Part shown: piece after piece, positions 1-64,000 of the stretch
How the letters are laid out: the number at the start of each line of letters is the position of its first letter
Position numbering within the stretch: position 1 is the first letter of the stretch
Origin: Vitrella brassicaformis CCMP3155
Taxonomy: Eukaryota > Protista > Chromerida
NCBI GenBank assembly: GCA_001179505.1
Contig: CDMY01000708.1
Location: forward strand, 62,001 to 126,000
DNA length: 64,000 nt
Direction of reading: 5' to 3'
Made by a program: the position numbers and the translations under genes
The notes under the pieces: model-generated
What the model was told of the DNA's origin: nothing
Seen by the model: the letters and a program-made list of their open reading frames with translations, nothing else
Databases searched by the model: none

Positions 1-787
1 TGAATGAATGCCTCACTCACTCATCCAAAACATCCATCGATCACGTCGTCTGTCTGTCCCTCTGGCATGACATGTCTGAGTGATCATTCAACAACACGCA
101 CGCACCATGGAACATGTAACATAACATCAACCTGTCTGTCCTATATATGGCACATCAAAAATGACTGCAACCGACGCGTCTGTAGCCATTACAAAATACC
201 ACCCCACCCCACCACCCTGCCCCAACGCCCGCTCGTTCAATTGAGTGACACGCATGGAAGCGCCTACATACGCACACAGACACACAGACACAAAGATGGA
301 TAGATAGGGAGATAGATAGGTGCCGACCTGAGATGACCTGCACAAACATGCGGCGATATTATATAATATTATGATGCAATGATGCAATGATGAAAAGGTA
401 TAAAAACCCAGACAAGCAGACAGGCACATAGACAGACAGACGGACAGACAGACAGGCAGACAGACGAGAACAGTGCCGCACCGCACCACATACCCAGCCG
501 GATCGACGGGGCGGCCGGACTAACTAACCCACCCACAAAACCCGCCATTAGAGCTGTCTATCGGGTGGGCAAAAGGAATACATAATTGCAGACAGGCACA
601 TCGAATCGAAATAGATGGATGGATGCACTGGCCGACTACGTAAACCCCCCCTACCCTCCCCTTCCCCACCCACAACCCATCTTCATTACTGACCTGCCTG
701 CCTGCGTAAATGGATCAACATGTGACTGACCAACACACCCCTTCGACCGCAAAAAGCCTCACACAGACAGCCCCCCTCCATGCTCGT

Positions 788-3700
788 CTACCTTTCTGGT
801 TCTGGCTCTGGCCGCGCCGCCACGAGAGACTCCAGCACTGTGCTCAGCCGACTCACCAAGTCGCTCGCCTCCTCCGCACTGGACGACTCAGTAGTCTCGG
901 CGGCATCCGATGAAGCCGACGTGTCGACGTCCACCAAAACCTCCTCGATGAGCGTCCGCAGCGTCTCAGCACGGGCAGCCACCTCCTCCTCACTCTCCGC
1001 CTCCAGCAGCTGCTCAAACCGCTCGTTCAACACGGCGAGCGTCGTTTCGTTGGATGAGGTGTCGTTGGCATAGGGCGAGAAGAGTGCCCCGAACAGTGCG
1101 ATGCTCTGGGGGTCGACATCGTCGGATGCGGGTGAGTCGACTGCCTCCTCGATAGAGGCGTTGAGCGCCTGGATCTCCCGCCAGAAGAGCTGCAGCTGCC
1201 TGCCGAGCAGAGACAGGTTCGCGTTGGTGACGTCCTGGGCGATCTGGTCGGTCTCGCCACGGTCGGGTAGAAAGCTCACATTGGCCGACGGCGAGAAGTC
1301 CACTGCGAACGGGCTGCCCGTCGCGTTGCCCGTCTCCTCCTGGAGCAGCGCATTCATCCGATCGACCACCTCGGGATACCGCTGCTGGAACTCGTCAAGT
1401 AGCATGTTCAGACGGTCGACGGTCGCAGCGTCCTCAGCGTCCGTGTCGAGCGGGATCCGCTGTGCCGGGAAGCGCCCGTTGAAGTCCTCCAGCAGCTGTT
1501 CAAGCCGCACCAGCTCCGAAGCGGCGTCACTTGACTCCTCATTGTCTTCATCGGCTTCGGATGCGGCTTCGGATTCAGGCCTGCCGCGGGCCTCTGCGCG
1601 GGCAGAGACGGAGGTCGGACTCTCTCCATCCCCCTCCCCCTCTCCCTCTCCCTGTCCCTCTCCCTCTCCCTGTCTATCGGTCTCGACCTCGTCGAGGATG
1701 TCCTCCAGCCGCTGGACGATCTCGTCCCCCTCGGGACCGGTGAGGTCGGCTGCCGTGGAGCCATTGCGTTGCCTCACGTCCGTCAGCAGATTCAGCACTC
1801 GAGTGAGACGCGCGTCGAGGGAGAGGCCGGCGTCTGCGTTAGCGTCTGTGCCATTGCCCCTGGCAGAGGTCGTGGGCTGTTCCTGCTCCTCATCGTCATT
1901 GGCACCAGAGGGGGCCTCAGTGCTGCTGGTGGTGGTGCTGGTGCTGGCGGTAGTGTCTTCTCCCTCCTCGGTTGCCGGCGGTGAGGTGGCTTCTGCCGGC
2001 AGCTGGTCGCGCAGCTGCTGCAGCAGCTCCACCAGCCGATTAAGAAGGACCTCGTTGTCGTCGGCTGCCGTCACGTTGCTGGCGGACGTCTGCGCAGTGG
2101 GGCCCTCCGTCGTGGTTGTGTTGCTGCCGTCGCTGCCATTGCCGCCTCCAGGACGGAACACTGACCCATCAGGTCGGAAGTAGCTGTAGTAAGGGTCCAG
2201 GCCATCACCTGACCCGTCTGAGCCAGCCGAGGCGGAGGCGGTCGTGGTGGCGGGCCCACTCGACCCTGGAGCGGCCGTGGTGGTGGTGGAGTCCGTTGTG
2301 CCGCTAGTGCTTGAGGCGGGGCCAGAAGTCGTTGGTGCTGCTGAAGTGGTGCTGGTGCTGGTGCTGGTACTTGTGCCTCCACTGGCAATATACTCACGTA
2401 GCCGAGCCTGCGTCTCTGGCGGCAGCTGGCTGACCACCTGTGGGGGGAGTCTGGCGAGGTTCTCAGGGGTGGGGTTGGCGAGGATATCTGGTGGCACCTG
2501 CGCAAGGACCTCCGGCGGGATCTCCACACCCGCCGGAGCCGCACCGCCGGCAGAGGCAGAGGCTGGGAGGGTGTCGGAAAGGACCGCCTCTTGCTCACCC
2601 TGCACATCTCGCACCCGGGGGCCGCCCCCGCCGGCTGCCGTCTCCTGGGGTGGTGCATCTGGTGCGACCCCGGCCTGCGTGGCGTCGCAGCAGTTGAGTC
2701 GGAAGCACACACCCGGCAATTGCACGGCCCGCTCGCTGCCCGGGCATCCGCAGTCGACGTAGCACCAATTGCTGGTCCGTGTGCGGGGGTCGCCCGTGAC
2801 GTATGAGGCGCAGGACGCCCCTTGCCTGAATTGGTTGACGACGCCGAGGCAGCGGCACCTGGGGGAGCACGCTGGGCCAGCTGCGGCGACCTGGAGAGCA
2901 CGGGAAGGGGTAGAGGAGTCTGAAACCATATATACCACACAGTCAACAAAGGAGAAATGGTGGCAGGCAGGCTCCTCTGATCGTTTCTCTTTCCCACCTG
3001 GCCTGAGCTGCCGCCGCAGACTCCCATTGTCGCCGCCCAGCCGTTCCAGCAGCTCCTCAATGAGGTCAGAGGCCTCCTGAAGCAGCTCGGCCGGGGTCGG
3101 CTCACTCTCCGTCTCGTTGCCACCACCACGTTCACTCTCTGGGGAAGCCGTCACTTGCCCCCCCTCCTCAGTCACGCCGTCAGCCAGATCGTTCCCGATA
3201 GGTGTGCCGTCGCGCCTGTAGTAGGAAAATTCACCCTCGTCCTCTGCTTGTTGTGGGCCGTCACTCCCCGCTCCTGGCGCAGTTGTCCGGGAGCGGACAC
3301 GTGGTCTCGGGGGAGGTGGGGGTGGTGACTGCTCAACGGGTTGGGTGCCGTTGTTAAGGGGCGCACCGCTGCTCTGCGGCTCTGGTGTGGTGCAGCAGTC
3401 GTATGCGACGCATGTGTTGCGGATCTGCAGAGACCGGATGGCACTCGGACACGCGCAGCTCACGTAACACCATGGCTGTATTAGAACACACGCAAAGCAA
3501 CGAAACGCCAAGACGATGGTCCAGTCCACGGATGTTGGTTGCATGTGTGTGTGTGTGTGTGTGTACCGATGAGAGGCTTCTGGGGTCTGCTGTGATGGCC
3601 CTGGTGCAGTTGCGGCCCTGCCCAAAGACGTTGGCCACCCCCAGGCAGCCACACATAGGGCTGCACATGTCAGTACCACTAGGAGCGGCCGCCACCTGCA

Positions 3701-3946
3701 GCCGGCGGACGGAGGGGTGCCATAATTCTGAAAAGCCTGACACACAGCCACACACACCGACAGAGAAGAATCATTGAGCAAGAATGCACCCGATGACGCC
3801 ATCTCTCTCTCTCTCTCCTCACCGTCACGGCTTGTTCCATCATGTCTGTCAGATGCGATAGGCTGCCTCTGTTCCCGCAGGCAGATCAGCAGCACCAACA
3901 CTGCCGCGGCACAGCACAGGCTCCATGCGATCAGCCGCTGAAGCAT
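788..3946 (-). CDS. Secreted or membrane-anchored protein with two Cys-rich kringle-like (WCYV) modules, Thr/Ser-rich linkers and a C-terminal acidic region of repeated xRLxxLL helices (about 4 exons)
   Basis: ATG 3946 with hydrophobic leader MLQRLIAWSLCCAAAVLVLLICL. After splicing, module 1 reads RRLQVAAA..CSPMCGCLGVANVFGQGRNC..ADPR..PWCYVSCAC..TCVAYDCC and module 2 reads RALQVAAA..CSPRCRCLGVVNQFRQGASC..GDPR..NWCYVDCGC..VCFRLNCC. Long final exon to stop at 788. Confidence 0.75.
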   Translation of the reverse strand: MLQRLIAWSLCCAAAVLVLLICLREQRQPIASDRHDGTSRDGEEREREMASSGAFLLNDSSLSVCVAVCQAFQNYGTPPSAGCRWRPLLVVLTCAALCVAAWGWPTSLGRAATAPGPSQQTPEASHRYTHTHTHMQPTSVDWTIVLAFRCFACVLIQPWCYVSCACPSAIRSLQIRNTCVAYDCCTTPEPQSSGAPLNNGTQPVEQSPPPPPPRPRVRSRTTAPGAGSDGPQQAEDEGEFSYYRRDGTPIGNDLADGVTEEGGQVTASPESERGGGNETESEPTPAELLQEASDLIEELLERLGGDNGSLRRQLRPGGKEKRSEEPACHHFSFVDCVVYMVSDSSTPSRALQVAAAGPACSPRCRCLGVVNQFRQGASCASYVTGDPRTRTSNWCYVDCGCPGSERAVQLPGVCFRLNCCDATQAGVAPDAPPQETAAGGGGPRVRDVQGEQEAVLSDTLPASASAGGAAPAGVEIPPEVLAQVPPDILANPTPENLARLPPQVVSQLPPETQARLREYIASGGTSTSTSTSTTSAAPTTSGPASSTSGTTDSTTTTAAPGSSGPATTTASASAGSDGSGDGLDPYYSYFRPDGSVFRPGGGNGSDGSNTTTTEGPTAQTSASNVTAADDNEVLLNRLVELLQQLRDQLPAEATSPPATEEGEDTTASTSTTTSSTEAPSGANDDEEQEQPTTSARGNGTDANADAGLSLDARLTRVLNLLTDVRQRNGSTAADLTGPEGDEIVQRLEDILDEVETDRQGEGEGQGEGEGEGDGESPTSVSARAEARGRPESEAASEADEDNEESSDAASELVRLEQLLEDFNGRFPAQRIPLDTDAEDAATVDRLNMLLDEFQQRYPEVVDRMNALLQEETGNATGSPFAVDFSPSANVSFLPDRGETDQIAQDVTNANLSLLGRQLQLFWREIQALNASIEEAVDSPASDDVDPQSIALFGALFSPYANDTSSNETTLAVLNERFEQLLEAESEEEVAARAETLRTLIEEVLVDVDTSASSDAAETTESSSAEEASDLVSRLSTVLESLVAARPEPEPER

Positions 3947-5477
3947 TGCGGACGCTAGACGGTGCGGCGATGAGTGGAGAGCCCTCCAAGGGCATTCAGC
4001 ATCAAGGTGCCTTGCTTGTCTGTTGCGATCGATACGATGAAATCAGCAAAATTGATGCTACAAAATGACTGTGGACCTCCCTTCCTTCAACCTTCTCAGA
4101 GCCGCTCTCAGACAGATCTGTTTCACGGCATTCCCAGCTCGCAGTTGCCTTTCCCCCATCGCCTTCCCCAACACTCGGTCTCTTCCCCCTCTCTCCTCCC
4201 CCGTTCGAGATGATGCAGATGCCGTTTATGCGTGCTCCGCCCAAGGAGTACCTGTCGCCCAAGTGGAAGGCCATCTGTCGGGCGGCGGGGTTCGTCGTCG
4301 CTGCGCTTGCCATCGCCCAATTCGGACACCTCGCTGACATGCCCGAGAACCCAAAATACGTCTGACTGACTCAACGAGCGGCCATGAGATCATGATGATG
4401 CGCGACGAAGATCTGGTGGCTGGTGCTTTCTTGTCGATGCATTGGCAACCAGAAGCTGCTGCTGCTGCTGCGGACGGAGGGTTGTCAGAGATGGAGGGTC
4501 GGCAGAGATGGTGCAAGTGTTATTTCGGTGATAGGCTTGCTGCTGGTGCCTTGTCGTATTGAGTATGTGATGAGTTCTCTTGAGCTGTGTGACTGTGCGG
4601 CTCAGAGTGGTGTGTGGCTCAGAGCGTGCACACTTGCACAGCACCAGAGAACTCACCACAGACTCACAGTGACGATTGGTGCTGGTTTGATTCATGCTGT
4701 ATGGGGCCTGTACAGTGAGTGGGTTTGGTTCGTGCCTCTGCGTGTGTGAGAGTATTGAAGTGAGACAAAGACGATGGGTCGATTTGACAGACGGCAGCAG
4801 TGGCATGCGTCCACTGCACTCATGCAGACAGAGAGTCACTCACTGCCCCCTGAAGGAAGGCAGTCTTGGCCTTTTTGCGTGAGCAAAGCTCGGCTCAGAA
4901 GCTCCATTCAGGCAGAGCAGACCACCCATAGCAATGGGGCTTCTTCATTCACAGACCACCACAAAGGCACAGACAGGCGACGGAACTCAATGCGGGTATG
5001 CGATGTGACACAGCACCATGTCGCTTCAGTCCACCAGACTGACACACACACGCCCAACACATGCCCATCCTCAACGAACAGCCAGACCCTACGGCTCCTC
5101 TTTTAGTCTTTCTCACCATGTGCTCTCTCCTCCTATCATTCTTCGGTGTTGTTGGTTGGCGGCCTATAGGTAGGAGCAGGCCTGTGAGTAGGCTTGTGCT
5201 ATGGGCTGCTGTTGGCCGCATCGGCCTTGTAGACAGGGTCGGCAGGTGGGTGAAAAGCCTCATCGTCACCGTGACTGGCGGGGAGAGGGAAAGCCAGGAT
5301 GGTATTGCCCCTGCCATGACGATGGCCCCTGCTGCTGCTGCTGCTGCTGCTGCTGATGCTGGAGTCGACAATCTGCACGGATTAACACCAAACACACAGG
5401 CCCTCACTCCCTCGCACTGCAATGGGGGCCGCTGTGGCGACCTCGTCCGGCATCAGCGCATGCATGTGTCTGCATAC

Positions 5478-5594
5478 CTTGTTGTTGGTGCTGGTGAACG
5501 GCAGCCTTGATACGGAGAAAGCGGCCGCCGTGCCCAGGACAGCGACAAAGACAGCGATGAGGGCAAACAGCTTCCGGTAGCAGAAGGGGGGCAT
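5478..5594 (-). CDS. Putative first exon of a secreted or plastid-targeted hypothetical protein; downstream exons toward about 4200 not resolved
   Basis: MPPFCYRKLFALIAVFVAVLGTAAA-FSVSRLPFTSTNNK followed by a GTATGC donor. Signal peptide ending AAA-F with a Ser/Thr-rich stretch resembles complex-plastid bipartite leaders. Confidence 0.35.
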
Positions 5595-5923
5595 GGACAA
5601 TCTCACTGGGAACACACAAACCTATGTGGGGCAGCCTTGTGGACGGTTGTCACAGCCCTTGGGAGAAGGAGAAGGAAAGTGCTGCGAGATAAGATCGCAG
5701 ATGTGGGGGGCGGCGTGGGGGCGTGAGTGTGAGAGGGAGCCCCTCGGACCATAGGCCTTAAGACCTACCACATCGCATCGCGGTTGCATCCTGACCTTCC
5801 CGTCAGCTCCCTTGGCCGGGCACCATACTGACCGCAGGCCGTGCGTGTGAGCCGCCCGGGCCAGCCCTCCCTTCACCGACTCGCCCCGTCTGACCCCTCT
5901 CGACTCATACAGGCGTTCTGAAA

Positions 5924-7583
5924 ATGTCTCAGAAGCTCTCGTTTGACCAGTTCGAATTCAAAAAGACCCTGGGGACGGGTGAGCAGAAGCAGGAATGGCG
6001 TAATTGCATGACGCTGAGTGTGTTGTGTATGTGGGTTGTGGCTGCATGTGGTCATGCACAGGTTCGTTTGGTCGGGTGTTTCTGGCCAAGTGGAAGGGCG
6101 ATGCCAACAAGGACCCGGTGGCCATCAAGCGGCTAAAGAAGGCGGCTGTCATCCGCCAGAAGCAGGTCGACCACATCAACAGCGAGAAGAGCATCCTCGC
6201 AGCACTCGACCACCCATTCATCGTACGTAGCACACCCACAACCATCCCCACCCCACTGCAGCCTCCCTCCCTCCCTCCCTCCCTGCCACTGTGCGTGTCC
6301 ACTAGGTGAACATGCACGGGGTGTTCCACGACCCGAGGTATCTGTACATTGTGATGGAGTACGTCGTGGGCGGCGAGTTCTTCACACACCTCCGCAAGAC
6401 CGGCCGCTTCGAAAACGACACCTCGCGCTTCTACGCCGGCATCGTCACGGCCATCTTCGACTACCTCCATGGAAAAAATATCATCTACAGGTGCGGTGCG
6501 CTCTCCTTATATATCGAGACACCACACCCACAGACAGAGAAAGGCGGAGAGGGGGAGAGATCCATCTATCATGCCGTCGGTGGTCTCTCTCTGTGTGTGC
6601 TATGCTATAAGGGACCTGAAGCCGGAGAACATTTTGATCAACCGCGACGGGTACCTGAAGCTGACGGATTTCGGGTTTGCCAAGATCATCGAGTTCCGCA
6701 CCTACACACTCTGCGGCACACCAGAATACATCGCACCTGAGGTCCTACTCAACAAAGGTAAGCACACACTGACTAGACTGACTGCATCAGACAGACACCC
6801 ACCCCACAGTGCACGGACGCACCGCATAAATAAGGTGTCTGCCTCCCTGTGTGTGTTGTGTTGTGTTATGGTGTATGTGTGTGAAGGTCACGGCAAGCCT
6901 GTGGATTGGTGGACGTTGGGCATTCTGATCTACGAGATGCTGGTGGGCTACCCGCCCTTCGTCGACGAGGATCCCATGGGCATCTACCAAAAGATTCTCG
7001 CGGGCAAAATCGTCTTCCCCAAATTCATTGACAAGTAGTCATGCCTTCACCCCACACACATACACATACAAAGAGAGACAAAGAGACAGAGACTAAGAGA
7101 GACCTCCCCATCTGTCCATCTGTGTGTGGCTTGTCTGTCCCCAGAAATGCCAAGTCTCTGATCAAGAAGCTGTTGACGGCTGACCTGGGGAAGCGGTACG
7201 GCAACTTGAAGGCAGGTGTGGAGGACATCAAGAAGCACAAGTGGTTCACGGGCTTCTCCTTCGAGGACCTCCTCGCCAAACGCATACCCGCACCATCCAA
7301 ACCTGTCGTCAAGGTCAAGCAAACCCACAGACAGTCCCCTCAAGCACACATAGAGACATGCACAGACAGACAGACTGACAGACAGAGAGAGAGACACAGG
7401 GAGGGGAGAAGGCGGACGGGGTGGCGAGTGGTAGAGGTGCACACAGATGGATGGATGGATGGATGTTGTGTGCATTGCTTCATTCAGAGCAAGGACGACA
7501 CGTCGAACTTCGAGGATTACCCGGACAGCGAAGACATTCCGCCTGCCATATCCGCCTCCAGCGACCCATTCGTCGACTGGTGA
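5924..7583 (+). CDS. PKAc: cAMP-dependent protein kinase catalytic subunit (7 exons)
   Basis: [46 protein letters not shown], and AGC C-tail SNFEDYPD...DPFVDW*. GT-AG introns in consistent phase. Confidence 0.97.
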
Positions 7584-8560
7584 TCCATCCATCCATCCAT
7601 CTGGCCATCCAGCTATCTATCCATCGGCTGATTGATGCATCCCATGAACACACCACACCACACATGGGTTGAACGGCTAACTAGGTGCAGAAGGTGCTGT
7701 GCGCATGATGTAGTGTTTGTGCTGTCGTGCTATGACATACAATCAATGATCGATGTCCCGTGGGGTGGCTGTTGCTTTGCGGCCTGCCTGCCTGCCTGCC
7801 TGTTTGCCTTTATTTGTCTGGCTGAGCGTTCGTTGATAGCTAGCTAGCTGATTGGGGGACGAATAGAGCCCCCGGCCCCCTTGACAGCCTTATAACACGA
7901 GTGCCTGCTGACTAGCTGACATTCCACCAGCCACTGATGAATGAATGGCTCAGCCGAACAACACAACACACGCACAGGGCTGTCCTGTGGACACACACGT
8001 TGATATAATAAAGCCGCATCGATCGCATGCACATACATCTGAGTAGTTGGTGGGTCCATTACGTACGTCACGCCTTCCGTCAACTTAAAGCTAGGCATCG
8101 AGAGAGAGAGGCATCATATGCACAACACAAAATGTAGGCAGGCGGTCTGCACACGCATACAAACATTATAGACAGACAGATAGCCTCCGTTGATTGACTG
8201 GCGTGCACTGCACCAGACAGACAGACAGACAGCCCACTCACCTCACGCACCCATCCCACCCACCCATACTTCACATGACTGACACCAGCGATCGTGTGAA
8301 GGCAGCTGGCCAGCCAGCTAGGCAGAGCAATGAACACAACACACACACACACACATACACACACATACGCAAAGAGGTCCCCATTGCAAGGCAAACAACA
8401 CAAGGCAACAACTATCGCACCAAGCTATTGACAGAGAGGGAGAGGGAGAGAGAGAGAGAGAGACGGGGAAATAAATACAAAAACCCCAGACAGACAGAAT
8501 GAGCACACGAGTGCTCATTCCTGTCGGCCAGTCTGTGAGTCTGCGAGGTCTGTCTGTCTG

Positions 8561-10651
8561 TCATTCCTCCTCCTCTTGGTAAGGGAAGCTGGCCCTCTGT
8601 TCGACGTAGGGGACCCGTGGGTTGGGCTGCAGCATGTAGGCGCCCTCGCCCTCGGCGTCCTTGTTGCGGTTCACACACCACACTACCACACCTATGATCA
8701 ACTGCATTGCAGCACACATCAATTAGCACACACAAACAGAGAGAGGCAGACAGACAGACACGTGTGTGCGGTGCGGTCCTTGAGCTGACCACCATGAGCA
8801 CGACGATGCCTGCTACAAGCGACACGATCGCCGCCCAACCCATATTGTAGCGACTCTGCACACACCCATACTATAGAGATCACGTCTCTCTCTCCCTATA
8901 TCTCTGTCTGTGTGTCCGACTGACCTTGCTGACGTTTCCTGGCAGCTCGGACACTAGCAGGCCGGAGGCCACGTATCTTGACGTCACCTTTGTCAGCGGC
9001 TGGGCGTTGCGCGAGGCCCCCTCACTGTTCTGGATCTCACGATAGTTGCCATTGCTCCCTGCCATGCCATGCCCACACGCAACGCAAGACACGCACAGCA
9101 CAGCACAGCACAGAGGATGGAGAAACAAATGCGTGGATTGCGGCAGGTAGGTACCCAGGCAGGTAGGCACCTACCCTACCTGGGTATGCGAGTGCGCTCT
9201 TCCAGACGTCCAGCTGCGCCTTCTTGGCGAACAGGGGGTCCTTCATGACAAACCTGACTCACACAGACACACACACACACAGACCGTGTTTATGGCACCG
9301 TCGATGCGGTGTGTGCATCGCATCGCATCGACGTGCGCTGCGCACCATTCGACGGTTTCTGAGCAAGGCGGTGTGGTGAGTGAGCCCTTGTAGTTGTAGA
9401 ATATGTCGGTGTCGCTGATGAGGTTGTTGAGGTCAAACTGCTCAAAGTTGACGTTCACCTCAACCTCAGCACCAGACTCAGGCAACGGCTGCACAAAACA
9501 CACGTCCAGAGAGGATGGATGGATGGACAGATGGACGAACGGCAGGGAAGGTACGCCTTTCTTTCACACACGCCCCGCACCTCACCTTTTGGCCCAGGAA
9601 TGTGAGCAGTGGGTGTGCGGCTGTCGCCCCGCTGGATGTGAAGGTCACTGACACTACCGCTGCCGCACCCTCCTTATTGAGGTGCAACAGGTGCATCTGA
9701 TTACCATACGCAGTTTTTACCCAGCCAGCCATGCACACATCACATGTATCTATGCGTCTGTCTGTGTTTCTCTCTGCTGGCCCTGCGCATCCATCGCATC
9801 TAGGTCACCTACCTCTAGTTCTCTGTGCTTGGTGGGCCCCCCGAATGTGTGTTCGGTGGGTGCGTGGAAGTGCAACTGCTCCAGCACATACTCGGCACCC
9901 GCAAACGTCAGATTGCCGAAAATAAGACCCGTCGCCTTCACCTGATCACATGATCACACACATGCGACCACACACAAGAGAGAGGCCATCTTTCTCTGTC
10001 TGTCTGTCTGCATACAGTGTGTGTGTGAGTGAGTGTGTTGTGTGTGGGCACCTCGAGAGTGTGTCCGTTGTTGAGGAATATGACCTTGGCGGGCGGCTTG
10101 TAGCTGTACTGGAAGGTCTTGTCCATCGTCATGGCCTTGCTGTCGTCGCTGTGTCATCACATACATCATGCCACACAAACCAAAATACACACACCACCCA
10201 TGAGTTCCATGGTTGCTTCCTCCTGCCCTGATCCATTCATCCATCCATCCATCCATCCAACCATCCTACACATTGATAGGGCTCTGCCTCGCCGTGTTGC
10301 CGCATTGCCCGATGTTGGTCCAATCTGCGCCCTACAAAATGAATGCACACAGATCATATCACTGACCATGGTGTCATGCAAGCAGCGCAGCCTCCTCACC
10401 TGTCGGCCGTAATCCCAGTGCGGCATCTGTGTCGGCGCAGGCGTCGTAGTGGTTGTGGTTGTGGTTGTGGTTGTTGTTGTGCTAGTTGTTGTGGGAGGCT
10501 TTGTTGTGGTGGTACTTGTGCTGGTGGCTGGCGGCTTTGTTGTCTGTGTCTGATTGGACTGGGTACCGCCAACACGCGGTGCGTCTATGAGGAGAATGGC
10601 GAGGGCAGCCAGGGTTGCCCTGGCGAGGGATCCGCTGCACAGCCACGCCAT
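8561..10651 (-). CDS. Alpha-carbonic anhydrase, type I membrane protein (signal peptide, Thr-rich stalk, CA domain, TM helix, acidic tail)
   Basis: HWDYG, QSPINV, NNGHTLE, QLHFHAPTEH, ELEMHLLH, YKGSLTTPPCSETVEW, GNYREIQ. TM MGWAAIVSLVAGIVVLMLIIGVVVWCV. Tail ...YVEQRASFPYQEEEE*. Confidence 0.93.
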
Positions 10652-11534
10652 TGCGGATAAATTACGATGGATGAATGGAAAACGCGTCGAGGGAGAAAGG
10701 CCGAGCTTGGAGGGTTTTTGGTGCGTGCTGCCCTAAGCGGGTGCAGAGACTGTTTGACTTGATGTCATTCATTGTCGTCTGTGCAAACTCATGATGAGGC
10801 GGTTACTGCAGCCGCTGCCTGCATATATGGAGGCATACCGCCGCGGTGCGGTGCACACATCGTTACTGTACAAATCGGTACGTACGCCTCACTCTCTCTC
10901 ACTCACACACACACACACACACTACAATATGCACTCACGCTCTCTCCCTTCTCTCTGTCCAGAAAAGGTGAAAGCAAATCAAAGGGGCGCGTCAAAAACC
11001 CGCTGTGCTCACTCGTCTGTCTGGCCTCTCTAGCGGCTGCAGGCAGTGGATGACTGCATTCCACACAGCACACCGACTCAGCTCAACCTCACTGCGCTGC
11101 ACTCATCCATCCATCCATCTGCTTAGTTACGTCGTATCTACAAGCTGTCTTCGTCTTCCATCGCGATGGCATTAGGCAGGCAGGCAGGCGCGTTTGCATA
11201 TGCATGACGAGCTTGGGCAGTCGCCGGAGAGGCTGCAGGCAATGGATTGCCGAGCCCACTGCCTGCAGCCTCTCCGTCGAGTCGTGCAGCCCGTCGTGCC
11301 CATGGACGCTCATACACTAAGCGGCCGGCCGACATACGAAAGTGAAAAGACCGTCGAGGGGCGGGCCAGAGAGGGATGCAGGGAGGGAGGGAGGGACCAA
11401 TACGCACATCTGACTGACCTCCCTGGCTGCCCAATCCCGCCTCAATTCCCTCTCACTCACTCCATTATCTCGCTTAGAATACACACACATGGTGCACAGG
11501 TTCTTCGTACACACAGACACACGGGTGCATCTAT

Positions 11535-12249
11535 CTATCTGGGTGTCCATCTGGAGGGCTCTTCGGGTTCTTTTTCGGGTTCAGTCTCCTCCTCGGGCTT
11601 CTCGCGCTCGAAATCTCGGTCGCTGAACACTCGCCTTTACCACACAGCACAGAGACACAGACAATGCTGCAAGCCGTGTGTGTCCATAGGCAGGGAGGGC
11701 TGACCTGAGGCTCATGATGGAGAGGTCCTCCATGTTTTGTATCTGCAGGTCGGCAAGCTTCAGCTCCCACTGCGAGTAGCCACCCGTGTTGACCGCCGCT
11801 ATCGCCTTCATCTGCACGTCGTGGGCCGCCACTACCGCTGAACGAACGTCACAGACACACAGGCAGATAGATGCACATGTGCAATGTACCAGACATCCTG
11901 TCCTGTCCGCCTGATTGATCTTCCTCACGCACCCTTGGGCGAGTCGACGAACACGGCACACCTATCTGGCGAGCGCATCATCTTCTGCGCCGCGTGCAGG
12001 TAGGCCTGCTCGTGCCAATTCAGACCCACATGGCCGTCGTCCAGACTGACAAGACAAACACACTCAGGTCAAACCATTGATGGATGACCACCTGTGGGTC
12101 CTGTGGGTGGGTGGGGGTGGGTGAGATTGCTGACCAGCTGACGATGGTGTCGTCGAAGTACAGGTCTCTTGGGACACCTGCCCTTCCCAACACATCCACC
12201 ACCTGGTCGTAACGCAGCCGAGTCGAGAACACTCCACAGGGCACCCTGT

Positions 12250-12286
<37 letters not shown>

Positions 12287-13902
12287 GAGGGAGGGAGGGA
12301 GGGAGGGAGGGAGGAAGATGGAGAACGCGTTGCCCCCCATGCATGCGATGCGTCCCTGCCGTCTGGGATGGTTACTTGTATTGTTTCAGTATCTCTAGCC
12401 ACTTTTGCACACCCCTCTGTAACCTCAGCGCCCCGTGGCTCTCGCGGTAGACCTGCTGCAGCGCGTTGAAGAACTCGCCCTCGTACTGAATGCCCTGATG
12501 CATCACAGCACCCAAGGTTGGGTGCACACACACAGTCTCTTGAAGTGGATGCACAGTCGGCGCCTGCCTGCTGTGTGGCTGACCTCTTTGGTGGTTTGGT
12601 TTGTGCCGCCGACGATGGTCCAGAGGAGGATCTTGTCTGCCGCCTCCTCGGGGTGAACAGACGCCGATTGCTGAGTGACACATACATGGACACACACACA
12701 TGATAACATCATGGCACATACATGCCATGGAGAGAGAAACCGCACGTTGGTCATTCCATTCATCCCACTCACCCTTGCGTCTTCTTCTGTCGGTGCGGGC
12801 AGGTTGCCATTCGTCTCGGCCACACGACGCCACGCCTACAAATAAATCCACACACATACACACACACATGCACATGAACGTTCCAATGCATAGACACAAG
12901 GGGCGGCCCGGCTCCACTCACTCACTCACTGACCTCCTTTTCCAGCGCCACAAAGTCCACAATGACGCCCTCCAGCTTGAAGATCGCACCATAGGCCTCG
13001 TCATGCGCATTGTCGCCACCAAACCTTCACAACACGCGGGGGGCGCAGAGAACACATGATGGATGGATGCGGAGCTTCGCTTTCTTTCTGTCCGTCTGCG
13101 TGCGTGCGTGCGTGCATGCATGCGCACCGCTGTCTGAGTCGTTCGACGTGGCTGGGTGCGTAGAGTTTCTGCAGCTCCTCTGGCGCAAACTCGCCGCGGG
13201 GGCTCTCGTACCATGGGTGCGAATGCCACTCTCTGAATCAACCACCAACACACCAGCGCAACACACGTGCATATCTGCCGATCAGTCATCCCCCGCCATC
13301 CACCTGCGTATCATGAATCGTGTGAGCATCTCAGCCCGCCTCCTCTCGCCGCCCAGTGGCCGCAGCAGCAGCCGCCTCCTCGCACCCCAACCCTCCGACG
13401 GCCTCTTCAATCTTCTCCTCTCACCAAGACCCACCAGTGACGGAGAACGCTCGGCTACCTGAGAATGGTCAGGCAACGCCAGGCTGTCAGGAAGGGATAG
13501 CCACCGCCCCCCCTGATCGTCAGCAGCTGCTGGTGGTGGTGGTAGGTGTGACAACTGCGCCCTGCCCGGAAGGGTAGCGGATGAATTGAAAGGTCTGGGT
13601 GGTTCCTGCTGGTAGAGCAGCGTCAGCTTCTGCCGCACATCGTCGAGTGCGTCGGGGCACATCGGCGGCCCTGACAGATCAAGCAGAGGGCGGGCGGGAG
13701 AGGGAGCCGGCGGCGCTGCCACGAACGATAGCAGGGACGATGCACGCGGGTGTCCATCCACCCGATGCTGCTGCCGCGGCTGCTGCTGTTGCCGAGCTGC
13801 TGCGATGGGTGACAGAGGTGAGGAGAGGCCATGAGTGGCCGCCAGAGCTAAGAGCGGTGCCAACGCCATCGCGATGACAAAAATGAGGGCGGACATCCCC
13901 AT
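11535..13902 (-). CDS. Plastid-targeted HAD-superfamily protein of the chloroplast ARPP phosphatase/CbbY-like group; motif I degenerate
   Basis: Signal peptide MGMSALIFVIAMALAPLLALA plus transit-like region. Exons read DEAYGAIFKLEGVIVD, WLEILKQYKVPCGVFS, RSPDRCAVFVDSP, AAHDVQMKAIAAV, LADLQIQNMEDLSIMSLRRVFS, matching the plant DEAYG..IF HAD-like subfamily from memory. Confidence 0.8.
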
Positions 13903-13920
13903 CTTCCTTTCCCTTCGCTA

Positions 13921-13939
13921 AGCTCGCAATTTGCGAGCT
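13921..13939. promoter_or_regulatory. Palindromic AGCTCGCAA-T-TTGCGAGCT element in the HAD / CM-PDT divergent promoter
   Basis: Perfect 9-bp inverted repeat. The same 10-mer recurs at 18980, 19002 (reverse), 26203 and 54891. Confidence 0.5.
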
Positions 13940-14038
13940 TTTTGTATGAAAACAGCCGTCTTCCTCTGGCTGTGTGTCAGATCTGTGAGCCCTCTCTGTT
14001 GCAGCTGCTCTGCATCATCGACTGCATCATCATTTTTG

Positions 14039-14857
14039 ATGAGCGAGCCCTCTCCCGCCGAGCCGTCACCAGCCGCAGCAGAGTCCACTGGTCATCAGCA
14101 TGGCCACCATGCGGGCGGCCACGCGCCCACCATCTACTACCGCACCGAGAACTCATCGGGCCTCGAGCTCAGCCACATCCGGGGAGATCTCATCCGGCAG
14201 GAGGAGACCATTATCTTCGCACTCATCGAACGCGCACAGTTCGCCCACAACCCCTCGGTGTACGAGCCCGGCCGCCTGACCGACAAGTTCCCGCAGAGCT
14301 TTCTGGACTTCTTCCTCATGGAGACCGAGAAGCTGCACGCGCGGCTGCGGCGGTACAACTGCCCCGACGAGAACGCCTTCTTTCCCGAGGCACTCCCGCC
14401 GCCGTTGCTGCCGGGGCGGCCTTACCGGGAGCTGCTCAAGCCGAACCGGATAAACGTCAACGAGCGGATCAAGCAGTACTACACCACGGTGCTGCTGCCA
14501 AAGATCTGCACTGAGAAGGAAGACGGCGAGGTGCGTGTGTGGGGGGGGGGGGGGGGNNNNNNNNNNNNNNNNNNNNNNNNNNNNNNNNNNNNNNNNNNNN
14601 NNNNNNNNNNNNNNNNNNNNNNNNNNNNNNNNNNNNNNNNNNNNNNNNNNNNNNNNNNNNNNNNNNNNNNNNNNNNNNNNNNNNNNNNNNNNNNNNNNNN
14701 NNNNNNNNNNNNNNNNNNNNNNNNNNNNNNNNNNNNNNNNNNNNNNNNNNNNNNNNNNNNNNNNNNNNNNNNNNNNNNNNNNNNNNNNNNNNNNNNNNNN
14801 NNNNNNNNNNNNNNNNNNNNNNNNNNNNNNNNNNNNNNNNNNNNNNNNNNNNNNNNA

Positions 14858-14888
<31 letters not shown>

Positions 14889-16998
14889 GCATCCATCCAT
14901 CCATCCATCCATCCATCCTCTCTCCCTCTGTGTGTCTGTGTGGGTCAGTATGGTTCGTCTGCCGTGTCGGACATCAGCGCCCTGCAGGCGCTGTCCAAGC
15001 GTATCCACTACGGCAAGTTTGTGGCCGAGGCCAAGTTCCAGTCGGACCCCACCTACCGGCAGCTCATCGAGCAGCGCGACGACAAGGGGCTCATGAAGCT
15101 CCTCACCAACCAGACCGTCGAAGACAAACTGCTCGAACGGGTCAGTCAGCGAGAGAATGGATGGATAGCACGGACGCAGGCAGGCAGGCAGTCAGGCTGG
15201 AGCACAGATTGGATGTGATGATGTTATGGATGTGATGTGTGCAGGTTCGGCTGAAGGCCTCGACGTATGGGCAGGAGGTTGGGAAGACTGCAGCAAACAC
15301 CGATGAGGTTAGTCTGCCTAGCTGGCATGCCATTCGCCAGCTCCCTCCCTGTGCGTGCGAACAGGGGTACTTCAAGGTGGACCCCCAGGTGATAGTGGAG
15401 GTGTATCGCGACTTCGTCATGCCGCTCACCAAGGAGGTGCAGGTACCACCTGCTGCACGCACAGGGGAATAGTGGGAGGGAGAGTGGGAGGGATGCCGGC
15501 CGTCCACCCATGCATCCTGTTTCTCGTCTGCTCACGCCTCCCTACCCTGCAACACACACTTCACAGGTGGCCTATCTGCTCAGCCGGCTCGACAAGCCCA
15601 AAGTCGCATACGTGGTACGCACATATGGATGGGAGGGATGTGGGTGATGAATGACCATGTATCGAATGAATGGCCGTTTGTCGGCCCTTCCACTCCTTCC
15701 CTCAGGGCGGTGCGCATTCGGCGGGTTATTTCGGCGGTGTGCAGCACTTCGGGAGCGATGCGGTCGAGATGGTGCCTGAGCCGTCAGTCGTCAGGGCGGT
15801 GCTCGCCGTACTCGCAAAGGACGTCAACTTTGCTGTAAGACAAGGAGGGAGGGAAGCTGACCGACTCTTGCATCCATCCATCCCTTTGTTGCTGTGTTGT
15901 TCGCACGATCAGGTGGTGCCGATTGAGAATGTGGTCACGGGCATCTGCCAACCGACCGTCTACCAGGTGGATCAGACACACACACACACTCACACACACA
16001 GAGAGAGAGAGAGAGAGGACACACACACAGCCACGCATCCCTCTTGCCCCTCTGTGTCTGTCAGCTGCTCGAGACGGATGTGGTGGTGTGCGGCGAGGTG
16101 TATGTCAACGAGCACTACGTCCTGGCCGTCGCACCCAGAGGCGACAGCGCCAACCCGACGGCAAACACGGCCAACGGCGTGCCACCAGCACAGAGGGAGG
16201 AGGCTGGTCTGGCTGGCCGGTTTGCCACGCCCAAGGGGTCTGCCGTGGTGCTGGACGAGCTGCGGAACGTCTATGTGCACTCTGAGCTGGCGGACGAGTG
16301 CGCCGCCATGCTGGCCAACGAGCTGCCAAACGCCACCATACGCGCGTCCGCCACTGTGGCTGAAGGTGGGTGGGCGGGACGTTGTGTGGCGTTGCGTGCA
16401 CTGTGTTGTGTTGTGTGTGCCTACAGCTGCTCGTCTGGCCCGTGAGGACCCAACAGGCGCTGCAGTGACGCTGGAGGAGGCGGCGAGGCACCACGGGCTG
16501 TCGGTGAGCCAGGGGGACGTAGAGAGGGAGGGAGGGAGGGAGGGAGGCGAAAGACAAAACACAGACAGACAATAGGGGGACTGTGCGTGTGTGGATGTGC
16601 TTATTGTCTTCGTCCAGATAATTCACTCCAAGCTGCTTGATGACTTTCCGAGCGTGTCGCGATACCTGATTCTCGGTAAGCAGGTGGGACACGCGGCAGG
16701 ATTCCTTTCGTGTGTGTCGTGGATGAACGCGTTAATTCCCGATGCAGGCAAGGACTACGGCGTACGGACGGGCCATGACAAGACGCTGCTGCAATTCACC
16801 GTCTCAAACCAATCGGGCGCTCTCGGAGCAGCACTACAGGTCCGCCCATGAGCAACCATTCAACTGTTTGTGTGGTGTAATGTGGTGTGGTGCTCAGGCG
16901 TTCAAGGCCGAGGGCATCAACCTGTCGTCGCTCAACTCTTTCCCATCCAGGTACACACATGCGCATGCATCGCTGGACATGCGCGCCACATCGCGCCA

Positions 16999-17033
<35 letters not shown>

Positions 17034-17216
17034 TGTGCCAATTTGTTTAGGCGTGATGGCCGGCAGTACACCTTTCTGGCCCAGGCGGATGGGCACGCGC
17101 AGGACGGTCCTCTGTCCAAGGCGATCGCCGCACTCAGGGCCCTGACCAGCTCCATGAGGGTACTCGGGTCATTCCCTTCACAGACACCACCCACACACGA
17201 GGCGGCGAACACTTAG
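14039..17216 (+). CDS. Chorismate mutase (eukaryotic ARO7 type) fused to prephenate dehydratase and ACT domains
   Basis: CM: LSHIRGDLIRQEETIIFALIERAQF, RRYNCPDENAFFP, LQALSKRIHYGKFVAEAKF, VMPLTKEVQVAYLLSRLD. PDT: KVAYV, VVPIEN, SRYLILG. ACT: GALGAALQAFKAEGINLSSLNSFPS, VLGSFP. One intron contains an assembly gap. Confidence 0.9.
14557..14856. other. Assembly gap (300 N) in an intron, flanked by poly-G runs
   Basis: Run of N between G tracts. Confidence 1.
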
Positions 17217-17489
17217 ATAGATAGATGGATGGGTAGCGTTCCCCCCTTCTCTCTCTTGTACTTGACATGGCACGTGGCTGGCTGGTTGGTTGATTGGAGA
17301 TAGAGCTTTTGTGTGCATTGGGAGATGCGAGTAGCTCTGTGTGTGTGTGTGTGTAGATCCATCCATCCATCCGTCATGCAGCGAGTCTTTTATCGATGTA
17401 GAGACCGTTCATTCTCTCACTCTCAGTCCATGCGCACACATAATGGACACGACCGTGTACGTTCCGGCCATCGTCAATGGATCAGATGG

Positions 17490-18880
17490 GCTCTTACGAC
17501 TCATACGTTGATGCCACCGACACACCTATGTACACACGATGACATGCATTCTTGCGGCCTATTCCTGGCTCACAGGAGAGCACTACCAACACACGTACGA
17601 AAGAAGGCCAGCTGTTTGCTTCTTTACGATTGTCACCACACGCACAAGAACAGACAGACACCTCAAACAACGACACGCGCTTCACAAACAACAAATGCTC
17701 GGCCGAATGACTCACCGGCACTCGCAAAGATGTGGGAAATGGGGCCATGGGCCACGGCCCGTCGAGCAAAGCATCTAGCTCGGATCCGCAGCTCGATTCA
17801 CGCGATCCACTGCGCGATCCAAGTGAACCCAAATCGCAGTTGAAATGGTCATAGACACATCAATTGCGTCGGCGTCCGGGCAATCAATGACGTCATCAAG
17901 GTCATACACGGTCGTCGATGATCTCATAAGGGCCGTCGCCGTCGCCGAGAGGCCTATCCTCTGGCCACTCGTCGTCGCTGTCGCGGTCGATGTCACCAGG
18001 CTTGATGACATCAAGATCAAGGCCGTTGCCTTTCCTCCGACTAGCCGCTTGCTCAGCCGCTCGCTCAAACTCTCGCATCGCGTCTTTCACGGAATCCATT
18101 GGGTCGGTTGAAATTCCAAGTCGCAGTCGGCGTTTCTCCCCATCTCCGCCGCTGGTATCTTCGTCCGGCTCTCGTCCTGTCCCCCTCAGCTCAGCCAGTC
18201 GCTTCACGCGGTTACCGCCGAAGGGAAAATTATACATTGTTACCCCTGAAGAGTCAAATTGCAGTCTGCGTTTCTCCCAGTCGTCGCCACTGGCACCTGG
18301 GCCGTCGATGATGTCATCGAGGGACTCGTCATCTGGCCATCCGTTGTCTTCCTCAGCCGCTCGCTCAGCCGCTCGCCCAGCCGCCCGCTCAGCCGCTCGC
18401 TTCACGTCATTCAAGGGATTGCCAAATCCAAGTTGCAGTCGGCGTTTCTCCCCATCTCCGCCGCTGGCATCATGTCCATCGGTCCCTCCAAGTTGCAGCC
18501 CGCGAAGGGCGGGCGGGGCCTGACAGAGAACAGCCACGCATCAATCAAAGACACACACACGCGTACATGAGGTCCTCAGCCGCTCACCGAAGACACAGCC
18601 GAGATGGCGAGGGCAAGAGTCAACAGAGCCACCTTCGTCATGATGGTCTGCTGTCTTTTCCGATGCAGGCACTGGGCAGCACTGGGCACTGGTAGTTCGC
18701 AGCAGAGAGGGACTGAGATCTGAGACGAAGGGCGCAGACTGAGGTGAAAGGGCGCAAAGAGAGAATTGGGTGGATAGGTAAGATGAACGAGGGAATGGGT
18801 GGCATAAGCGTAGACAGGGGCGCCTTTGCGGTCTTCTCGCGACACCCGTCTCTCTCCATCCTCTCTCCCCTGCTCTCTGT
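17490..18880 (-). repeat. Arm A of an approximately 1.2-1.4 kb inverted duplication (5' UTR, gene, intron, 3' UTR); partner at 24270-25420
   Basis: The reverse complement shares blocks with 24270-25420, e.g. gcgcccttcgtctcagatctcagtc, ctgcatcggaaaagaca, gtggctgttctctgtcaggccccgcccgcccttcgcgggctgcaacttggaggg, tgtgaagcgcgtgtcgttgtttga. Boundaries approximate. Confidence 0.9.
17902..18641 (-). CDS. Secreted repeat-containing peptide precursor, paralog A (2 exons: 18641-18588 and 18519-17902; 223 aa)
   Basis: Signal peptide MTKVALLTLALAISAVSS, GTGAG..CAG intron, then APPALRGLQ, three EKRRL(Q/R), VKRAAE, VKRLAE and acidic spacers. Confidence 0.85.
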
Positions 18881-19871
18881 GCTCGGTCTCTGTGATCTCA
18901 GTGCAATCGCGTGAAATTCGATGCTTGCCGCTGTCGGCAACGCCCGGCTCGCGAGCTCCTCCTTCGGTTCCAACCGCGTTTTGCGAGCTGTGAAGGTTCT
19001 GAGCTCGCAAAAGCCGATCCGATTCGAAATGCCTGGATCCAACAGCTACGGATCGGGGGGGTAGTAGGTAGCGAATGATTTGCTTGTTGCTGTCAACAGT
19101 TTAGATGCGGATATGTAATCGACTGTCCCAGCGCATGGACACTCGGACAATCTTACCCTTAACCACCAACCAATTGCCACCAACACAGCCACGGATCTGC
19201 CCCTTCATGCAAGCATAGGGCAGGTGAGGTAGGCAGCATCATGCCCTATGCGAGAGGTGGGAGAAGGGTGTCTTCGGTGTGTATGAGGGCGTGCGTGTGT
19301 GTGTGCTCAGGAGAATGGCGCAGAGACTGCCGAAATATGGAGGAGACGATACGTGGATATGTTTGAAAACGACAGAAGAGGGCCCCTCGAGTCACTCTGC
19401 TTCATCAAAGGTGGGTCAGACTGTGTGTGTGCGTGTCAGGACGTGATGTGTTTGCGTAAGGACCTTTCGCGTCTTCCCAACTAGTACTACCAGAGGGCAC
19501 ACACAGCCTGACCAGGCTGCGTGTCCATCCCTTCATCTTCCTTTGTGTGTCTGTCTTTGTGCGATCGATTAGGAATGGATCTCTTCGTCCCACTGTGTTC
19601 GCGCACACCAAGATGAACGGCGAAAAGTGGGACGAAAAGATGGACGGCCAGAGGGAAAGGATTGACGGCTGTATGCGTATGTCGGGTACATTAGGTTTTG
19701 TCTGTGCCTCCTTAAGAAGCTTGTGAGTAGGTGTTTGTGAGGGAACTAAGGGACTGAGCGCATCGATAAATCAGCGATGAATTCATTCATTCATTCGTCT
19801 TTCCGTTCGCACAGTCCATCGCTTATTCATCCACCCACTCGCCGGACACTGTCTGTCTGTCAGCCAGTCAG

Positions 19872-21803
19872 TTACTCTGCATCTCGGCAACAGAGACCCA
19901 AGCCGAGCGCACCTCCGCTGGCAGCACCGTCTGCAGACAGACAACACAGTCCGTGCGGCTACGTGTGTGTGTGTGTCTCCTTTCTGCGCAAGTGAGTGTG
20001 CACCTGGTCCGTCAGCTGCGTTGGTCTGCGGTGACACCTGCGTCCACAGCTCTGTGTCGGGACCAACCTGCAGACATACACGATGCACACGAGACACGGC
20101 GCAAGGAGGGTGTGTTCGTGGTGCGTGGGATGGGTGGATGGATGGACTGACGTATCCGTTGCCTCTCGCAACTTGGTAGCCTGCATTCGGAAACGACAGA
20201 AGCCTTGTGGATGTGTGCGTGTGTGTATCGTGTGGCTGTCCATCCATCACCTCCAGAATGCAGCTCGAGCGAATTGCAGATGTGGTAGCCTGCAGACATC
20301 ACGACACAGCTGCAGGCTACCACATTATTTCCCGCACATAGCTCACCGGCCGGGCACGCAGCGACGGCCTCAGAGAGTGTGCAGTTGAGGCATGCCAGCC
20401 GGATGAACGAGGGCTCAGTGCCGCCGAGCGCCGGCGCCGCCTCAGCCTGGATCTCGTCACGCCCCAAAGGACGGTTGTAAACGCGCAGCTCGTCCAGCAG
20501 AAGGGGAACTATGCATACGCGCACACACACAATGGACACAAAGCAAAACGGCAAACGCAGGAACATCATGCGATGGTGTGGATGAAATCAAGGGCCGCAC
20601 CCACTCACCGTCGCAGAGTGGTTGTGTCAGTGGAGTCGAGCCGACGTACAATGGTAATTCATTGGCGCGAGACACACCTGACAAACAACAACCGACACCC
20701 AACCCTCTCAGTGTGGTGTGTCTCTCATTCTGTGTCTCGCTTTACCAGCCGTCTTGACTTTAGCGTCGAGTATGCCGTTGACATACAGCCGAAGCTTGTC
20801 GCCGTGGCGCACAAGTGCCACGTGTGTCCAGGTGTGATGGTTCAGCCGCGCATTACTAACGAGACTCTCGCCCTCCTCGCCGCTGTTTGCGGTGGTGGTG
20901 ACGCGGGCCCTGAGCCGCTTGTCGGTCTTGTGCAGGGCGATCTCAGGATGGTACTCGAACGAATGCACATCGGGATTGGCGACGCCCTTGTGCAGCAATG
21001 GGCACCTGCATGGATGGCATGATAGATGAAAGGTGAGGGACAGTTGGTGGTGACACCACAACTCACCATCTGAGGCCCTTGGTGTCTGTCGTGTCAGCGT
21101 CGTTGGCCCGCAACAGAAACATCCAGAACGTCACCGAGAAGTCGGCACTCTAAGACCACACAAACAAACAAACAAAGAAATGAAGCAGCAAACAAACAAA
21201 CAGACACGCACATCATCATTGCACATTTCTCACACACATCGAAGTGGGGCGAGTGCGGCACGGTCATCATCTGCTGCTGCAGAGTGACAAACGACACCAA
21301 AACACAGATGATTCTTGGCTGTTGAGTCAGTGTCGACTGTCAACGTTGACTGTCTGGATCTTACCCGAAACAGCGCCGAAGACCCGACGCCACCAAAGGC
21401 CGGCGCTGCAAAGATGCTGCCCGACCCATGATGAGCCAATCCCGACGTGTCGACGGGCTCCGACTCATCGAACGTGAAGTGGGCGATACATCCCTCCTGC
21501 CGTGCGGCGGGAAGGATCACTCGCTTGCCGCTGTGCAAGCAGATGGATCCCTCAATTTCCACGTCACACTGGGGAGCCGTCGACGTGTCGGACACCAGCT
21601 CGCCGCTGGCGAGTGCGCGGATGTCGGGAGTGGCTGCCTTCCCATTGGCAGCGGAGAAACTGCAACACAAACGGCGAAGTTGGCAGAACGCGATGACTCG
21701 GTGCAGGTCTGTGGTCTTACTGGTGCGATACGGCTGCCAGGTGGGAGGAGGATGAGATCGTTGTGAAGATGGATGCCACAAGCAACAGAATGGCTCCCTT
21801 CAT
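19872..21803 (-). CDS. Secreted concanavalin A-like/LamG-domain protein with Cys-rich C-terminus
   Basis: Signal MKGAILLLVASIFTTISS. GCIAHFTFDE, FSVTFWMFL, CPLLHKG, WTHVALVRHGDKLRLYVNGILD, PLYVGSTP, LDELRVYNRPL. C-terminal ACLNCTLSEA..CPAGYHICNSLEL..LGLCCRDAE*. Confidence 0.85.
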
Positions 21804-21953
21804 GGTGAAATTGGATTCAAAAAAGGATCTCGCGCGCGATCGGCGGATTCTGTAAACTCAGTGGACAGAGTCGAAGAACAGCCTCCTGGAGTCACAAACG
21901 CCCAGATCTTCGCTTCCTGGTCTCTGTTTTTCAGTCTTTGGAAACATCGCACC

Positions 21954-24081
21954 ATGAGCGGCCCGCCGTTCATGCCTCCCCCTCCTCCCCCTCCCGTCGC
22001 AACAGGCCCTCTCTCTCCATCCCAACCGTCCGACGCACCACCCAAACCCACCACTGGAGGTGGCTTTCCATCCGGAGGGCGTCTGTCGATCACCAATCCC
22101 GTCATGATGCCGCCGCCGCCGGTGTTTGGCGGTCTGGGACCGTCGATGGGCGGGAGCAGGGGCTCGGTCAACCTCTCTACCAGCAAGGGCCCGCCTGGGA
22201 GCCTCAGGCCGGGGCTGCCTGGTCCAGAGCAGACGTCGCAGGCGTTCGTCATTCCGGGTATACAGGAGAGGGACTATGCCGATGAGGAGATCAAACAGGC
22301 CTTCGACACATTCGACCTCGATAACAACAGGTGGGCGAGAGGGGAGGGACAGAGCGTGACTGAATGAATGAATGGATGGGTGCGTTTGTGGGTGGGGCGT
22401 GTGCGAGGGATGTCGGTCGTTTCGTCATTCAGGTTTGTGGGTGCCGCTGAGATTCGTCACATATTGGATCTGATAGGGGAGAAGGCGAGCGACGAGGAGA
22501 TAGACGAAATGATACGCATGATAGACATCGACGGCGATGGACAGGTGAGGAAGGGCAAAATCAAACACCACACAACCACACATACCAGCGACTTACCCAT
22601 CAGCCGCCTAGAGTGTGCATGAATTTGTTCCACTTCCTCACTCACAGGTGACGTATGACGAGTTTTACAAGTTGGTCAAGTCCCCCCCGGTCCTGTGGGC
22701 GGCCGACCCGAATGCTGTCGGGGCGGCGGGCGTGCCCGTCCCCCCATCCCCTCTGCGAATGCCGGGAGACCTCGGATCATCAGGTAGGTTCTGGTGTGCC
22801 CTTGTGCGCATTCTCGCCCTTCTGCTCTGTGTGTGTGTGGGACGGATGGATGGCTGCACTGATTGATGGACAGGTCGCGTCCCCCCACCCCCACAGGCGC
22901 CTCCCCCGTTGCCGGGCACCCTCCCACCACCTGCAGCAGCAGCAGCACCGGTGCGCATGAAAGGGTTCCTGCACGACGTGTCACATCATGTTCGTGTGTC
23001 GCTTCTATCCATGCACCGTGTACGGGTCAGATGAGTGTCCTTGGCGCAAGTGTGGGCAGCTCTGGCCAGCAGCAGCAGCCCAACACCTTCGCCAGCCTCT
23101 TCAAGTCGTCCAAGAGCGAGAAAGACACCACCGCAAGTACCCCACACACGCACACACACACGCCCTGAGACAGAGCAGAACAATGAGCAATACGTTCTGC
23201 AGAGAGGAAGGAAGACGACGCAGCCATTGGCGGTGGTGGTGGCGGCGGCGGCCTGAAGAAGATCGACCGCGAGGCCATCATGCAGGAGTTCAGCAAGCAG
23301 AAGGCGCTCAAGCCGGCCTACATCAAGAAGGTGTACAAGAAGTTCCAGGAAATGGACGACGACAAGAGCGGACTCATAGACTATGACGAATTCTGCAAAG
23401 TCAGCAGGCCATTCGCCCCCTCCCCCCTCCACCCACCCACCATCAATGCGTGTGTGTAGGTGTTGGACACCGAGCCATCGCCGTTGATGCGTCGGGTGTT
23501 TGACATGTTCGATGCGGATGGGTCGGGCAGCCTCGAGCTGAAGGAGTTCATCGTCGGCCTTTCATCCTTCACCAGTATGTGAAGGACACGCCACACCACG
23601 TTACACCACACCACACCACACCAAACCACACCACACCACACCACACCACACACATCACCACACAGGACTGCATGGGTGTGTTGTTTTGTTTTGTGTATGT
23701 CAGGTGCGTCCAAGACGGACAAGCTCAAGTTCGCCTTCATGATGTTCGACGAGGACTGCAGCGGCTTCATCGACCGAAAGGAGCTCATCAAGATACTCAG
23801 GGCCAACTTCGTCGCATCCAACGCACAGTCGGACGCCGAAATCGAGAAGAAGTAACTCACAAGAAAACACAACGCGACGCACATTTCATGTCTCTCTCTG
23901 GATGGCGTGTGTGGTGTGTTGCGCACACAGGGCCGATCAGATATTCGAGTCGCTGGGCCTGCCGGCACAGACGGGGAAGATATCGATGGAGCATTTCCTG
24001 CAGCTGAGCAAGAAGTCCGCAGGGCTGCTGTTTCCCGCCATCCAGCTGGCCACCAAGATAGACGCCACGCTGGGCCGCTAA
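21954..24081 (+). CDS. Pro-rich EF-hand protein: calmodulin-like EF pair plus a calcineurin-B-like four-EF region
   Basis: [95 protein letters not shown]. Confidence 0.9.
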
Positions 24082-24197
24082 TGGATGGGATGTCGCGGAT
24101 GGATGGATGGATGGATGGGAGCTGATACGACATAGACATCCATGGTCCACGCAGGAACGTAGCGGTCTGGTGACGGGCACGAGTGCAGTGTCACCAG

Positions 24198-24234
24198 AAA
24201 CCCTAAACGCGTCAAACTGATCTGAAACCCTAAA
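24198..24234. promoter_or_regulatory. Two telo-box-like AAACCCTAAA motifs upstream of precursor paralog B
   Basis: aaaccctaaa at 24198-24207 and 24225-24234 (complement of TTTAGGG). Function inferred. Confidence 0.4.
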
Positions 24235-24269
24235 TCCGGAGGGAGAAGCGAAAGTGGAGAGCGGAGGAG

Positions 24270-25420
24270 AAAAGATGGAGAGAGATGCGTGTCGCGAGAA
24301 GAGCCCCTGTCTACGCCTATGCCACCCGCCTCCTCGTTCCATCTCATCTGCCACCCCTTCTCTCTTTGCGCCCTTCGTCTCAGATCTCAGTCCATCTCTG
24401 CTGCGAACTACCAGTGCCGAGTGCTGCCAAGTGCTGCATCGGAAAAGACAACAGAATCAGCTCCCGCCATCATGACGAAGGTGCCTCTGTTGACTTTCGC
24501 CCTCGCCATCTCGGCCGTGTCTTCGGTGAGGGCTGAGGACCTCACACTCCTCTGTGTGTGTCTTTAACTGATGCGTGGCTGTTCTCTGTCAGGCCCCGCC
24601 CGCCCTTCGCGGGCTGCAACTTGGAGGGATGGCCGATCGACAAGCTGCCAGCGACGGAGATGGGGAGAAACGCCGACTGCAATTTGGCAGCCCAAGGGAT
24701 GACATGAATCGGGCCGTGAATCGGGCCGCTAATGATATGAAGCGAGCGGCTGAGGACATGGTGAATCGAGCGGCTGAGGAAGACGTCGGATGGCCAGATG
24801 ACGAGTCCCTGGATGAGATCATCGACGGCCCAGGTGCCAGTGGCGACGACTGGGAGAAACGCAGACTGCAATTTGGATTTGCGAATCGAGTGAAGCGAGC
24901 GGCTGAGCGAGCGGCTGAGGAAGACAACGGATGGCCAGATGATGAGTCCCTGGATGAGATCATCGATAGGCCCGATGATGACTATACTCCTTCCTGCGCG
25001 GACCTGGAGGAAGTTGGTCTTGCCCCCGAATTCTGTTGATGATCTGCTCGATGGGGGTGGGCGAGACGACGACTGGCCAGACCCTGATGTGCCTTTCAAC
25101 TGCAATTCGGATGGGCCAGACGGGCCATGGTGGCAAAATACGCCATGATGGCAGAATACGAGATGATTTGGGTGGTCGCAGAGGGGGATCGGTTTGTGTA
25201 TGCTCTTATTAGCGATTTACTCGTGCCGACGAGTCAGTCGGCGGGGCCTTAGTTCTTTGTGAAGCGCGTGTCGTTGTTTGATGTGTCTGTCTGTTCGTGT
25301 GCGTGTGGCAATCGTAAGGAAGCAAACAGCTGGCCTTTTCTCGTGTGAGCGTTTGTACTGCCGTCTTCGTCAGTTTATGAAAAAAAACCGCAGAATGCAT
25401 GATTGACATGTTCTCGTGTG
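24270..25420 (+). repeat. Arm B of the inverted duplication
   Basis: See arm A. Boundaries approximate. Confidence 0.9.
24472..25039 (+). CDS. Secreted repeat-containing peptide precursor, paralog B (2 exons: 24472-24525 and 24593-25039; 166 aa)
   Basis: MTKVPLLTFALAISAVSS, same intron position as paralog A, APPALRGLQ, two EKRRLQFG, two KRAAE, two GWPDDESLDEIID. Confidence 0.85.
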
Positions 25421-26867
25421 TTGGTACTGCTATCCTCGTCAGTCAGAACAGGCCTCAGGATAGGCAGTCAGGATGTGCGTGTGCGTGTCTGCGTGTGTTG
25501 TGTGCCAGAGAGAGTGAGAGGGGCGTGGGAGCCCTCCAAGTCCATTGGCTATGTGTGAGTTGGGTGGGTGGGTGGGTGGGTTCGTTTCGGGACTGAGGCT
25601 GCGGATGAATGAATGAATGGTCATGCGTTGCAGACAGTGTGAAGCACCCACGGCGCACTCACACATGTACAGCCCATCACGGACACCTATTGAGTATCTG
25701 CTCACGTGCTCGGGAAACTAAGCTGATGCACCCATCGCTCTCCACGGAGGGAGGTCTTCCGTGTTGTTCGCGCTCTCTCCCTCTGTAACGTGCGTTGGCT
25801 CAGTTTCTTTTGATGGCCGTGGCTTCTCGCAAGCGATGGCTTTCTTTCGCTTTGACTGCGCACAAAGTGATCGGGAATGACCCGTTTACACGGTGACCTT
25901 CAGCCCAACAAAGGCCCAGCACTGGGAAGCACCCTCCTGACTCGACTCAGCAGTGCAAGGGTGGGAGACCATAAGGGAGAAGAGACGCGTGTGGCTGCCG
26001 ACAGCCGAGAAGAGCGAATGGACGTCAGCAGACAAGAAAGAGAGCGGAGGACGAGGGGACTTGCGAAAAGCCGGACGTCATCTGCTATGGCGCAAAAAGA
26101 CGGAGACGCCCCCGACAATAAGGACGATCAACGAGGACGAAGACCTCCAACTGCGAAGGTCTGACGGCTGTCCGGAAAGCGAAATGCGTGTGCGGCGAGA
26201 TTTTTGCGAGCTGAGACGGAGACAAAAGTGATTTACAAACTCGCATTCCATTTTCCCCATGTTTCGTCCGCGTTCGGCTTTCCAGCCTTGTTTCCGCCAC
26301 AGATCCTCCCTTTCTTTTTCTTTTCGGCTGGCTGTTGGCTTGTGTTGTCCGCCACATCTCCCTCTACCTCTCCCAACTCGTCCGGAGTTCAACCGCCACT
26401 TTTCTCCTCCATCGCCGTTGCCCCGGGCGAGGCCTCGCCTGGTGGCGCCCTGCCTTCTTTGGAGCGGCTAGCGACTCCCTGGCGCCTCCCGTGTGCGCAG
26501 GCGCCTTCTTTTCGCATATACCGATCTCCAACAGGTGAGTACATATCAGTGTGGTCTCGTGAGCAAATGTCTCTTGGGTGTGGTGATGGTTTGGTGTGTG
26601 GATGATGTGTAGGGATGAAGGCATGCTGCATTTCGGTGCCATGGGTGTGCTGAGGTCAGCAAACAAGGAGGAGGCTCCTAGTTCTCTGACGTGTAAAAGA
26701 GGAGAGAGAGAGCCGAATTTTCCGCCGACGAGGTCGAGGGCTTTTTGGAGATGGGAGCACTGCAGTACTGCGGTGGTGGCTCCTCAACGTCGTCAACAAT
26801 TGCATCACCTGCGCAAGTACCTAAGAGCTCGGTCACCTGCTGTCGCGTGACCTTTCTTCTCTCTTCA

Positions 26868-26925
26868 GGCGCCTCCAGCTCGTCAAGCAGCCGCTTCCTC
26901 TCCCCGCAATCTCCTGCAGCCACAG
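26868..26925 (-). pseudogene. Frameshifted remnant of the last exon of the MED22-like gene
   Basis: Reverse complement ggctgcaggagattgcggggagaggaagcggctgcttgacgagctggaggcg versus the intact gene ggctgcaggagattgaaggggagaggaagtggctggttgacgagttggaggcg (1-nt deletion). Confidence 0.75.
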
Positions 26926-27027
26926 CAGCGGTTTTAGGGAGCACCGATATCACGAGGATGTCCACAGTTTGAAATTCCACCGTCAGTTTCGTTTGTTTTT
27001 CGTTCTAGGATCGCACGAGTGCATGAG

Positions 27028-27555
27028 ATGATGGACAGCATCAACGGTGACGCCGACGAGCCAAAGTGAGCAATGCATTCCCACGCGCACGGCAAATACG
27101 TACCTACTACGTGATTTGTTCGGTCAGGGCGAAGCGCCGACACAGAGAGGACCAGCGGTCGTCTGACGGCTCTACATGCGGTGAGCGGTGTGGAATTGAC
27201 GCCCGAGGATGCTCACACACACCAATGGCCCGTTTGCAGTGCATGGAATATGTGAATGGGCTCGGTGTGCGTGTGTGTGTGTGCAGATGCCACCGACGTC
27301 AAGCTCCTGAAGTACCACTGCGACAGCTGCCACGTCAACTTCTCATCATCAGTCCGAGTGAAATGCGCCGAGTGCAAGAACCTCGACCTTTGCGTTGAGT
27401 GTTTCTCGAGGGGCATCGAGAAAGGCGAGCACAAGAGCTGGCGAACGCGGCAACGAACTCACGCGGCACACATGCGACGCCACGAGAGTGTCCACCGTGG
27501 ATACTTCCACGGTCAGTTTTTTTGTTTGTCGCTCCGCGATCGCACAGGTGCATAA
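27028..27555 (+). CDS. ADA2 5'-end duplicate 1: possible ZZ-finger-only microprotein (or pseudogene)
   Basis: Three exons with intact splice sites and frame: MMDSINGDADEPKAKRRH..YHCDSC..KCAECKNLDLCVECFSRG..EHKSWR. Runs into the next repeat unit and stops at 27555. Confidence 0.55.
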
Positions 27556-27556
27556 C

Positions 27557-28345
27557 ATGATGGACGCCGACTGCGAAGAGCCGAAGTGAGCAATGCATTC
27601 CCACATGCACGGCAAATACGCACCTGCTCAGTCACCTCGGTGGACATCGATATATTTGCGTGATTTCTTCTTGGTCAGGCCGAAAAGAAGCCGTCAGGGA
27701 GAGGGTCCCAGCTCCTCTGACGGCTCCCTCTGCGGTGAGCGGTGGGGAATGGGCGCCCGAGAATGCTCACACACACAAATGGCCCGTTTGCAGTGCATGG
27801 AATATGTGAATGGGCTCGGTGTGCGTGTGTGTGTGTGTGCAGGCACCGACGACGTGAAGCTGCTCAAGTATCATTGTGACGCTTGTCACAGCAGCTTCAC
27901 GTCGTCGGTCCGGATTACGTGCGCCCAGTGCCACAATTTCGATCTGTGTGTCGAATGCTTTTCGCGCGGCGTCGAGCGCGGCCAGCACAAGAACACACAC
28001 AAATACTATGTCCTGATAAGACTCACAGACAGACAGACAGACAGCATCAAGAGGCAGACAGAGAAAAAGGGCGATATGTCGACATCGACTGGTGATTGGA
28101 ACTGCGTGTGTTGTGCTGTCCAGGCTTCTCAGGTGGTGAGCGGTGTGGAATGGACGCTCGAGGATGGCCTGGACGGCGCATCCGTCTATGACGCCTGCAC
28201 TGGCGGAGGTACCTTGATGAACATTCGGTTCGATGAAGGTGCGTGTGTCTCTCACTCTTGTGTTGTGTTGGGTGTTCGCAGGCCATCAATCGCTGTCTAC
28301 ATTTTATATTCGATAGGAGCAGTTTCAAAGTCACCGCAAAAATGA
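27557..28345 (+). CDS. ADA2 5'-end duplicate 2: ZZ finger with all eight ligands, exon-3 donor mutated (GT to AT); microprotein or pseudogene
   Basis: MMDADCEEPKPKRSRQ..YHCDAC..TCAQCHNFDLCVECFSRGVERGQHKNTHKYYVL. gtcctgataag here versus gtcctggtaag in ADA2. Read-through to stop at 28345. Confidence 0.5.
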
Positions 28346-28480
28346 GAAGCTTTCGCTGTCCCCTCACTGATGGACTGCAACACACAAACACACAACCATG
28401 ACAGACGACAGGAGATCGCCGCAGACAACTTGTATGTATGTGTCTCTGGTCTGTCGGCTGGTGGTGTGTAGTGTCTCGTC

Positions 28481-28587
28481 AACTTCCCTTCGTCGGTCCG
28501 AGTCAAATGCGCCGAGTGCAAGAACTCCGACGTCTGTGTCGAGTGCTTCTCGCGGGGCGTCGAGCGGGGCGAGCACAAGAGCTGGCG
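28481..28587 (+). pseudogene. ADA2 ZZ-exon fragment (copy 3) lacking the first CxxC
   Basis: NFPSSVRVKCAECKNSDVCVECFSRGVERGEHKSWR. Shares the cacaagagctggcg breakpoint with copy 1. Confidence 0.75.
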
Positions 28588-29611
28588 GTGGTGTCTCAGG
28601 TCACGAATCGAATCGCTGCTTGCATTTTATATTCGATGGAGACATCACGCAGTGTTCCAGCCATGCTGCTAAAAGACCATAATGGGGGCGGGTCAACTGG
28701 GAGGGTCTGTGTGCACACTGAATTGTTTTGTTGTTGCCATACTTTTACGCACCCCAGCGATTGGCATGCCTTTTGCCGGAGTGTATTGGCCGGCCACTGT
28801 TGCACACACACTGCAGTGGCAGGGAGTTGTTGCGTCATCGATCTGTTTCTGATGCTGCATGTGACGGAGGTTGGCCTGCGCTCTGTGGATGGGGTGCGTG
28901 TGAGTGCGTGTGTGAATATCTATGGACACGGACAGTTGGATTGAACTGGATGTGTGCGAATTCGCCCACCGTCAGTCAGTGTAATTCACACATGACCTCT
29001 CATTCTCACACATGGCCGGTCATGTGGACGTACACGTACAGATGTCGGCAGACGACACCGCGCCCCTCCATCTCATCTACTCACATTTCGCTGCTGGGCT
29101 GTTCACTGCCAGCACCACCAGTCTACAAATCAACTGACCTACACACACAGACACACACAGACACACACACACACACACAGACGCACACACACACAGACAC
29201 ACACAGACGCACCAATGTCATCGAGGCACTCACTTCTTGCACCTTCAAGTGCACCTTTGTGTATATGTCAATGTCTCTTCCCCACTATGGCTCACTTGTG
29301 TGTGTTTCCTCTAGTGCGGATGAGGTGGGCGAGGCCGTTTTTGGTGAAAGGAGGGTGGGCGAAGGACATCGCGATGGGGTAGTCGTCCTCGATCTCCGCC
29401 TCGGTCGATTAGGAAGAACCGCAGAATGCATGCCACCAACATGTTCCCGTGTGTACATAGGCGTATATATGTGTGTTTCTGTTGTGTCCCAGAAAGAAAG
29501 AGATGGCTCCAAGTCCGTCGGCTGTGTGTAAGTGTGAGTGTGAGCGTATACATAGCTCCGACACTCCACACACTCCCCAACACACACAATACACACCATG
29601 GATGAACACAT

Positions 29612-30113
29612 TCAATGGTCATCGTATTGCTGGAGCGCCTCCAACTCGTCAACCAGCCACTTCCTCTCCCCTTCAATCTCCTGCAGCCGCTTCGGCAGAT
29701 CGTGCAGAGCCTCAGACAGGGACAGATCAGCACACAGCTGCAGCAGCTTGCGGCAAGAATGCATCTAAGCCACGCACGACACACAGACAGAGATGCTGCG
29801 CTGTGTTGTCGCGGTGTTTGCTGCCTCTGCACTTACGATGCTCTCAGCCGAGATCTTGATGAGCAGGTTCTTCTGCAGTGCGTCATTGAGCGCTCCCTCG
29901 GCAGTGTTCAGCTGCAATGCACACACACCACACAGACGCCACAGATCCATTGCTGATGAATCGGATGGCCCGTCCGTGTGGGGCGGATCCTTTTCTCTGC
30001 ACCATTCTCACCTTGAGATGCCTCAGGATGCGCTGATAGCTCTGCACCAGATTCGCCACCAAGGCGTCCACATTTCCATGCGCTCTTTCGCGTAACTCGT
30101 CCTCGTCCTCCAT
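29612..30113 (-). CDS. MED22: Mediator subunit 22-like small protein (3 exons)
   Basis: MEDEDELRERAHGNVDALVANLVQSYQRILRHLK|LNTAEG..LLIKISAESI|MHSCRKLLQLCADLSLSEALHD..EIEGERKWLVDELEAL. The AxxIxxxxxxLLxLxxDL pattern and size fit MED22/SRB6. Confidence 0.6.
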
Positions 30114-30304
30114 CCCCAGCCCTCCTGGACATCCACAATGCCTTCTCGCGCCGCGAGAATACTGCGAGCTTTCAGGCGATCCGAGGAGAAGTGGTGGCAA
30201 CGAACGTAAGGAGGACACATGCAACATCACGAGCGTGTCCACCGTGTTGATTTCCACGGTCAATTTCCCCTGTTTCTCTTTTCGCGATCGCAGGCGTGCG
30301 TGAG

Positions 30305-33300
30305 ATGATGGACACCGCCGACCCCAACGCCGACGAGCCACGGTGAGCAATGCATTCCCACGCGCACGGCAAATACGCACCTACTCAGTCACCCAGAGCG
30401 AACGTCGATGCATTTACGTGATTTGTTCGGTCAGGGCCAAGCGGAGCCGTCAGGGAGAGGACCACCGCTCCTCTGACGGCTCCCTCTGCGGTGAGCGGTG
30501 TGGAATGGACGCCCGAGGATGCTCACACACACCAATGGCCCGTTTGCAGTGCATGGAATATGTGAATGGGCTCCTTGTGTGTGTGTGTGTGTGTGCAGGC
30601 GCCGGCGACGTGAAGCTGCTCAAGTACCACTGTGACTACTGTCACTGCAGCTTCACGTCGTCGGTCCGCATCAAATGCGCCGAGTGCAGGAACATGGACC
30701 TCTGCGTCGAGTGTTTCGCGCGGGGGGTGGAGCGGGGCGATCACAAGAGCAACCACAAGTACTATGTCCTGGTAAGACTCACAGACAGACAGACAGACAG
30801 ACAGACAGCATCACGCCAGAGGCAGACAGAGAAGAAGAGCGGTATAGACATCGACTGGTGATTGGAACTGCGTGTGTTGTGCTGTCCTGTCCGTTGCTTC
30901 ATTCATTCAGGAGCCTCTGTCGCACACGCGCATCCTCTCTCAGGGTGGGTGACCACCTAACCACACACACATACACACAGCCATCCACTGCCCGAGCTCC
31001 GTGTCTCTGCTGACCATGGGCACTCATCGCTGGTGCGTGTGTGTTGCTTATGTCAGACTGGTCGGCCGATGAGGATTGGGCGCTGCTCGAGGGCATTGAG
31101 AAGTTCGGACTCGGCAACTGGCAGGTCAGTTAGTTTGTTTGCTGGATGGACGGCTCGTCGCAGACTCAGAATGAGTGTGTGGTGTTGTCTGTGTTGTGTG
31201 TGCAGGAGATCGCAGACCACATCAACACCATCATTCAGACGTCTCGGCTGGCGAGCGGGAAGGACGCCAAACAGTGCGAGGCCCACTACACCGCCAAGTA
31301 CCTCAAACCCAAGTCGGCGCCCATCCCCGACGCAGACGCGAGCGCACGTGCCCGGGTGAGATGCACAGCGATCACACGATGGATGGATGCTCTTCTTCGC
31401 ATTCATCTGTTTGTGTGTGTGTGTGTGTGCGTGTGCCTGGTGATGATCAGAATGGCACTCAGCCTGCGGACCAGGCGCGTGCCGACGAGGACTTGGCGAT
31501 GAATGGTACGCACACAGACGCAATGCGTTTACACAGAACGCACCCCACCCACCCATCCTTTTCCTGCGTGTGTGTGTGTGGTGCCATCGATCCATCAGAT
31601 GCTGAAAGTGTTGTCAGCCGCGGCGAGAAGCGCAAGCGCGACGACCGCGACTCTGTGGACCAGGACGGCAAGAGCGATCGGGGTCGCGGCGACGCCACGA
31701 GCAAAGTCGGCGGCCGCAGCCAATCGGGGGGACAGGCAGGGACGGGAGGGGGGGCGGGGGCTGGCACGGGGTCACAGCGGCCGCAGGGAGGCGCTACCAA
31801 TGAGAGCAATATCATCGGGTGAGTCGATCGATGTGTGCAGACAGACCACCGATGGGTCGGTGGACCATCCGCCTTACACGTGTGTGTGCTTGTTGATGTG
31901 TGTGTGTGTGTTGTGTGTGCGTCAGGTTCATGCCTAAGCGCGGCGATTTCGACGTCGAGTATGACAACGACGCCGAGCTCATCATCGCTGACATGGAATT
32001 CACCGGTGAGTCGAGTGACTCACCATCCTCCCAACCACGTACCATTCACACGCGGCCCTGCCGCTCACTGACTCGTTTTTTGCTGCAGATGATATGAACC
32101 CCGAGCAGCGCGAGACGCAGCTCAAGGTGCTGGAGGTGTACAACGCCAAGCTCGACGAGAGGCAGCGTCGCAAGAACTTCTTCATCGAAAGGTGTGCACG
32201 CCACCACGCTCACACACAGACACACTTGTACTTGTGCGTGTGTGGGTGCGTGGCTTTCAGGGGTTTGTTGGACATCAAGAAGTTGCAGCAGGAGGAGAAG
32301 AAAAAGCCCAAGGAGGAGCGCGAGCTGTACAACCAACTCAGGCCTCTGATGCGTTTCCACGACCAGGCCTCCCACAACCGTTTCGTATCGGTACACACAC
32401 CACACACACCACAACAACAACAACAACACACACACAGCGGATCTCATGACCTGTGTGTGTGCCCTCCCTATGTAGAATCTGATGGAAGAGCGTCGCCTTC
32501 GGTCTCGGCTGGAGCGGCTGCGTGAGTGGAAGTCACTCGGGCTCGCCTCACTCGACGAGGCACACGTAAGGCAGACACACACACGCGCATATACTGACAT
32601 CCCCGCGTGTGCACATCCTACCGTGTGTGTGTGTGTCTTCAGTCGTTCGAGCAGGAGAAGAAGCGCCGGGACGAGACTCTGAAGGACCTCCCATACATCT
32701 ACGGAGAGGTCAGTCAGTTACCCTGCCAATCAGCCACACTGCACCAACCACACCATCGTCCTTGTGTCATCCATCCCCCATCTTTCAGAGTCAGGCTGCC
32801 CGTCAGGCTCGCCGCAACCAGGCCGCCAAGAGGCCTGCGGACGACGGGCAAGCGCCGCTGCAGGTGAGTGGGTGAGTAGGTGGCTGACTGACAAGACGAC
32901 AAGAGGGCCAGACGATTGGTACATCACACGCCCATACGTGATACATGATTTGTGTGTGTGTTCAGCTGCCGAATCCGTCGGAGCTGGAGCGACTGCCTTG
33001 CGCAAACCTCCTTACACAAAAGGTGGGTCAGCAAGCATCGTGTGGGGGAGGCCAGACAGACGCGTGTGTGGGTGTGTGTGTGTCTATCTGTCAGGAGCGT
33101 GAGTTTTGCGAGAGCATCTCGATGCCCGCGCAGCACTATTTGGTGATCAAGAAGGTCCTCATCGACGAGGCCAAAAAGAGCGGTAAGTGTGGTGGGCGGC
33201 ACAGCACGCAGCGCCGTGGAACGTGCCTTACCCCACCTTACCCTCACCTCACCCACCCACCCACCTCTGTCTTGTCTGTCGACACAGGGCCCATTTCAAG

Positions 33301-34115
33301 AGACGAGGCATCGAAGATCATCCGCCTCAGTAAAGTTCTAAACATCCCCCCACTCCCCTCCCTCCCCCCCACCCCACACACACACACACGGACATTCATG
33401 CTGTGCTGTCTTTGTCCACTGGTTGCCTTGATCATCAGATGTAAACAAGACCGCTCGGCTGTACGACTTCCTCATGGAGTGCAACTGGATCGCCCCTAAC
33501 ACGCAGGCCGTCGAGTACGCCGAGCGCGAGACCGCCCAGCGCGCCATGAGGGACCTCAGCGCCACCTACGAGCACGTCACCTTCAAGCCCGCCCCGTACC
33601 AGGCCCCCCTGCTGCCGCGCGAGCAGGTGATGCCCGGTCCCCCCGCCCCCGCTCGCCACTCCCCCTCTCCCTCCCCCAGTCCCTCTGGCCCGTCTCCCAG
33701 CAACGGCGAGGACGAAGGCGAGGAGGAGGGCGAAGACGTCATGGACGACGATAATGGCGGCGGGGATGACGCAGACGCTGATGCACCTGGCGATGACGAC
33801 ATCGACGAGGGTGACGAGCTGATGCGGTCTGAGCCTGCCGATGACGACGTCATGCCCAACGGGTACCCCCCCAGCAATGGGCGAGAGGCGGAGGGTGATG
33901 GTGAGGGAGAGGGAGAGGCTCCCCCGGTGCACAACGGGGTGGTGAACGGGGTGAGCGACGCTGGTCCGATGGATGGCGGCAAGGAGGACGGCGATGACGA
34001 GATGATGGACGATGGGGAGGTGCATGAGGGCGACGACGCCCCGCCTGATCCAGATGACCTGCCTGAGGAGGGCCCGTTGGCTGAGGACGGCAACGCGGCC
34101 TCGCCGGATGACTGA
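30305..34115 (+). CDS. ADA2: Transcriptional adaptor 2 (SAGA subunit): ZZ, SANT, ADA and SWIRM regions plus acidic tail
   Basis: [102 protein letters not shown]. Confidence 0.95.
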
Positions 34116-34406
34116 GCGACTTTCTCTTTCTTGCTCTCGTGTTGCCTAGCCGTCCATTAAGCTCTCTTTGTATGCTAGGGGGCATTGTGGAGCTTTCACG
34201 CGGGCGGTTGGGGGGGCGGCTGGATGCATGCGTGCTGGGGGCGACCTTGCGAACTTCCTCCTTCATTGTCGTGACTCCCTCACTACTCACTACTGACTGA
34301 CTGACTGACTGACTTGCATGCTCGCTTCGGAGTAATTGCATGGTGAATGCATTGGATCGTGTCCGACGTCAGAGTGCCTACACCACCGTCACCGAGACAG
34401 ACAGGC

Positions 34407-34439
<33 letters not shown>

Positions 34440-34603
34440 CCCCTGCCTCCCCCAGACCAAGCCACTCCCCCTCCCCACCCCGCTCCCCTTCTAGAGAAAC
34501 CACCATGCAGGGGGACACGACGTCCGCCCTCATATACACACCACACACACAGGAAGACAGAAACTGGTGCTACGAAGAAAACCGAGCAGTCAGCCGTGGC
34601 CAC

Positions 34604-36009
34604 TCATTTGCGGAAGAGCCTCCCAGCCGGAGCAGCCCGTGGCGTGTGTGACGGCACAACCGGAGCGCTCGCCCGTCCAGGAATGGCCGCAGGGGCGTTC
34701 TCGCGCTCTGCATGGAAGCAAACAACCACACACAGACCCATGCACCGACCCACCCACGGCTGAAGGTCGGTTCCTGACATCGCACTTACCTCTGTTGGCC
34801 CACGAAGTGACCTGCTCCACAAAGCCGAGGTTGGGGTCCACAGCATGACGCACCTTACGCACCTGCAGACACCAAAGAGCACGTTGTCATGTGAATGGAT
34901 CCATGGCGGCACTTACATACTCACCTCCTCGACTGCCTCGTCGTAGCTCATGCCCTCCACGCGCATGAGGTATGCGATGACGAGCGTGGCTGACCGAGAA
35001 ATGCCGGCCTTGCAGTGGACCAGCACACTGCCCCCATTGTCCAGCGCCCCCTGGATCCATGCAACGGTGCTCTCCAGCACCGACTCGTCCAACACCTGAG
35101 TGCCCTTGTCCTAACACACACACAGACAGACACACAGGCACACAGGCACACAGACACCTATAATGCATGCTGTCGTGTGTGTGTTCGTGTGCGTGTGTCA
35201 GTATTGTTTACCCTGAGGTCGAGTGTGTGGTACTGTATGCGCATATTGGGGTCGTTCTCGAACACGTTTGGACACTCCACAGCAGCGTTCACCACATGAG
35301 ATATGCCGTGACTCAGCAACATCTGCACGGCCAGCCGAAAGGACACAGAGAGGCGCAGCACAGCACGCCATGGCAAGTCGGTCAGCTGGCAACCAGTGTC
35401 TTGCTCTCACCGATTTGTCCTTTGCAACTTCCTCAGATGAAATGTACAGGCGGTCGCGAACTCTGGCACAGTCATATTTGGTCTCTTCCCTCTTCCTCCG
35501 AACGTCCGCGCGACTCGAGTCAGGAGCCTCTGAAGATGCCAACAGACAACAGCCACCAGAATATAGCAGAAAGCAGATGCCCTGTGGTGACCTTCCTCAG
35601 TCCCCTTACCGGCCGCGTCAGTGACCGTTTCGCTGACATCGATAGTGAGTGACCGCATTGGTTTCTTGATGCGCCTGGCCGCCCATCCCCCTGCCGCTGC
35701 TGCGGCATTCGCACCAGTGCGAGACGAGGAGCATGCCGCTCCGGGAGGAGGGCCAGCCTGCAGCATGCACACAACACACAGTCATCCGAGATTGGCCCGC
35801 TCACTCGTTTGTGCGTGTTGAGGGCCGCCCGTCACCTGTGACTCTTCGGGTATGGTCAGGACCTGATCGAGGCTCAGCGTGGATGAGTGGCCGAAGGACG
35901 GAGGCCTTCCGTCGTTGGACGAGGGCATCCCCAGGCGGGAGTCACGCGATGAGTACCGGACGACGACTGCATCCCGCTGAGCTGGACTGCTGATGCCATC
36001 CTCCGCCAT
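34604..36009 (-). CDS. Dual-specificity protein phosphatase (MKP/DSPc-like)
   Basis: [38 protein letters not shown] (CX5R), [17 protein letters not shown]. Basic-hydrophobic segment [12 protein letters not shown] upstream. Confidence 0.92.
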
Positions 36010-36138
36010 CCTTCTTCCCTGGTCGGCGAGAGGTCCAATCGCGCAAGCCCGAGGTGGGGGGCTGCCCCCAGTCTCGCAGTTTCTTCAACTCGAAGAAGGG
36101 CTGTGTCAGTGGGGCTATTGCGCATCCCGTCGCCACTC

Positions 36139-37461
36139 ATGCGGGTGTTTTCGGTCCTCCCGCTGATTTTCACCGCCTCCTATGGGCAACCGTACATCGG
36201 CGGGGAAGTGTACTGCGGCGAGACCATCATAACATGGTGCTTTCCAGCGAATTCTGATTACGCGTGGCCGGCGGACCAGCCAAAACTGTCGTGGGGCAAT
36301 GGGTCAAGGAACTTGGCAACGCAGCTGACAGGACCAAGTTTCAAGTTGGACAACGGCTGCTGGTCCTTCAACACCACTGAGACCGATGGCACCGACCAAG
36401 TCACGTGCATCCAGCAGCCCATCCCTAACCCGAACTACAACCCCTGCGAGGCAACGATTGAGATCTCAGAGGACTGGTACAACGTCACAAACACCGTTGG
36501 CATCCAGCCCGGGGATGTAGACAACCCACTGCCAGGCGACGTCACTCTACAGAACTTCTACTCGACGCAGAAATGTGTCTACGCGAGGACATACCAGAGG
36601 GGAGCCGAAATTCAGACATATACGGCGCAAGACGTCACCTTGCAGGTAGGTAGGTCAGCCCATCCATCCACCAGCGTGTGTTGCACTCACGATTGCGTGC
36701 AGGGGTACGGCGAGTTCATTGTCGACTTCCTCGCCTGCGGCAAGCTCGACAACCCCGACCAACTGTGCAGCGACAGTGACATGTATGATGGGGGAGCGGA
36801 ACCCAAGCTCTCTCGCACCGGCAAGCTCTACTTCCGATCGTGCATCAAGGGTGTCGAGGGTGCAGACCTTCACCTGGCCTTGCGCCACTGCTCCTCGCAC
36901 AACAGCGACCCCCGCGCTCCCCCAACCGCCACCAACACCACGCTTGTCACCGACTATTGCGGCAGCAGGGTCTTCACTGACAGCAGCGGAAGAAATCACG
37001 TGACAAAGACCTTCGTCGGCACAGCCCAGCCCCTTTCCCAGTGCGGCATCCTTGAAGTCGGCTCCCATCGGTATGTGGAATCGGACATTCTCTATGTAAC
37101 GTGTGTCGTCACCGTGTGCACCGCCGCCAAGTGCAGCAACCTCAAAGACACAGCAGAGGACGGTGACACGTGCCGACAGGATTGGTCAGCGCCGCCAAAT
37201 GCTGACCGATTGAGACGGCTGTCCAACGGGGAGGCGGAGGAGGGGATTGATTTCACAGAGGTGCTTATGCTGACGACTGGACGAGCGGATGGTCCTGTGA
37301 TCGACGACAAGGTGAGAGAGACACACATATATTATCACTTTGCCTCGTACTCTCATATCTGTCCACCGGTGTCTTTGCAGTCTGATGCTGTTGCTCTTGG
37401 TGGCGGCTTTGTGGTGTCCTCCCTTGCTGTGCTGGTCGGATTGCTGGGAGGACAGCCGTAG
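36139..37461 (+). CDS. Zona pellucida (ZP)-module-like secreted, probably GPI-anchored protein (3 exons; introns 36646-36702 and 37312-37380)
   Basis: Signal MRVFSVLPLIFTASYG. VYC..CEAT..KCVY, GYGEFIVDF, LYFRS, LHLALRHCSSHNSDP..LVTDYC, ILYVTCVVTVC..KC..TC, RLRR, DGPV, hydrophobic C-terminus. Confidence 0.78.
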   Translation: MRVFSVLPLIFTASYGQPYIGGEVYCGETIITWCFPANSDYAWPADQPKLSWGNGSRNLATQLTGPSFKLDNGCWSFNTTETDGTDQVTCIQQPIPNPNYNPCEATIEISEDWYNVTNTVGIQPGDVDNPLPGDVTLQNFYSTQKCVYARTYQRGAEIQTYTAQDVTLQVGRSAHPSTSVCCTHDCVQGYGEFIVDFLACGKLDNPDQLCSDSDMYDGGAEPKLSRTGKLYFRSCIKGVEGADLHLALRHCSSHNSDPRAPPTATNTTLVTDYCGSRVFTDSSGRNHVTKTFVGTAQPLSQCGILEVGSHRYVESDILYVTCVVTVCTAAKCSNLKDTAEDGDTCRQDWSAPPNADRLRRLSNGEAEEGIDFTEVLMLTTGRADGPVIDDKVRETHIYYHFASYSHICPPVSLQSDAVALGGGFVVSSLAVLVGLLGGQP

Positions 37462-37619
37462 CTGTGTGTGTGTGATTTCGGGCGGGCAGTTGGACACTCA
37501 TCGATCAAGTCATATGCTTTACTATACAGACATGCATAGTGAGTAAGACATACATACGTATACACACTGTGAACGTCTCTCATTTCAACGAGTCCATCGG
37601 TGAGTGTCTCGTGATATCG

Positions 37620-38642
37620 ATGGCCAGCCAGAGCGGCGACGGCCAGCCGGACGGTGGCGACGTCGACAGTCCGAATTGCCAGCTGCGCGTGGTGTCCCAG
37701 GGCGGCCGGGCAGAGCATGAGGACAGCGGCCTGAAGTGCTCCCTGTCGAGCAAGCGGCACTTTGACGAGGCGACGCTCAGCTTCAATACCCTGCTGTATG
37801 TGCAGATCACCAACACGGGCAAGAGACACATCGAACTCATGTGAGTGACTGAGTGAGTGAGTGAGTGAGTGATGCTGACCACAAAACACCGGAGACACAC
37901 GATGGTGTCTCTGTGTGTGTGTGTCTCTGTGTTGTGCGTCTAGAATGCTCACCTACAAGTTCAAAGGTGCACAATGCTTGCGCGGCATTGGATTGTGCAT
38001 TTTCTTCTCAGCAGCTGTGTAAGTAATGATATCTCCTGTGTGTGTCAGACCCATGGAGCGGCCACGGTGCCCCGACGCACATACACACTCACGATCCACT
38101 CACAATCCACAGGTGCACAGTCTGGTGTTCAGTTCGCCGGTTTGTGAAGAGTCTGCCTTGCCTGCTCCACCCAGCCGACGGCAGCCAGCGGAAGGACGAC
38201 GGCGTTCGCTCCTTCAAGTCCGTGACGTACGCTGCCAGAATGGCCGAGGACAAGAAGGCAAGACAAGCAGACAGAACACATCCATCCATTTGTGTGACTT
38301 CATGTGTGTGTCTCTTCCGATCAGATCCAGCGCGATAGCTTCATCTGTGAGCTGCCGGAGCCAGAGCAGTCCGACGGTGACTCTGAGGTCGAAATCGTCC
38401 TCACAGTCCACTTCAGATCGCACCATACCAGGTTTGTTATCTATAGTGCACACGCATGTCTGTGTCTCTCTCAGTGCGCATGCGGATGTATGTGAATGTT
38501 CAGGTCGATTGCCCGACAGCGTTGCTCGTCTTTCTGTCTCGATGTGCTGTCCGAGGCAGCATCGACAGGGAAGCGGACACTCTCGCCCTCGAGGCAGTCC
38601 ACCAGCACCGACCAACAAATCAAGAAGTCGAGACACGGCTAG
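37620..38642 (+). CDS. Hypothetical protein (about 6 small exons)
   Basis: Spliceable exons CQLRVVSQ..LYVQITNTGKRHIEL|IMLTYKFK|DPWSGH..|..|IQRDSFICELPE..VEIVLTVHF|..KKSRHG*. Start and one junction uncertain. Confidence 0.5.
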
Positions 38643-39087
38643 ACAGACACACACACAGAGGCAGACACGTGCAAGCAGACAGAGAGACAGACAACCGTGG
38701 TGAGTGGGTGGAGTGAACTCGACTGCAGAGGTGTGAGCGAGAGGGACATGATGTGAGCGGACACAGATGGACAGATTAGGTGAATAGCGAATCGATCCAC
38801 CTTGAGACAAATGACATGTAGAGGTCCATGAGTGAGTGGCATCGATCTGACTGGCTGGCGTCACTTTGAATGAATCGACTAAGCAACCACATCGGTCAAT
38901 CGATCTTCCCATCATCCTACCCAACCCACCCCATTCAATATTGGCATGCAGTATTTCCATACATGCAGTATTTCCATACTCCTGCATGCAGTCATGCAGT
39001 CGTGACTGCATTGCCCACACACACGTACCACACACACGCGCATACGCATACGGGCGGGCAGCTATACTACGGCCAGACTTGCTCCTC

Positions 39088-42000
39088 TCAGTGGGTGGAT
39101 GAGTCGCTACGCATCGACCCCACCGGCCTCGGCGCCACCGGCGAGTCCCCTGAGGCAGCAGGGGCTGCCGCTACTGCGGTGTCCGCCTCCTCGCCATCAT
39201 CTGCAGGCTCCTGGGGCTGCTGCTGCTGCTGCTGGTGGGTGTAGGCGCCTGTGTCGCTTTGGTCCTGCTGCTGCATGATGGCCAGGAGGTTGTCGCGCAT
39301 GGCATCCACCTCCACCGACAGACTCTTGCGTTTCCCGTGGCCGCTGTGGGCAGCCCCTGGAGAGTCTGATGGATGGACGGTTTGGGGCAACAAACACACG
39401 TACAACCCATATATATCAATGTGGGCTCTCACCACATCTCGTGCTTACTCGTCAGGTCGTATGGTCTGCGGATGGACTCCTCGTCTGAGCCCCGATGGAC
39501 GTTGGAGCTGAGCGATGCGCGAGGGAGGTGGGGCACCAGAGCCATCAAGCTGGGCACACCGACAGACACCGAGAGAGAGACACATACACGTACGTCAATA
39601 TCCCCACCCACTTCTCTCCCACCTGATGAGTTCGTTGGTCCTCCGTTCCGCCAGGCGGCGCATGCGCGCCAGCTGCTGCAGCAGCTGCTCCTCACGCTCA
39701 TTCTCCTCACTAACCCTCACCCCACCATTGCCTTTCTCCACCACCTGCGCCCCGGGCGACCGTGGGCCGTGCTCACGGCCGGCCATGGCCATCTTGGTTG
39801 GCCTGCCTGTGGGCGTCTTGGGCCGCGACTTGCCGTCGGCCTGTTTGTGTGAGTGTGTGGGGACGAGCCGGGAGCTGTGTGGGCCGGGTGGCTTGGGAGT
39901 GCGGCCGGTGAGGGAGGTCAGCTGGGCGGGCGTGAGGGGGGGCAGAGAGGGCAGGTAACTGCACACACACAGATTGCAGGCAGAGGCGCAAGCAAGCGAT
40001 GGATGGATGGATGGCTGCAATCTACCTGTTGTCATGGTCGAGTGGCTGGTCATGGTCGTCGGACTGCGTGATGGCCGCCCGCAGGTCAGCGAGCACCCTG
40101 AACTCCTGCAGATCGTTCTCGAGCATGGCGCACCGATCCTGCAGCGCATAGTTGGCCTCTTGCATCGCCCGCATCTGGTGTGCACACACAGTCAACAAAC
40201 ACATCAGCCAGCCATGCAGAGCGTGAAACGGGCAACGAGCGAGAGACGTGGGCAGGGCACGTGCCGACCTCGTCTTTGAGTCTGTGTAGGTACTGTATCC
40301 TCTGTGCCGTATTAGAGTGGCCTGACAGCCTGGCGTTGGCGGCCTCCATCTCGTGAACACGCTCCAGGGCCTGCTGCAGACGGGCGCTCGCACTACACAC
40401 ACACACACACACACACACACGTGTGGGTTTGGCTGCTTTGTGTGGGGGGGGGGGTCCGCGCACCGGTCTCTGTCGGCTTTGGCGTGCCCCAGCTGGACCG
40501 AGAAGATCTGTGTCTGCTTCACCAGCGACAGGCTCTGCTGACGAAGCTTCTGCACATATGTGACAGCAACGCCGGACGGAAAGCAGAGTACACGGATGGC
40601 TCGTGTGTGTGTGGGGAGGGGGGGCGGGTGGTTTGTTGACCTCTATTTCGTCCATGAGTTCCTGCTGGTCGGTGCGCTGCTGTGTGAAGCGCGCCAAACG
40701 CCGCTCGTACTCTACGATCGTACGCTGCACACACACACACACACAGCCACACCAACCAATGCGCCAATGTGCCTGTGTGTGTCTCCTGGCTCCTTACGTC
40801 TTTTCTGTCCATGGCGACGCGTGCGTCGTCGAGGCGTCTGTCCATCTCGGCCTCCTTGTCCTGACCCCACGACACACACCACAGACAAGCTGAGCTGGCT
40901 GCCCCCGCTCTCCCCTCCAGCTGTTCATTCATCGCATCCACCCTGCCACCCACCGACCTGTAGGGCCTTTTCGGCGTTGATGACGACCGACTGCAGGTTG
41001 GCGTCCTTCTCGCTGATCGTTTGCTGGACCCATCCACCCATCCAATACCTCCAATGAATGCAGCGGTGTGTGTGTGTGTATTGTGTGTGTACCTTGAGCT
41101 CGGCCTCGAGTGCCCTGAGCGCCTCCTCTGTCTTGCTGAGGCGGTCCGCCAGGCCGTCGGCCCTCTCCCTCTCCAAATGCAACTCATTCTAGCAGACGCA
41201 CAGCCACATAACACCATCACAGCACGGCACAGTGGTGCAGTCCGGTGGGGTTCACAGTGCGCTACTCACCTCTTTGTTTACGATTTGCAGCTGCAGGTCT
41301 TGCGTCTCGTCGACCTTCTCCGACAGCAGGTTGCCCAGCTCATCCACCTCCTCACACTCGTTGTCCAAATCCTGTATATGTCCACACACACACATTCATG
41401 TGTGTGTGTGTGTGTATGTGTGTGGAGGGTCTTTGACTACCGCCATGAGTTCCTGGTATAGTTTGTTTTTGTCTTCCTCTGCCTGTTTGGTGAGGTTGAG
41501 CTGTTCCTCCTTGATGCGGACCTTCTCCCTCAGGTCCTCTATCATCATGTCCTTCTCGCGCTCACGCTCCTCCACACCCCTACACACACACACACACACG
41601 CGCATCGAAGCCTCTGTGTGTGTGCGGCTTGTGTCTGTCCGTCCATACTCTTTTGTGTCTAGTTCTATCCTGAGGCTGGCCACTTCGAGAGACCGACGGC
41701 GGCGACGCTCACGCTCCTCCTGCACACATGATACACACACACCGACACACACATGTATTGTATATGTCCACACAGGTCGGTGGGGTGGAAGGGATGGGTG
41801 TGCGTCCCTTGCTCACCTTGACAGCATGCGATAGCTGCTGCACCTTGTCGAGCTCCTGTATTATGTGAAGACACACGGGGGCGCACACACACCCATGCAG
41901 TGCAGTGCAGGTGGGCTCAGGGCGTGCTTTTCATGGCTTGTCGTGGCTTGTGTGGTGTTTACGGCTTCCTGCTCTGCGATTTTGTTGATGAGTTTCTTGA

Positions 42001-44886
42001 TCTCACTCTGTGCCTCGCACTCGCGATCGCGCGCCTCTGCATGGGGGCACACAGCGACAGCCACATACTCACAGAGTGGAGTGAGGAGGCGATTCCACAC
42101 ACAAAGGCTCCCCGACCGACCGTGCAGTTTGGCCCTGGTGGCGACAGCGTCGGCCTCGGCCGCACCCCTCGCCGCACGCACCGACTCCAACTCACTGCAG
42201 CAAAGACACATCCATCCATCCAAAGCTCCAGCCATCCGTTGGCCAAGTCTCACATATGACACTCCTACCTCTGTGTGGATCTGAGTGTGTCCTCGAGTGT
42301 CTCCGTCTGCGCCTTGAGGTCGTCGTGGGCCCGGTGCAGCACCGCCAGTGCGCTCCTCTCGCTCTGCAGGTCCTCCTTGGCTGTCCTCAGCTCCCACTCC
42401 ACCTCTGCCAGCACTGCAGTGATCTCCTGCTTGGCCGCTCGGGTGTCCGACAATGTCGACGACACGTGACTCAGCTCGCTGATCGACGCCAGGGAGGGGA
42501 GAATCGATGGCATACACACACACATACATAGAGAGAGAGAGAGATGCTGGAACAGGATGATTCCTTACTTCTTGAGTGCCTCCATGTCGATTTCCTGTCG
42601 GTCCCGGGCATGCTGCAGGTCGATCTGCTGCTCGGCCTGGTGGTGTGTACACGCACGTGGACACGTGCTTGTGCATTGCCATGTGCATACCAGTAGGTTC
42701 TTCTCGTTCTGGAGCCTCCGAATCTCACCCTCCTGCTCATCCTGCACACACACACACACACACACAGGCCGTCTGAGAGCTTTCCTGTGTGTCCCCATTC
42801 CACTGACTCACCCGGACTTCCTGCAGCAGCTGGCACTCTCTGGTGAGGTTATCGCGCTGGCTCTCCACAGTCGAGAGGCTCTCGCGCAGCCCAGCCAACT
42901 CCGACAGATACCCATCCCTCTCACTGCAGGTGGTGACACACAAAAGGGCCTACGATATGTGTGTGTACGCGTCTCTGTCTGTCTGCCTGTGTAGCCAATC
43001 CATGCGCTGCGTACCTCTCGTGCTGTGTCTTGAGCTGCTCCATCTGTCGGGCCTGAACGAGGGAGACAGACGGGCAACACAACACAACACAACACAACAC
43101 ACATCTATCTCTCTTTTTGTGTGTCGATTCAGTGCCTATCTGCAGACATACCAGGTCGGCATGCTCAGCCTGGCTGGCCTCGAGGCTCCTGCATTCAACG
43201 ATGGCACGTACACGCAGTCTGTGTGTCTGCTGCTGGTCTACACAGACGACCACCTTGCGAGTTCTTCGTGTGCTGCTTGTGTGTCGGAGAGGCTCTCGCG
43301 CAGACCTCCAATCTCCGACTCGTACGCATCCCTCTCACTACACACACAGAGGTAGGGAGTGCACAGAAGCTGCTCTGCTTTGTGGTGGCCGTGTGTCGAT
43401 CGGCATGGAACCTGTCGTATTGTGTCTTGAGCTGCTGCAGCTGCTGAGCCTGCAAAACAAAAGGGGAGAACAGATGTGCATGGCGCTGGTGTGATGGGTC
43501 CATCCATCCATCCACTCATGTTTGTGCATACCAAGTTGCCATGGTCGGATTGACTTGCCTCGAGGCTCCTGCAGCCGACAATGGCACATACACGTAGTCT
43601 GTCTCTCTGTGGCTTCGTGGTCTGCATACAAATTACATACCTGAAGAGCTCTTCTCTTGTACTCTGCATCTGCGACAGGCTGTCGCGCAGGCTCGCAATC
43701 TCCGACAGATACCCCTCCTTCTCACTGTACACACACACACACAGGCAGTGCACAAAGGCCGGGCGCCCTCTTCTGGATCCTCTGTCCACATACCTGTCGA
43801 ATTGTGCCGTGAGCTGCTGCAGCCGCTCGGCCTGCAAAAACGGGAGAACACATTGGCAGCAACACAGCCAAATGTGCATAGCTACATCCATCCATCCATC
43901 CATGTGTGTGTGTGTGTCAGTGTAATCCCGGAGTACCAGGTTGTCGTAGTCGGCTTGGCTCGCTTCGAGGCTCCTGCAGTCGAAGGCACGTACACGTCGA
44001 TGATTCATTCTGACCTCTCGTGTGTGTCTGTGGCTGGTCTGCAGACCTGGAGAGTTCTTCGCGTGCCGTCTGCATCTTGTGGAGGTTTTCGCGCAGCCCT
44101 CCCATCTCCGACTGGTATCCATCCCTCTCACTACGTCCACATAGACACACACACAAACACACAGATGCAGCTCGCTGCCTTCTTTGCGTCTATGTCTGCG
44201 CGCGCACCGCTCGTGTTGTATCTTCTGCTGCGCCTGAAAGAGGGAGAGAGAGAGAGACAGGGAGAGAGGGAGGGAGGGAGAGGGGGAGGGCGACACAGAC
44301 GCCAGTGTCTGTCTGTCCCTGTAGGGGTACATATGTGCTACGTGAAGGCACACCCACCAGGATGACACACTCGGCTTGACTGTCGTCGAGACTCCTGCAC
44401 GCAGCACACACACAACGCAGAGAGTTGCAAAGTCTCGGTCACTATGTGTCCGTCATACTTCTGTGTGGATCTGAGTGTGTCCTCGAGTGTCTCCTTCTGC
44501 GCCTTGAGGTCGTCGTGGGCCCGGTGCAGCACCGCCAGTGCGCTCCTCTCGCTCTGCAGGTCCTCCTTGGCTGCGGTGAGCTCCGTGTGCATCTCCTGCT
44601 TGGCCGTTCGCGTCTCCGCCAACTCGCTGCACACAAACCCATACACACAGGGGTGGGTGGGGTGAATGGGGTGGGGTGCTCTTGTGCTCACCTTTTGAGC
44701 GCCTCGATGTCGGCCTCTTGACGTCCACATGTGTGCTGCATGTCGATCTGCTGCTCGGCCTGGTTGGATGGATAAAGAGTCAATGAATGCCAGGGAGGGA
44801 GGGAGAGAGGGACGGATCTATGGGCGAAAAGGTACCAGTAGATTCTTCTCGTTCTGGAGCCTCCGAATCTCACCCTCCTGCTCATC

Positions 44887-44920
<34 letters not shown>

Positions 44921-47900
44921 GCCGTCTGAGAGCTTTCCTGTGCATCCCCATTCCACTGACCCACCCGGACTTCCTGCAGCAGCTGGCACGCTCTGTTGAG
45001 GTCATCGCGCTGGCCTTCCACAGTCGAGAGGCTCTCACGCAGCCCAGCTATCTCCGACAGATACCCATCCCTCTCACTGTACCCAGCCAGGGTGTCATTT
45101 TCATATATAGAACCCTTGCTCTGACGTGTGGTCTCACTTTCTGAGTCCTTCGATGTCGGCCTCGTGGCGGCTACATGTGTGCTGCAGGTCAGTGTGCTGG
45201 TCGACCTGGTTGGACGATGAGTGGATAAGGGGGAGGGAGAGACACGTGTGTGTGTGTGTGTGTGTCACGTCTGAGCGCATGAATGACCTACCAGTAGGTT
45301 CTTCTCGCTCTGCAGTCTCCCCAACTCGCCCTCCTGCTCATCCTACACACACACAACACACACACATACACACATTATGTGCAGAGAAAGAGTAAGGAAA
45401 CGGTGGGTGTCCTATTGACTGACCCGGACTTCCTGCAGGGCCTGGCACTGCTTGGTGAGGGCATCGCGCTCACTCTGGACCTCTGCTATGTTCTCCTTTA
45501 GGGCAGCCACCTCCGATAGATACGCATCCCTCTCGCTGCACGCAGCCAGAGGGGTGAAAACACACACACACATAGAGAGAGAGAGACAGTGGCATTCATT
45601 TCGGTGGGGATGGTCGGCGGCCTGCCCTGCATGCCTGGCAACTTCTCTCCGCAGCGTATCCCTTTCGGCAGCCCGGCTCTCCACCTCAGCCAACGCGGCC
45701 CGCAACTGCTCATCCTGACAGAGACCCGCACAGACACACAGACAGACAAAGACGGACACGTCAAGTGTGTGTCGGCCCAACGACATACACGTGTGTGTGC
45801 ATGTGGTGAGTGTGGTGTCGTCGATTGCCGCAAGCAGGTCGGCAGCTATCTGAGTGAATCGCGTGAGTTGCGTGTTTACTTGGTGCTGGCGAGCCGCCGT
45901 CAGCTGCTGCACGTCGGCCTCGTGACGCAGCCTGGCCTCCTCAGCGTCACGCAGCTGCCTGTGGACGGACCGACGGACGGACGGATGGATGGACAGAGAC
46001 ATCAATGTGTGGGTGATGATATGTGTGTGCGTCCGTCCGTCCGTCCAATCATCTCACGTTTGCAGGGACTCCGCCAGTGCGCATTGCTGCTGCAGATCGC
46101 TCTCTAGCGAGGCCACACGAGCCACCTGATGGATGGAAGGCAGAACAACACAGAACACACACACACACACCGCTGTACAGTCAGTCATTGGGAGGAGATT
46201 TGTGTGGGTGGGTGTACCAGTTCCTCAGCCGACTCCTTGCTCGACTCCAGCTCCCTCCCCGCCTCACTCAGCTCACTGCGACCACATAGACCACACAATA
46301 TACAGCCCCCGAACGCGCCACTACTTCTCCCTCTCTCTCTCTCTCTCTCCCTCTGCCTTAGCACGTACATGGTGATTGCTGCGATTCTGTCATTGCAGGC
46401 GTCCCGTTCGTGTGTGAGGTCGGTGATATCGTGTCTCAGATTGGCAGTGAGCGCCTGCTCGTCGGCGAGTGCCTGCAGCTGGGTGTCGAGGCTCTCCTTC
46501 AGGTGCGCCAGCTGCTGCTGCAACTCGCACTCAACGGAAGACTTCTCACTCGCCTGAAGGAAAAACAAACAAGAGGGAGGGAGGGAGGGAGGGAGGATGG
46601 TTGCAGGGTCTCAGGGGTGGAACGGGTGGCTGTGGCTGACGAGTTTGTCTATGGCGTCTTGTTTGTGGTAGAGTGCCCCCTCGAGACGGGCGATCTGCGA
46701 GCTCTTTTCGGGGGTGGACAAGACGCACGCAAAAAAGAGGGACGTGGTGGCATGGGCGACACTGTGTGTGTGTGTGTGTGTGTGTGTGTTGTGTGTGTGT
46801 GTGTGTTTGCTTGGAGGGGCGCTTGCCTTGTCTTTGATGAGTGTGTCCTGCGCGTCTATGTCGGCATCCCACTTGGCCTTGGCAGCCTGTGCATCGAGAA
46901 AGCGGTGGTACTTGAACGTCATTCAGTGTGGGGGCGATATATGCATACGGCGAGTTGGTGTAGCTCCTCCTGCATGAGTTTCTGCTGCTCTCGCAACTCG
47001 CGCAGCGACTCGCTCTGCCTGCACCACACACACACACACACACATGAAAGCGGCCATGGCCACCACAAAGCCGTCGGTTCTTTGTCTGTGTGCCGCCCGC
47101 ACGTGTGTATTTGCTGCTCGAGCTCCCTTCTGCGGCGGTTGTTGTCGCTGATCTCGTGCAGCAGCCCAGACGTCACGTCCACCTTGTACTCCAACTCGTC
47201 ATGCAACGCGTCGATCTGCACACACACACACACACACACATCCATCCAGAGAGGTGCGGTGTCACACATACCTGTGCCTGTGTTTGTTTGAGCAGCTTCT
47301 CCATTCGCTCCAGGGCCGCCACCTTGTCCGCCAACTCCGAACGCAGACCAGCGATCTCAGCGCCCTTCTGCAAGAGAAACCGAAACACCCCAACCAATCA
47401 TGTCATGTGTATGTTTGATGTGGTGTGATGGGACGCGTTTACCTGCTGCATCTTCCTGTTGAATGTGTCGATCATCTCCTTGGCTCGCTTCTCGTCCTTG
47501 GCCTGCGCACCCAAACCAGCACATACACACACACCTCTCTCTGTGCGTTTGTGTGTGTGTGTGTGTGTCTTTGTGTCTGTGTGTCTGTGTACCTTTTCTG
47601 CGTTGAGTGCCTCCATGAGCGCTGCGATGTCGCTGTTCTTGAGGCGGATGATGTCGTTGAGACGAGCTACCTCGGCCAACTGACGCGAACAATCCTCCGT
47701 CAGCTATAGTAACACACACACATACACACAGAGAGAGGGATGGGTAGGATGGCACGTGGCACGACCACACACACTTGCCTTTACCGAATCCGCTTTCTCC
47801 TGTGCCGCCGCGATCTCACCCTGAACATACACACACACACACACACGCACGCATGTGTGTGTCTGCCTGTCTGTATAGGTGTCCCTGTGTCCCTGTGTGT

Positions 47901-48601
47901 GTACCGCCGCGAGTTCCTCCGCCCGCTTCTTCTCCTTGACCATCTCGTCCAGCTCACGCTGCAACTGCACACACAGACATTACACACAACACTCATCCAG
48001 AGACGCTCCCATGTCTATCTGGCTATGGTTAGGCTCTGCACGTATACCTCGTTGATGCGCCGCTTGAGATTGGTGACCTCATGGTGCAGCTGAAGGGTGC
48101 CACCGACGCCACACACACACACATACATCCCGCCCGTCCACTCGCCCACCGCTGCAACATACCTGCACGACGGACTCTCCGTGTCTGGGTGTCACCCCAC
48201 CCCGGCGCGACGAGAAGGACCGGGAGCTGCGATTCGATGACGCCACAGACGCCATGTCCACCGGCACTCCACCGACTGGCGATCCCGCGCCTTCTGCACA
48301 ACACAAGAAGAGGCCAAATCAGCTGGTACTGCTTACGTCTGTGTATTGTGCGGGGCACTACCTACCGGTTCTGGGTGAGCCGAATCTGGGGCTGAGTTCA
48401 AAGGTGGGTGCGCGAATCTCCCGGCCGTCGGGGACTTTGTACTCGCCAGGCCCGGGCGTCAAGCCATCTACGCAGCAACACACACAACACGCCGATGGAT
48501 GGATGGATGGATAGATCACCACACAGAGAGGCAGTCGGTGTGCCGTGTGTGTGCTATCTATTACCTGGTTCCTTGAACCGTCTGTCCCTCGGAAACATCA
48601 T
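39088..48601 (-). CDS. Large coiled-coil protein with HMMR/RHAMM-like N- and C-terminal motifs and internal exon-cassette repeats
   Basis: N-terminus MMFPRDRRFKEPDGLTPGPGEYKV..FELSPRF. Near the C-terminus RLSGHSNTAQRIQYLHRLKDE. More than 40 short E/Q/R/L-rich exons between. Confidence 0.75.
42270..45550 (-). repeat. Tandemly duplicated exon-intron cassettes within the coiled-coil gene
   Basis: ERDxYxSExxxLRExL exon about 6 times, CRSLEASQ exon 4 times, EQEGExxRLQxEKNLL 3 times. The AKEDLQSERSALAVLHRAHDDLKAQ exon is near-identical at about 42277-42385 and 44462-44572. Confidence 0.9.
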
Positions 48602-48700
48602 CCTATGGCTCCATATCTACGCGAAACACCTCGTGGAAAGCCCTCCCAGAATGCATTTACCGAGCGAGCTTGCAGATCGCCTACACACAACCCCATCTCC

Positions 48701-50911
48701 ATGCTTAGTGAGCGTCTTGCGCCGGTTGATCACCGTGCTCTGCTGCCGCCCGTCCGACGGCGGAGCCTACGGAGCCTGGTCTTCGATGAACGGCCCTTGA
48801 TGGTGCTGGGCGTGCTCCTGCTCTGCTGCATCGCATACCTCGGGAAATGTTCGCAGCTCACACACAAGCACATTCCATTCATCGTGGTGCATTCTCGTGT
48901 GTCAGTCACTGTTGTTGGCTTGTGTGTGCTGTGTGTGTTGCGTGTGTGATGCAGGTCTGTGTGTGTCGAATCTGTTTGCTATGGAGGTCATCGTAGAGAG
49001 GGAGGCGCCCATCACACACCAACAGTGCGTGCGCACACACAACGACGACAGTAACTTCATTCCATCTTTTTCTCTGTGTGATCAACTGCTCATCTGGCGA
49101 TTGATTGGTCAGGCTGGCAGTGCTGTTCATCGGCTTCTCCATCGCAGCGACTGTCGGTCGTCTGGCGGCCACGATGGCCATCGACGCCCTCGGCAGCCGC
49201 GTGACGCTCTTCATCGCCGCAGTGGGGTACACCATGTGCACCGTTGGCTTCGCATACATCGACAGCTGGCCGTGGCGACTGGCACTCTGGTCGGTGAATG
49301 GCGTGTTTGCGCAAGGGTGGGCCTGGCCGGCTGTGGTGGGCATGTGTGGCAACTGGCTGCCCATGGAGTACCTGATGATCTTTATGAGGTCAGGGGAGGC
49401 AGGCAGAGAGTGCAATGGTGGGGTGGCAGATGGTGGATATGTGTGTGTGTCTGTGTGTGTGTGTGTGTCACAGCTATGTGAGCCTGACGCCGCATGTGGG
49501 TGACGCGCTCGTTCGGCTGGTCCTCGGCTTCTTCATGCCCTACTACACATGGAAGCATATCTTCTACGCGTACCACGACACACGCACACACGCACAACAC
49601 ACAACACAGCCACACCAGACCTGGTCCGCCTCTCTGTCTGCCTGTCTGTGTGCCAGTTGTGCAGCGACGGCCGGTGTGGTGGCGCTGCCAGTGGTGCTGT
49701 TCGTCAAGAGCGCCCCGCAGGAGGACCATGAGACCTCCTTCCAGCTCTCGCGCATCATGGAGGAGAAACAGCCCCTCGTCGACCGCCTCAAAGCCATGGC
49801 CAAGCGCAAGGGCCTCTGGGCGCTCTGCCTCACGTCCGGCTGCCTCACCGGCATCGCAAACCTTTTCACCAGCTACTCGGTCTCCCTCCTCGCCCACTCC
49901 CACTGCTATGACGTCTTCTACCACCACAAGAAGCACGGCGGCCACGAGTCGTTCGCCGACTGCGTGGCGGACCCCGGAACCAACGCGCTGCTTTCCCGCG
50001 CGTCGGCAGTGTACCCGTTGATGGGCGTCGTGTCGGTGGTGGCGTTTGTGCAGCTGGCGAGCCGGCTGCCGCGGACCGGCCGGGCCTTTCTGCTGATGGG
50101 TTTCCAGACGGCGTGTGCGGTGGTGCTGACGCTGATGGTCATCTTTTGGAAGAACATGAGCTACTGGTACATTGTGGTGGCGCTGGCGGCCCTGGGGCTG
50201 ACCATCCTGGGGCCCGCACGGATGACCACCGACCAATTCGCCATAGAAGCTGGAGGTACGTGGATGGGCTGTGCGGTCCACTGTGGAGTGTGTGTTGTCT
50301 TGTGTTGTGTTGTGTTGTGTTGTGTGTGTCATTTTCATAGGCCGCAAGTTGAAGGGGACGGCGATGCTGCTGGTAGGTGTGATGGACAACCTGTGTATGG
50401 TCCTCACCTTCGTCGTCAAGGGCTACCTCGGGCCGAGGTGGCAAGCCATGCTCGCGTAAGTACGCAGACAGACCATACCATACATACACCCCACCCACCC
50501 AGCCGCCATAAACACACACGCATAAACACACACACACATTTGTGATGGCCATCTGTCCCTCCCTCCCTCTCTCCTTGTCTGTGTGCTGTGCTCTGCTGTG
50601 CAGTTTCTGCGTCTTGACGATGCTGCTGTCCATCTATGCCACCCACCTGCTGGAGCGTGCTCTCGACCTCAAGACGTCCTCCAAGAGGAAGCGCAACCGG
50701 TCCCTGCAGAAGAAGCGGCAGCGCTTCTCGGCCCGCATGGCCGGCCCCCCCTCCGCCTTCGCCGGCCGCTCCCGACTCTTCTCCCCCACCCTCCGACGCA
50801 TCACAGAGGTCGACGAGTCTTCTAGCCAGGGCAAGAGCTCACGCAAGACCGTGTCCGCCAAACCTGACGTCGACGAGCCGGAGGACGGCGGGGAGGGGAG
50901 TGGGGACGTGG

Positions 50912-50943
<32 letters not shown>

Positions 50944-51594
50944 GCTGCGACGGCAACAGCACAACAAAGGCGAGAGCGAGACGAGAAGGAGGCCGAGTGG
51001 GACGTGGTGAGGGAGCAGCTGTGGGCCACCGCGGGCCCTCGCGTGGCCGGCTCGCCACCGCCCTCGGTTGCAGGCAGCCATCGCAGCTCGGTCTCGAACA
51101 AACCTAGCGACATCTCCGGCAGCCCCGACACGTCACAGCGACGCGTGGCGCCTGCAGATGAGCTCTCCCACACTGCAGCAGCTGCTGCTGGCGAGGAGAG
51201 CAGGTCATTAACTGTAGGGGACGATGGGAGCATTGGTGGGCCTGGGGCGGAGGGAGAGGGCGAGGGCGAGTTAGAGGGAGAAGGAGAGACGGAGGGCGAG
51301 GAGGGAGATGACTTCTTCGAAGAATCCGCCGCCGACGCCGACGCCGAGGGGTTCATGGAGGTCAGTCCACAACGAGATAGATACTCGACACACGTCAACA
51401 CATGCACACGAGTGGCTGTGGCTGTGGCTGTGGCTGTGTGTGATGTTCCATCTATCTATCTATCTGTCTGTCAGGCTGAGGTGGATGCCGACCAGCGCTA
51501 TGACGGCGAGTCGCCCGAGGAGCGCGAGATGCGCATGATATCGCTGCACCGACGGACCATGTACCACATGTCGCTGCACGACCCCATCGTGTGA
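48701..51594 (+). CDS. MFS transporter, organophosphate:Pi antiporter (GlpT/SLC37)-like, with long acidic C-terminal tail
   Basis: About 12 hydrophobic segments. GRLAATMAIDALGSR (motif A-like), NGVFAQGWAWPAVV..GNW, FAIEAGGRKLKGTA. Confidence 0.85.
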
Positions 51595-52130
51595 TCGATG
51601 TGACCCTCACCTCACCCACCTCACACCCAGTAAGGGGCCACCGTAGTAGCTGCCTGCCGCGGTTTTGCGATCAAATATACACACACCTACATAATTGAGC
51701 GACTGAGGGAGGGCGTTGCGTAAGGTAACGTAAGGTGTACCCTATTTGTCAGCGAGTGGCGAGTGTTAGGCGGCCAGAGGAGGCGTCTGCACGTGTGTGT
51801 GGGTGGGTGGGTGTGCAAAGATCCAAGAGAGCGACAGAGCGCGGCGCACATGGGTCCATCCACGATTTGGGCAGGAGAGGCTTTAAGGCTGCTTACAGAC
51901 ATACACACCATACATGTCGGGGTGTGTGTGTGTGCGTGTCGGTGTTGGTGTCTATGTGTCGCTATGATGCCTAGTAGGGCTGACGGGGGTGGGGGGGGAG
52001 TCGGCAGCATCATGATGTGTGTGCCGATGAATGGAAGGATGGGCGGACAGGACGATGGGTGCTTTATGCATTCTGACTGACGTTGTTCAAGTGTGCGCAC
52101 ACACCACCCACCCACTCACTCTTAAATCAA

Positions 52131-54846
52131 TCAATCCCGCAGCTCCACAGGCGTCCACCCCCCCTCCCCTCCGGCATGGTCCCCCCTCTCCCTCATGTGG
52201 AGCTGCGCCCCCTCCGCCGGGTCGACCACAAACACATACCTTCCCAAGTCATCACCGACAGACGCTGTGGCCCTCTCCCTCATCAAAGGCTCATAGTAGC
52301 CCTCCTTGACCGTCTCGATAAACCGCTGCGCGTCACCGCTCCACACCATCGACACAGTGCAGCCGCCCCAACCTGTCACACACACACACACACACACATT
52401 CACAAGTGAAGCCAGGAATTGATTGCCTGGATCACCTACCTGCTCCGGTGACTCTGCTGCCGATGGCGACCTTGCGGCAAATCGATGTCAGAGCCGTCAG
52501 TTCCGGGCAGCCGCACTCATAGAGGTCCCGCATGCTCTCGTCGGAAGCATTCATCAACTCGCCCAGACGCTGCTCAAGTGAAAGAGGCACCACACACACA
52601 CACTGCCCATGACCCATTTCATCCGGCCATCAGTTAGAACTACCCACCCACCACTATTGTGGCATCGGTGTCCCTCTGTGGCCCCTCTGCCAGCTGCAGG
52701 AACTCGGCCACGCGGGCTGCCTCGCCGAAGACATGCAGCGCCCGCCTGCGTCACACACACAGACACACACACACAGCAGACAGACAGACAGACAGACACG
52801 AATGACACGCGCCGCTCTCACACACACACAGTAAGGACGGACGGACGGACGGTTGGCTGCTTACTTGTGCGGCTGGAATGTGTGGTTGAGCGTCCAGACG
52901 TCCCGGCCCACCCGCCGCAGGAGGGCGTCCAGCCTCTCCTGGCCAAGCACCGACGACACCTCACCCTGCGTTGGATGTGGGGACACACACATACACGACG
53001 CAACGCACCAGGCCGGGTGGACGCGGAGATGGACGTGCCTATAGGCAGCCAAGGCAGCTCCCGTGGAGGTACCTGCCTAGCTACCTTGGTGTAGGCCTCC
53101 TCGCGGATGTGTTGCCGCACCAGCGACCTGCACCCCTGACACGACACACAGGCAGACGGGCAGGACACACCAGTTAATAATTCCCCAGACACACAGACAG
53201 ACTCTGAGAGAGAGAGAGCCACTGACTGACTGAGTGAATGAATGAATGCTGCTCACGTCGTGGCACAGCTGGCGGGACCTCTGGAAGTCCGCAAGGGTCG
53301 ACCGCACCACATCGTCAGCCCCGAGAAAACCTCCAACCGCCCTGCAGGAACCAAACACACACACACACACACACACACATACACACACACAACATATCGG
53401 CAATCCAACCGCTTTCCTCGCTCACTCGTCAAGTATTGCCAGCGCCAAGGAGCACTCGAACACACGCTTGTTGTAGTGCGTGGCCGCCTGGACGGCTTTG
53501 GGCGACTCCACCAGCGAATGCGCCACCACAAACACCACACGAGACGTTGGCAAAGGCACCACACTCACCCGCAGAGGCGAGAACTGCACGTGCAGTGCCG
53601 CCCCCCGGCGGCAACACATGATTGCCGACTGGTCCATGCCGCCCCCAGCAGTGCCCACGCGCCGCTCCGTGTGTGTGCACAGCTCGGCGATGTGCGTGCA
53701 GGTGAGGGAGGGAGGGGAGGGGTGGAGGGAGAGGGTTGCCAGTGCACTGGCCACCACCAGGGCGGAGCTGCTCGACAGCCCTGCTGCCTGCCTTACGACA
53801 CGANNNNNNNNNNNNNNNNNNNNNNNNNNNNNNNNNNNNNNNNNNNNNNNNNNNNNNNNNNNNNNNNNNNNNNNNNNNNNNNNNNNNNNNNNNNNNNNNN
53901 NNNNNNNNNNNNNNNNNNNNNNNNNNNNNNNNNNNNNNNNNNNNNNNNNNNNNNNNNNNNNNNNNNNNNNNNNNNNNNNNNNNNNNNNNNNNNNNNNNNN
54001 NNNNNNNNNNNNNNNNNNNNNNNNNNNNNNNNNNNNNNNNNNNNNNNNNNNNNNNNNNNNNNNNNNNNNNNNNNNNNNNNNNNNNNNNNNNNNNNNNNNN
54101 NNNACCCCCCCCCCCCCCCCCCCCCCCCACACACACAGGCACAGACAAACGTACCAAAAAGGGCAAGGCAAAGCAAGGCGTGTGAGTGGGCTGTGCTGTG
54201 CACCTGAGGGATGTCGCCATCCACCAGCACGCCGATCTCAATCGAGCTGCTCTCGTCGCTCATGGCGTCAGTGTCGCTCCAGCAGAGGATGCCGGCCAGC
54301 ACGTAGTTAGTCCAGTGCGGCCCACTCGCAAACTCCCCCGACCAGTCCAGCGGCACTCCCGTGTGTTTGTGTTTGGTGATGCGGCGGGCGGGGTGGCCAC
54401 CCTGCTCGCCGTCCGCGTGGGCGATGGTGATGTCCACCATGGCTGCTGCTGCACCTGCGTCATCGTTGTCTTCCCGCCTCAGGCTGCTGTTTGCGTGTGT
54501 GTCGATGGACGTAGCGACCCTGACGGTGTGGTTGGTGGCGATGGGCAGCACGCTGTACCCATTGTAATCTGCAGGCAGGAAGCAAGCAGTGGATCGCATG
54601 ACACAACGTGCCCTTTGCAGTGCCTGTCTACCGATGTGCTCTCCAATCAGGTTCACCCTGAACATGAACAAAATCAGCAGAGCAGAGCAGAGAGAGATAC
54701 GGCTGCCTGCATGTGTTGTGTTCAGCGCCCTCTTGAATCAATGTGTACCTTCCTGGAGCCAGAGCGATGCAGTGAGGCTGACGCCCATGGATCTCGACGA
54801 ACCTCTTGCCAATCCTCAAGACGCCGTCCTCCTGACCTGCCGGCAT
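52131..54846 (-). CDS. GALK: Galactokinase / N-acetylgalactosamine kinase (GHMP family)
   Basis: [87 protein letters not shown]. One intron contains a gap. Confidence 0.95.
53804..54103. other. Assembly gap (300 N) next to a poly-C run in a GALK intron
   Basis: Run of N. Confidence 1.
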
Positions 54847-54890
54847 CGTGCAGCTACCTCTTTCCCCCCCTTCTGCCCTCCTGCCGATCT

Positions 54891-54900
54891 TTTGCGAGCT
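54891..54900. promoter_or_regulatory. TTTGCGAGCT motif in the GALK / M50 divergent promoter
   Basis: Exact copy of the recurrent upstream 10-mer. Confidence 0.45.
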
Positions 54901-54974
54901 AAGCATACAGATTTTGCTTGTCTTTCCTTCCCGCATGAACCGCAGTTGATGTCGAGCAGCCTGTTTGTGTGGAG

Positions 54975-57549
54975 ATGAAGCATCAGCATCTTAAGCTGTG
55001 GCAGCGGACGGCTCTGCTTTTTTGCGGCCTTCTGCTGCTGCTCGCCACAGCATGTGTCACGGAGGCCGCACAGGCGAGAGGCGCCGACAGCAACACGAGC
55101 AACGTGACGGCAGGGCCAGAGGAGGGAGATCGGCAGCACGCCGGCGACACAGATCTTGATCAGCAGCAGCAGTTGCGGCAAGTGCCCGTGAGCTCCTCCG
55201 ACCACCCGGCCTCTGTGGAGTCGGTGGAGCCGTCATGGGTCGACATGCTGACCTATCTGCTGGAGGAGAAGGGCGGCCGCGACGTCCCGATAGAGGAGAC
55301 CTTCGACCAGCTGCTGCAGGCCGCGAGACAACTGCTGAGCCGCATCCAGGGGTCACTCGAGACCATCCGGGAGCAGCAGGAGGTGTTTTTCGACTGCCTC
55401 AAGGACCTTCTCAACGGGCTGGAGACCACACGGCTTCCCGCTATACTGAAGGAGCTCCTCACCACGCTCAGAGAACAGGCCGCCGGCCCAGTGCTCAACG
55501 AGCTCGCGCGGGGCCTCAAGAATGAGACGGTGCTTTCGGCCATCGGCAGGGCGGCGTCGGAGATCTCGCGCAACATCGAGAGCACCTCTGACCTGTCGTC
55601 AATGGAGGCCCTGGGCAAGATCACACGCGACGACAAAGTGGTGGCCGCTCTGAAACACCTCAACGCCGTCATCGAGGGCAGCAAGATCGACGTGCAGCTG
55701 CTCAAGCTGTTCGAGATCCTCCAGAGCCCCGAGATCTCCGCCTGCCTCAGCCGGCTGTCGGCCGCGCTGAGGTCGCCGGAGGTGCTGGTGCCGCTGCAGC
55801 GGCTGTGGGAGTTCCTCTTGGAGGGCACCTCGACCGAGACGGTGCAGTACATCTTTCAGAGCCTGCGGGAGACGGGGCTGCTGGTCAAGCTGGCGCGGCT
55901 GGTGGGGGCCGTCTGGGTGGTGCTCGACGGCCTCGTCAAGCAGTTCTCGGGCGCGGTGGCGTCCCCGGCTGTGGTCAACGTGCCGCCATCGCACTATCCC
56001 TCTCCCCCCTCTCAGGCACCACCACCACCAGCGCCATCACCGTCACCGTCACCCATACAGACGACCAGCAGCACAACCACCACCACCAGCACCACCACCA
56101 CCGCCACGACCCTTCCCCCCGAGAGCTTCGAGGCCGATGAGGAGATGCCGATCGATGACACTAGTGACGAGAGTGACGACTCCAGCGGCGGGGCTGAGTC
56201 GAGCCTCGACGCGTCCTCCGGATTCATCACCATGCCGGCAAGGCTGAGGCGGGCCTCAGCGGGGCCGCACCGTGAGCATCATGATGCGTACGCACATGCA
56301 CAGCCACGGAGGTCGCCACAAGCGCTGAGGAGGACCAGGGCGGTCCACCACCCTCTTGCCATGAGTGCGGGGAGCGGCCCCGACCAGCGTCGAGGGACCG
56401 GCGGCACGTCATATCTCGAGGCCGACAAGGAGGAGGCCGAGGCGAGTGCTGGAGGTGGTCACGAGGAGGGCAAGGCGGCCCAGCTGACCATCGAGGAGGG
56501 GCGGGGCGGGGGCGCCGTCAAAGTCAACAACGACAACCCCGAGTACCAGAGGATGGAAGAGGAGAGGCAGCGACTGCTCATGGAGGTCAGGAGTGCGGTT
56601 CGCTGCGGTGGGTGCGCATGACACGAATGACTCTATGTGTGTGTGTGTGGTGCAGGCTCAGCGTCTTCGTCTCGAGGCCGACACCGACGCCAAGAAGCTC
56701 GAGGAGGAGGAGAAGCGGGTCGAGGAGGAGCGCGGGCGGCGTGTGGAGGGCGTGATCCAGCGGCTGCGGACCGCCACCGCCCTCGAGTTCCCTGCCATCA
56801 TCAAAAGCTCACTCGCTGCTGGGGTGAGTGCCTCAAGGACAGACAGAGACAGAGAGCCAGACACGGGCAAACACGACACAAGAGTGAATGAGCCCCTTCG
56901 TGTGTCTGTCCAGACGTTGACAGAGGAGGTCTTCCAGTCGCTCGTCGACAAAGCCGACAACGCCAAGACGCCCGAGGTACACACGCACACACACACACAC
57001 ACACACGAGCGCATCTTATCCATCCATCCATCCATCCATGTGTTCATTTGTTCATCAGGAGAAGGAGGAGCTGACCTTTTTGTCCGAGACGGCACTGCGT
57101 CTGGTGGAGGAGAACGACCCCAAGCTGGCGCAGAAGATCCAGCGGTCGCTGCTCAAGGTGCGGCTGGGGGTGGACCCCGACCTCAAGGAGGAGCTCGACA
57201 AACTCAACGAGCCCCTTTCCACCAGTGGCTCGCCCACTAGCCTCAAAAAGGGAGTTGACGAGCTCAGGGTGAGTGTGGTGGATGTGTGGGGGTGGGTGGG
57301 CCATGGGCGAGTGTGTGTGTTTGGGTGGGTGGGTGTGTGTCGATGACAGGAGATGTTGGAGGGCGCGATGAACATAACGCTGCTCAACGACACTAACGGG
57401 GCGGTCGTCAAGATCAACACGAGCATCCCCTTTGTGACAGTGCCTGAGGCCTTCCTGCCCACGTGGTGAGTGAGAGAGGGTCGGTCGGTGGGAAGGAAGG
57501 ATGCATTGCAAGGATTCCTCCCGTGTCAGTCATTCATGTGTGTGGTTCG

Positions 57550-57585
<36 letters not shown>

Positions 57586-58819
57586 TGAATGGCTGGCTGG
57601 CAGGTTCCCCATCAGTCTGTCCCGTGACCTCAACACCGAGGTGTCCCGCGACCTCAGCGGATACGACAATGTCCAGCCACTCACCAAGAAGGTATGCACC
57701 CCTGACCCCTCCCACAACCACCCACACCCACACCCACGTGTGTGTGTGTGTGTGTGTCGGCGGCAACACACAAATCCTCAGGATTTGAAGATCTTGAAGG
57801 AGGAGGTGCTGCTCTTCGACGAGTGGTTCAGTAGCAGCACCGACACCTCCCGCTACGCCGTGCTCTTCAGGGGGTCCTTCAAGGGCGAGCCGAGCCAGAT
57901 CCAGCAGACCTTCGACCGAATGCTCTCGCGCGTCGAGGCGCACCCCGAGCTCAAGGACAAGGTCACCCTCTTTCTGCTGCCACAGAGGGCGCTGCCCTTT
58001 GAAATGATGGAGGTGCGTCACACACACACCCACACACACACCCACACACACAGAGAGAGAGAGAGAGATTTCGTGTGTCATTCGTGTGTGTGTTGTGTGT
58101 GTGGTGTGTGTGATGGGCGGTTCGGGTGTGTCAGCAGCTGGAAGACGCGACAATGGACATGATCTTGCGCGGCGAGAACAAGCTCAACGAGCCCTGCATG
58201 ATTGCCGTCAGCAAGAACCTCCTCTCCCTCGACAAGGGCCAGACCAAGGGCGCGCAGAACAGGGCACTCGTCTTCCAAGCCATACTGCTCGCAGGTATGT
58301 CATGTCATGAGCACATCAACACAACACGACACGCCGGCCAAGATCCATCCATCCAGACCCACACACTTCCTCCCTCTCTCTCTCTCTGTGTGGGTGGGTG
58401 GGTGGGTGGGTGTGCGGCATATGTGTCGATCAGCGTCGCTGTTCAGTCTGACCTCATTCTCTGTGGCCACCTTTGGCCTCAACGCCGACTTTTGGTCTAG
58501 GACACTCGCAGGCACGACAGACACACAACTCACGCACAACACACACGACACAACACACACATATACCTTCTCGCCGTGGGCGGTGCTTGATTTAACTAAC
58601 GGCCGGCTGTTTGTCTGTCTGTCTGTCTGCCTGCCTGCAGGTGACTACGGCGCCCTGACCGACTGCTTCCCCGAGGTGGGCTTCACCTTCCTGACGCTGC
58701 TGGCCCACGAGGTGGGCCACTGGCTCGCCGCCAAGAAGTCTAACACCAAGATCAGCCTCCCATTCTTCATCCCATCCTTACAAACCGGCGCATTCGGAGC
58801 GGTCAGTCACACGCACGCA

Positions 58820-58856
<37 letters not shown>

Positions 58857-60192
58857 GGAGAGAGGAAGAGGAGAGGGCACACACCCCATAGGCACACTGA
58901 GACGCCTTGTGTGTTGTGTGTTGTGCGCTGTGTGCTGTGTGCTGTGTGTTGTGTGTGTGTGTGTGTGTGTGTAGGTGACTCGTCTGCGTGACTACCCCCG
59001 CTCGAAGAAAGACCTGTTCGATCTTGCGATCGCGGGGCCGGCCCTGGGGCTCGCCACCTCGCTCATTTTCTTTGTTGTCGGACTCGCACTCACAAGTAAG
59101 CGGCCAGCCTGTCTGCCTGGGGCACAGTCGTGTGCCTGTGAGTGGCATCCACCCATCCTCGTGTATGTGTGTGTGTGTGTGTGTGCAGGTCAGGGGACCA
59201 ACGAGGCGATAGCGAGCTGGCCCGTGCTGCCCGCCGCCCTCTTCCACAACTCCTTCCTCCTCGGTCTCATTACCGACTTCCTCGACAAGGGGCTTCTCGC
59301 AGAGGTAAAGTGGACACATACACATTCCCTCTCCCAATGTGTGTGTGTGTGTCATCTCTCTCTCTCTCTCCCTCTGTGTGTGTGTGTGTGTCAGAAAATC
59401 ACAACGCCGATGCCCGTGCACCCACTGGTGGTGTCAGGCTTCCTCGGGTCGATCATCAACGCGCTGAACTTCATGCCCATCGGTCGGCTGGACGGCGGCA
59501 GGGCAGCCACGTCAGCACTGGCTGCGGGGGCGCCGCTGCTGTCCATCGTCACGCAATTGGCACAGGTATGTGACTTGGGAGGAGGGTGGGGGGCTGTGGT
59601 GGGGTGGGTGGGGGGCGGGGATGAGTTATCCGCCGAACGCAATGCTTTGTCTGAGCTGAGAGCCTGAAGATAGCGATATTATCATAGTTACTCTGAGCCA
59701 TCCATCCATTTCTCCACACCACACACACTCACACACAGACAGTATGTCGACTCACTCACTGGGTGTGATGTGTGTGTGTGTGTGTGCCATGTGTGTCTGC
59801 TCTGCAGGCAGCGTCGGGTTTATTCAGCGGCAACGAGCTGCAGCTGTTTTGGGGCATCCTGGTGGTAATATTCCAGAACTCACCAGAGGTGCCGGCCAAG
59901 AATGACTTCTCACAAGTAGACAGCGCCAGGTGGGTCACTCAAAGCCCCCAAGCCCCCCCTCAGTCCACACACCCACCGTCCCTCTCCCCCTGTGTGTGTC
60001 GTGCTGTGTGTCCATCCATCCTTCCATCCATCCATCTACTTATGCAGGCGGACTCTGTTCTTTGTGGCTCTGTTTATCACGTTGCTGGTCCTGGTGCCCT
60101 ACCCCGACCAGATCCTCGGCGGGGCGGCCACCGGCGGCATGCAGTCGATGCCTCCAATGGGGCTCCCGGGGCTCGACAAAATCGGGGCATGA
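54975..60192 (+). CDS. EGY-type M50 (site-2) intramembrane metalloprotease with long N-terminal extension
   Basis: LLAHEVGH (HExxH), LPFFIP..GAFGA, FDLAIAGP, HPLVVSG..NALNFMPIGRLDGG (NxxPxxxLDG). Signal peptide and a 1.6 kb first exon. Confidence 0.88.
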
Positions 60193-61319
60193 TTGGGGCG
60201 GTGCAATGACGGATGGCTGGGGTGTGTGGGTGGGTGAGTGATGGGTGACAGCCAGCAACGTTTTGAAGTTTTCCGTCCTTTCCCGACCACCGGGCAGACA
60301 GCAGCAGACGGGCAGACAAGACATAGAGAGAGGGGCTCTATAGATGGAGGGAGGTGCGACTGACTGACTGAGTTTAATTGAGGTCTAGCTGTCTGAGCGA
60401 GTGTGTGTGTGTGTGCATGTAGATTACACCAAACATGCAATGCAGCAGAGAGGCATCAGTGCAGGTAGAGTGAGTGGGTGGGTGTCAGTGGATTTTTATC
60501 GTGTGTGGTGGCGGTGGCGGTGGTGGGTGGGTGGGTGGGTGGGTGGTGCGGATGCATGCCTTCTGTCTGTCTTAATGTCTTCCACACGCCGAGGGGTGGG
60601 TGTCAGTCAGACCAACCGAGAGGAGAGAGCCAGTGCAGTCGAGTCGATGGATTCCCCTCCGTCCGCGAAACGAAGTCAGTCAGTGAGCCAGCGGGCGAGC
60701 GATTTAGTTTTGATAATCTAATCGCAGCCACGCCCTACCAGATGCGTAGCCAGCCCAGCCCGGCCCGGCCGATGGGTGTCTGTCTTGTCTGTCATCGCCT
60801 TTGTTCAATGAGGGCCTGGCTGGCTGGGCGGGCGGAGTGGTGGCTGGCTGCTGAGGCTGGTGAAGGGTGGATGGATGTACAGCGGGGCAAAAGATCATTG
60901 ATAGATGTGTGTGGGGCAGACAGGCAGACAGACAGACCGACCGACGGACGTATGAAGCATATTTTTCTGTAGAACGAACAAACAATGTGTGTGGCTCTGA
61001 TGCCTGTTTGCCTGGCTATACATATCTATACAGTGTATATGGCACTACTATATGCCGATATCTATCAAGACGCGAGGCAGAAAACTCACCCACCCACCCA
61101 CCTCGACCCCCTAGCTACTCGCCCACCACCCACCCACCCATCCATCAACAGGAGGACAAGAAACACACAAGGAATCAACGCACCTATGCAAAGCCAAAGC
61201 AAGCACCCAACCAAGAAAGCAGCAACTAGAAACAAACACCTGCAGAGTGATATTTGTAGGAACACTGCCTGCGGGTTCCATATGTCGACAAATGAATCAT
61301 GTTCACATCAATATCTATC

Positions 61320-62553
61320 TCAGGCAATGTCGCCTGTGCGGGTGGCAGGGGTGTCGCCACGCCCCTCTCCCGCCCCCTCTGCCGCCCCAGCCACAGCGGC
61401 AGACGCAGAAGCCCCCCCGCTATCGGTGTTGGTGTTGGTGTTTTGCTCCTCGGCAAGAGCGCCGCATGAGAGGACCTTGAGCACGGGAGACACCTGCCGC
61501 CTCTCCTGCTTGCCCTGGTCGAGCGGAAAGAACACATTGAACAGATTGCTGCAGCCAGCGACAAACAGAGAGAGACGGAGAGACAGAGAGAGGAGGACCA
61601 CGCGCCCATCCACTCTGTGCGTGTGTGTGTTGTCCTGTTTGTGTCTCAAGGATGCTGACAGGTTATTGAGGAGCGAAATGCAGCCGACCACCAACACCGC
61701 CAGAGCAACCAAAGACTGCAGCCATCCGTGAAGACACACATGAGAGAGAGACGCACAGCAGACACACAAGGTGTGTCCGCCAAGCCAAGCCAAGGTCAGT
61801 CTGCTTACGAAGCTGCCGCGTGGGGAAAACATCTCCTGGACCATGAAGTTGGCGTATTCGATGTGCACCCTCGTGTAGTCGGCGTCCGCCGCCGTGTCGT
61901 TCTGATTTATCAGCTGCGAAAAGCGAAAGCTGCACGCACACACAGAGACACCAGAAACACACACGATACCGTCTGTCCGACGTGTGGGTGGGGGAGTGAG
62001 TGGGTGGGTGGGTGGGTGGAACACCCACTCGTAAGTGTGGTACTCCTTGTATGGCGTGATGTAGTCACTCCACTTGAGCGACCCCGAGGTAAGGCCTTTC
62101 CACAGCTCGATGTCGGTCACTCTGAATGAGGCAAACGGACGGAGGGAGGGAGGGAGGGAGACGTGTGGGCTGGGCTGGGTTTGGGTTGGGGTGGTTGTGT
62201 TGTGTTGTGTTGTTCTTCTCCTCCCTCGCGGCCTCCCTCCGCTGCTTACTTGACTTTTCTGAGCTGAACGGGAAAACAGCAGAAAGGGAGAGAGACCTCA
62301 CACGTGCGACACGCATACCCATGTAGACAGAGACATGGACGGACCTGAATGCCGCCGATGACGTACCGGCCCACCTGTGGGACAAAACACAAACCGCCCG
62401 ACGTATGTGGTACGTATGGATGTGTGTGTGTGTCAGGGGAGGGGCCCATACGTTTGCGAAGAACCATGAGGGCGACTGCTCAGTCTTGTTCATCTTGGAG
62501 TCATACAAACCCACCTTCAGACCGGGGAGAGGCCCGGCCGCTAAACACGCTCA

Positions 62554-62586
<33 letters not shown>

Positions 62587-63717
62587 GGGCATACAAGGGG
62601 TCATCCATCCGTCTCGCGCATCTCACGGATCTCACGTACGTTGCAGGTTCGTCCTGAGCTCCACGTTGTCGTTGGAAATCTGCCCCTCCTCATTGAAGGT
62701 CAGGACGTACTTGAGGGACCTGCTCGAGCCGCTCTTGGGGGGGAAGTAGCCTTGCCACAGGTCCACACAGATGCACGTGGCCCCGCCCACACACACTCCC
62801 GCCTTTCTGGCTTCACGCTCGATACCCTGTGTGGCCACACAGACAGACAGACAGACACACAGAGAGAGGAAGGGTTGAGGGCCTGCTTTGGCGGGCTTTG
62901 GCCGCCTGCTGGCTGAGTGCCCACCTGCCCTCCTGTGAGAGGGTGATGATTATGTCTCCATCCAGGCCGTTCTTCAGCTTTGTCGGCGATGTGGTGTTGT
63001 CCGTGAGCGAGTGCGGATTCCCCAAACTTCATCGCATCGCATGACAGCGAAAGAAACGCAGAGGAGAGAGAGAGAGAGAGAGACACAGACAAAGAAGCCC
63101 TCTTCTGAATGGCTGCACGGCTGCGTGTGTAGACATACTTTGAGATGGGACAGATGGCGAAAGACGGTGCTTCCAGAGAGCGATACTGCACGAACCGGGT
63201 CTCTAGGTCGAGCCGGCCGCTTTGCAGATAGTAGACGACAAGCGTGATGATACCCCCAAGAATGATGGCCCACCTGAAGAAAGACCACAAACGCAAAAGT
63301 GGTGGTGCCCCCCCGTCTACCCCGATGAGAGGAAGAGTCACTCACAGAAGTACCAGCATCACACGCGCACAAAACTCCGCCTTCTTCGCTCTTCGAGAGG
63401 CCCCAAACGTGCAGCCTGCAGTGCATCGCAATCGCATGCCAAACACACAATCCCCTCCCGCTCTCTCAATGACGAGTCTCGCATTGCAAAGTTGACTCAC
63501 TCTGTACGAGCTGTTCGGCGAGTCTTTGCCAGAAGCCACGGGCAGCAGCAGACGCTCTCTCCCCGATGCCGCTCTGCCTCTGCTCAGACCGGCGGCTCCC
63601 GGCGGGCAGCAGAGGGGCCTCCAGCCCCTCATCAGGGGGCTCACCCGCAGATTGTGCAGCTGCCGCCGCAGGTGTCGCTGTAGGACGCAATCGCACTTCC
63701 TCTTCGTCACCAGACAT
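61320..63717 (-). CDS. Two-TM membrane protein with large extracellular loop (PAC/TMEM206- or DEG/ENaC-like topology)
   Basis: TM1 LWSFFRWAIILGGIITLVVYYL, post-TM1 YRSLEAPSFAICP, N-glycosylation sequons, pre-TM2 TRVHIEYANFMVQE, TM2 SLVALAVLVVGCISLLNN..FNVFFP. One internal junction unresolved. Confidence 0.65.
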
Positions 63718-64000
63718 CTTATCCAATGTTTTGCAAGCTCGCGCGACAAAACGGGTCAACTTAGCCGCTTGTCTTCAGGTGGCGGCCTGCCTATTTCGCC
63801 CTGTTGAGTGACGCAACGGGGTAGATCTCTCGCCGGAGAGGGTCGGCTCACACACGTGTGAGGGGCTGTGGGGATCCATTGGCTGCCGAGGAGGCGTCAA
63901 GACTGACAGGTGAGGGCTGGGGGAGGGGCGGGCGGGCGGACGAGATGACGATGTGGGCAGGCAGGTGCGTCATGGGAATCTAATCTGCCTCTGTGTGCGC

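Follow-up and report, generated by a model that had tools for sequence, protein, structure and literature searches.

EKRRL-module proteins encoded by an inverted gene pair of Vitrella brassicaformis: acidic orphan paralogues and candidate secreted pro-proteins

Two paralogous genes, inverted and divergently oriented and here called A and B, were found in the window, a 64-kb stretch of Vitrella brassicaformis CCMP3155 DNA, and each encodes a signal-peptide-like N-terminus followed by an acidic chain of repeated units (three in A, two in B). The sole invariant element of the chain is a 14-residue module, [AT]S[GD][GD]D[GW]EKRRL[QR][LF][GD], present in all five units. We hypothesize, with a probability that we put at about even, that A and B are secreted pro-proteins cut at this module, either by a protease of the plasmepsin V (PMV)/ASP5 type or by one of the subtilisin type; we infer both secretion and cutting, as well as the type of protease and a possible extracellular role, from the features described below.

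The earlier note had proposed two paralogous two-exon genes in inverted arrangement, and its coordinates proved exact (Table 1): the translations match the deposited CEM30954.1 and CEM30958.1 (223 and 166 aa) residue for residue. The genes lie in an inverted duplication (approximately 17580-18877 versus 24257-25361; identity 82-94 %) that extends over leader and intron and into the 3′ UTR, and A and B would be young paralogues arisen by inverted duplication of a single transcription unit. That these are real, spliced and expressed genes is borne out by RNA assemblies, which show gene A to be transcribed and spliced as predicted: RNA contigs of two runs (X1 and X2) skip from 18518 to 18587 (CT..AC on the plus strand), and the intron is uninterrupted in the DNA contigs of X3 and X4. 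RNA depth over 21850-22849 was zero in the runs showing this junction, which rules out DNA carry-over as the source of the gene A signal, and because an RNA contig is unbroken over 17450-18152, exon 2 of gene A is without an additional intron. The words sampled from gene B (24300-25300) were recovered at 0.83-0.87 in the RNA runs that also contain gene A and at 0.96-0.98 in DNA runs, and both genes occur in the RNA assemblies at depths similar to those of neighbouring genes.

Table 1. Features of genes A and B, in positions of the window
Feature	Position	Strand	Description
Gene A	exon 1 18641-18588, exon 2 18519-17902	minus	68-nt GT..AG intron; 223 aa
Gene A exon 1	18588..18641	minus	18-codon signal peptide (MTKVALLTLALAISAVSS); closes on codon boundary
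Gene A intron	18520..18587	minus	68 nt, GT..AG, phase 0
Gene A exon 2	17902..18519	minus	205 codons + stop; three EKRRL units, acidic spacers, AAER helices
Gene A 5′ leader	18642..18868	minus	RNA contigs reach to 18868 and 18852
Gene A upstream ORF	18859-18638	minus	stop overlaps main ATG (ATGA)
Gene A conserved 3′ UTR block	17580..17728	minus	85 % identity to 25216-25361
Site A1, EKRRLQ codons	18433..18450	minus	gene A residues 42-47
Site A2, EKRRLQ codons	18259..18276	minus	gene A residues 100-105
Site A3, EKRRLR codons	18121..18138	minus	gene A residues 146-151; 48-nt surroundings 94 % identical to site A1
12-nt tandem repeat, 4.2 copies	18352..18401	minus	codes (AAER)n helix after gene A core 1; helix 53-74 in model
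Gene B	exon 1 24472-24525, exon 2 24593-25039	plus	67-nt intron; 166 aa
Gene B exon 1	24472..24525	plus	signal peptide (MTKVPLLTFALAISAVSS)
Gene B intron	24526..24592	plus	67 nt, GT..AG, phase 0; predicted, matches deposited model
Gene B exon 2	24593..25039	plus	148 codons + stop; two EKRRLQF units + terminal spacer copy
Gene B 5′ leader	24257..24471	plus	duplicated segment; in-frame upstream ATG at 24319
Gene B upstream ORF	24275-24475	plus	ends in ATGA overlap
Gene B conserved 3′ UTR block	25216..25361	plus	counterpart of gene A block 17580..17728
Site B1, EKRRLQ codons	24665..24682	plus	gene B
Site B2, EKRRLQ codons	24854..24871	plus	gene B

In both genes the signal peptide is encoded by an exon of its own. 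As had been proposed, both N-termini are signal-peptide-like by inspection and hydropathy, with MTK, a 13-residue hydrophobic core and AVSS in succession, so that a basic n-region precedes the core (mean Kyte-Doolittle 2.3-2.6; 2.6 over residues 4-16 of A) and small residues follow it up to the exon boundary. The two peptides differ at 2 of 18 residues, and hydropathy along the whole proteins revealed no second hydrophobic segment in either. The mature chain is acidic (Asp + Glu approximately 23-26 %, pI 4.2-4.5) and has no confident fold: AF2 gave pLDDT 47.6 and pTM 0.18, with helices over the AAER segments only, and the ESM Atlas pLDDT values for the two proteins were 0.44 and 0.50. The 12-nt tandem repeat of gene A is a source of in-frame length variation.

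No relative of A or B turned up when 1.84 billion proteins were searched exhaustively with HMMER, nor in two metagenome scans, and no Pfam family matched up to E 10 (RXLR families included). On this evidence A and B appear to be young orphan paralogues confined to Vitrella. Among the language-model neighbours of both proteins are precursors of alpha-factor, apidaecin, tachykinin, allatostatin and pro-TRH type, with scores (0.60-0.73) below the noise level of the tool, and the likeness to multi-peptide precursors is a lead and no more. Nothing comparable to a peptide-precursor system of this kind was found in the chromerid literature searched, in agreement with the note's statement that no such system was known to have been described.

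Within the module, E-K-R-R-L is kept in five of five units, and the 18-nt string encoding EKRRLQ occurs five times in the 64 kb against 0.03 expected, every time within genes A and B. At the DNA level the five modules form two subtypes, with CGC-CGA or CGC-AGA as the Arg codons, and EK is preceded by GDG or DDW. The first module site lies 26-27 residues past the predicted end of the signal peptide, which is itself followed immediately by a degenerate RGL copy. Every KR is placed at a unit boundary (five in A, four in B). The three example segments and the acidic spacer motif quoted in the earlier note were all found as written, but its description of segments bounded by dibasic sites on both sides holds for three units of the five: KR stands ahead of every unit and recurs at the homologous closing place in three, whereas that place reads NR in B unit 1, with a KR 10 residues later, and KD in A unit 3. 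The cores flanked by KR on both sides are 13, 21 and 10 residues long, and two of their closing sites are RVKR, which fits the furin-type R-X-K/R-R consensus. The segments between KR sites measure 10-30 aa and have in common just their first four or five residues, RL[QR][LF][GD]. The residue before a closing KR is Val or Met; no core of A or B ends in Gly before KR, and there is therefore no amidation signal.

That sites and spacers are conserved while cores vary, as had been reported, is upheld by nucleotide and indel counts, but not, taken alone, as a sign of selection. Between A and B, 4 of 156 nt differ in the conserved blocks (sites and spacers), 32 of 135 nt in the variable blocks (cores), which also carry in-frame indels, and 56 of 416 nt in intron and UTRs, the cores diverging faster than intron + UTR (23.7 % versus 13.5 %, p=0.007). 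Synonymous sites show the same mosaic (pS 0.03 in conserved versus 0.28 in variable blocks, with pN/pS approximately 0.8-0.9 in both and approximately 0.7 overall), so that the pattern alone is no proof of selection on cleavage sites. The final 25 nt of the intron are identical between A and B, and, to judge from these comparisons, gene conversion would account for the mosaic as well as selection does. As A and B are two recent paralogues with no orthologue, conservation of the module is inseparable from recency or gene conversion.

If A and B are pro-proteins, the module would mark where an endoprotease acting in the ER or Golgi cuts them: a PMV/ASP5-type aspartyl protease would cleave behind the Leu of RRL, or a subtilisin-type convertase behind KR/RR. 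Cuts at the modules would yield four fragments from A and three from B, each of approximately 45-75 aa, and the second KR, where present, could free an extra peptide of 8-21 residues; the functional product may be either the core, which varies, or the acidic WPDDESLD..GDDW stretch, which is conserved. RRL had been named as the motif cut by Toxoplasma ASP5, and it is the strict recognition triplet of that enzyme, R-R-L being required at P3-P1 with any residue at P1′ and P2′ and in an N-terminal or internal position; PMV also cuts RRLAE (PMC4764566). The exact P3-P1 triplet is carried by all five units of A and B, and Vitrella, itself free-living, is closely related to Apicomplexa (PMC4501334). 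Like the TEXEL (RRLxx)/ASP5 and PEXEL/PMV substrates (for example GRA16, GRA19 and MYR1), A and B are lineage-specific and have a signal peptide; they differ in that there is no sequence homology, each protein has the motif two or three times, every copy embedded in a larger conserved module, P1′ is Gln or Arg rather than the Ala or Ser of tested substrates, and Vitrella has no host cell to export into. TEXEL and PEXEL substrates are often disordered, and the position of the first Vitrella site is close to the range of approximately 15-30 residues reported for PEXEL.

PMV and ASP5 are investigated for their gatekeeper role when malaria and Toxoplasma parasites export effectors. A bolder proposal, which we hold to be decidedly unlikely, is that RRL(Q) is the site of an ancestral PMV/ASP5-type maturase active in free-living chromerids, with A and B as dedicated multi-site substrates giving rise to Gln-started, pyroglutamate-capable extracellular fragments; were it true, the PEXEL/TEXEL pathway would gain a pre-parasitic function, and A and B, carrying the exact RRL triplet several times, are cheap and concrete test substrates for such a role of the protease-motif pair. 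PMV and ASP5 belong to clade D of the aspartyl proteases; the chromerid enzymes explicitly named in the text of PMC8540915 fall in clades B (Chromera) and F (‘free-living basal Apicomplexa’) only. Cleavage at KR would instead make A and B a multi-peptide precursor in a lineage without a described example in the literature searched, and if neither RRL nor KR is cut the pair would be just a young orphan acidic secreted protein.

A sub-case of the pro-protein reading, which we consider unlikely, is that the short segments from EKR to KR are themselves bioactive signalling, pheromone or defence peptides, released in the style of alpha-factor, fungal Kex2-processed repeat proteins (KEPs) or neuropeptides and perhaps bearing an N-terminal pyroglutamate after a cut between RRL and Q. 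The three doubly flanked cores with their two RVKR sites, the excess divergence and in-frame indels of the cores and the weakly scoring precursor neighbours all fit this proposal; the two missing closing KR sites and the lack of an amidation signal do not, synonymous divergence in the cores is high too, a slippage-prone 12-nt repeat makes up part of them, and by the usual precursor logic the conserved part is the product, which puts the acidic spacer on a par with the cores as a candidate. The layout of alpha-factor, KEP and neuropeptide precursors that had been ascribed to A and B is present insofar as they are modular and precursor-like, with a signal peptide, internal repeats, KR between repeats and no need of a fold (MF-alpha precursors are among the gene B neighbours, with a weak score), but in alpha-factor and KEPs it is the released peptide that is conserved, KEPs giving off near-identical peptides while their spacers vary, and A and B show the reverse, with heterogeneous cores between conserved spacers and sites. 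The KEP definition comprises a signal peptide, at least three internal near-identical repeats with KR, RR or KK between them and Golgi kexin processing (PMC6339444); B has two units, and the segments of the three units of A are not near-identical. A and B also differ from KEPs and alpha-factor in having Arg at P1′, no STE13-type XA/XP signature after KR and no homology, and in belonging to an organism that is not fungal. In animal prohormones the peptides lie between dibasic sites and commonly have a C-terminal Gly for amidation; in A and B three units of five are so flanked. To the multi-copy animal neuropeptide and antimicrobial precursors (apidaecin, tachykinin, allatostatin, pro-TRH), the nearest named clusters in the feature search for both proteins, the likeness lies in the signal peptide, the acidic spacers and the basic doublets or triplets at unit borders; a Gly-KR signal, a conserved product sequence and homology are absent from A and B.

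It is possible, though on balance improbable, that A and B are secreted uncut as acidic disordered repeat proteins, for example of the wall or matrix or in cation binding, EKRRL having been kept through youth and gene conversion. Such a role would suit the composition, pI and lack of a confident fold, the likeness of the conserved blocks at synonymous sites and of the intron ends, the overall pN/pS, the decaying tails and the restriction to one species; it sits less well with E-K-R-R-L in all five modules despite two DNA subtypes, with the confinement of every KR to unit boundaries and with basic triplets in a strongly acidic chain, which are typical of processing sites. We see a slim chance that the pair is transcribed but dispensable and heading for decay, as pN/pS near 1 and the want of relatives might indicate. 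The C-termini have been shortened by frameshifts, their diverged tails and the spacer-like remnants lying out of frame past both stop codons, in the 3′ UTRs, suggest weak constraint, and the leaders of both mRNAs have AUGs upstream of the signal-peptide start. Both copies nevertheless keep open frames, signal peptide and all modules and are represented in RNA much as their neighbours are, and the coding sequence, as far as it aligns with confidence, has four indels, each a multiple of three, whereas those of leader and intron mostly are not. It is highly improbable that A and B are host-translocated effectors of the RxLR type, although UniRef100 lists each of them under the name ‘RxLR effector protein’. 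Oomycete RxLR effectors carry RxLR shortly after the signal peptide and then dEER, to which A and B bear a likeness in that an Arg-x-Leu motif and acidic residues come after their signal peptide; however, there is no Pfam RXLR or other family match up to E 10, no homologue was found in oomycetes or elsewhere, the chain shows no WY-like folded domain, and Vitrella is a free-living alga. The UniRef name is unsupported, being contradicted by the motif test: in both proteins the N-proximal site reads RRLQ, B is without any RxLR, and the sole RxLR of the pair is the RRLR at residues 148-151 of A.

Genes A and B are a genuine, expressed and species-restricted pair encoding secreted-type repeat proteins of precursor-like design with TEXEL-type RRL sites. 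As the earlier note had proposed, they are paralogues of two exons each, and the products of gene A (minus strand) and gene B (plus strand) match the deposited Vitrella brassicaformis CCMP3155 proteins CEM30954.1 and CEM30958.1 without a difference. They stand head to head within an inverted duplication of about 1.1-1.3 kb, in which identity between the copies is 88% in the leader, 93% in exon 1, 87% in the intron and 85% in a distal 3' UTR block, falling to random upstream of 18877 and 24257.

Positions of the gene pair and of neighbouring features in the window
Feature	Position	Strand	Remarks
Gene A exon 1	18641-18588	minus	54 nt; encodes MTKVALLTLALAISAVSS
Gene A intron		minus	68 nt, GT..AG; between exon 1 and exon 2
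Gene A exon 2	18519-17902	minus	protein of 223 aa in total
Gene B exon 1	24472-24525	plus	same plan as gene A
Gene B intron		plus	67 nt; between exon 1 and exon 2
Gene B exon 2	24593-25039	plus	protein of 166 aa in total
Upstream ORF, gene A leader	18638-18859	minus	73 codons
Upstream ORF, gene B leader	24275-24475	plus	66 codons
Duplicated segment, gene A copy	17580-18877		
Duplicated segment, gene B copy	24257-25361		
Acidic spacer-like frame past gene A	17775-17901	minus	DLDDVIDCPDADAIDV
Acidic spacer-like frame past gene B	25036-25148	plus	VDDLLDGGGRDDDWPDPD
Small spliced gene	19018-19800	plus	adjoins gene A; intron 19220->19308
Laminin_G_3-like gene	19795-21700	minus	at least nine introns, 57-100 nt
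Microsatellites	23143-23175, 23587-23663		CA/GT-rich
Point inside the ORF of a ZP-like module	37213	plus	502 codons

Expression was assessed with contigs assembled from four sequencing runs, X1 to X4. Contigs from X1 and X2 contain many joints of the GT..AG or CT..AC type whereas those from X3 and X4 contain none, so that the former runs are RNA and the latter DNA. In both X1 and X2 the segment 18518->18587, exactly the intron of gene A, is skipped, and a second RNA contig stops at 18520 with an 8-letter overhang that matches the end of gene A exon 1; the DNA contigs are unbroken over 18514-23449. Because X1 RNA depth is zero over 21850-22849, the gene A signal is not explained by DNA carry-over. 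An RNA contig runs without a break over 17450-18152, the 3' part of gene A, so the stop at 17902 stands with no further intron; an extra 3' intron joining out-of-frame spacer-like remnants was thereby ruled out. For gene B, 0.83-0.87 of sampled words were present in the RNA runs compared with 0.96-0.98 in the DNA runs, and we infer that this is about the fraction that spliced mRNA would give. The RNA contigs of gene A terminate at 18868 and 18852, almost meeting the edge of the duplication (18852-18877 / 24257), and the duplicated unit therefore corresponds roughly to a transcription unit with its intron. Further upstream of this edge the sequences of the two copies are unrelated.

Both leaders carry upstream AUGs, the first of which (18859 in A, 24275 in B) lies in a conserved GGATGG context and opens an upstream ORF ending in a TGA that overlaps the main start (ATGA). 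Frame-shifting indels have left the encoded upstream peptides unconserved, whereas the arrangement itself is kept, which suggests control by termination-reinitiation; translation is probably gated by the leader. A further AUG in gene B, at 24319, shares the frame of the main ORF and would lengthen the protein by 51 residues ahead of the signal peptide, while its homologue in gene A, at 18805, is out of frame, and the shared MTKV start is therefore the only conserved one.

Alignment of the five RRL sites (units A1, A2 and A3 of gene A, B1 and B2 of gene B) yields a 14-residue module, [AT]S[GD][GD]D[GW]EKRRL[QR][LF][GD], in which Ser(-7), Asp(-4) and the residues Glu, Lys, Arg, Arg and Leu never vary among the five. 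In both genes LRGLQLGG, immediately behind the signal peptide, is a sixth and degenerate copy. Downstream of each module come 3-17 variable residues, an [ND]x[VM][KN][RD] element and a helix whose codons form a 12-nt tandem repeat, after which, in two units per gene pair, comes the conserved acidic spacer EEDxGWPDDESLDxIIDGPGASGDDW. The chains after the signal peptide are acidic (pI 4.5 in A, 4.2 in B), a second hydrophobic segment was sought in both proteins and is absent from both, and cysteine occurs twice in B and not in A. The AlphaFold2 model shows no confident fold (pLDDT 47.6, pTM 0.18) and confines helices to Ala/Glu/Arg-rich (AAER-type) segments, and the ESM Atlas models are as poor. 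Given the acidity of what follows the signal peptide, plastid targeting was considered unlikely from sequence alone. In a six-frame scan of the remaining window, the EKRRL module turned up in no further gene. The 502-codon ORF of a ZP-like module, within which position 37213 lies, encodes a secreted-type protein and carries a further RRL ahead of acidic residues, LRRLSNGEAEE.

A basic triplet embedded in an acidic, conserved module that recurs on an unfolded chain behind a signal peptide is the hallmark of pro-proteins processed during secretion. One candidate enzyme is a subtilisin-type convertase, which would cut after KR or RR; the furin consensus is R-X-K/R-R, and two of the closing sites (the KR that ends a core, a core being the stretch between EKR and the next KR) read RVKR and fit it. 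Another possibility is an enzyme of the site-1-protease type, a group that in plants and animals cleaves RRLL- or RRIL-like motifs. Alternatively, an aspartyl protease of the PMV/ASP5 type could cut at RRL. ASP5 needs exactly R-R-L at P3-P1, with P1' and P2' free, and acts at N-terminal or internal sites; RRLAE is also cut by PMV (PMC4764566). All five sites in A and B satisfy the R-R-L requirement. Cuts after RRL alone would split A into predicted fragments of 46, 58, 46 and 73 residues, the first retaining the signal peptide, and B into fragments of 47, 63 and 56 residues; additional cuts at the closing KR would release peptides of 8-21 residues. The chromerid aspartyl proteases named in the text of PMC8540915 belong to clades B and F only. 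The neighbouring genes include no protease or peptide-modifying enzyme, and there is thus no sign of a gene cluster. Apicomplexa have close free-living relatives in the chromerids (PMC4501334). The pair could reveal the role of RRL processing before parasitism arose.

Searches for relatives returned the two proteins alone, both in a word-indexed search of 5.8 billion proteins and when 1.84 billion representatives were searched exhaustively with an HMMER profile (E up to 0.001). A metagenome protein-pattern scan gave 599 matches, none confirmed by tblastn, and the three contigs picked up by an exact-DNA scan of metagenomes for the site proved, once translated, to be unrelated chance matches. 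Pfam (both proteins, E up to 10) gave sub-threshold noise alone, Rfam had no match over 16500-26500, and a literature search for the accessions, the Vitrella secretome and PMV/ASP5 in chromerids found nothing specific. Language-model neighbours of A and B were the alpha-factor, apidaecin, tachykinin, allatostatin and pro-TRH precursors, with scores (0.60-0.73) below the level at which the tool offers more than a lead.

The claim that sites and spacers are conserved while cores vary describes a real mosaic. Against 56 differences in 416 aligned positions of intron and UTRs (13.5%), the conserved blocks (APPALRGLQLGG, both EKRRLQ sites and the spacer) differ at 4 of 156 (2.6%; p = 5e-5) and the variable blocks at 32 of 135 (23.7%; p = 0.007), with in-frame indels besides, a divergence that is inflated by slippage in the 12-nt repeat. 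Synonymous sites follow the same mosaic (pS 0.03 in conserved and 0.28 in variable blocks, p = 0.003), and the pattern was therefore dropped as proof of selection on the cleavage sites; each class has a pN/pS of about 0.8-0.9, and the overall value is 0.72. The two genes also agree throughout the final 25 nt of the intron. Patchy gene conversion or recency therefore accounts for the conserved blocks no less well than purifying selection.

The earlier note had placed dibasic sites on both sides of each core, and all nine KR dipeptides of the two proteins do lie at unit borders; the closing site is present in A1 (DVKR), A2 (RVKR) and B2 (RVKR), but at the homologous place B1 has NR, with KR ten residues further on, and A3 has KD. 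With two of five cores thus lacking a homologous closing KR, an alpha-factor or KEP layout with the cores as products overstates the case. Precursors of the alpha-factor and KEP kind release their conserved part, a near-identical repeat (PMC6339444), whereas in A and B the cores vary most and spacer and site vary least; moreover, no core ends in Gly and gene B has only two units. For these reasons we give the reading of A and B as processed pro-proteins an even chance, of which the short cores as signals take up the smaller part. By the logic of known precursors, that the conserved part is the product, the acidic WPDD module is equal to the cores as a candidate product.

That A and B are instead acidic secreted proteins that stay unprocessed is a possibility we hold only tentatively. 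A decaying orphan pair seems quite unlikely. The C-terminal tails of A and B are unrelated, and the acidic spacer-like frames lying out of frame just past both stops resemble what frameshifts would leave of longer ancestral C-termini, so that constraint on the 3' part is weak. Maintenance of the reading frame is nevertheless favoured by two observations: each of the four coding indels in the alignable part has a length divisible by three, unlike most non-coding indels, and the module is kept in two DNA subtypes (CGC-CGA or CGC-AGA codons; GDG or DDW before EK). The name 'RxLR effector protein' given by UniRef can hardly be credited, for the N-proximal site reads RRLQ, B lacks any RxLR and neither profile nor fold supports it.

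The pair has a Laminin_G_3-like gene and EF-hand genes as neighbours, and three unrelated genes lie between A and B: the small gene (plus), the Laminin_G_3-like gene (minus) and an EF-hand gene (plus). The small gene shows two alternative joints in RNA contigs, 19408->19571 and 19483->19573. The short introns of the Laminin_G_3-like gene are confirmed by RNA contigs, and its X1 coverage extends further than that of X2. The microsatellites include a (CACAC)n tract of 15 copies, and at them the X3 and X4 DNA contigs break, producing false joints to 19168, 20130 and 22376.

What the first reader, a model, noticed from the sequence alone, without database searches (positions are those of the whole stretch)
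36139..37461. Complete zona pellucida (ZP)-like module in a non-animal
Seen in sequence, in the canonical ZP order: signal peptide; ZP-N-like VYC..CEAT..NTV..KCVY; linker GYGEFIVDF (compare the internal hydrophobic patch GxGxFxVxM); LYF strand; LHLALRHCSSHNSDP-x-LVTDYC (LxLxxCxAxPS...LIxxGC); ILYVTCVVTVC..KC..TC (LYxHCxVxLC..C..C); furin-type RLRR; EHP-like DGPV; GPI-type hydrophobic tail. Established: ZP modules (ZP2/3, uromodulin, tectorin, cuticlin) polymerise into extracellular filaments after cleavage at the furin site and are generally treated as an animal innovation. Inference: a ZP-type polymer in an alveolate alga could build wall or sporangium layers or mediate gamete recognition, and would imply an older origin or a gene transfer. 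The gene has only two short introns, fewer than most neighbours.
Basis: partly seen in the sequence, partly recalled or inferred. Interest (0 to 1): 0.87.

Follow-up and report, generated by a model that had tools for sequence, protein, structure and literature searches.

The report
Egg-coat-type ZP protein in an alga
A transcribed, spliced gene of the alga Vitrella brassicaformis (a relative of malaria parasites) encodes a small surface protein that most likely consists of one complete but very divergent "zona pellucida" module, which animals use to build egg coats and which reviews still treat as animal-only.

Summary
Window 36139-37461 (+) is a three-exon gene of Vitrella brassicaformis CCMP3155 (CEM30966.1, 398 aa). 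It is transcribed, and both introns (57 and 69 nt) are spliced out in three RNA data sets. It lies among ordinary Vitrella genes on a 290-kb contig.

The one detectable homologue, in the sister parasite Piridium sociabile (43% identity), keeps all 16 cysteines and both hydrophobic ends.

The ZP reading is probable, about 0.75, but not proven.
- **For:** the only Pfam hit in both orthologues is ZP-C, below the curated cut-off (15-17 and 21.8 bits against 24.6). UniRef already calls the protein "ZP domain-containing protein". Language-model neighbours of the whole protein, and of the N-terminal half alone, are ZP, ZP-N and CUT_N families. A two-sequence AlphaFold model retrieves only ZP-module proteins from AlphaFold DB (30 of 30 in Swiss-Prot).
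- **Against:** that model has pLDDT 35, and a single-sequence model retrieves no ZP protein. A geometry-only aligner sees a generic Ig sandwich. Pfam ZP-N does not hit.

RLRR is only RR in Piridium. The conserved EHP-like strand is TEVLMLTT, not DGPV.

Polymerisation and biological role are untested. The scan has already reported about 20 other ZP-like notes elsewhere in this genome.

The parts
36079..37603 (+). Transcript (5' UTR 60 nt, CDS, 3' UTR 142 nt)
   Evidence: Spliced transcriptome contig L001 matches 36079-36646, 36698-37311 and 37379-37603 at 100%. Spliced contigs also occur in runs X1, X2 and X8.
36139..36645 (+). Exon 1 CDS: signal peptide plus ZP-N-like half (aa 1-169)
36646..36702 (+). 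Intron 1: 57 nt, GT..AG, phase 0, in frame and stop-free. It sits exactly between the ZP-N-like half and the IHP-like strand.
   Evidence: Joint 'skips 57' in X1, X2 and X8; sequence.
36703..37311 (+). Exon 2 CDS: linker/IHP, ZP-C-like half, basic site and EHP-like strand (aa 170-372)
37312..37380 (+). Intron 2: 69 nt, GT..AG, phase 0, in frame and stop-free. It sits between the propeptide and the C-terminal hydrophobic signal.
   Evidence: Joint 'skips 69' in X1 and X8; sequence.
37381..37461 (+). Exon 3 CDS: small-residue stretch (SDA) plus a hydrophobic tail ending the protein (aa 373-398) and the stop codon. This is a GPI-attachment-signal-like tail.
   Evidence: Kyte-Doolittle windows above 1.9 at residues 375-383 with no cytoplasmic residues after them. 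The same arrangement is found in Piridium. GPI attachment itself is inferred.
36139..36186 (+). Predicted signal peptide (aa 1-16, ...ASYG|QP)
   Evidence: Hydrophobic N-terminus read from the sequence. The cleavage position is inferred by the -3/-1 rule. No predictor was run.
36193..36645 (+). ZP-N-like domain (aa 19-169; Cys 26, 34, 74, 90, 103, 146)
   Evidence: No Pfam hit. For residues 18-169 alone, the ESM Atlas feature neighbours are ZP-N/CUT_N clusters (0.91-0.93) and the structural neighbours are ZP-N-bearing proteins (TM by query 0.51-0.61). Foldseek alignments to whole ZP modules start at residues 2-14 of the model.
36703..36729 (+). IHP-like strand GYGEFIVDF (aa 170-178; GSGKFDVDL in Piridium)
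   Evidence: Conserved in the orthologue. Predicted as a strand in the two-sequence model, at model residues 156-160. The equivalence to the ZP-C beta-A/IHP strand is inferred.
36808..37134 (+). Stretch matched by Pfam PF00100 ZP-C (aa 205-313, profile positions 28-132 of 133). The full ZP-C-like half is aa 170-326 (36703-37173), with Cys 181, 191, 216, 232, 255, 283, 303, 308, 313 and 326.
   Evidence: E 0.0064-0.021, 15.4-17 bits, cut-off 24.6. Orthologue: E 2.2e-4, 21.8 bits, profile positions 8-132.
37207..37218 (+). Basic site RLRR (aa 338-341), 12 residues after the last cysteine. Candidate consensus cleavage site.
   Evidence: It is the only basic cluster in the protein. Piridium has only RR there. 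Cleavage is not shown.
37252..37278 (+). EHP-like strand FTEVLMLTT (aa 353-361)
Evidence: Conserved as TEVDILSS in Piridium. Predicted strand at model residues 338-347, which are protein residues 355-364.

Best explanation
This is a genuine nuclear gene of Vitrella brassicaformis, and it is expressed. Its 398-aa product is a secreted, cysteine-rich surface protein made of little besides one very divergent zona pellucida (ZP) module. In order, it has a signal peptide, a ZP-N-like Ig domain (6 Cys), a short linker with an IHP-like strand, and a ZP-C-like Ig domain (10 Cys). The ZP-C-like domain includes a C5 / C6 / C7-x4-Ca-x4-Cb-x12-C8-like series. After it come a basic (dibasic) site, a conserved hydrophobic EHP-like strand, and a C-terminal GPI-signal-like tail. 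This is the layout of minimal animal ZP precursors such as ZP3, and of the C-terminal part of uromodulin and GP2. By analogy (inferred, not shown), the precursor is tethered to the outer face of the plasma membrane. A subtilisin/kexin-type protease would cut at the dibasic site and release the EHP-containing propeptide. The freed ZP-N and ZP-C faces could then join head-to-tail with neighbouring molecules to form an extracellular filament or coat layer. I put about 0.75 on 'true ZP module' and about 0.4-0.5 on 'it polymerises'.
For: **Real gene.** The spliced transcript appears in four independent assemblies. A genomic run covers the stretch without differences. The neighbours on the 290-kb contig are ordinary eukaryotic genes: ADA2, a dual-specificity phosphatase and a CCDC39-like gene. 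GC content is uniform with the flanks.

**ZP identity.**
- PF00100 ZP-C is the only Pfam family hit at E up to 10, in both this protein (E 0.006-0.02) and its Piridium orthologue (E 2.2e-4, covering profile positions 8-132 of 133).
- UniRef names the protein 'ZP domain-containing protein'.
- ESM Atlas feature neighbours are ZP families at 0.93-0.94 with 197-209 shared features, for both orthologues.
- The N-terminal half alone gives ZP-N/CUT_N clusters at 0.91-0.93, and structural TM 0.51-0.61 to ZP-N-bearing proteins.
- Foldseek with the two-sequence AlphaFold model gives ZP3/ZP1, uromodulin and betaglycan ZP-C at the top of PDB.
- The same model gives 30 of 30 ZP-module proteins in AFDB Swiss-Prot, with E down to 2.9e-6 and alignments spanning nearly the whole model.
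- Every named hit in the top 30 of the 2.3 million AFDB clusters is a ZP protein, as are 8 of 10 rows in the Atlas shape search.

**Architecture.** All 16 cysteines, the IHP-like and EHP-like strands, a dibasic site and both hydrophobic termini are conserved over 43% identity. The exon boundaries coincide with the domain boundaries. The mechanism for animal ZP modules is taken from PMC7737619, and the cysteine scheme from PMC7456536.
Against: - The Pfam ZP-C score is below the curated gathering cut-off in both orthologues, and Pfam ZP-N (PF23344) and CUT_N do not hit at all.
- No solved ZP protein is found by sequence or by a two-sequence profile.
- Both AlphaFold models are of low confidence, with mean pLDDT 31 and 35.
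- The single-sequence model of the same protein retrieves no ZP structure (best E 0.27), so the Foldseek signal is fragile.
- With the geometry-only aligner, the C-terminal half matches many unrelated Ig-like sandwiches at Z 6-7.4. ZP-C chains score no higher (Z 6.2-6.6), although they have the longest aligned lengths.
- All TM-scores for the whole module are below 0.5.
- The atlas states that 4-10% of shuffled proteins reach a feature score of 0.9.
- The R-x-R-R motif is not conserved, and Piridium keeps only RR.
- Cleavage, GPI anchoring, localisation and polymerisation are all untested.
Confidence: 0.7

Rival explanations
1. It is a true ZP-module protein that does not polymerise. It would stay on the cell surface as a GPI-anchored receptor or adhesin, like endoglin or betaglycan, whose ZP modules bind ligands instead of forming filaments. 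Possible roles are cell-cell or cell-substrate contact of zoospores or gamete-like stages.
For: The evidence for the fold is the same as for the best explanation. The furin-type site is not conserved and Piridium has only RR, so regulated cleavage is uncertain. Betaglycan and endoglin ZP structures are among the structural matches. The Piridium transcript comes from gamogonic stages, the only stage sampled.
Against: A dibasic site followed by a conserved hydrophobic strand, and then a membrane anchor, is the arrangement used by polymerising ZP precursors. The protein has no other domain that could bind a ligand.
Confidence: 0.3
2. It is not homologous to ZP modules. It would be a Vitrella/Piridium-specific cysteine-rich surface protein with two generic Ig-like beta-sandwiches. 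The weak ZP signals would come from shared composition (Cys spacing, beta-rich content) and from prediction methods pulling a poorly constrained model towards a familiar fold.
For: All sequence evidence is sub-threshold and there is no ZP-N profile hit. The models are of low confidence. The single-sequence model gives no ZP hit. The geometry-only aligner ranks transglutaminase, integrin and GH2 Ig domains as high as ZP-C. The related lineage has other GPI-anchored, Cys-rich tandem beta-sandwich families (6-Cys and SRS; from my own knowledge).
Against: Different methods converge on the same family and on no other. These are a Pfam HMM in two orthologues, the UniRef name, protein-language-model features for the whole protein and for the N-terminal half alone, ESM-model shape, and Foldseek in three libraries with exclusively ZP named hits. 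No 6-Cys or SAG family appears in Pfam at E up to 10. None appears among the top 30 Swiss-Prot structural hits either. The order of features after the last cysteine (basic site, hydrophobic strand, anchor) matches ZP precursors.
Confidence: 0.22
3. The segment is a contaminant, or a recent transfer from an animal such as a coral or mollusc host, and not a resident alveolate gene.
For: Vitrella was isolated from coral (my own knowledge). The Piridium material was isolated from whelk tissue.
Against: The gene sits inside a 290-kb Vitrella contig between ordinary genes. Its GC content matches the flanks and its short GT..AG introns are spliced in culture transcriptomes. An exhaustive phmmer search of 1.84 billion representative proteins finds no animal protein. 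It finds only the Piridium orthologue at 43% identity.
Confidence: 0.02

Closest known systems
ZP3-type minimal ZP-module precursors of animal egg coats
   Same: Similar size (398 aa against about 420 aa). The layout is signal peptide, one ZP module, basic cleavage site, hydrophobic EHP strand, then membrane anchor. ZP3 proteins are the top Foldseek matches in AFDB Swiss-Prot, with alignments covering nearly the whole model, and ZP3/ZP1 is the top PDB match.
   Different: There is no detectable pairwise sequence similarity. The anchor is GPI-type, not a transmembrane helix with a cytoplasmic tail. There are extra cysteines (6 in the N half, 10 in the C half). The organism is a unicellular alveolate alga. 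TM-scores are only 0.23-0.26, on a low-confidence model.
Uromodulin / GP2 (GPI-anchored polymerising ZP-module proteins)
   Same: It has a GPI-type tail and a basic site a few residues after the last ZP-C cysteine, followed about 10 residues later by a hydrophobic strand. The spacing after the presumed C7 (C-x4-C-x4-C-x12-C) resembles the C7/Ca/Cb/C8 series described for ZP-C. Uromodulin filament and precursor structures are among the top PDB matches. The mechanism is described in PMC7737619.
   Different: It lacks the EGF and D8C domains. Uromodulin is cut by hepsin at a non-furin site, and the protease here is unknown. Homology rests on weak profile and model evidence.
Other ZP-like genes of Vitrella brassicaformis reported earlier by this scan (for example s1-239424, s1-248669, s1-201633)
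   Same: Same genome and the same kind of claim: a ZP-N plus ZP-C module with a basic site in an expressed, secreted or membrane protein.
   Different: None of them is similar enough to be found by an exhaustive phmmer search with this protein, so this gene and its Piridium orthologue form a separate, small lineage. Several of the others carry additional domains. I could not fetch or test them here.
Apicomplexan 6-Cys (s48/45) and SRS (SAG1-type) GPI-anchored surface proteins
   Same: They are GPI-anchored, cysteine-rich, built of tandem beta-sandwich domains, and occur in the wider apicomplexan/chrompodellid lineage. Some act in gamete fertility (my own knowledge).
   Different: No Pfam hit to these families at E up to 10. 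None appears among the structural matches. Those families lack a basic site plus hydrophobic propeptide strand before the anchor.

Membership tests
ZP module (ZP-N + ZP-C; Pfam PF23344 + PF00100, PROSITE ZP profile) | ZP-C profile match at or above Pfam's gathering score (24.6 bits) | tested here: not met
   The score is 15.4-17.0 bits (E 0.0064-0.021) for this protein and 21.8 bits (E 2.2e-4) for the Piridium orthologue. PF00100 is the only family hit, and in the orthologue it covers profile positions 8-132 of 133. The match is significant by E-value but below the curated cut-off.
ZP module (ZP-N + ZP-C; Pfam PF23344 + PF00100, PROSITE ZP profile) | ZP-N profile match (PF23344 or CUT_N PF25057) | tested here: not met
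   There is no hit at E up to 10 for the whole protein, exon 1 alone or the orthologue. Indirect support comes only from ESM Atlas features and shape for residues 18-169.
ZP module (ZP-N + ZP-C; Pfam PF23344 + PF00100, PROSITE ZP profile) | Two consecutive Ig-like beta-sandwiches with ZP-N and ZP-C topology | tested here: inconclusive
   Both models are all-beta but of low confidence, with pLDDT 31 and 35. With the two-sequence model, Foldseek returns only ZP proteins. With the single-sequence model it returns none. VIA-align gives Z 6-7 for generic Ig folds and for ZP-C alike.
ZP module (ZP-N + ZP-C; Pfam PF23344 + PF00100, PROSITE ZP profile) | Conserved cysteines: C1-C4 and C2-C3 in ZP-N; C5-C7, C6-C8 and Ca-Cb in ZP-C (PMC7456536) | tested here: inconclusive
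   There are 16 Cys, all conserved in Piridium. The C half has a compatible series: C232, C255, C303-x4-C308-x4-C313-x12-C326, plus a Cys just after the IHP-like strand. The N half has 6 Cys, with C26 and C146 as candidates for C1 and C4. The assignment is by spacing only. No residue-level alignment to a ZP profile could be obtained and no reliable disulfide geometry is available.
ZP module (ZP-N + ZP-C; Pfam PF23344 + PF00100, PROSITE ZP profile) | Precursor features: consensus cleavage site after ZP-C, EHP strand in a C-terminal propeptide, and a membrane anchor (PMC7737619) | tested here: met
   At sequence level these are RLRR 338-341 (RR in Piridium), the conserved hydrophobic strand 353-361, and a terminal hydrophobic tail 373-398 with no cytoplasmic residues, in both orthologues. 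Processing itself was not tested.
ZP module (ZP-N + ZP-C; Pfam PF23344 + PF00100, PROSITE ZP profile) | Polymerisation into extracellular filaments | not testable with these tools
   This needs protein biochemistry and EM.
Apicomplexan 6-Cys / SRS surface antigens | Profile match to s48/45 or SAG domains | tested here: not met
   There is no such family in Pfam scans at E up to 10, and none among the top 30 Swiss-Prot structural hits.

The most novel reading that the evidence does not exclude
Chrompodellid alveolates possess bona fide, polymerising ZP-module proteins. The same may hold for diatoms, where a cluster of about 180 uncharacterised proteins is the nearest non-animal neighbour. In that case the ZP module is not a metazoan or holozoan invention. 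It would be either much older or anciently transferred, and ZP-type filaments would build part of the wall, sporangium or gamete coat of these protists. This minimal, intron-poor, GPI-anchored 398-aa protein would then be the simplest non-animal ZP precursor available for experiments.
Probability: 0.35. Interest if true: 0.85.

Novelty: new member of a known kind. Interest (0 to 1): 0.6.

Why it matters
Reviews define the canonical ZP module as a metazoan synapomorphy and admit only incomplete ZP-like domains in choanoflagellates (PMC13361971). A complete module in an alveolate, far from animals, would change this in two ways.
- Its full set of parts would be ZP-N, ZP-C, a cleavage site, an EHP and an anchor.
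- It would move the origin of this extracellular polymerisation device, or reveal an ancient transfer.
- It would give a candidate structural protein for the little-known walls and coats of chromerids and their parasitic relatives.

This gene is among the simplest test cases: one module, no extra domains, small and expressed in culture.

The limits should be stated plainly. The evidence here is weaker than a confident fold or a supra-threshold profile hit. UniRef already carries the automatic ZP label. The same scan has already flagged many other ZP-like genes in this genome, so this locus adds a further divergent lineage and is not a first discovery.

Tried and rejected
- **Sequence searches for relatives.** The word-indexed search of 5.8 billion proteins found only the protein itself, with a single query. 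With the two-sequence profile it found only the protein and its Piridium orthologue. The exhaustive phmmer search of 1.84 billion representatives added only the Piridium orthologue and a spurious bacterial Hcp-repeat protein. A metagenome scan gave 244 pattern matches, none confirmed. No deeper alignment could therefore be built.
- **Solved structures by sequence.** The whole protein, each C-terminal half and the two-sequence profile gave no ZP chain, only chance hits with E above 0.7.
- **Paralogue in the window.** None was found by tblastn.
- **Literature.** I found no paper linking ZP domains with Vitrella, chromerids, Apicomplexa, diatoms or alveolates. The 'diatom' co-occurrences are unrelated to diatom proteins. 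The chromerid genome paper does not mention zona pellucida.
- **Rejected readings.** Contamination or chimera. A 6-Cys/SRS family assignment.
Full report
**1. What is at the coordinates.**
Window 36139-37461 (+) carries an ORF that reads through two in-frame, stop-free introns. Removing 36646-36702 (57 nt) and 37312-37380 (69 nt), both GT..AG, gives a 1197-nt CDS and a 398-aa protein. That protein is letter-for-letter the database protein P0001. Its accessions are CEM30966.1 and UniRef A0A0G4GLH1, from Vitrella brassicaformis CCMP3155.

A JGI transcriptome contig (L001) matches 36079-37603 at 100% with both introns removed. Contigs of three RNA-type runs from at least two studies show the same two joints. 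A genomic run carries the unspliced stretch without a single difference. ATG 36139 is the first ATG of the transcript.

The gene lies on contig CDMY01000708.1 (290 kb). Upstream are two ADA2-type genes and a divergently transcribed dual-specificity phosphatase gene. Downstream are a 190-aa gene and a large CCDC39-like gene. GC content (0.58) equals that of the flanks. The locus is therefore a resident, expressed Vitrella gene and not a chimera or contaminant. Its introns total 126 nt, less than in its neighbours.

**2.
Every quoted string is present at the stated order. The protein has these features:
- a hydrophobic N-terminus
- 16 cysteines
- four N-glycosylation sequons
- one basic cluster (RLRR, residues 338-341)
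- a hydrophobic tail that ends the protein with no cytoplasmic residues, as in GPI-attachment signals

**3. Relatives.**
An exhaustive phmmer search of 1.84 billion representative proteins found one true relative. It is a 392-aa protein from the Piridium sociabile transcriptome, with 43% identity and E 1e-54. A bacterial Hcp-repeat protein at E 2e-4 is spurious.

Piridium is the non-photosynthetic parasite that branches as sister to Vitrella. Its data come from gamogonic stages taken from whelk tissue (10.1101/636183). Because the protein resembles the Vitrella one and no animal protein, it belongs to Piridium and not to the host.

The alignment keeps all 16 cysteines, GYGEFIVDF/GSGKFDVDL, KLYFRSCI, DYCG, SHRYV, the C-x4-C-x4-C cluster and both hydrophobic ends. 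The C half (48% identity) is better conserved than the N half (35%).

- RLRR aligns with DRRM, so only a dibasic site is conserved.
- DGPV falls in a seven-residue gap of Piridium, whereas TEVLMLTT (354-361) is conserved as TEVDILSS.

That conserved peptide is also a predicted beta-strand, so it is the better EHP candidate.

No further relative was found with a two-sequence profile or in metagenomes. There is no paralogue in the window.

**4. Is it a ZP module? Evidence for.**
- **Pfam.** The only family hit at E up to 10 is PF00100 (ZP-C). For this protein it covers residues 205-313 and profile positions 28-132, at 15.4-17 bits and E 0.006-0.02. For Piridium it covers profile positions 8-132 of 133, at 21.8 bits and E 2.2e-4.
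- **Database name.** UniRef already names the protein 'ZP domain-containing protein'. From my own knowledge this usually reflects a PROSITE ZP-profile match. I could not verify that.
- **ESM Atlas, whole protein.** The feature neighbours of both orthologues are ZP families at 0.93-0.94 with about 200 of 256 shared features. One diatom cluster without Pfam annotation also appears. The Atlas's own model of this protein has only ZP families as structural neighbours, at TM 0.30-0.45.
- **ESM Atlas, N-terminal half.** Residues 18-169 searched alone return ZP-N/CUT_N clusters at 0.91-0.93. Structural matches to ZP-N-bearing proteins have TM by query 0.51-0.61, including a stand-alone ZP-N cluster at 0.51/0.52.
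- **Foldseek with the two-sequence AlphaFold model.** In PDB it returns ZP3/ZP1 filament, uromodulin and betaglycan ZP-C first. In AFDB Swiss-Prot it returns 30 of 30 ZP-module proteins: ZP3, ZP2, ZPLD1, DMBT1, GP2, OIT3, CUZD1 and TGFBR3. There E reaches 2.9e-6 and the alignments span nearly the whole model. Among 2.3 million AFDB clusters every named hit in the top 30 is a ZP protein. In the Atlas shape search 8 of 10 rows are ZP families.
- **Order of features.** After the last cysteine come a basic site, a conserved hydrophobic strand about 10 residues later, and then a membrane anchor. This is the order described for ZP precursors (PMC7737619).
- **Cysteine series.** C232, C255, C303-x4-C308-x4-C313-x12-C326 is compatible with the C5, C6, C7, Ca, Cb, C8 scheme. 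A further Cys directly follows the IHP-like strand, a position where nematode ZP-C domains often have one (PMC7456536).
- **Exon structure.** Exon 1 holds the signal peptide and N half. Exon 2 holds the linker/IHP, the C half, the basic site and the EHP-like strand. Exon 3 holds the anchor signal.

**5. Evidence against, and controls.**
- The Pfam score is below the curated cut-off of 24.6 bits in both orthologues. No ZP-N or CUT_N profile hits.
- No solved ZP protein is reachable by sequence.
- Both AlphaFold models are poor, with mean pLDDT 31.2 and 34.6.
- As a control, I searched PDB with the single-sequence model of the same protein. It retrieves no ZP structure, and its best hit is an unrelated protein at E 0.27.
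- The control cuts both ways. The ZP hits are not produced by the amino-acid term of Foldseek alone, so they reflect the geometry AlphaFold adopted once the orthologue was added. It also shows that the result depends on one low-confidence model.
- The geometry-only aligner places the C-terminal half among generic Ig-like sandwiches (transglutaminase, integrin, GH2, arrestin, RbmA) at Z 6-7.4. ZP-C chains score no higher, at Z 6.2-6.6. They do have the longest aligned stretches: 144 of 170 residues for betaglycan ZP-C and 147 for uromodulin.
- The tool itself warns that Z under 8 may mean only a common arrangement. The Atlas warns that 4-10% of shuffled proteins reach 0.9.

These lines of evidence are not independent. 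All of them point to one family and none to another, and I put about 0.75 on a genuine, highly divergent ZP module.

**6. Mechanism.**
Shown:
- the gene, its transcript and its splicing
- conservation of the cysteine framework
- conservation of the two hydrophobic ends, a dibasic site and the two candidate hydrophobic strands

Inferred from the animal paradigm:
- entry into the secretory pathway
- GPI anchoring, with the attachment site near S373-A375
- cleavage at the dibasic site by a subtilisin/kexin-type protease
- loss of the EHP-containing propeptide
- head-to-tail ZP-N/ZP-C assembly into filaments of a wall, sporangium or coat layer

From my own knowledge, Vitrella forms thick laminated walls and sporangia and releases zoospores. 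Nothing here links the protein to any particular stage. The alternative, a non-polymerising GPI-anchored ZP receptor or adhesin like endoglin or betaglycan, is nearly as likely.

**7. Comparison with what is known, and novelty.**
A 2026 review defines the canonical ZP module as a metazoan synapomorphy and accepts only incomplete ZP-like domains in choanoflagellates (PMC13361971). The papers held in the searchable library do not link ZP domains with chromerids, apicomplexans, alveolates or diatoms.

On the other hand, the automatic UniRef name already says 'ZP domain'. This scan has also recorded about 15-20 other ZP-like notes elsewhere in the same genome, with follow-ups reaching similar conclusions. 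I could not fetch or test those loci. They are too divergent to be found with this protein. This gene and its Piridium orthologue therefore form a further, separate lineage.

I file it as a probable new member of a known kind (ZP-module proteins) in an unexpected taxon. Membership is not fully proven, because two profile tests were not met.

**8. Practical notes.**
Read laying was given 1851 letters.

Noticed in passing
window 36009-36139: The ZP-like gene and the upstream dual-specificity phosphatase gene (minus strand, CDS 34604-36009) are head-to-head. Transcript contigs of the phosphatase gene end at about 36051-36053 and those of the ZP-like gene begin at 36079-36084. The two transcription units are therefore only about 25-30 nt apart, probably sharing a compact bidirectional promoter.
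   Followed up: partly
window 36646-36702 and 37312-37380: Both introns are multiples of three without stop codons and sit at domain boundaries. The first lies between the N half and the IHP-like strand, and the second between the propeptide and the anchor signal. Retaining an intron would insert 19 or 23 residues without truncating the protein, which is why the uninterrupted 452-aa ORF exists.
   Followed up: partly
ESM Atlas cluster (no locus); seen with P0001 and P0002: A cluster of 183 uncharacterised proteins of about 350 aa, mostly from diatoms and without Pfam annotation, is as close in language-model features (0.94) as animal ZP families. Its representative's predicted structure matches DMBT1, uromodulin-like and Dumpy-type ZP proteins at TM 0.50-0.54. 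ZP-like modules may therefore also exist in stramenopiles.
   Followed up: no
P0002 (Piridium sociabile transcript): The only orthologue comes from a transcriptome of gamogonic stages of an intracellular parasite of whelks. The family is thus kept in both a free-living alga and its parasitic sister, and it is expressed at a sexual stage in the latter. That was the only stage sampled, so this is no evidence of stage specificity.
   Followed up: partly
P0003 (metagenomic bacterial protein): A 998-aa bacterial protein made of six Hcp (type VI secretion) repeats scored E 2e-4 against this protein over about 50 residues in four stretches. It is a repeat-driven false positive, and a reminder that E values around 1e-4 in that search are not safe.
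   Followed up: yes
window 37620-38642 (+): A 190-aa gene without Pfam annotation starts about 17 nt after the 3' end of the ZP-like transcript (37603). I did not examine it further.
   Followed up: no
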